A stretch of 36,891 nt of DNA from a virus (Duplodnaviria; Caudoviricetes), in IMG/VR virus record IMGVR_UViG_3300043428_000023, positions 1-36,891 of that record, one strand, 5' to 3'. A program made the position numbers and the translations under genes. Below, piece after piece: positions 1 through 36,891 of this stretch (position 1 is the stretch's first letter; the number at the start of each line of letters is the position of its first letter). The notes under the pieces were generated by a model, which was not told where the DNA came from, did not search any database, and was given only the letters and a program-made list of their open reading frames with translations.

Positions 1-264
1 CACAGCCTCGACAATCCGCACTGCCTCAACCCGGCCAGACGCCGATCTGCTTTCGGCCTCAAGGCTAATGTCTACCGAAACGCCGACGATGGTGTCAGTG
101 TCGGCGGCGGTTGGCGTGATATCGCCAAAGCGCAGATAAGGGAACGTGACGCCCTGCGGCGGCTCGTCATAAATGCGCGTCGAAACAAGCGTAGTCACGC
201 CAGCGTTGGCGACCAGCGCAGCCCGCAGACCCTTTTGCAGCGCAAGTGCAAAGCCGTCAGCCAT
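1..264 (-). CDS. Tail terminator / DUF3168-type tail completion protein, 5' part (continues at 36736..36891 across the circular join)
   Basis: Hand translation from ATG at 264: MADGFALALQKGLRAALVANAGVTTLVSTRIYDEPPQGVTFPYLRFG...VRIVEAV; RIYDxPP..FPY motif; lies between the HK97-gp10-like gene and the tail tube; not in the ORF track because it is split. Confidence 0.85.
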   Translation of the reverse strand, partial: MADGFALALQKGLRAALVANAGVTTLVSTRIYDEPPQGVTFPYLRFGDITPTAADTDTIVGVSVDISLEAESRSASGRVEAVRIVEAV

Positions 265-649
265 TGGTCGCCTCCTTCAAGCCGCGCCGAATAGCAGACT
301 TGATGCTTCTGCTGAACTTCGGAGCCTGCAATTTCTGCGCTGTGCGAATGTAAGGCTGCGCCGTCGTGGTCCCGCGATTGCCTTTCTCGCGGCCAAATTC
401 GACGGCCTTTGCCTTGATTTGATCATCACGGGTTGGCGGCGCGGCTTCGACCGAACCCATCATGCCTTCATCGTCATACTTGGTGTAAATCCAGCCCTTC
501 AATTGGCCAGACTTCACAGGCACAAGGCTGCGGGCCATCCTTGCCGCTTGCTCTGTGTTCAGCTTGATAGACTTCACGACATTGCGGTGGACGGCTTCAG
601 GAGCATCCCGCAACTGTTTGGCCAGTTTCGCCGAGCCAGCAACCTTCAC
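257..649 (-). CDS. HK97 gp10-like tail completion/neck protein
   Basis: Basic 130 aa protein with ARSLVPVKSGQL, VEFG and AQPYIR motifs; synteny. Confidence 0.85.
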   Translation of the reverse strand: MKVAGSAKLAKQLRDAPEAVHRNVVKSIKLNTEQAARMARSLVPVKSGQLKGWIYTKYDDEGMMGSVEAAPPTRDDQIKAKAVEFGREKGNRGTTTAQPYIRTAQKLQAPKFSRSIKSAIRRGLKEATNG

Positions 650-984
650 GTCGCCACCCCGCGCTCAAGCAGGAACTCAATTACCGCGTTCTTGCTGTCG
701 ATGTGGGTCACGTTTTTGATGGCCCAAGTGTAGCCACGGATGACAACGCGATCAGCAGCCGTGATCGCTCTTGTAATTGTGTCGCCACGGCAGCGCATGG
801 TGGCCATCGCCACGTCGTTCAGCGCACCGCCTTCAATCGTTTCCTTGCCAGTGCGCTCACGCAGATCGGCCCATCGCACGCCGTATTCCGACCATCCAGT
901 GTAGACGTTGCCATAAGCATCAACAGCGCCTGCATCGAGGCGCTGGAATGTAGCACGTTCACCGAATGCGCCAGCCTTAGCCAT
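646..984 (-). CDS. Head closure protein (SPP1 gp16-like head-tail adaptor)
   Basis: 112 aa, KAGAFGERATFQR..DAYGN..W..Y..RWA pattern; position after the head-tail connector. Confidence 0.85.
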   Translation of the reverse strand: MAKAGAFGERATFQRLDAGAVDAYGNVYTGWSEYGVRWADLRERTGKETIEGGALNDVAMATMRCRGDTITRAITAADRVVIRGYTWAIKNVTHIDSKNAVIEFLLERGVAT

Positions 985-1570
985 ACCAAGAATTCCGTTC
1001 GATGTTCATCATTTCCATGAAGCCGTAGGGCAGATCTTGCATCTGCTTTTCCTGCGTCGTCTCGCGGTTTTCATACCAGTGCGCCACCAGCATCATCAGC
1101 CCGTGCCGAACAGTCTGCGGCACGCTTGTCGATGCGTCTCCATAACCGATCACATATTCGATCTTGATGGCATCATCGCGGGTCTGCGTGATCGGCCATG
1201 CCTTGCCTGTCTTTGGCGTGATCGTGATCCGGTTTGGCGTGCCGAACACGTTAAAGTCGGCCAGCGTTGCGGTCTGCAACACGCCGTTGATGTCGTAATA
1301 CTTGATTGCCGAAACAGACTGCACCGGGCCAAGCGAGAGCAGCACAGTGCTGGGGTTTGGCGCAAGCCACTCACCCCAAGTCTGCGTGATCATCGCGCGG
1401 CCAAGCACGCCTTGCACGTCCACGAAGGCAACGGCGGCATTGACCAGCCGCTCAATGATGGTGTCGTCGTCGTTTCCCTCCACGCGCATCTGTGCCTTGG
1501 CCTCGGCCACAGAGATGGGCAAGGCGGCTGGCGCGGTGACGCGGACGAGGGAGAACTGCGGAGACAGCAT
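977..1570 (-). CDS. Head-tail connector (gp6/phiE125 gp8-like)
   Basis: PISVAEAKAQMRV..DD..I..LV.AA N-terminus and LMMLVAHWYENRE C-terminal motif. Confidence 0.9.
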   Translation of the reverse strand: MLSPQFSLVRVTAPAALPISVAEAKAQMRVEGNDDDTIIERLVNAAVAFVDVQGVLGRAMITQTWGEWLAPNPSTVLLSLGPVQSVSAIKYYDINGVLQTATLADFNVFGTPNRITITPKTGKAWPITQTRDDAIKIEYVIGYGDASTSVPQTVRHGLMMLVAHWYENRETTQEKQMQDLPYGFMEMMNIERNSWYG

Positions 1571-1573
1571 CTG

Positions 1574-1768
1574 TTATTCCTTCACGGCTTTCTCAACAGC
1601 GGTCTTTTTGACAGCGCGTTCAACCTTGGCTTCGGCATCAGCGAAGCCCTCGGCGATGCCTGCCTCAATGTAGCGTGCGGCGGTCTCATCGGCGCAGTCA
1701 ATCACGTCGCCCTTGTTGTGCGAGAAATCAACTCCAGCCATTGATGTGAGCAAACGAACCTTAGCCAT
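1574..1768 (-). CDS. Small conserved head-module protein (64 aa)
   Basis: Strong RBS (GGAGG) and typical position between capsid and connector; GDVID...A.RYI.AGIAE pattern. Confidence 0.75.
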   Translation of the reverse strand: MAKVRLLTSMAGVDFSHNKGDVIDCADETAARYIEAGIAEGFADAEAKVERAVKKTAVEKAVKE

Positions 1769-1788
1769 GTCGGCCTCCTTTTGTGGGA

Positions 1789-1811
1789 CGGGCGGGACCG
1801 AAGCCCCGCCC
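1789..1811 (-). terminator. GC-rich hairpin with cUUCGg tetraloop after the capsid gene (terminator/attenuator or mRNA 3'-stabiliser)
   Basis: Minus strand GGGCGGGGC-TTCG-GTCCCGCCC just after the MCP stop; no U-tract on the minus strand, so it would be at most a partial terminator. Confidence 0.55.
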
Positions 1812-1828
1812 AGTTTTCAGATCAGGCC

Positions 1829-3082
1829 TTAGGAAGCGGCGGTGATCAGGTGCTTGATGGCAGCGGTGTTGGCCAGCACGCCGTCGAAGCGGATGTAGCC
1901 GAGGATGCCGTAATCGGGAGCGAAGCGCTCACGAGCCACGAACAGCGACGGACCACCGACTTTGCGGACGTAGAACTTCGACATGTCGCCGAACAGCATG
2001 ACCTTCTTGGCGGCAGCCAGCGAGTCCATTGCTTGGTTCACGACCACGTTGTAGCCGAGAATGTTCTGCGGGACGCCAGCCTGATAGTTGCCCATCTGCC
2101 AGAGGTAGTTGCCCTGACCGTCCTTCAGCTTACGGACAGCGGCGAGGGTGCTGTCGTTCATCATGATGGCGGTGCTGGGTGCCGAGCGGTAAGCCGGGTC
2201 CACCGAGTGGATCAGATCGATGATCTCGTCAGCGGTGACAGCAGCCGTAGCGGCGGCGGTCTTGCCTGCTGCCGAGTTGGTCACGATGCCCTCAACGTCA
2301 GAGGAACCCGAGCCAGTGGTCAGCTTCGAGTTGGCGATGCGGCCCATGCGCTCACCAAGGAGTTCGCCCAGAAGCTGCTCCATGTTGAGGATCGAGTCGT
2401 TTGCCAGTTCATACGACCAACGCACCCATTCGGTGTCGAAGGCAAACGCGCCCAGCGTCTTTTGGCCGAAGGTCACGTCCTTGCCGCCGTCGTCGGTCGG
2501 CTGGGTGCCTTCCGTGTGGGCTTCGGCAGCGACAGTGGTGTCGTTGACGGTCGGGATGTTGAACGTGTTGCCAGCCGTGGTGTTGATCACGGTGAACAGG
2601 TTCGAGTCGTACATCGGACCAGTGGCGATCATGGCCTTGTCGATGAAGGTCGCCAGTTCCGTCGGAACAGTGAAACCACCAGCGGTCGTGGTGCCAGCGG
2701 TTTGGGTGCGGAGTTCGTTGCTACGCAGAACCTGACGCACTTCGCTGTCCAAGCCATCAACGCCGCCATTGGCGATCATCTTGTAGAACGCCGAGCGGTA
2801 GTCCAAGGACGAGCCAAGGTCAGCAGCCGGAGCCGAGGTGCGCTCAGCGACAGGGCGCTTCGACAGGTCAACCGAGTGAGCAGCGCGGATAGCCGCGTCA
2901 GCTTTTTCCATGCGCTGTGCAACGCCCGACAGGCGGTCATGCTCAGCCATCATGGAGTCAAACTCGCGCTCGATTTCAGCGGCGCGGGCTTCTTCGGTCT
3001 TGTCCGTCACTTCTGCAAGTTTGGAACGGGCTTCCGTGGCGATACGCGCCATCTTCTCCCGCAGGTCTTTCACGTCAGCCAT
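1829..3082 (-). CDS. Major capsid protein, HK97 fold, with N-terminal coiled-coil delta/scaffold domain
   Basis: 417 aa; AGGFTVP, LKDGQGNYLW, ILGYNVV, LFGDMS and RFDG motifs; helical first ~110 aa. Confidence 0.97.
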   Translation of the reverse strand: MADVKDLREKMARIATEARSKLAEVTDKTEEARAAEIEREFDSMMAEHDRLSGVAQRMEKADAAIRAAHSVDLSKRPVAERTSAPAADLGSSLDYRSAFYKMIANGGVDGLDSEVRQVLRSNELRTQTAGTTTAGGFTVPTELATFIDKAMIATGPMYDSNLFTVINTTAGNTFNIPTVNDTTVAAEAHTEGTQPTDDGGKDVTFGQKTLGAFAFDTEWVRWSYELANDSILNMEQLLGELLGERMGRIANSKLTTGSGSSDVEGIVTNSAAGKTAAATAAVTADEIIDLIHSVDPAYRSAPSTAIMMNDSTLAAVRKLKDGQGNYLWQMGNYQAGVPQNILGYNVVVNQAMDSLAAAKKVMLFGDMSKFYVRKVGGPSLFVARERFAPDYGILGYIRFDGVLANTAAIKHLITAAS

Positions 3083-3113
3083 GATGGCCTCCTACATTGT
3101 GCCTTGCCCAAGG
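3077..3113 (-). promoter_or_regulatory. Hairpin+RBS leader element (copy 1) upstream of the major capsid gene
   Basis: CCTTGGGCAAG-N10-GGAGGCCATCATGGCT; same sequence and spacing at 36686..36722. Confidence 0.7.
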
Positions 3114-3147
3114 GCTGGGGGTTTGGGCCAACAGCGGGAGACCGCCG

Positions 3148-4071
3148 TTATTCTTGCAAGCGGGCCTTCATGCGAAGGCGGCGCGCCGCTTGATTTTTGT
3201 TTTGCGTTGCGCGGTGCTGCTCCAGCGACCGCAAAGCAATCTCGGTTCCTTCGTAGGCTGGCGTCGTCACGATGGAAACGTCAAACAACTGCGCCTCTTG
3301 GATCGTGCGGCGCGGCGGGTTTGCTCTGTCGTCCCAATTTTGACGAACTGGGCGGAAGGCGAAAGACATCTTGTCCAAATCACCGCGCTTCATCTTCGGC
3401 ACGATGCTGCGAACATCCGGGTCGGATTGGTCAAGCATGGCTTCCATGTAAAGCCCGCGCTCGTCCTCGGCCAGCTTCAGCGTGCCGGATCTGGTGCGTG
3501 CCAGCGGAAGTCCTTCATGGTTGATCAGGAAAACCACATCGTCGCGCCCGATGGCTGCACTGAAAGCGCCGCGCTCAATCATCTCGGTAAACATTCCGCC
3601 GATGTTGGTTTCCTCGCCAAAGACGGCGGCATAGCCGGAAACTCGGATTTCGCCAGCATCATCTTCGCGGATTTCGGCAGGAACGCCACGACGGATTTCT
3701 TTTTCAGACATCTCAAGCCCCGTTTGTTGCGGCGATTGTAGCACAGAGCGAGCGTCCTCGTCCACGGCCTCGCTCTCTATGATCCTGTTGGCCCAAGACT
3801 GCCCCGGATCGCCACCCCAAAGCGCCCATGCAATGCGGCCATTCGACGGGTAGCCATCTTCGCCGGGGCGAAAACCTTCGGCTTCCTTGTCCACTTCATG
3901 CCGCGCAAAGTAGCTGGCCATGCGCTGGACCGTGTCCATCGACAGGTCAACCTTGTTCGAGATGTCCCGCGCACGAGCAATGCCAACCTCGGTGCCGCCG
4001 CGCCCAAACTCGCGCCGCCAATCTAGGCCACGCTGGGCCTCGTCAGCCATCGCGTCATTCGGCACTGGCAT
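3148..4071 (-). CDS. HK97-family prohead protease (S78) with an extra ~120 aa N-terminal domain; probable internal start at 3711
   Basis: C-terminal part has GYAAVF, FLINH, LARTRSGTL, KMSFAF and DVSIVTTPAY motifs; N-terminal part is unrelated to proteases. Confidence 0.92.
   Translation of the reverse strand: MPVPNDAMADEAQRGLDWRREFGRGGTEVGIARARDISNKVDLSMDTVQRMASYFARHEVDKEAEGFRPGEDGYPSNGRIAWALWGGDPGQSWANRIIESEAVDEDARSVLQSPQQTGLEMSEKEIRRGVPAEIREDDAGEIRVSGYAAVFGEETNIGGMFTEMIERGAFSAAIGRDDVVFLINHEGLPLARTRSGTLKLAEDERGLYMEAMLDQSDPDVRSIVPKMKRGDLDKMSFAFRPVRQNWDDRANPPRRTIQEAQLFDVSIVTTPAYEGTEIALRSLEQHRATQNKNQAARRLRMKARLQE
3735..3745 (-). promoter_or_regulatory. Extended -10-like element TGTGCTACAAT inside the protease ORF, upstream of the internal ATG
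   Basis: TGn-TACAAT about 24 nt upstream of ATG 3711; similar elements lie before portal and tail fibre. Confidence 0.45.
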
Positions 4072-5281
4072 TAGGCGCTCCCGTGTTGGGCTGGCTTCCC
4101 AGCGGCACAGTCGCGCCTTGGATCAACAGATCGTCGCCGTTTGCCTTGGCTTCCATGTTTTCAATGGCGCGCACCTCGTTGGGCGTGCGGATGCCGTTTT
4201 GGATCGACGTAGCGTAAGCCTCCATCCGCGACTTCAGATCGCCGCGCAGCAATCCGTCCACGTTGAATTCCACATAGAAATCAGAGCCGCGCCCGAAGAA
4301 CTTAAGGTTCATCTCCTGTTCGAACTGCTCAACCCACCGCTTCACGGTGTGCTTCACGAAGTGCAAATCCTGCTGTTCCGTGTTGCTGAATGTGCCGTGG
4401 GTCAGGTCTTGCAGGAACACAGGCGGCAGCGAGTAAATGCGGGCGATCTGTTCGATGCTGAACCGCTGCAATTCCAGAAGCTGCATGTTCTCCGGCGTAA
4501 AGCCGATGGTCTTCAACTCATGGCCAAGCGGCAGCGCCATGATCGGGCGGCCTTCCTTGGCCAGCTTCAAGGTCGTGGCGGCCACGTCCTCAGATGCCCG
4601 GTTGGCAGCCGCGCCGGATTGGAACGGGCCTTGCAGCACGGCGGGCGGGATGCCGCCGGATTGGAAAGCCTTGGAGCCGTAACGGCTGGCCGCAATGGCC
4701 ATCCCGATGGCGTCTTTGTTCTGCGAGATCGGCCCGCGTGCGTCCGTCATGTTGGCCTTCAGCATGAACGGCAGGTCGAGAACCTCGCTGGCCTCATAGA
4801 CCTTGGCGTTGACCCGATAAATCTTGCGGCCATCGATCAGGCGCTCAACGCGAACCTTGGTCGGGTCCAGCGGATACAGGTTGACGATCTGGCCCAGAGC
4901 GTTGCGCTCGATGTAAGTGATGGCACGCCCGCCTGTCAGAACCTGCTCGAATGAGTATTTACGCCACTCGAAAGACGACATGTCCTCGTTTATCACGTCG
5001 TGCAGGATCAGCGACAACTCGCCGTCAACCTTTGATCGCCCGCCGTCCTCATCCTTGCGGTAAACATGCAGCGGCAGGCCTGCGATGGTTCCAGCGATGA
5101 AGTTGACCGCAGCCCAGACAGCAGGCACGCCCAGCGCCGTGTCCACGTTCACGGTGACGCCAGATGATGCGTAGAGATCGCCCCAGCCCATGATCTGCAA
5201 GAAGTCATTCGCAGACACAGGCGCGGTCGGGTTCTCCAGATTGCGGTTTTCCGCTTTGCGGAAGCGATCAAAAAAAGCCAT
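4055..5281 (-). CDS. Portal protein, HK97 family
   Basis: 408 aa; VWAAVNFIAGTIAGLPLHVY, IARIYSLPP, TFSNTEQQ and TPNEVRAIEN motifs. Confidence 0.97.
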   Translation of the reverse strand: MAFFDRFRKAENRNLENPTAPVSANDFLQIMGWGDLYASSGVTVNVDTALGVPAVWAAVNFIAGTIAGLPLHVYRKDEDGGRSKVDGELSLILHDVINEDMSSFEWRKYSFEQVLTGGRAITYIERNALGQIVNLYPLDPTKVRVERLIDGRKIYRVNAKVYEASEVLDLPFMLKANMTDARGPISQNKDAIGMAIAASRYGSKAFQSGGIPPAVLQGPFQSGAAANRASEDVAATTLKLAKEGRPIMALPLGHELKTIGFTPENMQLLELQRFSIEQIARIYSLPPVFLQDLTHGTFSNTEQQDLHFVKHTVKRWVEQFEQEMNLKFFGRGSDFYVEFNVDGLLRGDLKSRMEAYATSIQNGIRTPNEVRAIENMEAKANGDDLLIQGATVPLGSQPNTGAPNASAE

Positions 5282-5312
5282 CAGACCCGATCCATAAACG
5301 CGGTTTCGTGGA

Positions 5313-5323
5313 AAGATAACACA
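5313..5323 (-). promoter_or_regulatory. Extended -10-like element TGTGTTATCTT upstream of portal
   Basis: TGn-TATCTT in the terL-portal spacer. Confidence 0.35.
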
Positions 5324-6838
5324 TCAAAGACTAAGCGTAAAGGAAGGGTCATCCCACGGCGACGAGTGCGGTATGCCAGCGTCGTGCGACTCAACACCCA
5401 AAGCCATCGCAAGAGCGACCACGCCGTCGATCCGGCCCGATGATTTGGCCTTGGTCAGCTTGCGGTCGCCCGCTGGGCTGCGCTCTGCCACCGCGTTGGC
5501 GGCGCACATGTTCATCACCGGGTTTGCGCCGTGCCTGATCTTGCGCTCTGCCACCAGCCGCTCCAGCTTATCAACCGCCGGGGCCATGTCCTTAAAGCCC
5601 TGCCCAAACGGCTGCATCGGCAGGCTTACCCCGATAGTGTCGAGTTCCCGCGTAAAGTCATTGATGCGCCATCGGTCATAAGCCAGCAGTTGCAGGTCGT
5701 ATTGGTCAGCCGCGTCGGCCACTGCCTGCGCCACGACAGCCGGAATGATTACAGGTCCATCGATCAGCGTGATGAAACCTTGCTCCGCCCAAACATCGTA
5801 AGGCACCTTGTCTTCTTTGGCCCGCTCACGGATGCCCTGCGCTGGCATGAAGAACTGCGGCACGACGTGATAGATGCCGTCCTGCGGGAACACCATCACG
5901 AAGGCCGTCAAGTCCCGGCTGGCAGACAGGTCAAGCCCAGCATAGCACAGCGCGCCCGTCTCAACCTCTGGCTCCTCGGCGTTGGCCTCCCATTCGCTTC
6001 GGTTGAGGAACGGGCTGGTCGCCTCAATGCGCTGGTTTAGGAACAGCCAGCGAAAGCTGTTCTCCTTGGCGGGCAGGCGGTCGGCCTGCTTGGCGAAGTC
6101 CTCGATGTCGGTCAGGCTGCGGAACTCGCCCAAGGCTGGGTTGGCCGCCGCCCACGCTTCGCGATCCATCACCTCACAGTCTTCCGGCGCGGTGTAGACA
6201 TGGCTGACGATCCGCTTGTCCTTGGCGTTCTTGGCGTCGTCCAGCCAGATGCTGAACAGGTCGCCGTCCGTCGCCGCCTGCGTGCTGATGGCGATCAGGA
6301 GCGGATCGTCATGTGCGCCCTGTGCAGTTTCGATGGCTTCGATGAAAGCATCGGTCGGCCCGCGCACCTGACCAACCTCGTCCAAGATCGCCAGCACAGG
6401 AGAAAGGCCGTGGGCCGTCCCGGCTTCCGCGCTGATGGCTTTGTATTCCACGTTCATCGGCAGACCGATCAGCGATTTCTGCGACGGCACGATCCGCACG
6501 ATCTTGGAAAGTTCCGGCGAAAGCCTGACCATCTTTTCGGCCAGCTTGAAAACGAGGCTGGCTTGGTCGCGTGATCTAGCGCCGCTGATGATCTGGCTGT
6601 TCTGCCGTGCCTCTGGGCCGACGATATGGGCAAGCAGGATCGCGGCGATCAGGGCCGACTTGCCGTTCTTGCGACCGACCGACAAATAGGCGCGGCTGGT
6701 CCCGACCTTGTTGTCGTAGATGTCCAAGATGAACTTGCGCTGAAAAGCCATCAGCTTCAGAGGCTGGCCAACGTGCTTCCCTTCAGGAACCTTGCAATAA
6801 CGCTCAATGAAGGCGCAAACCTTTTCGCCGCGTGTCAT
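5324..6838 (-). CDS. terL: Terminase large subunit (Terminase_1, HK97-like cos type)
   Basis: Walker A GRKNGKS, Walker B ILDE, ISTQA coupling motif, nuclease GLDLS..DLTA and IDGVVALAMA. Confidence 0.97.
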   Translation of the reverse strand: MTRGEKVCAFIERYCKVPEGKHVGQPLKLMAFQRKFILDIYDNKVGTSRAYLSVGRKNGKSALIAAILLAHIVGPEARQNSQIISGARSRDQASLVFKLAEKMVRLSPELSKIVRIVPSQKSLIGLPMNVEYKAISAEAGTAHGLSPVLAILDEVGQVRGPTDAFIEAIETAQGAHDDPLLIAISTQAATDGDLFSIWLDDAKNAKDKRIVSHVYTAPEDCEVMDREAWAAANPALGEFRSLTDIEDFAKQADRLPAKENSFRWLFLNQRIEATSPFLNRSEWEANAEEPEVETGALCYAGLDLSASRDLTAFVMVFPQDGIYHVVPQFFMPAQGIRERAKEDKVPYDVWAEQGFITLIDGPVIIPAVVAQAVADAADQYDLQLLAYDRWRINDFTRELDTIGVSLPMQPFGQGFKDMAPAVDKLERLVAERKIRHGANPVMNMCAANAVAERSPAGDRKLTKAKSSGRIDGVVALAMALGVESHDAGIPHSSPWDDPSFTLSL

Positions 6839-7314
6839 CAGTTAGGCCTTGCAAGCAGATCGTCTTGGAAGTCGGCCCCATCTTCGATGGCCTTTGTGCT
6901 GTCTCGACGCTTGCCAATGTCTCGGGCCTCACCGCTTTGCGCGCGCGCGTGAAGGCCGAGGCTGCGGCGGTAAGACAGGATCGTGCTGGCGTGCATCTGT
7001 ATCACAGTCTTGCGCGGATTGACGACAGGCGTTCCCTTCTCGGTAAATGAAACCGAACCTTCAACGCGAAGTCTTTGCTGCTCCATGTTGAGATCGGCCA
7101 TCGTCCTTGCCAGCATCGCTGCCAACTCCAACTGGTGCGCCGTCCACTCGCTGCGTGCGAACTCCTCCAGCACGTTTGCAAAGAACGGCAGGTCGCAGTC
7201 CTCAAGCGGAACAGTGCTTGGCGGTGAAATCTGCTTCTGCGCGCTCTGCATGACCGCCACCGCTTCGGATGCGCTGGTGATCGGAGCCTTTCGTGGCGTT
7301 TTTTTGCTCGTCAT
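6838..7314 (-). CDS. terS: Terminase small subunit (start revised from 7365 to ATG 7314)
   Basis: GAGGTG RBS before MTSKK; GTPVVNP and SLGLHARA motifs typical of P27-type TerS; directly upstream of terL. Confidence 0.88.
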   Translation of the reverse strand: MTSKKTPRKAPITSASEAVAVMQSAQKQISPPSTVPLEDCDLPFFANVLEEFARSEWTAHQLELAAMLARTMADLNMEQQRLRVEGSVSFTEKGTPVVNPRKTVIQMHASTILSYRRSLGLHARAQSGEARDIGKRRDSTKAIEDGADFQDDLLARPN

Positions 7315-7329
7315 GTCGTTTTCACCTCG

Positions 7330-7416
7330 GAAAATCTGTATTTGCGCTAAAAGAAAGATGGGCAACGGGTTTGACTGCCCCAGCCCCTAGAGATGCGACC
7401 CACCCCCCCGTGCTGG
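7330..7416 (-). other. Candidate cos/packaging region upstream of terS
   Basis: Non-coding stretch with GGGGGGGTGGGTC G-run immediately upstream of terS in an HNH-terS-terL phage; inferred from HK97-like organisation. Confidence 0.5.
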
Positions 7417-8208
7417 TCACGTCTCGGCCTCCAGCATGATGACTTCCATGTCCACGCTCACCGCGCCCGTGCCGTTGCTGACCTTTGCCAGCACGCCCAT
7501 GTCTGTCAGTTCTGGGAACTTGATCGGCACGTCAAAGTTGATAGTAACTGACTGCGTGATCCCGATCAGTTCCTGCATCTTCTTGATGGGCTGATAAGGC
7601 GCGCTGGCTTGCAAGATGCCTTCGCGCTTCATGATCAGGATGTCGGTGGTCTTGGTGCCGTCCACGTTAATCTGCGCTGATGTCAGAAGGCCGACGTGAT
7701 TGCGAGGCACTGTGATCGACCCGATGCCTGTTGATGCGGATGGAAAGCCGTTGAGTTGTATTTGCGCCCAATCCTCACCGCCAGTAGATCGCTCAATGGT
7801 GATGTTGCCCGCGTGCGATCCTGCTGACTGCGTGCCGTATGTGCCGCTTTCGTAGACTTCAGCGAGATACAGGCGGATAAAACTTTGCGTTGTTGCTGCC
7901 GATGCTGATGTGCCTGCCGTGGCGATGATCTCGGTGATCTCATCCCCGCTGGCGTTTAGGCCCCACAGCTTCACAGAACGCGCACCATCACCGTTGGCCG
8001 TGTCTGCCGCGTTGCCACCCGCCTTGATGCGAAGTTGCACCGCGTTGGCTGGCTGTGGCGTGCGGTAAACGCCGATGTCTGAGACAGGTGTGTATGTGGT
8101 CGGGCATGAAATGTTGCGACCGAACTGATGATGGATGTGCGCTTGGAACATATTGCCCCGCGCAATGTGGTGTGACCACGACAGGCTATTCTTTTGGCGG
8201 ATTTCCAC
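7417..8208 (-). CDS. Hypothetical 263 aa beta-rich protein (possible virion component) between HNH and terS
   Basis: Long ORF overlapping the HNH stop; Gly/Thr/Ala-rich, DTANGDGARSVKLWGL...SFIRL...AGNITI. Confidence 0.8.
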   Translation of the reverse strand: MEIRQKNSLSWSHHIARGNMFQAHIHHQFGRNISCPTTYTPVSDIGVYRTPQPANAVQLRIKAGGNAADTANGDGARSVKLWGLNASGDEITEIIATAGTSASAATTQSFIRLYLAEVYESGTYGTQSAGSHAGNITIERSTGGEDWAQIQLNGFPSASTGIGSITVPRNHVGLLTSAQINVDGTKTTDILIMKREGILQASAPYQPIKKMQELIGITQSVTINFDVPIKFPELTDMGVLAKVSNGTGAVSVDMEVIMLEAET

Positions 8209-8569
8209 GGCGTTTCACTCCCGGATGGTTATCATCGATGGGCCAGCCATCATTGCCTATTGTAACATCAAAGCCCCGGTTCTCAATCGACTGAATGATG
8301 CCACTGTGATGCGCCCAGCAGACGCTTTGCAGGTTGTCCAAATTGAAGAACAGATCGAGGTCGCCTTTGTGCGGCTTGATGTGGTGAACGACTGCTGAGT
8401 TTGGGTGTGATACGCCGCGCCGCAGAATAACACCGCAGCCCTTGTGCTGGCATCGGTAGGCATCGCGGAACAAGGCTTGCTCACGCAGGATGCGCCATTG
8501 CTTGGTGGCGTATAGCTTTCGGTATTGCGTGGCTTCCTCGGATCGCCAGCGTTCTATCATCCTTGCCAT
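8186..8569 (-). CDS. HNH endonuclease (HK97 gp74-like packaging accessory); start revised to 8569
   Basis: W..LRE..L.RD.Y.CQ..GC...VVHHIKPHKGD..LFF..DNLQSVC..HH; GAGGTG RBS before ATG 8569. Confidence 0.93.
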   Translation of the reverse strand: MARMIERWRSEEATQYRKLYATKQWRILREQALFRDAYRCQHKGCGVILRRGVSHPNSAVVHHIKPHKGDLDLFFNLDNLQSVCWAHHSGIIQSIENRGFDVTIGNDGWPIDDNHPGVKRRGNPPKE

Positions 8570-8629
8570 GATGTCACCTCTTGACCGCAAGGTAAGCGAA
8601 GGTGCTGCCATTGGGATGGTGCGGGCTGG

Positions 8630-9148
8630 TCATCCTGTTTTTTTAAACCTAATCGCCATCAGGATGATTGCCGCGACAACTGTCATCCACAGTTTTCCCA
8701 CAATCTGGCCGGAGATGAAGTCAAGAGAGCCAAAGGCCATCCATAAAAACACCGCGCTGTCTATCGCTGCGCCAACGACGCCGGATGCTGCAACAGCCAA
8801 AGCGAGACGCTTGCGCTGGAGGGGAGCATAGATTGCAAGGTCGGCCAACTCGGAAAGAAGAAACGCGGCGACAGACGCCACGACCAGCGCAGGCGGTGAG
8901 AACTGAAAAGAAAGGACAGCACCAAACAAAATCGCAGCGATTGCCCATTGCCAGCCAAGCAGGCGATGCACGGCATCACGCAGCACCAAAGCCGCACCAA
9001 TCATCAGCACGCCAGAAGGAGCCATGAGGCCAAATCCTACTGGGATCAGGCAAGGTCCATCTGGGATGCACTGGCCGACGTTGCCTATCATCCAGTTTGC
9101 CGCTGGTATTGTTGCCGCATATGCGGCCAAGGCGATATATCCGTTCAT
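8630..9148 (-). CDS. yhhQ: VUT/YhhQ-family (DUF165) queuosine-precursor transporter-like membrane protein; start revised to 9148
   Basis: About 6 hydrophobic helices; AANW, G..LVLRD.VH..LG, AS..AFLLSE..D..IY, GAAIDS.VF..AFG and GQIVGK motifs; ATGA overlap with the upstream gene's stop. Confidence 0.85.
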   Translation of the reverse strand: MNGYIALAAYAATIPAANWMIGNVGQCIPDGPCLIPVGFGLMAPSGVLMIGAALVLRDAVHRLLGWQWAIAAILFGAVLSFQFSPPALVVASVAAFLLSELADLAIYAPLQRKRLALAVAASGVVGAAIDSAVFLWMAFGSLDFISGQIVGKLWMTVVAAIILMAIRFKKTG

Positions 9149-9825
9149 ACTGGAAGGTCCATTTGTTGAGGGCGAATTTCCCAGCGCGCTGGGCATTGTG
9201 ATCCATCCCATCGATCAGCCATCTTGCGGGGTGTCTGATGCGGGAGATGGTGATTGCGTGCAAGATCGGTGCTGTCTACCGAAGCAAAAGGATATTGCTT
9301 CCCAGACAACTGCATCCCGCGAAGCATGTGAAGCCAAGGCATTCGCTTGTGGCGCAAGGTCAGTTCATTGAAGGCTTCATCCATGCGGCGGCACCAAGCG
9401 TCAGACAGCACGATTGCATATTCTGCCGTTGATCCCACACAGACGCGAGGCCATTCCTCACATAGCCGAAGGAGCCGATAGATTGGCTCATCCATATGCC
9501 AAACAGGCGCGCCCTTGTGGCCGTGAGGCCACTCACGCAAAAGAGCATCCTGCTCCTGCGTTCCGGCGTCAATGACATCAGGGATCACGGCCCATGTGGT
9601 TGGGTAGTCAAGCCATTGATCGCACCACTGATAATAGCCGTTCCAGTTTGTCTGTTTACCAGATTTCCAAGCTGAAAACGCGCCGTTATCCAACATCACA
9701 GACTGACCGATCATGTGAACCCGTGCGACATCCTGCGGCGCTGCGTGCGAGACGCAGAAGCATCTACCAGCAAGTTCCATTATGGCATCAATTGGCGTTA
9801 TGGGCGTGCCGTGATAATGGATCAT
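9145..9825 (-). CDS. TGT/DpdA-like base-exchange transglycosylase (divergent, 226 aa); start revised from 10071 to 9825
   Basis: MIHYHGTP start with ATGA overlap; MLDNGAFS (cf. TGT DSGG[FY]), IPDVI, PVWH, LHML and SVDST match the conserved Asp/His positions of the TGT barrel; adjacent to a YhhQ-like gene. Confidence 0.7.
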   Translation of the reverse strand: MIHYHGTPITPIDAIMELAGRCFCVSHAAPQDVARVHMIGQSVMLDNGAFSAWKSGKQTNWNGYYQWCDQWLDYPTTWAVIPDVIDAGTQEQDALLREWPHGHKGAPVWHMDEPIYRLLRLCEEWPRVCVGSTAEYAIVLSDAWCRRMDEAFNELTLRHKRMPWLHMLRGMQLSGKQYPFASVDSTDLARNHHLPHQTPRKMADRWDGSQCPARWEIRPQQMDLPV

Positions 9826-10043
9826 CTCTTTACCGCCAAATACTGAAACGTGCTGCCATAGGCTCGCTTGCAGAACAAGAATGCCAGCTTGTCTGTCTCG
9901 GCTCTGGCAGCCGCGTGGCGATGGATGCCGCCGCAATGCTGGCCGATATGGTAGACGATGCGGTCGCCCCTTTGCGCCTCTGCAAGAGCGACAAGCAGGG
10001 CATCCGGCCTTGTGTCGCCCGTGATGTAGATGGTCTGGCTCAT
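9822..10043 (-). CDS. Hypothetical protein (73 aa)
   Basis: ORF with ATGA coupling to the transglycosylase-like gene; GDRIVYHIG and FQYLAVKR patterns. Confidence 0.7.
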   Translation of the reverse strand: MSQTIYITGDTRPDALLVALAEAQRGDRIVYHIGQHCGGIHRHAAARAETDKLAFLFCKRAYGSTFQYLAVKR

Positions 10044-10049
10044 TCACAT

Positions 10050-10320
10050 GCCCCATATAATGTTTGCACATTACGCTGGAAGATACACATGCGTGATAAC
10101 TTCCAAGCCATTGTCCTATAAGTCTTTTCTTTATATATTATATGTTTACACATATATATATACTTACTTATTCCAAGGAAGTGACCCTCATAGGGACACC
10201 TGATGGCTGTGATATTATGACTTATGCAGGTGTAAACATTGCAATGTTTAAACTTGCCTTTTTCTCTAGCATTATCAATACCTTGCATAATATCTGGCGC
10301 GCTTAACTTCATGTGTAACA
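10050..10320. other. AT-rich non-coding region with ATGTTT(A/G)(C/A)AC repeats: candidate replication origin
   Basis: Appears to be the most AT-rich stretch in the window (TATATATATA); repeats at ~10060, 10142, 10230 (inverted) and 10244; 18-bp palindrome TAAACATTGCAATGTTTA at 10233..10250; directly downstream of the DUF3987-type gene. Confidence 0.6.
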
Positions 10321-11829
10321 TCACGCCACCACCCAGACATCTGGTATCTTGCCCTTCCAAGCCTTTTTGCCAGCCTCTCGTCTGATCATGCCCGCGCTAG
10401 CCATCTTCATCAGGATCGGCTCTATGATTTCTGGCTTCATTCTCATGCGGTTTGCCAGCACCTTGGTCGATGCACCTTTGTCCGGGTCAATGTAGTTGAT
10501 GACCCGCGCTGCAATGGCTTCCTCTGGGCGGTCCTTGGAGTTATCGTTGGCGAACACCAATTTGATCTTTGCATCAAGTTCCGCCCTGACGTAAGCGAAG
10601 GCCCAGCGCACATGGTCTGCCGTTCTCTGAGCGGTTGGGATAGCCAGAATAAAGCTGATCTTGGCTACCAATTCATAAGCGCGGCGGATCATGGCAACGG
10701 ATGCTTCGCCTGTGTTCTCGCCCATCTCATCTGCATAAGCGTGAAGCCACTTGGACACCTTGCGAAGCATCTCGCTGGCGTCTTCGTCTGTCTTTACGAG
10801 TTCACGATCACCAGAATATTCCACACGCCCGCCACTGGTCATCAAGTCACAGTTACCGCCGTTAAAAATCTGAGACAGCCGCATGGCTAGATTTTCAGGC
10901 ATCGGGCGCTTGCGAAAGTTCTCTCGTTCTTCTGGGTTGTTGTCCGTTTCTGCCACGATGATAGCACGGCCCACAAAGCCCTGCGTTGCTGTTTCACCAT
11001 CCATGATCTGATCGAAGGTGCCGGGGGTTGTGAAGCCAACCACAGAAAGAAACGGCCTTTCAAGACCCTGATCCACCATGTTCAGCATACGCTGTGCGCG
11101 GGCGATTAGATCGGCACGTCCATCATCTTCTGCTTTGGCCAGCATCCCGCCGAACATCTTGCGAAGTTCTCGCTTGGTGTCGCCCTGCAAAAGCATTCGG
11201 CTATTGGCCTTTGAATAGCCCGACATGATCGCGCCGAACACGCTTTCGAGATATGCCGCACCGCCGCGCTTCTGAGCATTACGGACCTTGATCAAAAAGA
11301 TGCCGATCTCGTCTATGATGTAATACGCCGACTGATGTTCGATCAGGTTCCGCATGATCTCTTGCTCGGATTTAATGCCGCCTTGCAGCGCGTAATGCAC
11401 GCCCGCCGCAATGTGCAGATCGGTCAGAGCCTGCATAACCGCCTCTTTGCCTGTGGCGCTGGCAGCCACGCAGAAAGCCAGCATATTGGCTGTGACGCCA
11501 TCCCGCAGGTCTTCGTGGCGAAGGCCGCCGATGTTACCAATGGCAGAAATGGCAGATGCTACGGCCAAGCGGCGGCGGGGATAACGGCACTGGCTGTCGA
11601 TCCAAGCGGCCACATCACCAACAAACCCGGGCGGGGTAAGCAGATCCAGCCCGTCAAGTGGAAATGGCGGGGGAAAGCGGTCGTTGCTTTCTGGTGCTTC
11701 TGGGACTGGCGGTGCGAAATCTTCCGCGCTGAACTCATCTTGAGAATAGGTCTGCGCTATCTGCGATGATTGCCCGAACTTGGCCCCGTTATAGCCCGCC
11801 TCAAAGTCTGCGAAATCGTCGGCACTCAT
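10321..11829 (-). CDS. DUF3987-type P-loop ATPase/helicase-like replication protein with C-terminal winged helix
   Basis: PPGFVGDVAAWI, degenerate Walker A AASATGKE, Walker B YYIIDEIG, GFTTP and GFVGRAII; no recognisable primase domain. Confidence 0.75.
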   Translation of the reverse strand: MSADDFADFEAGYNGAKFGQSSQIAQTYSQDEFSAEDFAPPVPEAPESNDRFPPPFPLDGLDLLTPPGFVGDVAAWIDSQCRYPRRRLAVASAISAIGNIGGLRHEDLRDGVTANMLAFCVAASATGKEAVMQALTDLHIAAGVHYALQGGIKSEQEIMRNLIEHQSAYYIIDEIGIFLIKVRNAQKRGGAAYLESVFGAIMSGYSKANSRMLLQGDTKRELRKMFGGMLAKAEDDGRADLIARAQRMLNMVDQGLERPFLSVVGFTTPGTFDQIMDGETATQGFVGRAIIVAETDNNPEERENFRKRPMPENLAMRLSQIFNGGNCDLMTSGGRVEYSGDRELVKTDEDASEMLRKVSKWLHAYADEMGENTGEASVAMIRRAYELVAKISFILAIPTAQRTADHVRWAFAYVRAELDAKIKLVFANDNSKDRPEEAIAARVINYIDPDKGASTKVLANRMRMKPEIIEPILMKMASAGMIRREAGKKAWKGKIPDVWVVA

Positions 11830-12236
11830 TTTTTACCTTCCATTTGATCTTTAGCCCACTTTGCAAAGGCCAATTGCTCGCTGAGCGACATACGTTGCCA
11901 AAGCGCACCAACAAGACGCTTGATTTGCCGAGATGCGAATAAAGCATGACCACCGCTCATGCCGCCAAGCCGATCGACAGCGGCAAGAGCATAGCATTCA
12001 AGTTCTGACGGGTTGGCAGTCTCAGCCCAGAACCTTGCATCTTCACGGGCTGTGCCGTCGATCAGTGGCAAGAGCGGCAAGCCAGCCGACCGAATGTTCA
12101 GCCAATCATAAGCTGCCCATGCAACAGCCTCGGGGTCATGCTCGGCCAGCGTGTCAAGATAGACAACCGCCTGCGAAACGATATGCGCTGGGCGCACAGG
12201 CCGAACAGGCGCGGGGAAATCAGGATCGTGGGTCAT
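11826..12236 (-). CDS. Hypothetical helical protein (136 aa) coupled to the DUF3987-type gene
   Basis: ATGA overlaps with both neighbours. Confidence 0.75.
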   Translation of the reverse strand: MTHDPDFPAPVRPVRPAHIVSQAVVYLDTLAEHDPEAVAWAAYDWLNIRSAGLPLLPLIDGTAREDARFWAETANPSELECYALAAVDRLGGMSGGHALFASRQIKRLVGALWQRMSLSEQLAFAKWAKDQMEGKK

Positions 12237-12409
12237 GCGTCACGCGGCGAAAGATAAAGGGATAGCGCCTCTATCGTCCTCAGTGTTGGGTTGGTGTTCT
12301 TTCCGTCGCGGATCGCGGTCAGCGTGTTTCGGTGAACACCTGTCGCGTCGGCTACTACATTTAGCTTCCTATCATGCAGAAGGCCCTTGATCTGGTCTAG
12401 TGTCATCAT
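12233..12409 (-). CDS. Cro/XRE-like HTH regulator (58 aa); start revised to 12409
   Basis: LNVVADATGVHRNTLTAIRDG...NPTLRTIEAL HTH; GAGGAG RBS. Confidence 0.85.
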   Translation of the reverse strand: MMTLDQIKGLLHDRKLNVVADATGVHRNTLTAIRDGKNTNPTLRTIEALSLYLSPRDA

Positions 12410-12443
12410 CTGAAAAAACTCCTCGTTTGTGCGTCTATGCCCT

Positions 12444-12477
12444 CTTGACATACTCCCGCGCACAATGCAATGTCAAG
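12444..12477. promoter_or_regulatory. Divergent promoter/operator region with face-to-face TTGACA boxes
   Basis: CTTGACAT (12444..12451)-N18-ATGTCAAG (12470..12477) inverted repeat, giving a perfect -35 on each strand between the divergent replication operons. Confidence 0.65.
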
Positions 12478-12543
12478 TCACCGGGTTGAGAGCCTGCCCC
12501 GGTCAGGCGAGGCACAAGGTGCCAAACATGAAAGGAACGATCC

Positions 12544-13335
12544 ATGTCAATCATGGAGTTAGCACGCAAGCCGGTTGACCGGCCTGTCATCGTGACAGTT
12601 TGCGGCGATGCTGGGCGAGGCAAGACAAGCCTCGCAGCGGCATTTCCCAAGCCTATCTTCATCCGCGCAGAAGACGGGATGCAAGCCATCCCGGCAGACA
12701 AGCGCCCTGATGCGTTTCCACTTTTGCAAAGTGCATCGCAGCTTTGGGAGCAAATCACGGCTGTGATTCATGAGCCGCACGATTACCAGACGCTGGTAAT
12801 CGACAGCGTAACAGCCTTGGAGCGGCTTTTCGTGGCGGATGTTCTGGCACAAGACCCAAAGGCCAAAAGCATCAACCAAGCCCTTGGCGGATACGGCGCT
12901 GGCACGGCTGCGGTGTCTGCTATGCACCAGCGGGTTCGCAAGGGTGCTGGGCTGGCAAATGAAAAGCGCGGGATGCACGTTGTCTTCGTGGCGCACGCTG
13001 ATGTGGAAACGCTGAAGCTGCCCGACGTTGACGACTACATGCGCTGGACCCTGCGCCTGCCGCCTAAATCGCAGCCGCCCTACACCGACGATGTGGATGT
13101 TGTCGGGTTCCTGCGTCTTGTGACCTACACCAAGGGCGAGGACGGCGACCGCAAGAAGGCGATCAGCACGGGCGATCTGGAAATGGTTTGTCATGCTACG
13201 GCTGCCAACGTCTCTAAGAACCGCTACGGCATCACCGATCCGCTGGATTACCGCATCGGGGAAAACCCGCTGGCCAAAGTCATCCCGTCGCTTGGCGGGG
13301 CAAAATCTAACACCAAAGAAGAAGGAGCCGAATGA
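12544..13335 (+). CDS. sak4: Sak4-like (AAA_24) single-strand annealing recombinase ATPase
   Basis: GDAGRGKTSLAA, FIRAEDG, TLVIDSV, GGYGAG, VFVAH and SKNRY motifs; followed by SSB and exonuclease. Confidence 0.88.
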   Translation: MSIMELARKPVDRPVIVTVCGDAGRGKTSLAAAFPKPIFIRAEDGMQAIPADKRPDAFPLLQSASQLWEQITAVIHEPHDYQTLVIDSVTALERLFVADVLAQDPKAKSINQALGGYGAGTAAVSAMHQRVRKGAGLANEKRGMHVVFVAHADVETLKLPDVDDYMRWTLRLPPKSQPPYTDDVDVVGFLRLVTYTKGEDGDRKKAISTGDLEMVCHATAANVSKNRYGITDPLDYRIGENPLAKVIPSLGGAKSNTKEEGAE

Positions 13336-13958
13336 TGGGCTTTTGGGATCTGAGCGACGGCGAGACAGCCGCAAACACTGGCACCGAATATGAAGTGCCT
13401 TCTGGCAATATTGAACCGATCCCGGCAGGATCGTCTGTGCTGGCCATGATCGACGAGTGCAAGTGGGAGATGAAGCCCACTGGCGAGGAGTTTATCTCGG
13501 CACGCTGGACAGTTCTTGCGCCGGAGGAATACAAAAACCGCAAGGTGTTTCACAAGCTGTGGGTCTTGGATATGGACCCCAGCGCCAAGGACGAAGCGTC
13601 TGGCATCAAGAAGCGCGACAAAGCCCGCAAGATGCTGGCAGCCATCGACGCCAACGCGGGCGGCAAGCTGACCGCAAAGCCGGGACGCCCGACCAACGAT
13701 GACCTTTTGAGCCTGACCAACAAGCCAATGGTTGCAAGCATGATGATCTGGTCAATGCCAGATACGCGCAACGGCGGCATGATGCACGGCAACTGGGTAT
13801 CTGCGGTGGCTTCCAAAGGCTCCAAAGATATCCACGTTGCAGAAGCAAAACCGCTGCCATCTGGTGGCCCGGAAGCTTCAGGTTCGCGTGATGACTTTGG
13901 TTCCAAGCCGGGTGCCGGCTATCGCGCCCCGGTGACGGACGACGAAATCCCGTTCTAA
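13332..13958 (+). CDS. ssb: Single-stranded DNA-binding protein (DUF669-like)
   Basis: IEPIPAG..LAMIDE, EYKNRKVFHKLWV; acidic C-terminal tail DDEIPF. Confidence 0.82.
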   Translation: MMGFWDLSDGETAANTGTEYEVPSGNIEPIPAGSSVLAMIDECKWEMKPTGEEFISARWTVLAPEEYKNRKVFHKLWVLDMDPSAKDEASGIKKRDKARKMLAAIDANAGGKLTAKPGRPTNDDLLSLTNKPMVASMMIWSMPDTRNGGMMHGNWVSAVASKGSKDIHVAEAKPLPSGGPEASGSRDDFGSKPGAGYRAPVTDDEIPF

Positions 13959-13968
13959 AAAATGGGAC

Positions 13969-14026
13969 GCCCAGCCCGTCAAGGTTGGAGCCGAATAGAC
14001 CTGAGCAGTCAGGCGGCGGGCTGGGC
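13969..14026 (+). other. Branched stem-loop between ssb and exonuclease
   Basis: GCCCAGCCCGTC/GGCGGGCTGGGC 12-bp stem enclosing a CCTGA-GCAG-TCAGG hairpin. Confidence 0.55.
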
Positions 14027-14055
14027 AAACAAACATTAACCGATTGGAGCCGGGA

Positions 14056-14922
14056 ATGGAACAACGCACGAAAGAATGGTTTGAGGCACGCGCAGGCCGC
14101 ATCACAGCATCAAGCGTGGGCGCGATCTTGGGTCATGCGCCCTACGCCACACGCGACGATGTAATGCGCCGAATGGTGCGTGAGTATCATGGTGCGCCCA
14201 CTGAGTTCGAAGGCAATATTGCCACCGAATATGGCACGCGCAACGAGGCTGGGGCGCTGACCGAATACATGATGGAAACGGGCAATGTCGTTGAGGCAGT
14301 GGGGTTCATCAAATGCGATGATTGGGGCGGGTGCAGCCCAGATGGATTGATTACGAACAGCGGCAAGGGATTGGAGATAAAATGCCCATTCGGCCTGCGA
14401 AAGGATGAAGTGCCGACGTTCAAGACTTTGGCAGAACAGCCTCATTATTATGACCAAGTGCAGTTTTCCATGTATGTAGCTGGCAAGGTTTTTTGGGACT
14501 TTTACCAATGGTCGCCGCGCGGGACAAAACTGGAGACTGTTTTGTGGGATGGCGATTGGATGGACGAAAACTTGCCAAAGCTGCGACAGTTTTATGCGGA
14601 GTATTTGGCCGAGCGGGAAGAACCAGCAATACACCTTGAGCCAAAGCGTCCCATCATCGACACGCCAGAAGCGCATCGCATCATGGCTGAATACGACCAG
14701 ATTTGCGATGCACTGGATCGGGCCGAAGAACGCAAGAAAGAACTGCTGGCCGACATGGTGAAAATTGCTGGCGAGAAAAACGTAGTTTTCGCTGGGCGCA
14801 AGCTGACCAAGACAGAAAAGGCTGGCGCTATAGCTTATGGCAAGGCTGTGAAGGCTCTAATGCCAGATGCCGACCTTGAACCGTATCGCGGCAAGCCTTC
14901 AAGCTATTGGGGGGTCAAATGA
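14056..14922 (+). CDS. YqaJ/lambda-exonuclease family 5'-3' exonuclease
   Basis: QRT.EWF.ARAGRITAS, SPDGL, LEIKCP and YY.QVQ motifs; ATG 14056 after GGAG. Confidence 0.92.
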   Translation: MEQRTKEWFEARAGRITASSVGAILGHAPYATRDDVMRRMVREYHGAPTEFEGNIATEYGTRNEAGALTEYMMETGNVVEAVGFIKCDDWGGCSPDGLITNSGKGLEIKCPFGLRKDEVPTFKTLAEQPHYYDQVQFSMYVAGKVFWDFYQWSPRGTKLETVLWDGDWMDENLPKLRQFYAEYLAEREEPAIHLEPKRPIIDTPEAHRIMAEYDQICDALDRAEERKKELLADMVKIAGEKNVVFAGRKLTKTEKAGAIAYGKAVKALMPDADLEPYRGKPSSYWGVK

Positions 14923-16778
14923 CCCTCCGCCCCTATCAGGCTGACGCAGCGCAGGCAGCTTTGGATTGGATGAAGCGCAGCACCGCGCCATTCATTATCG
15001 ACGCGGCCACTGGCGCAGGCAAGTCTCACATCATTGCCGAGATCGCGGCCGTCATTCACGGCATGACAGGCAAGCGTGTACTGTGTCTTGCGCCTAGCGC
15101 CGAATTGGTCACTCAGAACCGCGAGAAATATCTGGCAACGGGAAACCGAGCCAGCATGTTCTCAGCATCAGCGGGCGCAAAAGAATTGCGGCATCCTGTG
15201 GTTTTTGGCTCTCCGCTGACCGTCAAGAACCGCGTAAGCCGCTTCAAGGAACATTACGCACTGGTGATCTTAGATGAAGCGCATGGGATCACGCCGACTG
15301 TGCGCGAGATAATTGATGCCATGAGAGACGGCAATTCAAACTTGCGGGTTTGCGGGCTAACAGCAACGCCCTATCGCTTGGGGTCTGGGTGGATCTTCAG
15401 AGAACATGACGGCGGCAAGATTAATGGCGAGGACACAGCCCGCGATCCATACTTTGCAAAGTGCGTTTACAAGATAGACGCAAGGTCGCTGATCGAAATG
15501 AGATACCTGACGCCGCCAGTGATCGGGAAGATCAACGCCAAGGGATATGACACTGGCGGTCTTGCCCTAAACAGCAGAGGCCAGTTTGATGCCGATGCAG
15601 TTGATCGTGCTTATCACGGCCACGGGCGCAAAACGTCGGCCATCGTCGGCGATGTCGTGGCGCAGGCACATGATCGCCGTGGCATTATGTTCTTTGCCGC
15701 CACTGTAAAGCACGCTCAAGAGATCATGGCCAGCTTGCCACAGGGGCTTTCCGAGATTGTCACGGGTGACACTCCAAAGAGCCAACGAGACGATATCCTG
15801 CAAAGGTTTAAAGCGCAGCAAATCAAGTATCTGGTCAACGTGTCTGTGCTAACCACTGGATTTGATGCCAGCCATGTCGATCTGATTGCCATTCTTCGCA
15901 AGACCGAAAGCGTTGGGCTGCTACAACAGATCATTGGACGCGGCCTTCGACTGCATCCCGGCAAGACAGATTGCTTGGTTCTGGATTACACCACGAACCT
16001 TGAAGATCACTGTCCAGACGGCGATTTGTTCGCGCCAGTGGTAAAAGCTGGCAAGGCTTCTGGTGGCGGTGACGGGCTGACTTGCATCTGCCCATCGTGC
16101 CAATACGAAAACAGCTTTACGGCTAGCCCGTTGTATCTGGATTATCAAAAGGACGAAGCTGGCTATGTGCTGGATTTGGATGGGCGACAAATCATGTCAG
16201 ACTTTGGCCCCATCCCCGGTCACTTCGGTCGTCGCTGCATGGGGCTGGTGCAAGCTGGCAGGCGCGGTGAATACGAGCGGTGCGGGTATCGCTGGACATT
16301 TAAAGAATGCCCGCATTGCGCCGCAGAGAACGACATCGCGGCTCGGTATTGCATGGCCTGCAAAGGCGAGATCGTTGACCCCAACGAAAAGTTGGTTGCA
16401 GATTTCAAGGCGCTAAAACGCGACCCAACGCGCACGCAAACAGACAAGGTGCTAAGTATGTCATGTGCGCCCGGGATCAGCCGATCTGGCAATCGCACAA
16501 TGCGGGTGGAATGGGTTACGCCATATCGGCAGTTTGCCACTTGGTTTATGCCAGATGCGCCGCATGTGCGCGGTCAGGTGGCGTGGCAGGCTTTCGAGGC
16601 TGTGACTATGGGCGGGACAGTCTCGCCTAAAACTGTGACCTATGCGAAGAATGCAGAAACAGGCTTCTTTGACATCAAGGCGTATAATCGGCCAGCCGAT
16701 GAGGCGCCGGACGCCAAGCCTGAACCAGAACCCGAATGGGATCCTTTTGATGAGGTAGATCAACATGCGGCTGAGTGA
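14919..16778 (+). CDS. SF2 helicase, RadD/YejH-like, with C-terminal Zn fingers
   Basis: LRPYQ, ATGAGKS, DEAH, LTATP, VLTTGFD and QIIGRGLR; CxxC pairs; ATGA overlap with the exonuclease stop. Confidence 0.93.
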   Translation: MTLRPYQADAAQAALDWMKRSTAPFIIDAATGAGKSHIIAEIAAVIHGMTGKRVLCLAPSAELVTQNREKYLATGNRASMFSASAGAKELRHPVVFGSPLTVKNRVSRFKEHYALVILDEAHGITPTVREIIDAMRDGNSNLRVCGLTATPYRLGSGWIFREHDGGKINGEDTARDPYFAKCVYKIDARSLIEMRYLTPPVIGKINAKGYDTGGLALNSRGQFDADAVDRAYHGHGRKTSAIVGDVVAQAHDRRGIMFFAATVKHAQEIMASLPQGLSEIVTGDTPKSQRDDILQRFKAQQIKYLVNVSVLTTGFDASHVDLIAILRKTESVGLLQQIIGRGLRLHPGKTDCLVLDYTTNLEDHCPDGDLFAPVVKAGKASGGGDGLTCICPSCQYENSFTASPLYLDYQKDEAGYVLDLDGRQIMSDFGPIPGHFGRRCMGLVQAGRRGEYERCGYRWTFKECPHCAAENDIAARYCMACKGEIVDPNEKLVADFKALKRDPTRTQTDKVLSMSCAPGISRSGNRTMRVEWVTPYRQFATWFMPDAPHVRGQVAWQAFEAVTMGGTVSPKTVTYAKNAETGFFDIKAYNRPADEAPDAKPEPEPEWDPFDEVDQHAAE

Positions 16779-17202
16779 CTTCCAAGACATTGCCCAGCGC
16801 GGCGTGGTGACGTTTGGCGATCTGGAGTTCCGCGGCAAGTGCGCGACCGAGGCGCAGGAGCAAATCACGTTTTTCGCGCGATTGCGGCGCGAGTATGGGG
16901 CGACTTGGGGCGCGCTAGCCATCCACCCGCGAAACGAAGGCTTGCGCGCTGGCGGGCAGCTTAGCGCGATTGCGAGGCATAAGGCCGAGGGCATGGTGTC
17001 AGGCGCTGCCGACATCATCATTCCGGGGCGGGTGACGTTTGTCTGCGAACTGAAGCGCCGCGACCCAACGCAAGGGCGCTGGCAGGACGGGCAGCGCGAA
17101 TACCTTGAGGCGGCTGCGAAGGCCGGGGCGTTTGCCTGCGTGGCGCTGGGCTGTAACGCTGCATGGCAGGCGCTACACGCTTGGATCGCGGCCCGCGACT
17201 AG
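16765..17202 (+). CDS. VRR-NUC domain nuclease (probable Holliday junction resolvase)
   Basis: E..EQ, HPRNEG, KAEG...G.ADII and FVCELKR...Q motifs. Confidence 0.88.
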   Translation: MRLSDFQDIAQRGVVTFGDLEFRGKCATEAQEQITFFARLRREYGATWGALAIHPRNEGLRAGGQLSAIARHKAEGMVSGAADIIIPGRVTFVCELKRRDPTQGRWQDGQREYLEAAAKAGAFACVALGCNAAWQALHAWIAARD

Positions 17203-17432
17203 GCCAGCTTGCGCCCGTAGAAGATTTCCAGTTCGGCGAGGCGCTTTTGAATGTCAGAACGGGCGGCCTCATCGAGCCGCCCTTCTTTGTGCAGTTGCAG
17301 CATATAGCCTTTGAGTTCTGTCACGCTGATGATCGTGGCGACCTTCTGCGCGTGCGAAGGTTCCTGCCCGCCCGCCGAAGCGCGCAGGCAAGCCCATTCG
17401 GCTTTTGATCGTTCAACCCTCACCCGTCGCAA
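17199..17432 (-). CDS. Hypothetical protein (~77 aa)
   Basis: Last gene of a short leftward operon; start uncertain. Confidence 0.55.
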   Translation of the reverse strand: MRRVRVERSKAEWACLRASAGGQEPSHAQKVATIISVTELKGYMLQLHKEGRLDEAARSDIQKRLAELEIFYGRKLA

Positions 17433-17682
17433 TCTCGCCGCCGCAGGCCAGATATCCGCAGCCGTCGATCCAGTTGTCCGCGTGGGCCGGGTTCGACTTG
17501 GCGCGGGCCAGCTTCAAAAGGGTCATCATGATGGCCACGTCGTGCGGCTTGATGTTGCGGTTCAAGTGAGCTGACCAGTACGCTGCAATCAGGCCGAAGT
17601 TGTCCTCGGCGGACCCGTGCGTCGCCGCGCGGTCAACCATGATGAACTCTTTGGCCGTGTCCAAGATTTTTGCCCGGTTCAC
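17413..17682 (-). CDS. DUF6378-like protein
   Basis: R..ILD.AK..I..DRAATHG.AEDNF..IA.YWSAHL...DVA.MM.LLKLAR...DNW.D..GY; GTG start overlapping the upstream stop. Confidence 0.82.
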   Translation of the reverse strand: MNRAKILDTAKEFIMVDRAATHGSAEDNFGLIAAYWSAHLNRNIKPHDVAIMMTLLKLARAKSNPAHADNWIDGCGYLACGGEIATGEG

Positions 17683-17885
17683 TTGGACACCCATTCTTCT
17701 TCGAACCGCAGATCTTCGATCCCGGTTATGTCTGCGATGCGGTGGCGGTAGACTGCCGACGGGACGAACCTCCCCGTCATCCAGCGGCTAAAGCTGGACG
17801 ATGCCACGGGGATCTGCTGGGCGATCCAGCCCAGCTTGCGCCCGTCCTTGGCGCACCAGTCCCTGATTTGTCGTTGGGCCATCAT
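17679..17885 (-). CDS. XRE/Cro-like HTH regulator (68 aa)
   Basis: LGWIAQQIPVASSSFSRWMTGRFVPS HTH; AGGAG RBS; no S24 peptidase domain. Confidence 0.82.
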   Translation of the reverse strand: MMAQRQIRDWCAKDGRKLGWIAQQIPVASSSFSRWMTGRFVPSAVYRHRIADITGIEDLRFEEEWVSK

Positions 17886-17914
17886 TGGAGCTCTCCTGTG
17901 TTTCGGTGCCACCA

Positions 17915-17985
17915 GACCTAGAGGCTAAAATAATTAGCGTCAAGTGCATTTATTTTCTTGCACGCTGCAAATCAGGGTTTATAAG
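17915..17985. promoter_or_regulatory. Divergent early promoters
   Basis: Plus: TTGCAC(17958)-N16-TATAAG(17980); minus: TTGACG(17943)-N17-TAGGTC; AT-rich spacer between the HTH gene and the early array. Confidence 0.6.
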
Positions 17986-18010
17986 TGGTGGCACGAACTA
18001 GCAAACAAGG

Positions 18011-18271
18011 ATGACCCAGATGACCATCGCTTTCATCAAACTGACCTCCTACGAAAACCGCGTGATCCAGTTCTGGAAAGATAACGTCAACGCCGCATCA
18101 GTCACCCATCTTGATGTCCTGATCGACAGCTACAACGAGTATGCCGTCGAGGCGGGTCCGAACGGGCAGTTCTGCGAATACACCCGCGAGATGCTGGAGC
18201 CGCTCAAGGCCGAGATTGACGACCGCTTGGAGACAATCCTTGAGCGTTATGCGGATTGGGCGTCCGACTGA
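18011..18271 (+). CDS. Early hypothetical protein (86 aa, acidic)
   Basis: First gene after the early promoter; AAGG RBS. Confidence 0.75.
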   Translation: MTQMTIAFIKLTSYENRVIQFWKDNVNAASVTHLDVLIDSYNEYAVEAGPNGQFCEYTREMLEPLKAEIDDRLETILERYADWASD

Positions 18272-18405
18272 TGACCCTCGCCGACCACCTCGACCTGCTG
18301 GGGATCATTCCCCGGCAGGCCCCGCCGAAGCCCACCCCACAGCCAGCAGCCTACGCGCCGCCCCAGTGGAAACCAACTTACCAAGGCGAAGAGCCGCCGT
18401 TTTAA
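18271..18405 (+). CDS. Small Pro-rich peptide (44 aa) ending GEEPPF
   Basis: Hand translation MTLADHLDLLGIIPRQAPPKPTPQPAAYAPPQWKPTYQGEEPPF*; TGATG coupling; below the ORF-track cutoff. Confidence 0.7.
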   Translation: MTLADHLDLLGIIPRQAPPKPTPQPAAYAPPQWKPTYQGEEPPF

Positions 18406-18417
18406 TAGGAGACTAGC

Positions 18418-18612
18418 ATGACCAACATCACCATCACCATCACGCTGGAGCAGGCCGAGACCGCGCTGGATTGCATCGACCGCGACATGGACTACAGCAC
18501 GCACGACCAGCCAGATTATCACGACCTCAGTGAGATGCTGCACAACCTGCGCCGCATTGAACTGCGCCAGCGCCTGACATCTGCCATCAACGCCAACAAG
18601 GAAATCAAATAA
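18418..18612 (+). CDS. Early hypothetical protein (64 aa)
   Basis: AGGAG RBS; tight packing. Confidence 0.75.
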   Translation: MTNITITITLEQAETALDCIDRDMDYSTHDQPDYHDLSEMLHNLRRIELRQRLTSAINANKEIK

Positions 18613-18710
18613 TGCGTATCCGAGACATCCTCGCCGACCTGATCGGCATCTTCGCCCTCTTCGGCCTGCTTTACGCTGGCTTCATGTTCGGCCTCGGGAT
18701 GGGGTGGTGA
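18612..18710 (+). CDS. Single-TM micro-protein (32 aa)
   Basis: MRIRDILADLIGIFALFGLLYAGFMFGLGMGW*; TAATG coupling. Confidence 0.7.
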   Translation: MRIRDILADLIGIFALFGLLYAGFMFGLGMGW

Positions 18711-18711
18711 C

Positions 18712-18903
18712 ATGGCCGTCAGACTTGGAGCAATGGACACGCACATCGTGCTGACCGCGCTGTGGGATTATCGGGAGACGCTGACCATCGCCAATGATAC
18801 TGCGCCGACCCCGCACATTCAGGCAAGGATCGACAGCGTTGATCGCCTGATCGCATCGTTCAAGAAATCATACTTCGCCTTGGACAGATTGGGGATCATG
18901 TGA
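18712..18903 (+). CDS. Early hypothetical protein (63 aa)
   Basis: Packed in operon. Confidence 0.72.
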   Translation: MAVRLGAMDTHIVLTALWDYRETLTIANDTAPTPHIQARIDSVDRLIASFKKSYFALDRLGIM

Positions 18904-19079
18904 TGACCGAAGCAGACAAACTCCGCGAATACATCGCCACGAAAGAGAAACAGCTTGCCGATCTTGAGGCAAAGTACCCCGGAGTTCGACCGGGTTGGGT
19001 CTCGGAAGAGACGACCACACTGTGGTTCTATCTGATGGACGCCAAGGCTGAATTGCAAAAACTGGAAGCAGAGGAATAA
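18903..19079 (+). CDS. Early hypothetical coiled-coil protein (58 aa)
   Basis: MTEADKLREYIATKEKQLADLEAKYPGVRPGWVSEE...EAEE*; TGATG coupling. Confidence 0.7.
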   Translation: MTEADKLREYIATKEKQLADLEAKYPGVRPGWVSEETTTLWFYLMDAKAELQKLEAEE

Positions 19080-19082
19080 CAA

Positions 19083-19484
19083 ATGCAGCAAACAATCTTG
19101 CTGACCAACCAACTCGCCACGGGCAGTGCCTTCGCCCTAACGGCGGATAATCAGAATGTTTTTATACCCAGTAAGGTCATGCTCGAAAAAGGCGTGCGTG
19201 TCGGCCAGAAGGTGCAGGCCATCGTGGTGCCTAACATGACCCGGCCAGATCGCACGCCTTGGCTGGCGGTGAGCATTTTGGACGCAGCACCTCTGCCGCA
19301 AGAAGACGCGCTGGCCGAGATGATATTGGGCACCATCGAAAGCGATGGCCGTGGCACCGTCGAGGAAATCGCGACATCGCTGAACATGGCCAACGGACTC
19401 GCGGCTGCCAAGGTTTCCGAGTTGGTGGCGTCGGGACAGCTAGTGCGGCTGACCTGCTACGACCTGCCGGAGGAGGACGCATGA
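19083..19484 (+). CDS. Hypothetical protein (133 aa), possible OB/S1-like N-terminus and winged-HTH C-terminus
   Basis: GSAFA...NVFIP...GQKV beta pattern; GTVEEIATSLNM...V.ELV.SGQL wHTH pattern. Confidence 0.75.
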   Translation: MQQTILLTNQLATGSAFALTADNQNVFIPSKVMLEKGVRVGQKVQAIVVPNMTRPDRTPWLAVSILDAAPLPQEDALAEMILGTIESDGRGTVEEIATSLNMANGLAAAKVSELVASGQLVRLTCYDLPEEDA

Positions 19485-19744
19485 GCATTTCACGCAACAT
19501 GACAGAGAAGCATCTGGCCGATGTCATGGCGGCCTTGCCGGACAAGATGGACGAGGGGGAACTTTGCGCTCTGACGCTGACCGTTTATTCCGCCTATGTG
19601 AACGACCCTGCCGAAGTAATTTCGTCGCTGATCGCAGCTGTCTACACCTATGGGGCGGTTAAAGGTTTTAGCGCGAAAACAATGTCGGCTGGATTGCGAA
19701 TGAGCGCCGACCTGCACGACGAAAACCCGAAGACAAAGCACTGA
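19481..19744 (+). CDS. Hypothetical protein (87 aa); true start at 19481
   Basis: GGAGGA RBS and ATGA overlap; MSISRNMTEKHL. Confidence 0.72.
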   Translation: MSISRNMTEKHLADVMAALPDKMDEGELCALTLTVYSAYVNDPAEVISSLIAAVYTYGAVKGFSAKTMSAGLRMSADLHDENPKTKH

Positions 19745-19754
19745 GGAGCGAGCG

Positions 19755-19970
19755 ATGTTTTTCCGCAAGAAACCAGAAACGATGCCCGTGCGGGACGTGC
19801 AGTCCGAGGCGGTGGCGGCGATCATACAGGGCTCGGCAATCCTGCCGTCTCGTCGTTTGACAGGGGCGATCTTCACTGCCCTGCTCGACAACCCCGGGAT
19901 CAGCGTGGCGGAGCTCGACGATCTAGCCAACAAGATTTCGCGGCTGGCTTGGAACAGGGGGCGGAAATGA
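19755..19970 (+). CDS. Hypothetical protein (71 aa)
   Basis: GAGGAG RBS. Confidence 0.75.
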   Translation: MFFRKKPETMPVRDVQSEAVAAIIQGSAILPSRRLTGAIFTALLDNPGISVAELDDLANKISRLAWNRGRK

Positions 19971-20134
19971 GAGACTTCTGGATAACCGTGCCGCTGGCGG
20001 GCATCGCCTGCCTTGCGTTCTTTATCTACGGCATCGGTCATCTGATCCTTGCCGACTCGGAGCGAGGTCAGGCGCGGTATGAGCAGTGCATCGCCGCCGA
20101 CAAGCAGTGGGTGCAGGGGAGTTGTGTGAAATGA
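19967..20134 (+). CDS. Small membrane protein (55 aa) with C-terminal Cys pair
   Basis: N-terminal TM, YEQCIAADKQWVQGSC; ATGA overlaps on both sides. Confidence 0.72.
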   Translation: MRDFWITVPLAGIACLAFFIYGIGHLILADSERGQARYEQCIAADKQWVQGSCVK

Positions 20135-20394
20135 CTGACGACAAGGAACTGATCGCACGGCTGCGGGGTGCCTGCTACTTGGCCTTTGATGACGGGACCA
20201 ATGACTTCGGAACAGCACCCGAAGCCGCCGACCGCATCGAAGCCCTGACCAAGGAGCGGAATGCGCTTCGGTCTGCACTAAACCGCATTCGCCCTATCCC
20301 AGAAAGAATTTTGCGCGGCATTCCTGTTCGCGATTTAGCAGAAACACTGGCAGAAGCTGACAGCGCGTTGATCAAAGGAGAGAGCCATGAGTGA
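20131..20394 (+). CDS. Hypothetical protein (87 aa) with AADRIEALT motif
   Basis: MTDDKELIARLR...EAADRIEALT...IKGESHE. Confidence 0.72.
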   Translation: MTDDKELIARLRGACYLAFDDGTNDFGTAPEAADRIEALTKERNALRSALNRIRPIPERILRGIPVRDLAETLAEADSALIKGESHE

Positions 20395-20654
20395 CCAAAC
20401 ATGCTGTGGCGCTTGCGGCTATCCAGTACATGCGACCAAAGAAATGGCTTGCGATTGGTGCCGCAAATCCGCCGCCCGCATCGAGGCTCTGACTGACAAG
20501 CTGGCGAAGGCGGAAGCTGGGCTGCTCGCCATTGCTAAGCGCGATGAGCAAATGATCTGGGGCGAAGACTATGAGGTGGAAGAAGCATTCAAAGATATGC
20601 GCGACATCGCCCTCGCCACCCTCGCAGAGATCAAAGGAGAGAGCCATGAGTGAC
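20370..20654 (+). repeat. 26-bp direct repeat GATCAAAGGAGAGAGCCATGAGTGAC flanking one gene
   Basis: Exact copies at 20370..20395 and 20629..20654, each spanning RBS, start and stop. Confidence 0.9.
20387..20653 (+). CDS. Hypothetical protein (88 aa) with N-terminal Zn-ribbon-like CxxC pairs
   Basis: CGAC...CDWC, SAARIEALT, ends IKGESHE. Confidence 0.75.
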   Translation: MSDQTCCGACGYPVHATKEMACDWCRKSAARIEALTDKLAKAEAGLLAIAKRDEQMIWGEDYEVEEAFKDMRDIALATLAEIKGESHE

Positions 20655-20819
20655 ATCCGCATCTTCAAGGGCGATGGCAAGCGGGCCGAGGACGTGACCG
20701 GGGAACTGGGCGACCGCATCAAAGCCCTGATCTATGAATATAGCGGAAGAATGCCACTCGCCGCTGCCGTTGGTGTCCTGCATCTTGTGGCTTACGAAAT
20801 CACAAGGGACAGCGACTGA
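20646..20819 (+). CDS. Hypothetical protein (57 aa)
   Basis: Starts in the second repeat copy: MSDIRIFKGDG...LGDRIKALI. Confidence 0.7.
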   Translation: MSDIRIFKGDGKRAEDVTGELGDRIKALIYEYSGRMPLAAAVGVLHLVAYEITRDSD

Positions 20820-21007
20820 TGACACGCACCCGGCACGACACATCTCCACAAGCGCAGGCAATCCGCGCCGCTGGCTTTGTGCGCGTGCCGGGTGGGCTTT
20901 GGGCCACGCAGGAGCAACTGGACCTGATCCTTTATATGCTTCAGCAAAACTTAGACACCATAAGCAAGATCAAGGACAGATACGAATGGCACCGCCGAGA
21001 CGACTGA
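20819..21007 (+). CDS. Hypothetical protein (62 aa)
   Basis: TGATG coupling; AIRAAGFVRVPGGLW. Confidence 0.68.
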   Translation: MTRTRHDTSPQAQAIRAAGFVRVPGGLWATQEQLDLILYMLQQNLDTISKIKDRYEWHRRDD

Positions 21008-21270
21008 TTACCCGCGACATGATCCAAGCCGCCAAGGACCAAGGCTGGCATCTTACCATGGCCGCAAACCATTACGGAATGCACCGCTCTAGCATCGCGG
21101 CCGCCTGTGAGCGTTTCGGCATCGTTCTGCCGATGCACCCGTTCTCCCCGCAACGAGTCAGCCCAAAGAGCAAGGTGTGGATTGACATCGCTGACGGCGA
21201 GACAAAGCCCAAGATCAAACTGTCAGCCAGCCCTGCGGCGGTCGAGCGGGCCTTGGCGAGGAAGGCCTGA
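20986..21270 (+). CDS. HTH DNA-binding protein (94 aa), candidate late/middle transcription regulator
   Basis: GWHLTMAANHYGMHRSSIAAACERFGI HTH; start revised from 20734. Confidence 0.72.
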   Translation: MAPPRRLITRDMIQAAKDQGWHLTMAANHYGMHRSSIAAACERFGIVLPMHPFSPQRVSPKSKVWIDIADGETKPKIKLSASPAAVERALARKA

Positions 21271-21271
21271 C

Positions 21272-21709
21272 ATGAGACCCATCTACGAAACGCAGAGCAA
21301 CAGGCAGGCAGAGGCTGAGTTTTCAACCCTATTGTCAGAGGCCTTTAATTGCAGCCTGCACAAGCTGCCAATACGATATGGCCTCGACTTCAGCGCGGTA
21401 AAAAATGATATTATCCTTGGCTTCTTGGAGACAAAGATCAGAACCAACCCCGTGCATCGATATCCAACCTACATGATCTCTTTGGGAAAGTTCATGTCAG
21501 CCAACGCGCTCACGCAGGCTACCGGGAAGAACTGCAGGCTGGCGGTGAGATGGTCTGACGCGTGGGGATACGTTTACCTAAAGATGACACCCGACATCTC
21601 AATCTCAATGGGCGGCAGGCGTGATCGGGGAGACGAGCAGGACATTGAGCCAGTGTGTCTTATCCCGATATCATCTTTTCAAATTACATTCTTGAAGGGG
21701 CCATCTTGA
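21272..21709 (+). CDS. PD-(D/E)XK-like nuclease (145 aa)
   Basis: E...YGLDF...FLETKIR...YPTYMISL.K pattern (D...ExK); start revised to 21272. Confidence 0.7.
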   Translation: MRPIYETQSNRQAEAEFSTLLSEAFNCSLHKLPIRYGLDFSAVKNDIILGFLETKIRTNPVHRYPTYMISLGKFMSANALTQATGKNCRLAVRWSDAWGYVYLKMTPDISISMGGRRDRGDEQDIEPVCLIPISSFQITFLKGPS

Positions 21710-21725
21710 CCCGTTAAGAATGTTG

Positions 21726-21823
21726 GCGAGGGGCGCACACAATCAAGAAACCGTCACGGGTTGCTTTGTGTTGGTCGACGATCAGACTGCGCTACGGCTT
21801 ATCATCACCAGCGCGCCCCTCGC
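21726..21823 (-). ncRNA. Candidate structured element (three-way junction) at the convergence of early and late transcription
   Basis: 11-bp closing stem GCGAGGGGCGC/GCGCCCCTCGC enclosing two hairpins; function unknown. Confidence 0.45.
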
Positions 21824-21962
21824 GATCTTTCATCCTCTCAGCCAGCGCCAGCACAAGGCCGCCGAACTGGCCGAATGGAATGATGGCCCGATGCTGGCCG
21901 AACCAGACAATCAGGCCATCGCGTGTCACCCGCCAAGACGCTATGGGATAGCCGTCTTTCAC
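21792..21962 (-). CDS. Small hypothetical protein (56 aa) after the endolysin
   Basis: GTGA overlap with the endolysin stop; MKDGYPIASWRVTRDGLIVWFGQHRAIIPFGQFGGLVLALAERMKDREGRAGDDKP*. Confidence 0.55.
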   Translation of the reverse strand: MKDGYPIASWRVTRDGLIVWFGQHRAIIPFGQFGGLVLALAERMKDREGRAGDDKP

Positions 21963-22786
21963 CCCAGCAGCTTCGCCAGTGTCTTCGGGCCAGCCACGCC
22001 GTCAGCGGTCAGACCGTTGGCCGACTGCCACTTTTTCAGAGCCGCCTCGGTGCCGGGGCCAAAGTCGCCGTCAGCCACAAGGCCCAGCTTGGCCTGCATC
22101 TGCTTGACCTCGTCACCCTTAGAGCCACGGCGCAGAGTGCCGCCAGAGGCCGCAGGAGCGGCGGAAGGCGCTGCGCCGCCGAGGATAGCCAGCGCCTCGT
22201 TATAGTGCTTCTTGCGGTCCTCTAGGCCAATTGTCCCACCGTTCACCAGTTTGGTCATCTTCACAATGTCAGAGGCATCACAGGCCGCATTCAGGTTGCG
22301 GCTTTTCCAGTACCAGCACGCACTCTCAAGCGCGCCTTTCTTGGTCTGTACATAGTCAATGACCTGCTCTGCTGTCAGGCCAATTGTCTTGCCGAAGTTG
22401 GTATAGTTTTCACGCCCCGTTAATTGGATCGGGCCTCGGCCTCTGAAGTTGTAACCGTCATTGCTGGCCGCATCGCCGTTGCCCATGCGGTTTGCGTAGA
22501 CCACGTTGGCGATCTTCTGCGGCTGTTTTGCATACTCTGCCGCGTTGCGCCCAGCGTTCTTAAAGTATTTGGGAAAAATCTTGTCGAGCGTTTCAGCCCG
22601 GTAGAACAGATTTTCTTCAAGCACTTTTAGGGATTGGCTCTCATGGCCCGTCTGTGCGAAGAAACCAGCCACGCGGTTTGGCGTGTTGATCTCATACTTT
22701 GGCAGGATTTCCATTGCGGCATCAGCCCATGCCTCTGCCTCTGGGTTGCCGTGCAAAAGATGGACGATCTTTTCTTTGGTCAGCAT
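21959..22786 (-). CDS. Endolysin: GH19 (chitinase-like) catalytic domain + C-terminal PG_binding_1 domain
   Basis: FAQTGHES, LEENL, ANVVYANRMGNG, FRGRGPIQLTGRENY and VNGG..GLEDR; LRRGSKG..V...Q..L...ADGDFGPGTE..LKKWQ..NGL.ADG.AGP.T. Confidence 0.95.
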   Translation of the reverse strand: MLTKEKIVHLLHGNPEAEAWADAAMEILPKYEINTPNRVAGFFAQTGHESQSLKVLEENLFYRAETLDKIFPKYFKNAGRNAAEYAKQPQKIANVVYANRMGNGDAASNDGYNFRGRGPIQLTGRENYTNFGKTIGLTAEQVIDYVQTKKGALESACWYWKSRNLNAACDASDIVKMTKLVNGGTIGLEDRKKHYNEALAILGGAAPSAAPAASGGTLRRGSKGDEVKQMQAKLGLVADGDFGPGTEAALKKWQSANGLTADGVAGPKTLAKLLG

Positions 22787-22797
22787 TTTTCAGGCTC

Positions 22798-23199
22798 CTA
22801 TTCGCACCACGAGGACTTGGCCTCGCCTTTGTATGGACGGGCTAGGCCCGCAGAGATCAGACTTTGGGCTAGGCTTTGGTGGTCCAGATAGACATCACCC
22901 AGCACCCTGCCGCCGTATTTGTCCCACTTGAGGATTTTGATATCGACCTCGAGGGCGTTGGCCACAGCGTTCTTGGTGAAGGCGCTGGCCTTCTTGGCCA
23001 AGGCGGCCTCGGCATCGCATTGAGCGCGAGGGGCTTTCTCAGGCGTATCTATGCCGATGACCCTGATCGACAGCTTGGGCGGCAGGGGCGACGGTAGAAA
23101 ATCCACCGCAATCTCCACGGTATCGCCGTCAATGATGCGGGTGATCTCATAAGCATGAGCAGGCGCAGCCGTCAGCAGGAGCAGGGCCAGCCATTTCAT
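22798..23199 (-). CDS. Thermonuclease (SNase-like) with Sec signal peptide
   Basis: MKWLALLLLTAAPAHA signal; IDGDT, IRVIGIDTPE, DKYGGRVLG and LISAGLARPY motifs. Confidence 0.92.
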   Translation of the reverse strand: MKWLALLLLTAAPAHAYEITRIIDGDTVEIAVDFLPSPLPPKLSIRVIGIDTPEKAPRAQCDAEAALAKKASAFTKNAVANALEVDIKILKWDKYGGRVLGDVYLDHQSLAQSLISAGLARPYKGEAKSSWCE

Positions 23200-23411
23200 T
23201 TCTTCGGCTTCTTCTTCAGGACCGCGCCAAGCACAGCCTCCTGCGCCATGTCCTTGCCCATGCCGCCGAGAAGATCGCCCACGTTGCCCGTGGCGGCGAT
23301 CTTGATGGCACCTTCGACCGGGTCAGGCAGGTTCACCTTGTCCAGCACAGCGTCAACGACCTTGGCCTTGGCCTTGCGGCCAATCATCATTCCGATCATG
23401 CGTCCAATCAT
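23196..23411 (-). CDS. Small amphipathic protein in the lysis cassette (71 aa)
   Basis: ATGA coupling on both sides; basic C-terminus. Confidence 0.7.
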   Translation of the reverse strand: MIGRMIGMMIGRKAKAKVVDAVLDKVNLPDPVEGAIKIAATGNVGDLLGGMGKDMAQEAVLGAVLKKKPKK

Positions 23412-23686
23412 TCTTGCGACTCCTGTGGCGACGGCTCACTGCCGCCCTTGTTGCGGTTGCTGCCTGCCGAGAGTACGCCGCCGAGCGCACCAACCAGAAA
23501 GCTGGCGATGGGGGTGAGGATGGAAAACAGTGCGCGGTCGTTTTCGCTGCTCTCGCCCAGCGGCTGGGTGACAAAGATCAGCGCGTAAAGGGTGAAGAAC
23601 ACGATGCCGCCGAGAGTGCAGGTCAGCGCCACGCCGATGAAGTAGCGCAGCTTGGCTTCCATAAAGTCAGGATCGTTCTTGCTCAT
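23408..23686 (-). CDS. Two-TM holin-like membrane protein (92 aa); start revised to 23686
   Basis: Two hydrophobic segments and a polar tail; ATGA overlap; upstream of the endolysin. Confidence 0.65.
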   Translation of the reverse strand: MSKNDPDFMEAKLRYFIGVALTCTLGGIVFFTLYALIFVTQPLGESSENDRALFSILTPIASFLVGALGGVLSAGSNRNKGGSEPSPQESQE

Positions 23687-23868
23687 TCCGAAACTCCTGT
23701 CAGATCGGACGCACAGTTTCTTGTGCGAAGGCAAAGCGGAGGGTTGCATTCGACGGCGTCGAAAAGTTCTGGCGATTGGCATGGGTAACGATAAAATCCG
23801 TCACCGCTCAGCCACAGGATGCCGAAAATGCCAGCAACGAAGGCAAGCCAAGTTAGCTTCTCGCGCAT
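23683..23868 (-). CDS. Membrane-anchored Cys-rich small protein (61 aa), possible spanin-like component
   Basis: N-terminal TM then YRYPCQ..ECNPPLC...C; GGAGGT RBS. Confidence 0.7.
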   Translation of the reverse strand: MREKLTWLAFVAGIFGILWLSGDGFYRYPCQSPELFDAVECNPPLCLRTRNCASDLTGVSE

Positions 23869-23869
23869 C

Positions 23870-24361
23870 CTACCACCTCCCCATATAGCGGCCCCAGACA
23901 TACAGGCCGACGCCAGACAGCGCCACGGTCACCAAGATTATACCAGACCAGAGTAAAAACTCCATAATCGACTCGATGATCTCGCGGCGGCGGTAAACCT
24001 GCTCACGCTGCTGCTCCCGAACTCGGCGCTCGATGTTCTGAAAATCCAGCCAAGCGTCGTTGCCGTAGGTGTAGCTGATAAGCTGGCGCAACTCCTTGCG
24101 CTGTTGTTCGCATTGCTTCTGAGCAGCAAAGATGTCGATGGCACTCTTCTGGTTGCCACCGCCAAACAGCGTCTGGAACACGCCGGGAGGCTCGTTGGCC
24201 TTGTCCGCCGCGTAGGCAATGTCAGAGACGGCCTTGCCCCATTCAGACAGTTGGGACGCCATGTCCTGAATTTCGCGGCCAGCGGCGATGCCCTGCTTCA
24301 GCAGGCCGAAAGCCTTGCTGCCGACAGAGATGGCCATGCCAATGCTAACTGGGTCGAACAT
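23870..24361 (-). CDS. Hypothetical coiled-coil protein with C-terminal TM (163 aa)
   Basis: MFDPVSI N-terminus, helical body, hydrophobic C-terminus; in the lysis region. Confidence 0.8.
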   Translation of the reverse strand: MFDPVSIGMAISVGSKAFGLLKQGIAAGREIQDMASQLSEWGKAVSDIAYAADKANEPPGVFQTLFGGGNQKSAIDIFAAQKQCEQQRKELRQLISYTYGNDAWLDFQNIERRVREQQREQVYRRREIIESIMEFLLWSGIILVTVALSGVGLYVWGRYMGRW

Positions 24362-24505
24362 CTACAGGCTCCAGAACGGCGGACAAAAGGACAGCGGATG
24401 AACCGCCAGCGCGATGTCCGCAGTATACCTGCAAATCTTGACAAATACCATGCGCCCGTCGATCCAGATGTGCGTGTAAGCCACCCAGATCAACGGCACA
24501 GTCAC
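24362..24505 (-). CDS. Small hydrophobic protein (47 aa) with Cys pair
   Basis: Fills the gap exactly (GTGA overlap upstream, stop abuts the next ATG): MTVPLIWVAYTHIWIDGRMVFVKICRY...FCPPFWSL*. Confidence 0.55.
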   Translation of the reverse strand: MTVPLIWVAYTHIWIDGRMVFVKICRYTADIALAVHPLSFCPPFWSL

Positions 24506-24744
24506 CTTGCCAGACTTCTCAAGAGCGCGTCGATCTTGTGGTCAAGGTTGTCGATCCGAGCGATCAGCATGTTAATGCTGGCCTGCACGTCAGTCTTGGT
24601 GACGTAGTCGCGGGCCATCTCCTCGCGTGTGCGATTGAGCAGCACTTGAAGACGATGCACCTCGTCAGCGTGGCCTTTTAAGACCCAGCTAACGAGGCCG
24701 AGGACGGCTGAAAGACCTGCGCTCCAGAGCATCTCAGGTGTCAT
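24502..24744 (-). CDS. N-terminal TM + coiled-coil protein (80 aa), holin/XhlA- or i-spanin-like
   Basis: MLWSAGLSAVLGLVSWVLK then LLNRTREEMARDYVTKTD...RIDNLDHKID. Confidence 0.75.
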   Translation of the reverse strand: MTPEMLWSAGLSAVLGLVSWVLKGHADEVHRLQVLLNRTREEMARDYVTKTDVQASINMLIARIDNLDHKIDALLRSLAR

Positions 24745-24748
24745 CAGA

Positions 24749-25051
24749 TCACCAAGGCAAGCCGTTCAGGGTTACCGGGTTCTTCTGGGCTTCGATCTGC
24801 TGCAACAGGCTGGCCTCTGCGGCGTCCTTGTCCACGGAACCCCAGACCCACGCCAGAACGTCGGCTTCGGTCAAGGTGTCGTAGGGCTTGAAGCCCGCTG
24901 CGGTGGCGTCAGGAGTGAAGCCTGCGGTGCTGTATGCGGAGGCGCTGTAGTCCCCGTCAACGGCAGTCACGGTCCAGTGGGCGGTCGTCACGCCACCATC
25001 AGCGGCATTGCGGTCGAGTTGGGAAATCTTCCAAGTGATGACGGCGGTCAT
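24749..25051 (-). CDS. Tail-fibre-associated hypothetical protein (100 aa)
   Basis: W.I..LDR...DGGVTTAHW...FKPYDTLTEADVLAWV...GLPW; downstream of the tail fibre. Confidence 0.8.
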   Translation of the reverse strand: MTAVITWKISQLDRNAADGGVTTAHWTVTAVDGDYSASAYSTAGFTPDATAAGFKPYDTLTEADVLAWVWGSVDKDAAEASLLQQIEAQKNPVTLNGLPW

Positions 25052-25260
25052 TCGGTTTCTCCTTGTGCCAGCGAGGCGGTGAGCATGTTGACGAAGGCAT
25101 CACGGCCAACCTGAAGCTGGTCAAGGTTGAACCGTGTCGAACCGATCTTGCGGTCCAGATCAGCAACGTGATTGATGAGCATCTTCTGCTCGTCCGTCAG
25201 TTGGTCTTCACTATATTCGATATCGTTGATCGTGATGGTTTGCGGTGTTTTCTGAGCCAT
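25048..25260 (-). CDS. Tail-fibre-associated small coiled-coil protein (70 aa)
   Basis: ITINDIEY..DQLTDEQK..INHVADLDRK; GGAGG RBS. Confidence 0.8.
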   Translation of the reverse strand: MAQKTPQTITINDIEYSEDQLTDEQKMLINHVADLDRKIGSTRFNLDQLQVGRDAFVNMLTASLAQGETE

Positions 25261-25279
25261 CGTGATCCTCCTTTCGGGG

Positions 25280-25537
25280 TTAGGGGTTAAGTCGCTGCGC
25301 CTCTAGATGCGCCTGATATGCAGACTTAACCGCGTTCGTGTGGACCAGTGCGGCAATGGCCTGTACCTCGGCAGTTTCGGTTGATACATCATCCAGCGGG
25401 CCTACCACACGACGGTGGAAGCTGCGGCTGATCTCTACGCCATCACGCTCAATGATCGTGGCCGTGCGAACCTGAACGTGCTTAAAGGCCCCGACGATCT
25501 CGATCTTGTCTTCGACTGTGCGTTCCGTGAGTGCCAT
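25280..25537 (-). CDS. Putative tail fibre assembly chaperone (85 aa)
   Basis: MALTERTVEDKIEIVG..HVQVRTATIIERDGVEISRSFHR; directly after the fibre; AAGGAG RBS. Confidence 0.7.
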   Translation of the reverse strand: MALTERTVEDKIEIVGAFKHVQVRTATIIERDGVEISRSFHRRVVGPLDDVSTETAEVQAIAALVHTNAVKSAYQAHLEAQRLNP

Positions 25538-25582
25538 CGTTTATCTCCTTATGGCAGGACTGTCCGACCCCTTGGTGTGGGG

Positions 25583-27907
25583 TTAGGTGGTGTAGTAAGT
25601 CACAGTAAATTTCAAGGTGTCGTTGGTTGTCCATGTCATGGGACTAGTAGCAGTTATTCCCGAATTATAGTTGGGAATACTCGGGACAAGAACGCCCGTC
25701 ACCCCGTCACCCAAAGCCGCCACCGCCTCAAACCAGCGGCTCCCCACATCAAAAACTACGCCATGAACTTTAGTATAGCCAGAGAAGTCGTTAGCCGATG
25801 CAAAGGGCAAGCCCGTAATATCCCCTAGAGTTCCGACAGATGTTGTTGACCCACATATAAAGCCGAAAACAGCCGTAACCAGCCTACCGACTTTTGTGTA
25901 AGTCCCGAAAACCGTGCCGTTCCCTACGGTCAGATTTGTAAAACTAGGCGTCCAAGTCCCCTCCTCGTAGTCATCCAGCAGATTAGCCGAGCCAGAGCCA
26001 CCGAGGTAGACGCCGCCATTTGCAACAATTTGACCTGAACCAGAGGGGCTTGTCGTCGTCCCAACCAGCAGGTTCCCGCTGCCGTCCACCCTGAGGCGCT
26101 CCGTAGGCGGGTTACCATCTCCGACATAGGTTCCGCCGGGGAAAAAGTCTGCAATCGCAAAGGGTGCGCCGGGCTTATGCTGGATGGCCATCACCCCTAC
26201 ACTTGACGCACCAATAGTTATGGATGCACCATAAGTGTTTGCAGCATCCCCTGCGCCGCCAGCGTTAAAAGCGGCAACTAAACCCCTACCATTTGGGTTG
26301 TTTGTATTGCCGCCCGTTCGAAAACTTGTCGCTTCGCCGCTTAGATATGAACTCCCCCCAGCGTTAGAGTTAATGGTCAGCTTAGCGGAAGCCGTCGTCG
26401 TACCAACCAGCAGGTTCCCGCTGCTGTCGATGCGGGCGCGTTCGGTAACATCTGAACTCGCATTTGTGCGCGTACCAAACGTCAGCGCGGAAGCAGCGTC
26501 GCCTGTGTGAACGGCACTGATAGAAGCTGCGGCAACGTTTGCTGATCCGAGAGCGTCAAGCCGCAATGTCGCAGCCGTCGCGTTGGTGCTGGAGTCATTG
26601 CGAATATACGCAATCACCCCGCTCGTAAGTGTGTTGCTGGAGCTGTAGACGGTATTTATGGTGGTGTTCGCTTGGAGCCTTGCCGAAGGCGAAGTCGTCC
26701 CGATCCCCACGTTGCCTGATGCGTCGATACGCATACGCTCCGTCCCGCCCATGCTGAACTTCAGCGGACCTTGGCCTCCAGCGACAAAGCCAACATTGAT
26801 GTCCATGCCGCCAGCGTCAGAGTTGCTTGGGGTCAACTCAACCGCCGTCTTGCTGGTCCGCAGATGCACATCGCCAGAGGAAGACGTGATAGAACCCACG
26901 GAAAGGTCCGCTGTGGGGCTGCTTGTCCCAATCCCTACGTTGCCTGATGCGTCGATGGTGGCTCTCGTTGTTCCGCCAGTACCAAAACGAAGGATGCCTG
27001 CGGTTGCGTCTGTGCTGGACGTGCCGATGAAAGCGCCGTTGGAAAACTGCCCAAGCTGCAAGTAGCCAGATGCGCTGGTGTTCACACGAATGTCTGTGTT
27101 CGTGCCAGCGTTGAGTTCAAGGATCGCACCGGGAGACGCAGTTCCGATCCCGACCAAGCCCGCAGACGTTACCCTGACACGCTCGACACTGGCCGTATGC
27201 AGCAAGAGGTTGTTGCCGCTGTCGTAAGCAATCCGGCCACCGTCAGTGTCAGACGTTTTTCCCAGATCAAGAACCGCAGTGTTGGCATTTCCGCTGGTCA
27301 CACGGGCAACGGTGTCCCCTGTAGACAAGACATGAAGCAACGCACTTGGGCTGGTCGTCCCAATCCCCACGTTGCCAGCGCTTGTAACCCGAACCCGCTC
27401 AACACCAGCCGTCTCCACCGTCATGGTATCAGCCGCAGGGAAGCGAATGGCGGTGTTGGTGTCGCCCGAATGCACGATCTTGTCGGGGATGGTCACATCG
27501 CCAGTGGCCGTGATGGTTGTCCCGGTGATGGCTGCGGCAGACGATCCACCAATGACAGCGCCGTCCACAGTGCCTCCGTTGATGTCGGCGGTGGTTGCAA
27601 CGAGTGAGGTCGTGGTAACCGCAGCAGCAGACGTGCCGCCGATGGTCGTGCCGTCAATGGTGCCGCCGTTGATGTCGGCAGAGGTGATGGTCAGGGATGC
27701 CAGCGTGTTGCCCGAGAGAGCATTGTTCAGGCTGGTGTCGGAGACGTTGGCAAGATCAGCCCGCGCCGCTTCCACACCGCCAGCCGTCGTTCCGTCGTGA
27801 ACGTGGATCGACTTGTTGGTTGTGTTGACGCTGATTTCACCCTCGGCACCCGTGAAGCTGGTGTGCTGGGTGGACGTGCCACGGCGGCGCTGGACTTGTT
27901 TGGTCAT
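25583..27907 (-). CDS. Tail fibre / receptor-binding protein (774 aa) with Mtd-like N-terminal anchor
   Basis: VQRRRGTSTQHTSFTGAEGEI..HDG.TAGG N-terminus; six ER.RI.SxGN.(GI/LV)GT repeats; LDDYEEGTWTP tip domain. Confidence 0.9.
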   Translation of the reverse strand: MTKQVQRRRGTSTQHTSFTGAEGEISVNTTNKSIHVHDGTTAGGVEAARADLANVSDTSLNNALSGNTLASLTITSADINGGTIDGTTIGGTSAAAVTTTSLVATTADINGGTVDGAVIGGSSAAAITGTTITATGDVTIPDKIVHSGDTNTAIRFPAADTMTVETAGVERVRVTSAGNVGIGTTSPSALLHVLSTGDTVARVTSGNANTAVLDLGKTSDTDGGRIAYDSGNNLLLHTASVERVRVTSAGLVGIGTASPGAILELNAGTNTDIRVNTSASGYLQLGQFSNGAFIGTSSTDATAGILRFGTGGTTRATIDASGNVGIGTSSPTADLSVGSITSSSGDVHLRTSKTAVELTPSNSDAGGMDINVGFVAGGQGPLKFSMGGTERMRIDASGNVGIGTTSPSARLQANTTINTVYSSSNTLTSGVIAYIRNDSSTNATAATLRLDALGSANVAAASISAVHTGDAASALTFGTRTNASSDVTERARIDSSGNLLVGTTTASAKLTINSNAGGSSYLSGEATSFRTGGNTNNPNGRGLVAAFNAGGAGDAANTYGASITIGASSVGVMAIQHKPGAPFAIADFFPGGTYVGDGNPPTERLRVDGSGNLLVGTTTSPSGSGQIVANGGVYLGGSGSANLLDDYEEGTWTPSFTNLTVGNGTVFGTYTKVGRLVTAVFGFICGSTTSVGTLGDITGLPFASANDFSGYTKVHGVVFDVGSRWFEAVAALGDGVTGVLVPSIPNYNSGITATSPMTWTTNDTLKFTVTYYTT

Positions 27908-27948
27908 CTGTCACCTCGGAGGTTATGCCGTCTTATATCATGATTGTA

Positions 27949-28521
27949 CTACTTGGCAGTGATAAAGTTAACAGGGGGAATGACACTTGCCCGAGGCGCG
28001 GAAGCATAAATTCTTCGATACTGAATGTATGTAGTAGATGTGTTCCTCTGCACTCCTGCCGAAAGCCTTGCCCCTGTTGTAGGGCCAACCACAGCAAGCG
28101 CAACTTGCCAGCTTTCAAGCGCCACCCACTCGTCAGATGTTGTTGCGCTTCCACCGTTTGGAACTGAATATTTGTCGCCAATAGCCAGAAGGGAAGACGC
28201 GCTGGCATATGTCAAAGCCCCACTAGCGTCAAAGGTGACCAAGCCATAGCCAGAAGGCGTTGAGAACAGGCTTGCCCTCTTTACGTCCCTGATCTGAAAG
28301 CTGGATTTGTTTCCGATGAACCCTCCGGGGTATTTCGAGATTGCATCGCCGATTTCTAGCTTCCAGAACCTAAGCGTGCCTGCCGGAGTGTTGGCAAAGT
28401 TCCAACCAGCGGTCACAGATGTACCTGAAACTGTTGTCTCGGAGTCAAGAAGATAGGTTGGGGTAGACCCATCCATGACAAGTTCGCCAGCAGCATTCAG
28501 TATGTTGATGCCGTATGTCAT
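27949..28521 (-). CDS. Tail tip accessory protein (190 aa)
   Basis: MTYGINILNAAG and internal SGYGLVTFDASG repeat motif; ATGA coupling. Confidence 0.72.
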   Translation of the reverse strand: MTYGINILNAAGELVMDGSTPTYLLDSETTVSGTSVTAGWNFANTPAGTLRFWKLEIGDAISKYPGGFIGNKSSFQIRDVKRASLFSTPSGYGLVTFDASGALTYASASSLLAIGDKYSVPNGGSATTSDEWVALESWQVALAVVGPTTGARLSAGVQRNTSTTYIQYRRIYASAPRASVIPPVNFITAK

Positions 28522-28799
28522 TTGAACCTGCACACGATAAGATCAAAGTTTGATGTTGGAGAAAGCCCAGCAGGCTGAGAAGTCCATGTTAGAGTTGAGC
28601 CGCTCCAGCTTATGCTAGGTGGCGATCCACCATCGTTAATCTCAAAGAAGACTGCGGAGTTGGCTTCTACAGCGCCAGATGGGATTGCCTGCGATCCTGA
28701 AGCAGTGGTTTTAGTGGCGCGATACACCTCTTGCAGACTTCTTACGTTCTCAAGCGTTGTGACGCCAATCGTTGTCGGGATTGCAAGACCATAACTCAT
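28518..28799 (-). CDS. Tail tip accessory protein (93 aa)
   Basis: MSYGL start immediately after the J-like gene; ATGA coupling. Confidence 0.72.
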   Translation of the reverse strand: MSYGLAIPTTIGVTTLENVRSLQEVYRATKTTASGSQAIPSGAVEANSAVFFEINDGGSPPSISWSGSTLTWTSQPAGLSPTSNFDLIVCRFK

Positions 28800-31700
28800 G
28801 CCAAGTTCCCGATCCTAACGCGCAGTGTGCCGCTGCTGTCGAACACGCTGATCTTGTCGTCTTGGATCACAAGGCGTGCGCCCGATGGTGCGCTTTGCAG
28901 CGTGCCGATGGTTGCGCTGACCGCGGACAATGATGAGACGTTCAGCTTATCAGCCGTGATCGCGCCAGCCGATACCTGTGCCGCCGTGACGGCACCTGCC
29001 GCAATCTTCGAGGTGATGATCGACCCGGCCAAAATTTTGTCAGCCGTGACCGAGTCGACTGCCAGCTTGTCTGCTGTGATCTGACCAGCGGCGATCTTGT
29101 CGCTGACAACCGCGTTGGCCGCGATCTGGTCCGCGTTGACAGCGCCAGCCGAGATCTTGCCAGCGATCACGCTGTTGGCCGCCAGCTTGTCGCTTTCGAT
29201 TGACCCAGCCGCGATCTTGGCCGCCGTGATGGCGTTGGCGGCAACCTTGTCAGCCGTCACCGCGTTGGCCGCGATCTTGTCGGCAGAAATCGCGCCTGCG
29301 CTCACCTTGTCTGCCGTCACCGCGCCAGCATTGATCTGGGTGGCCGTCACGGAGTTGGCCGCGATTTTGCTGGCCGTGATGGCATTGTCGGTGATCTGCG
29401 TCCCGGCGATCTGCCCAGTAAGATCGGTCGCAGGCACGGCGGCTGTCCACGCAGAGCCTGTATAGCGATACATCTTGTTGTCGGTCGTCAGGAGGACAAC
29501 GCGGCCCTGATAAAGGTCAATCGACGGCAGGGCGGCAACAACCTCAATGGGACGCAGGCCGTTGGAGAACAGATCAGCCCCAAGCGTGCCGTCGATGTCG
29601 GTCGTGCTAACAGCCGCCGTCCATGCGCCATCAACAAGGCGATACAGCTTGCCGTCAGTGGTCAGGACAACGATCTGCGGACCGACATAGCCGGCCACCG
29701 TGGGCAGTGTGTTGACCACACCGACAGGCTCAATGCCAGCGGCGAAGCTGGCAAATGTCAGAGAGCCAGCCTCGACCGAAGAAGCCGTATAGATGTCGGT
29801 GGACCAAGACGACGTGGTGGCATCCCAGCGGTAGATCGTGATCTCAGGCAGGAGCAGCACAAGCTGGCCGTCGAAGCCACCTGTAGCTGGCAGCGACGAA
29901 ACAGGCTCAACGCCGAAGGCACCAGCCTCGCTGAAAAGATCGTTGACGGCTTGGTCGAAATCCGCAGGCGCGATCAAGAGCGTGGTCGAGTTGACGGACG
30001 ACGTGAAGGGCGACTTGTTCAGAGAATAGTCAACCGCTCTGATCCAGTGATAGAGCGTCACGTCATTGGCGAGATTGGCGCGGACAAAGTTTGAGCCTGA
30101 CGATTGCCCGATCTGCGTGGCGCTGGCCAGATTGTTGGTCGTGCTTTCCCAGATTTCGACGTGAGCAAAATCCTGATCTGCCGGGTTGATCCAGCGCAGT
30201 TCGATGTATTTCAGACCCGGCGATGATGTGAGGTTCGACGGGGTTCCGGGAGGCGTCGTGTCGCCGACTGATGCAATCGAGTTCGTGATGAACGGAGACC
30301 GCACGCCAAGCGAGTTTACGGCGCGGACGCGGACAATGTAGTCGTAACCGTTCAAGACGGGCTGGATCAGGAAGCTGTTGGTCGTTCCGAGTACGCTGAC
30401 ATACTCCGCATCCGGCGTGATGATCGGCTCGTTGGTAAGCCCCCAATCCTCGCTCTCGGTGGCAGACACAGTAATGCTGCCCCAGTTCTCGCTGTCGGTC
30501 TGCGCGTCGGCAATGGAGCCATAATCATCCTCGCCGCCGAGGCGCTTATATTGCACCTCATAGTATTGCACGAAGCGGTCCACCGTGGCCGTCCAAGACG
30601 CACGGATGGCAGGCAGAGCGATGCCGTCATCGTTCAGAACAGTCGTGGCCGTCAGAACAAGGTCGGACGGCGCTGGCACGGTGTTGAAGATCGGCAGCGT
30701 GGTGTTGTTGCTGATGATCGCCGTCTCGTCGGCATCCCAATCAAAGGCTGCCTCTGATGTTTCGCGCAGGGTCAGCTTGACGCGCAGATCGCCAGCATCC
30801 TGATCCGCAAAGAACTGCCAGCCGACGACCTCGAACTCTTTGGCAGACCAGCCGTATCGGCTGTTGGTGATGCCCACGATGTCGCCGACCTGCACGCCGA
30901 AAGCGGCAACGCTAAAGTCTGCGTTCAGGGTGATCTGCTCCCGGCCACGGTTTAGCGTCAGGGCCGCAATGCGCTGGGCGGTGGCCGCCGAGGTTGTGTA
31001 TGGCAGCGTCAGGTCAAGCGGGGTTTCGACGTTGTTGTCTTCCGCCAAATATGCCGCGCTTGTGGCCTCTGGGTAATCAACGACGATGTAGTCTTCATCT
31101 TTATCGGTGAACGTGCCGCGCACGATGTTGAACACGTCGGCCATCGACTGCCGCGTCTGCATCTGGATCGGGCTGCGGAAGTCATCCAGCGTGAAGGTCT
31201 TGACCGGGCTGGTGTAGTGACCAGCCTTGAGTTGCCAGTTGCCCTGACCCCAGAACAACGTGCCAGCGCAGGCCGTCATCATGTCTTGCAGCACGGCACC
31301 CGGCGTCTGATCGGCCCGAATGACGCCGTTCATCGTGTAACGCTTTTCCGTGCCACTGGTGGCCAGCGTGACGTTCTCGTCGCTGATGTTTGCTGCGGAC
31401 GCGAAGGTGGTTTCATTCACGCCAACATCGCCCAAACCATAGTCCGTGATGATGTAATCGCGCACGCAGAGGGCGGCGTTGGAGGAGTGGGCCGTCAGTG
31501 CATTGCGCGGGTCATAGACCTTCTTGCCGTTGACGATGGCAGTGAACAGCGGCATGCCGTTAGGGAATGCGTCTTGGTCATACTCCAAACGGATGTAAAG
31601 GTAGGCGATGCCATAGCCGACAAAGCTGCTGTCGATCTGGTCGCTTTCGGCCAAGAGTTCAGCCGGAGCGGCTGTTTGCGATCCCGTGTACTTCTTGATC

Positions 31701-32164
31701 CTGATCTTACTATTCCAGCTTTGGCTGGTGACGAAGCCATTGGCGTCGAGCGATGCGATCTGATCGTCGATGTAGATGTTGCCGATCGATGCAACCTCAT
31801 GGCCCGCCAGCGTCAGGATGATGTGCAGATACTCGTTCTCACCGCCCGTGGCTTCCATGTAGGTGATGACGCCGCCCTTGCGGACGGTGCCGTAGACATA
31901 CTCCTGCGGGGCTGCGGCCTCGCGTGCGTTGACCAGCGTGCCACGGGTTCCAGAAAGATCAGGCTTGGGCGTCAGGGCGGACATTGCCCAAGATGTGACA
32001 AGCGTGGTGGCGATATATCCGACCGCACCAATAACAAACGTGCTGGTCGTGCTGATGCTCAAAGCGCCAAGGATTGCGTTCCCGATGGTTATCGGGTCTC
32101 GCACCAAATAGCCGGGATGCGAAAGCGACGTTGTGCCTGTCAGAAGCTTTTTAAGCGGCGTCAT
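28796..32164 (-). CDS. Tail tip / host-specificity protein (lambda J-like central fibre, 1122 aa)
   Basis: YVYGTVRKGG, GKKVYDPR and NAALCVRDY; Fn3-like domains; AITADKIAAN repeats; LRVRIGNL end. Confidence 0.9.
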   Translation of the reverse strand: MTPLKKLLTGTTSLSHPGYLVRDPITIGNAILGALSISTTSTFVIGAVGYIATTLVTSWAMSALTPKPDLSGTRGTLVNAREAAAPQEYVYGTVRKGGVITYMEATGGENEYLHIILTLAGHEVASIGNIYIDDQIASLDANGFVTSQSWNSKIRIKKYTGSQTAAPAELLAESDQIDSSFVGYGIAYLYIRLEYDQDAFPNGMPLFTAIVNGKKVYDPRNALTAHSSNAALCVRDYIITDYGLGDVGVNETTFASAANISDENVTLATSGTEKRYTMNGVIRADQTPGAVLQDMMTACAGTLFWGQGNWQLKAGHYTSPVKTFTLDDFRSPIQMQTRQSMADVFNIVRGTFTDKDEDYIVVDYPEATSAAYLAEDNNVETPLDLTLPYTTSAATAQRIAALTLNRGREQITLNADFSVAAFGVQVGDIVGITNSRYGWSAKEFEVVGWQFFADQDAGDLRVKLTLRETSEAAFDWDADETAIISNNTTLPIFNTVPAPSDLVLTATTVLNDDGIALPAIRASWTATVDRFVQYYEVQYKRLGGEDDYGSIADAQTDSENWGSITVSATESEDWGLTNEPIITPDAEYVSVLGTTNSFLIQPVLNGYDYIVRVRAVNSLGVRSPFITNSIASVGDTTPPGTPSNLTSSPGLKYIELRWINPADQDFAHVEIWESTTNNLASATQIGQSSGSNFVRANLANDVTLYHWIRAVDYSLNKSPFTSSVNSTTLLIAPADFDQAVNDLFSEAGAFGVEPVSSLPATGGFDGQLVLLLPEITIYRWDATTSSWSTDIYTASSVEAGSLTFASFAAGIEPVGVVNTLPTVAGYVGPQIVVLTTDGKLYRLVDGAWTAAVSTTDIDGTLGADLFSNGLRPIEVVAALPSIDLYQGRVVLLTTDNKMYRYTGSAWTAAVPATDLTGQIAGTQITDNAITASKIAANSVTATQINAGAVTADKVSAGAISADKIAANAVTADKVAANAITAAKIAAGSIESDKLAANSVIAGKISAGAVNADQIAANAVVSDKIAAGQITADKLAVDSVTADKILAGSIITSKIAAGAVTAAQVSAGAITADKLNVSSLSAVSATIGTLQSAPSGARLVIQDDKISVFDSSGTLRVRIGNLA
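28940..29415 (-). repeat. About 16 tandem decapeptide (30-nt) repeats, consensus AITADKIAAN
   Basis: Counted in the translation from QIAGTQITDN to AITADKLNVS; coordinates approximate. Confidence 0.85.
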
Positions 32165-32591
32165 CGTTTCTCACCCATGCGCTGTCGATGTATTCGATGG
32201 GGTAATATACCACGCCAGCCTCGGAAAGAAACGCCGCGTTTGATCCGACAGATATTCCAAAGCCAACGCCCATATATCTCGCCTGTATCACGCCAGAACT
32301 GCCGACGACCAGCGCGCCTCTCGGTGGCACGTTGTAGGCCTGCGAAAGACGCTCAGACAGCGCGTCCTCGACATTTTGGTAGCCATACTCCCGGCGAAGT
32401 TGGAAGCGCGTCAAAGGGCGTCCTGCGTCCATGTAACGGCCCGCCAGATCATCGCCCCACCCTTTGCCGTACATGCGCCGGAAAGCTGTGTTGGTGAAAA
32501 TCAGGCAATCCCACACGCCCCATTCGAAAGGCCTGTCCGCGACCTCACGCAAGAAGGCGTGCAGCGCCTTTATGCTTCCTTCCTGCCCCAT
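32151..32591 (-). CDS. NlpC/P60-like tail assembly protein
   Basis: PFEWGVWDCLIF and RG.LV motifs; between L-like and J-like genes. Confidence 0.8.
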   Translation of the reverse strand: MGQEGSIKALHAFLREVADRPFEWGVWDCLIFTNTAFRRMYGKGWGDDLAGRYMDAGRPLTRFQLRREYGYQNVEDALSERLSQAYNVPPRGALVVGSSGVIQARYMGVGFGISVGSNAAFLSEAGVVYYPIEYIDSAWVRNDDAA

Positions 32592-33121
32592 ACCACCGAC
32601 TTGTCCTGAAGGTCTGCGACGAAGCTAAAGAAGGTGTCGTCTGGGTGCCGCGCCTGATGGCTTTCGTGCGTATAGCGGCGAACTCTAGCCCGGTTCAGTT
32701 CGATCAGCTTGCTCTCGACCGTCAGAGAGATGTTCGATGTCTCGCCGCTGTCTTCGATGGTCATCGTGTTCATGTAGCCAGAGAACACCTCGACCACATC
32801 AGACACGCTGGAGACGCCGAAGAAGATGCGGCAAATCCGACGCTGATAAGGCTCTGCCAGCGCCAGCGCGACGATGGCATTGTCGATGCCGCTCAGGGTC
32901 AGAGATGCCGACTTGGCCGACAGATCGCCAGCCTCCTCAAGCCCGCTGATCGACATCAGGTTGCCCGTGCCGATGTAGGTGTTGAGGCTGATCGTGCGGT
33001 CGCCGTAGCCCGTCCAGAGCCGCAGGGGAGCCGTGTCGAACATCATCTCAACGGCATAGAACGGATAGACCTCTGGCTGGGCCAGAGCGGTCAGAATGGC
33101 GGCTGGAACGGTTCTCGACAT
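32570..33121 (-). CDS. Tail tip assembly protein (lambda L-like/hub); start revised to 33121
   Basis: LRLWTGYG...Y.G.G.L, LTLSG, FSGYM.TM.I and RRYT.ESHQ..HP.D.FF...Q...V.WG; GGAGG RBS. Confidence 0.8.
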   Translation of the reverse strand: MSRTVPAAILTALAQPEVYPFYAVEMMFDTAPLRLWTGYGDRTISLNTYIGTGNLMSISGLEEAGDLSAKSASLTLSGIDNAIVALALAEPYQRRICRIFFGVSSVSDVVEVFSGYMNTMTIEDSGETSNISLTVESKLIELNRARVRRYTHESHQARHPDDTFFSFVADLQDKSVVWGRKEA

Positions 33122-33741
33122 CAAACAGCCTCCATCGCTGAGAACGTGATGCCGTAGATGCTGGCCTCGTTGATCGACCAAGCCTGCTCGTTGCTGGCCA
33201 ATCTGAAAAGACCCTTGGCGCTGCTTACGGTCACGGCGGCATTGTCGGCTGGCGCGGTGCGGACGTGCGGCCAGAGTTCAAGCGTGACGTTGCCGGAGCC
33301 ATCGCTGTTGGCGTCCTGCAAGACCTTGTGCAAGCGTGCCGTGCCGCCGCTGCCGATCTGCACATAGTCGCCAGCCTTCAGCCAGCCAGTGACGCCGGAT
33401 GTTGCCCCGTCGATGTTGATGGTGCCGCCCGTCTGCGATCCACCCTTGATGAGCGGCGTGCCTGTTGCGACACCACGCGCAGTCGCTCCGAGAGGATCGC
33501 CGAGCAGGAATGTTCCCAGTGATCCGCGCAAGCTGACGAGCCAAGCGACCCACTGTTCAGCGTCTGCACGCTTCATCGGCGGCAATGTCACATCAGCCTG
33601 CCACATCTGACCAGCATAGGCGAAGGCCTGCCCAGCGAAGGTGAACGGGCTTCTGCTGTAGGCCACCGCATTGACGGCCCGCAGTTCGATGCTGCGGATG
33701 CGCGTGTTGGTTGGCATCGACAATGGATAGCTGATCGCCAT
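33121..33741 (-). CDS. Distal tail (Dit) protein
   Basis: SPFTF..Q......W.A..TLPPM...A..W.AWL.SLRG; directly after the tape measure. Confidence 0.78.
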   Translation of the reverse strand: MAISYPLSMPTNTRIRSIELRAVNAVAYSRSPFTFAGQAFAYAGQMWQADVTLPPMKRADAEQWVAWLVSLRGSLGTFLLGDPLGATARGVATGTPLIKGGSQTGGTINIDGATSGVTGWLKAGDYVQIGSGGTARLHKVLQDANSDGSGNVTLELWPHVRTAPADNAAVTVSSAKGLFRLASNEQAWSINEASIYGITFSAMEAV

Positions 33742-35699
33742 TAGAAGGCACTCCCATATGCGCCGCCGCGCCGCTTGGCATCCAGAACAGCCGCCTTAGC
33801 GCTGTCAGCGATCTGCGGCATCAGTTGCTTGATCTCGGCGCGGACGGTTTGCTGCACGCCTGTGGTGACGTTGATCGTTTGGTTCACCACCACGCCACCG
33901 CCGCCGCCCATCGCAGCCTTTGCCTGCGGCACGGACAGCACCCGGCCAGATGTAGATGGCACGAAAAGTTCGCGGCCATGCTCGCCGACGACAGAGGCTT
34001 GCCCAGCCATCAATGCGCCGCCTGATGCGCTGCCCGTGATGCCAAGTGCGCCTCCGATTGCGCCAAGAATTCCAGAGCCTGCCGCCTTGGACGTTGCAAA
34101 GCTGCCGACCAAACGCTGCACCACCAGAACCCGATAAAGTTCCTTGATGATGTCGGCGGCCATAGACTTAAAGGCATCCTTCGCGCTCATCGTCCCATCG
34201 ACCATGCCCATAAAAGCATCTTCCATTGAGGACTGAATGGTCGATGAGATGCTCTCGAATTCTGTAAGCGTCAGACCAAGGGCTTCGACCTGCTTTGTGT
34301 ATGCTTCTAAGGATTGCTTTGCCTCAAGCGCCTTTATTTTGCTTTCAGACATTGCGCCATTTGCGCCTTTTTGAGCCGTCTTTGACAACTCAGCCTGAAC
34401 AGCAAGGTTGTAATGTTCTTCAGCAAGCGCGCTGATGCCAGCAAGAATTTCAGGAGATGCTGTGCCAGATGGATCAGCAGCATTTGCAAGGGCAATTTGA
34501 TTTGCCAGAAATGCCTCTTTTTCTTTTAGCGCCACGGCCTTAGCACGTTCTTCGTTGCTCAAACCTTGCAAGTCAACTTGATCTTGCAACTCATCTGTTT
34601 CCGCCTGAAAGGCATTAAATCCAGCAACGCGCTGGGCATCAGCTTTTTCACGCTGAGCAACAGCAGCCTTGGCCGCTTCAAGTTCTTGTTTCGCAATTTC
34701 AACGCGCTCATGGGCATCATCAAGCTGCGTAATTGTCGGCGGCTTGCCCATCTCTGCCTGCATTTCAAGCGCGTTTAATTTGTTTTGCGCCTCAATGAGG
34801 TTGTCAGTTTCTTTTTTGACTTTTGAGTATTCGACCGCTGCGGCTGCAAGTTCATCCGCATCTAAGAGGTTTGGCATCCCGCCGCCAGCACTGATCGTCA
34901 AAAACTCGCGTGCTGCGCTGGAAAGACCAGCAATGGCCTGCGCGGCGCTAATCAAAAGCGGCGCAATCGTTATCAGAGCAACGGTCAGATTTGATGAGAT
35001 CACCATAGACATGGCATCAAGCTGATCGCCCGCATCTTCCGCTTTTTTAATTACACTTTCATCAATTACAACGCCCATTGCCTGCGCTTCTTCGCGCATT
35101 CTCGCAAGCCCGTCAGAACCCTGAGAAAGCATGTTGATCATCTTGACGCCAGATTTGCCAAACAGATCGGCGGCAAGAGTTGCACGCTGCATTGGGTTTT
35201 CAACAGCCGCGATCCTGTCAGCAATCATGCCCAATGCTTCTTCAAGCGGCACGGCAGAAAGTTGCGCCGCAGAAAGATTAAGACCCTCAAGCGATTTCTT
35301 AGCGGCAGAGCCACCCATCGCTGCATCGCCAAGGTTCTTTGAAAGCACGACAAGAGACTGCTGCAATACATCTTGCTGAACGCCACTCAGTTGAGCCGCA
35401 TAGCGCAATTCTTGCAAGGCCGTTGTGGTCAAGCCAATTGAGTTTGCAGCATCAGCCAGATCGCCAAGTTTATCTGCTGCGGCCCGAACAGACGATGCAA
35501 GTTGCTGAAAGACAGCGGCGGCGGCTAGTCCCTTTGCGGCCTGCGCCAAGCGTTCAAATGACGCGCCAGCGCCAGACAAGTCCTTGTCAGCTTTCTTTGC
35601 AAAATTCTCAACTCGCTTGGAGTTTGCCGCCATAGCTTTGGCAAACTCTTTGTCCTTGGCGGCCAAGATGATGTTTAGTTGTTCAGCACTAATTGCCAT
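33741..35699 (-). CDS. Tape measure protein (~652 aa)
   Basis: Long Ala-rich helical ORF after the chaperones; C-terminal ASGG...VVGEHGRELFVP motif. Confidence 0.92.
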   Translation of the reverse strand: MAISAEQLNIILAAKDKEFAKAMAANSKRVENFAKKADKDLSGAGASFERLAQAAKGLAAAAVFQQLASSVRAAADKLGDLADAANSIGLTTTALQELRYAAQLSGVQQDVLQQSLVVLSKNLGDAAMGGSAAKKSLEGLNLSAAQLSAVPLEEALGMIADRIAAVENPMQRATLAADLFGKSGVKMINMLSQGSDGLARMREEAQAMGVVIDESVIKKAEDAGDQLDAMSMVISSNLTVALITIAPLLISAAQAIAGLSSAAREFLTISAGGGMPNLLDADELAAAAVEYSKVKKETDNLIEAQNKLNALEMQAEMGKPPTITQLDDAHERVEIAKQELEAAKAAVAQREKADAQRVAGFNAFQAETDELQDQVDLQGLSNEERAKAVALKEKEAFLANQIALANAADPSGTASPEILAGISALAEEHYNLAVQAELSKTAQKGANGAMSESKIKALEAKQSLEAYTKQVEALGLTLTEFESISSTIQSSMEDAFMGMVDGTMSAKDAFKSMAADIIKELYRVLVVQRLVGSFATSKAAGSGILGAIGGALGITGSASGGALMAGQASVVGEHGRELFVPSTSGRVLSVPQAKAAMGGGGGVVVNQTINVTTGVQQTVRAEIKQLMPQIADSAKAAVLDAKRRGGAYGSAF

Positions 35700-35916
35700 C
35701 AACCTGCCTCACAAGTTCGCGGAACTGCTCCGCTGTCATCGCGTCATCACCGGGCTTCTTCGGCGCATGTGCATCATGCCAGCCTTGGAAAACAAGCCAA
35801 GCGTCTTTCGGGATCATATCACGGATTTCTTCAGGGCGTAAGCCGATGACGATCCCGTTCTTGATCATGCCTCTGACGTTGAGGCGGTCAATTCTTGGTC
35901 CTCTAGCGGCTTTTTT
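35689..35916 (-). CDS. Tail assembly chaperone T segment (-1 frame extension of G)
   Basis: Open -1 frame after the slippery site: KAARGPRIDRLNVRGMIKNGIVIGLRPEEIRDMIPKDAWLVFQGW...VDGN*. Confidence 0.8.
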   Translation of the reverse strand, partial: KKAARGPRIDRLNVRGMIKNGIVIGLRPEEIRDMIPKDAWLVFQGWHDAHAPKKPGDDAMTAEQFRELVRQVDGN

Positions 35917-36266
35917 TTTGAGGCTTTTTCCACCTCCTCCGCCGTGTCCGGCATGAAGGCAATGCCGAGGACAGCCTGCGCGATCTGATAAAGGCGCAAG
36001 AGATCGGCAGGCGTTGCAGACGACAACACCTTGTCGGCCTCTGCGTCTTTCATGCCGCCGCCGACAAGAGCCAATGCCAAAAGGTCTTTGATCTCGGTGC
36101 TTGTCGGCTTCTTGCCACGGCCAAAGACGCCCTCCCAGAAATCAAAGATGCCTCGGTGCTTGTCCTCAAACCGCTCAATCTCACGATTGCGGAGCAGGAA
36201 AACGTAAGAGGTGTCGCCGATGTATTCGACGACACCTCCACGCGGCGCTTCTGCCGTGATGCTCAT
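35865..36266 (-). CDS. Tail assembly chaperone G (GTA gp10-like)
   Basis: 133 aa after the tail tube; LLALALVGGGM motif. Confidence 0.82.
   Translation of the reverse strand: MSITAEAPRGGVVEYIGDTSYVFLLRNREIERFEDKHRGIFDFWEGVFGRGKKPTSTEIKDLLALALVGGGMKDAEADKVLSSATPADLLRLYQIAQAVLGIAFMPDTAEEVEKASKKKPLEDQELTASTSEA
35910..35919 (-). promoter_or_regulatory. Programmed -1 frameshift slippery site (A9 run, A AAA AAG)
   Basis: TCA AAA AAA AAG in the G frame; canonical location between tail tube and tape measure. Confidence 0.82.
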
Positions 36267-36691
36267 TAGACAGCCGTGAACGTGACTGCACCAGTGCTGG
36301 ACAGCGTAACGGAGTAGGTTACACCGCCTTCAGTCTCGCCGCCAAATTCCAGCGACTCGATGTAGAAAGCGCCTGCATAAGTGCCGAAAGCCGGAACGGT
36401 GACGGTAAAGTTGGCTTTGGCGTCTGCCTGCATTGCCACGGTGTTCATCCGCAATTCGGTGGCGCTGTCCTCAAAGAAGCCGTCGCCAGAGATCGAAACG
36501 CTTTTCAGGCCGCCAAGGTTTTCGGTCCACAGTGCGCCGCCGGGGGTGGTGCAGTCTGGGGTGGTCACGTCGATCATGGAGTTGTTGATCGTCATGGTTT
36601 TGCTGTTCAGCCCGCAAAGGTTCGCAAAGACTTCCGGCGATGCGCCATCGCCAATCTTTACGAGCAGGGCGCGTCCAAGTTGTTTAGCCAT
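36266..36691 (-). CDS. Major tail tube protein (TP901-1 family)
   Basis: QLGRALLVKIGDG, IDVTT.D, GLKSVSISGDGFF and YSVTLSSTG motifs. Confidence 0.93.
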   Translation of the reverse strand: MAKQLGRALLVKIGDGASPEVFANLCGLNSKTMTINNSMIDVTTPDCTTPGGALWTENLGGLKSVSISGDGFFEDSATELRMNTVAMQADAKANFTVTVPAFGTYAGAFYIESLEFGGETEGGVTYSVTLSSTGAVTFTAV

Positions 36692-36722
36692 GATGGCCTC
36701 CGTTTAAAGGGCTTGCCCAAGG
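36686..36722 (-). promoter_or_regulatory. Hairpin+RBS leader element (copy 2) upstream of the major tail gene
   Basis: CCTTGGGCAAG-N10-GGAGGCCATCATGGCT, as at 3077..3113. Confidence 0.7.
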
Positions 36723-36735
36723 CCCGTTGCTAGGC

Positions 36736-36891
36736 TCACTCGAGCAATGCCCGAAGCACGATCACAGCCGTGTAGCCACGGCCATCAGGGTCTCTTGTAA
36801 CACTGTGGGTCTGGAAAATCAATTCGACCAGCGTGAACCCGGTGACGGTCACGCTTGTCTCTTGGCGGTGCAAAGCCGCCTGCACAGCCTC
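36736..36891 (-). CDS. Tail terminator / DUF3168-type protein, 3' part
   Basis: Reads EAVQAALHRQETSVTVTGFTLVELIFQTHSVTRDPDGRGYTAVIVLRALLE*; the first three codons (EAV) duplicate the last three of the 1..264 part. Confidence 0.85.
   Translation of the reverse strand, partial: EAVQAALHRQETSVTVTGFTLVELIFQTHSVTRDPDGRGYTAVIVLRALLE

Follow-up and report, generated by a model that had tools for sequence, protein, structure and literature searches.

Stand-alone phage DpdA proteins, and the pairing of DpdA with a YhhQ-type importer as the only 7-deazaguanine-related genes of a phage, are already in print (Hutinet 2019, PMC6884629). Supplementary Data 1 of that study gives nine phages (SPN3UB, BTP1, SEN1, SfI, Athena1, HK106, PEAT2, SE131, and 7-11) as carrying DpdA without pathway genes, and tabulates DpdA plus YhhQ only for phiLM21, CDKM15, and eHP-6 (Hutinet 2019, PMC6884629). 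Two stand-alone members have been characterized chemically. DNA of Salmonella phage 7-11 contains 50 dADG per million nucleotides, or 0.02% of G (PMC6884629), and DNA of Pantoea phage MED16 contains 354 per million, or 0.13% of G (PMC8306585); these values compute to ~9 and ~33 dADG per genome, respectively. Hutinet suggests that trace dADG may arise by oxidation of dPreQ0 (PMC6884629), and the portions of the published accounts drawn on here do not link dADG to dpdA by deletion in either phage (PMC6884629, PMC8306585). MED16 DNA is cut by EcoRI, BamHI, EcoRV, HaeIII, NdeI, HhaI, and EcoRII, and resisted only two Dam-sensitive enzymes among those tested (PMC8306585).

The window analyzed here is the whole 36,891-nt stretch of virus genome IMGVR_UViG_3300043428_000023, with a CheckV completeness of 100%. 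The contig closes as a circle through a 9-nt terminal overlap (36883-36891 / 1-9) left from assembly, and the circle opens inside a tail gene whose reading frame continues across both ends, in agreement with the preliminary description, which had called the genome apparently complete. A scan of 75 of the 265 ORFs picked out terminase, portal, capsid, tail, lysin, helicase, and primase genes, giving a whole siphovirus-like genome. The sequencing runs containing the stretch are labelled freshwater or lake water, and the host is probably alphaproteobacterial, judging from a GTA-type tail chaperone and the closest prophage homologues. The features of the locus are as follows.

8602..9849 (1,248 nt, no strand assigned): cassette segment with both genes, absent in empty-site relatives (joint 8601->9850)
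8630..9148, minus strand: YhhQ/VUT (COG1738-type) membrane protein, 172 aa, predicted 7-deazaguanine base importer (PF02592)
9145..9825, minus strand: predicted DpdA-family DNA guanine transglycosylase, 226 aa, of the short singleton "DNG" clade (phrog_887, fold, tree)
9822..10043, minus strand: 73-aa resident phage gene, a slot marker with no function assigned (in 30 of 34 close relatives)
8574..8613, minus strand: displaced 3' end copy of the 73-aa gene at the insertion boundary (imperfect direct repeat with 9822-9861)

The three minus-strand ORFs lie where the preliminary description had placed them and are joined by the ATGA overlaps it reported. Its three-gene cassette shrinks to two genes: in close relatives the 73-aa gene is present in 30 of 34 and the pair in 2 of 34, and the 73-aa gene sits beside only 3 of 87 dpdA loci, so that it was rejected as a third component. 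The 73-aa protein has no Pfam, PHROG, or NCBIfam match. Six-frame searches of the genome find no QueD, QueC, FolE, radical SAM/QueE, or QueF, upholding the earlier claim that biosynthesis genes are absent; control genomes were positive in 10/14 (QueD), 13/14 (QueC), 11/14 (FolE), 14/14 (radical SAM/QueE), and 7/14 (QueF) cases. A QueF-L-like profile, searched without a positive control, likewise has no match in the genome. GC3 is 0.55 and 0.57 in the two cassette genes, 0.77 in the terminase, portal, and capsid genes, and 0.52 in the tape measure gene; low GC3 was rejected as proof of foreign origin, the cassette genes not falling below the tape measure. A promoter scan gives 2 sites against 2.2 expected by chance, and the RNA data, two 151-nt contigs in one run that match a closely related version of the genes, do not suffice for a statement on expression.

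The 226-aa protein matches phrog_887, annotated "queuine tRNA-ribosyltransferase", at E 5.7e-49, and the same group contains the DpdA of phages 9g and 7-11. Its AlphaFold model is a bare TIM barrel (pLDDT 90.8). The solved structures that match best are Cap10 (Z 14.8), arcTGT (14.8), PdxJ (13.2), bacterial TGT (12.8), and bacterial DpdA (12.7); TGT-family proteins thus fill four of the top five VIA rows (Z 12.7-14.8, rmsd 3.1-3.3, 199-214 residues aligned), to be read against unrelated barrels that score up to Z 13.2. The BFVD list is headed by viral TGT/DpdA-like models. The TGT/DpdA-like fold that had been proposed from motifs is therefore borne out by the model and its top matches. Sequence searches are less telling: Pfam, NCBIfam, and PDB sequence searches with the 226-aa protein yield no TGT match, and the PDB searches, with the protein and then with a profile, give no meaningful match at all. 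The Pfam DpdA model PF23859 is unmatched by the 226-aa protein and by the 7-11 and SPN3UB proteins, and phiLM21 gp25 matches it at 2e-43, which indicates that the model does not cover the DNG clade. The enzyme group as a whole comprises at least 7,966 clusters at 90% identity.

The DNGAFS, PDV, PVWH, LHML, and VDST motifs noted before are all found in the protein. All 49 homologues compared have D46, D83, H110, and D184 unchanged; the three aspartates align with those of the 9g, CAjan, and Rosebush DpdA, and H110 with their His. The site of the bacterial (Salmonella Montevideo) DpdA consists of Asp95, Phe99, Asp130, His181, and Asp256 (PMC10164549). By motif, D46, D83, H110, and D184 would correspond to Asp95, Asp130, His181, and Asp256, and the predicted active-site residues of the 226-aa protein are D46, F50, D83, H110, and D184.

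The enzyme belongs with the stand-alone phage DpdAs. A tblastn search with the 226-aa protein matches 105 phage records, among them all nine of the DpdA-without-pathway phages named above, with E 8e-26 to 7-11 and 6e-39 to SPN3UB; the accessions checked (YP_004782407 for 7-11, YP_007011024 for SPN3UB) are both DpdA per Hutinet. Identity is 36% to the 7-11 protein and 42% to MED16 gp38. In an 18-protein tree, to be read with a long-branch warning, all 14 DNG proteins lie on one side of a 98/100 branch, so the protein forms one tree clade with the singleton "DpdA-only" group 3 of Hutinet 2019 (7-11, SPN3UB, BTP1, SEN1, SfI, Athena1; PMC6884629) and MED16 gp38. It shares with 7-11 and MED16 the LDNGAF, PxWH, and DS motifs, the lack of a zinc motif, and the lack of preQ0 genes, but YhhQ, present in this phage, is absent from their entire genomes. 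Within the clade, the 226-aa protein falls into a sub-branch with Pam5, RHph_N3_2, Mae-JY30, and DMCA, and the chemically tested 7-11 and MED16 fall outside it. The supplement of Cui 2023 (PMC10516641), as far as consulted, has no rows for SPN3UB, BTP1, Pam5, Athena1, SEN1, phiLM21, MED16, or CDKM15, which would leave the DNG clade outside its DpdA3/DpdA4-centred table.

Two features that the preliminary description had treated as distinctive are ordinary within this family. Asn in place of the TGT Ser (DNG for DSG) also occurs in the chemically characterized 7-11 and MED16 proteins, and DNG as the sign of a new clade was rejected, as it is found in 120 of 120 proteins among the matches listed. 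The 226-aa protein contains no CxCxxC or CxxC, nor does the DpdA of 9g, CAjan, Rosebush, 7-11, or phiLM21 (5 of 5), and absent zinc ligands are normal for phage DpdA (PMC5699537). The accompanying suggestion that the base may differ from that of characterized clades has some backing, in that the base of this clade is dADG, not dPreQ0 or dG+.

The more distant systems differ in both enzyme and supply. The DpdA1 of 9g and CAjan resembles the present protein in its alignable aspartates and His, and CAjan also encodes a YhhQ. However, the 9g and CAjan enzymes are 306-317 aa long, carry DSG, and are only ~24% identical to the 226-aa protein over short stretches; these phages encode the full FolE/QueD/QueE/QueC pathway and modify ~25-30% of G, as dense dG+ / dPreQ0. 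The DpdA of the bacterial Dpd system (S. Montevideo, PDB 7UI4) is alike in fold (Z 12.7) and in the pattern of catalytic residues, and its system makes sparse dADG, as found in DNG-clade members. It differs in being a 413-aa protein with a zinc site and a large insertion that requires DpdB and ATP, and DpdC for dADG; neither DpdB nor DpdC is found among the recurrent neighbours of the phage gene.

The 172-aa protein passes the cut-off of Pfam Vut_1 (PF02592; 41.3 bits against 27.2) and has a multi-pass topology, consistent with the YhhQ-type transporter proposed before. Against TIGR00697 (queuosine precursor transporter) it scores 40 bits, under the cut-off of 50.95, so its substrate is uncertain. 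It has 5 hydrophobic segments; six are proposed for Escherichia coli YhhQ, and the YhhQ family has subgroups with differing predicted substrates (PMC5372724). Identity is 36% to CAjan YhhQ (gp41) and 64-66% to gp26 of Sinorhizobium phage phiLM21, in which dpdA (gp25) and yhhQ (gp26) are likewise adjacent. The phiLM21 DpdA, however, is of another group (DSG motif, PF23859, phrog_1279), and its BLAST match to the 226-aa protein is not significant; the same importer is thus paired with two DpdA groups. Clostridium phage CDKM15 and halophage eHP-6, compared by table entry alone, also have DpdA and YhhQ without biosynthesis genes.

The pairing recurs widely. A neighbourhood survey covered the 80 best of 592 viral matches and 7 annotated records; these 87 dpdA loci reduce to 43 groups at 85% identity, and the partner profiles derive from the loci themselves. 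A nearby YhhQ is found in 28 of the 43 viral groups, in 19 of them alone and in 9 together with a small T-fold protein that is QueF-L-like. This small protein occurs in 13 groups and a QueD-like protein in 5; 6 groups have no such partner. Among loci in bacterial genomes (best 80 of 91), YhhQ is found in 22, a QueF-L-like protein in 19, a QueD-like protein in 6, and none in 34. That yhhQ or other 7-deazaguanine-related partners recur beside dpdA answers the gene-neighbourhood question raised with the preliminary description, and, as these partners all handle 7-deazaguanines, supports a 7-deazaguanine as the substrate class. DUF6378 (7 of 43 groups) and PAPS-reductase-like genes (3 + 3 of 43) are taken as generic phage neighbours.

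The genomic position of the pair supplies the best evidence here for a DNA target. A survey of the slot, anchored on the neighbouring primase, covered the best 80 of 100 matches. Of these, 34 loci have a primase at least 85% identical and 2 kb of downstream sequence; the 73-aa gene is present in 30 of them, and dpdA with yhhQ in 2. The slot contents were compared in 28 loci whose sequence extends 1.4 kb or more beyond the 73-aa gene: 10 carry an N6/N4 methyltransferase (one matching only partially, several nearly the same), 4 carry Mom, 2 carry dpdA and yhhQ, and 12 carry none of these. A slot shared with methyltransferases and Mom points to DNA as the target. Together with the dADG in 7-11 and MED16 DNA, this favours DNA over tRNA, the choice that had earlier been left open.

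The boundaries of the insert are sharp. The joint 8601->9850, an exact skip of 8602-9849, is present in contigs of two of four runs, from two studies, and the empty-site relatives L177 and L178 have a primase 98-99% identical. The displaced segment at 8574-8613 is identical to the gene end of empty-site L178 at 35 of 40 positions, compared with 28 of 40 for the present gene end, and the two copies in this genome (8574-8613, 9822-9861) agree at 29 of 40. L007 and L008 carry the pair in a form 96% identical, there without the 73-aa gene. The exact indel, the displaced gene end, and the copy elsewhere together indicate that the pair is a mobile unit replacing other DNA-modifying genes, and its insertion in this genome looks recent.

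Other occupants of this region were observed in passing. In L186, L202, L224, and L230 the same slot holds a gene followed by Mom; by motif, we take this gene to be ParB-like. In L187 an ABC-ATPase/GNAT fusion (7572-8669; phrog_11143) follows the ParB-like gene. Compared with 5324-8611 of this genome, relatives L179-L242 with primases 85-96% identical have unrelated terminase modules downstream, and this genome's HNH nuclease and 263-aa gene are common only to L177 and L178; the slot is therefore also a point of module exchange. The 263-aa gene (7417-8208; phrog_8198, function not assigned) is flanked by the HNH nuclease gene and the small terminase gene. An AT-rich intergenic stretch after the primase (10060-10322, ~10060-10320) contains repeated ATGTTTACAC-like words and inverted repeats and is a plausible candidate replication origin.

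Host genomes offer evidence on supply. The search covered 50 author-chosen genomes of 80, comprising 22 with a YhhQ cassette, 18 closer ones without YhhQ, and 10 with a QueF-L-like partner; many are MAGs whose completeness is not stated. Searches for queC came up empty in 12 of 22 importer-bearing host genomes compared with 1 of 28 without the importer (Fisher p 5e-5, raw), those for queD in 13 compared with 4, those for queF in 14 compared with 3, and those for tgt in 2 compared with 0. The unpublished genome G022 accounts for one of the queC-positive genomes and one YhhQ locus (L163); leaving it out gives 12 of 21. When 8 Solirubrobacterales, 5 Methylobacterium/Methylorubrum, and 7 Pseudomonas genomes are collapsed to one each and G015 and G022 are dropped, queC is absent in 5 of 13 compared with 1 of 18 (p=0.059). 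The association favours salvage as a trend. The earlier label "salvage-only" holds for the genes of the phage itself; with queC present in 10 of 22 importer-bearing hosts, precursor may also be made by the host.

Taken together, the locus is probably, with appreciable room for doubt, a mobile insert whose importer brings in a 7-deazaguanine base that DpdA swaps for a few guanines in phage DNA after replication. The pair occupies, as a 1,248-nt indel, a slot that relatives fill with other DNA-modifying genes. By family, the YhhQ protein would import preQ0 or a related base, removing the need for a precursor-making host. Fold and motifs suggest that D184 would attack the sugar C1' and D46 would serve as acid/base, like Asp256 and Asp95 of bacterial DpdA. 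From 7-11 and MED16, the product would probably be dADG (or dPreQ0) at tens of sites per genome, and such sparse marks might mask a few specific sites against host defence rather than the whole genome.

How densely the DNA is marked is the main point of dispute. It seems unlikely that the importer-fed enzyme modifies so many guanines that the DNA resists a broad set of restriction enzymes, as happens in 9g or CAjan. Membership of phrog_887 alongside the 9g DpdA speaks for it, and import could relieve the shortage that arises when host preQ0 is the sole source (PMC7544227): CAjan mutants dependent on host preQ0 have 12-fold lower modification, although YhhQ is dispensable in CAjan (PMC7544227). 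As 7-11 and MED16 have no YhhQ, their low dADG may also reflect supply. On the other hand, both tested clade members are sparsely modified, and MED16 DNA bearing the clade's mark is cut by the seven enzymes named above, which makes the broad restriction block of the preliminary description doubtful. Environmental precursor levels, moreover, are probably low.

Site avoidance in the genome adds little to either side. Six-base palindromes stand at 0.28 of expectation, CCAGG occurs 0 times against 109 expected, and GAATC once against 69; 14 of 64 six-base palindromes and CCWGG are absent, and AT-only palindromes are undepleted. GA-containing palindromes are spared in CAjan (observed/expected 0.87 vs 0.60) and 9g (0.90 vs 0.53), whereas no G-context class in this genome exceeds 0.33 and none is spared, a weak argument against dense marking given that cassette-free relatives are equally depleted. 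Pam5 and RHph_N3_2 show no GA relief and a weak pointer to CG/GC. Deriving a target motif from spared palindromes was accordingly rejected, as GA was recovered in the CAjan and 9g controls and no signal in this genome. Avoidance is a lineage trait shared with cassette-free relatives, and the cassette seems to have arrived recently; site counts are therefore a poor guide to modification density and need not reflect the cassette. Sparse marking is likelier than dense anti-restriction shielding, the stronger argument being by analogy with the chemistry of 7-11 and MED16. Host glycosylases attack deazaguanine DNA (10.1101/2025.10.29.685425), which could explain gain and loss of the cassette.

A version of the sparse-marking account would make the enzyme an orphan writer that copies, at the target site, the dADG self-mark of bacterial Dpd systems; this is an improbable refinement. 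The dADG base and its low density agree with the bacterial Dpd mark (PMC10516641, PMC8306585), and the slot is interchangeable with methyltransferases, orphan phage members of which copy host methylation in the same way. CAGCTG, the S. Montevideo DpdA site, is one of only 3 of 56 G-containing palindromes whose counts are 1-3 times the measured dADG in both 7-11 and MED16 (strand counts 10 and 76). However, the 1-3-fold range was set after the counts were seen, and 169 of 3,367 G-containing hexamers fit it too. CAGCTG is also strongly depleted in 7-11 (10 against 88 expected), Pam5 (2 against 44), and this genome (2 against 47), which is unexpected for a protected site, and the DpdB and DpdC partners are missing from the recurrent neighbours. 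A broader conjecture, to which we give similarly little weight, is that short DNG-clade DpdAs in general are sequence-specific dADG writers forging the Dpd self-mark, and that the YhhQ form is a two-gene plug-in for preQ0-less hosts, interchangeable with methyltransferases and Mom.

It is very unlikely that the enzyme acts on tRNA, or that the pair serves host translation by importing a queuosine precursor. The fold is common to tRNA transglycosylases, and 11 of 12 queC-less hosts retain tgt, so an imported base could incidentally end up in host tRNA. Yet H110 aligns with the DpdA His where bacterial TGT would have Q203, the bare 226-aa barrel has neither a zinc nor a tRNA-binding domain, the base of clade members is in DNA, the slot alternates with DNA-modifying genes, and a tgt deletion is not complemented by 9g DpdA (PMC6884629). 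Least probable of all is a Cap10-like binder or decoy for protein-linked or free deazaguanine, directed against type IV CBASS or QatABCD: Cap10, which acts on a protein-linked base and likewise has no zinc site (10.1101/2025.04.06.647259), ranks first in Foldseek (E 2e-4) and shares the highest Z (14.8, rmsd 3.1, 214 aligned). Against this, identity to Cap10 is only 9-12%, arcTGT reaches the same Z, and much better matches are found among viral DpdA-like proteins. Neither a CD-NTase nor a Cap9/QueC partner is among the recurrent neighbours, the genome has no QueC, and an importer would presumably raise, not lower, the substrate of such defences.

The known picture of 7-deazaguanine modification is unchanged by this cassette. 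What is added here is the 1,248-nt indel in a methyltransferase/Mom slot and the host queC trend; literature searches aimed at other points returned no paper on either the slot swap or the queC link. Slot exchange with methyltransferases and Mom is comparative evidence that the DNG group acts on phage DNA. The MED16 paper raises the role of sparse dADG and its formation without DpdC (PMC8306585), and a 226-aa enzyme with its own importer is a handy pair for these questions.

Other small genes adjoin dpdA elsewhere. The small QueF-L-like protein of the neighbourhood survey, unannotated, 77-100 aa long (phrog_37496), and absent from this phage genome, is encoded directly against dpdA or overlapping it in 13 of 43 viral groups and in 19 of 80 loci from bacteria (L029:3741-4004, L026:3771-4004, L060:3768-4004, and others). 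It has an invariant Cys-Pro, Val-Glu, and Glu, and its profile matches archaeal QueF-L (5JYX, E 1.5e-4). A QueD-like gene adjoins dpdA, with no other pathway gene nearby, in a short form in L004 (4705-5001), L024, and L043, scoring at or under the Pfam PTPS cut-off, and in full form in L027 and L062. In nine Solirubrobacterales loci (L118-L126), dpdA lies near a lytic-transglycosylase-like gene and an 878-aa gene, with yhhQ upstream in 8 of 9; queC is unseen in 7 of 8 Solirubrobacterales hosts of dpdA and yhhQ. The surroundings of these loci presumably belong to a conjugative element, which they resemble more than a phage.
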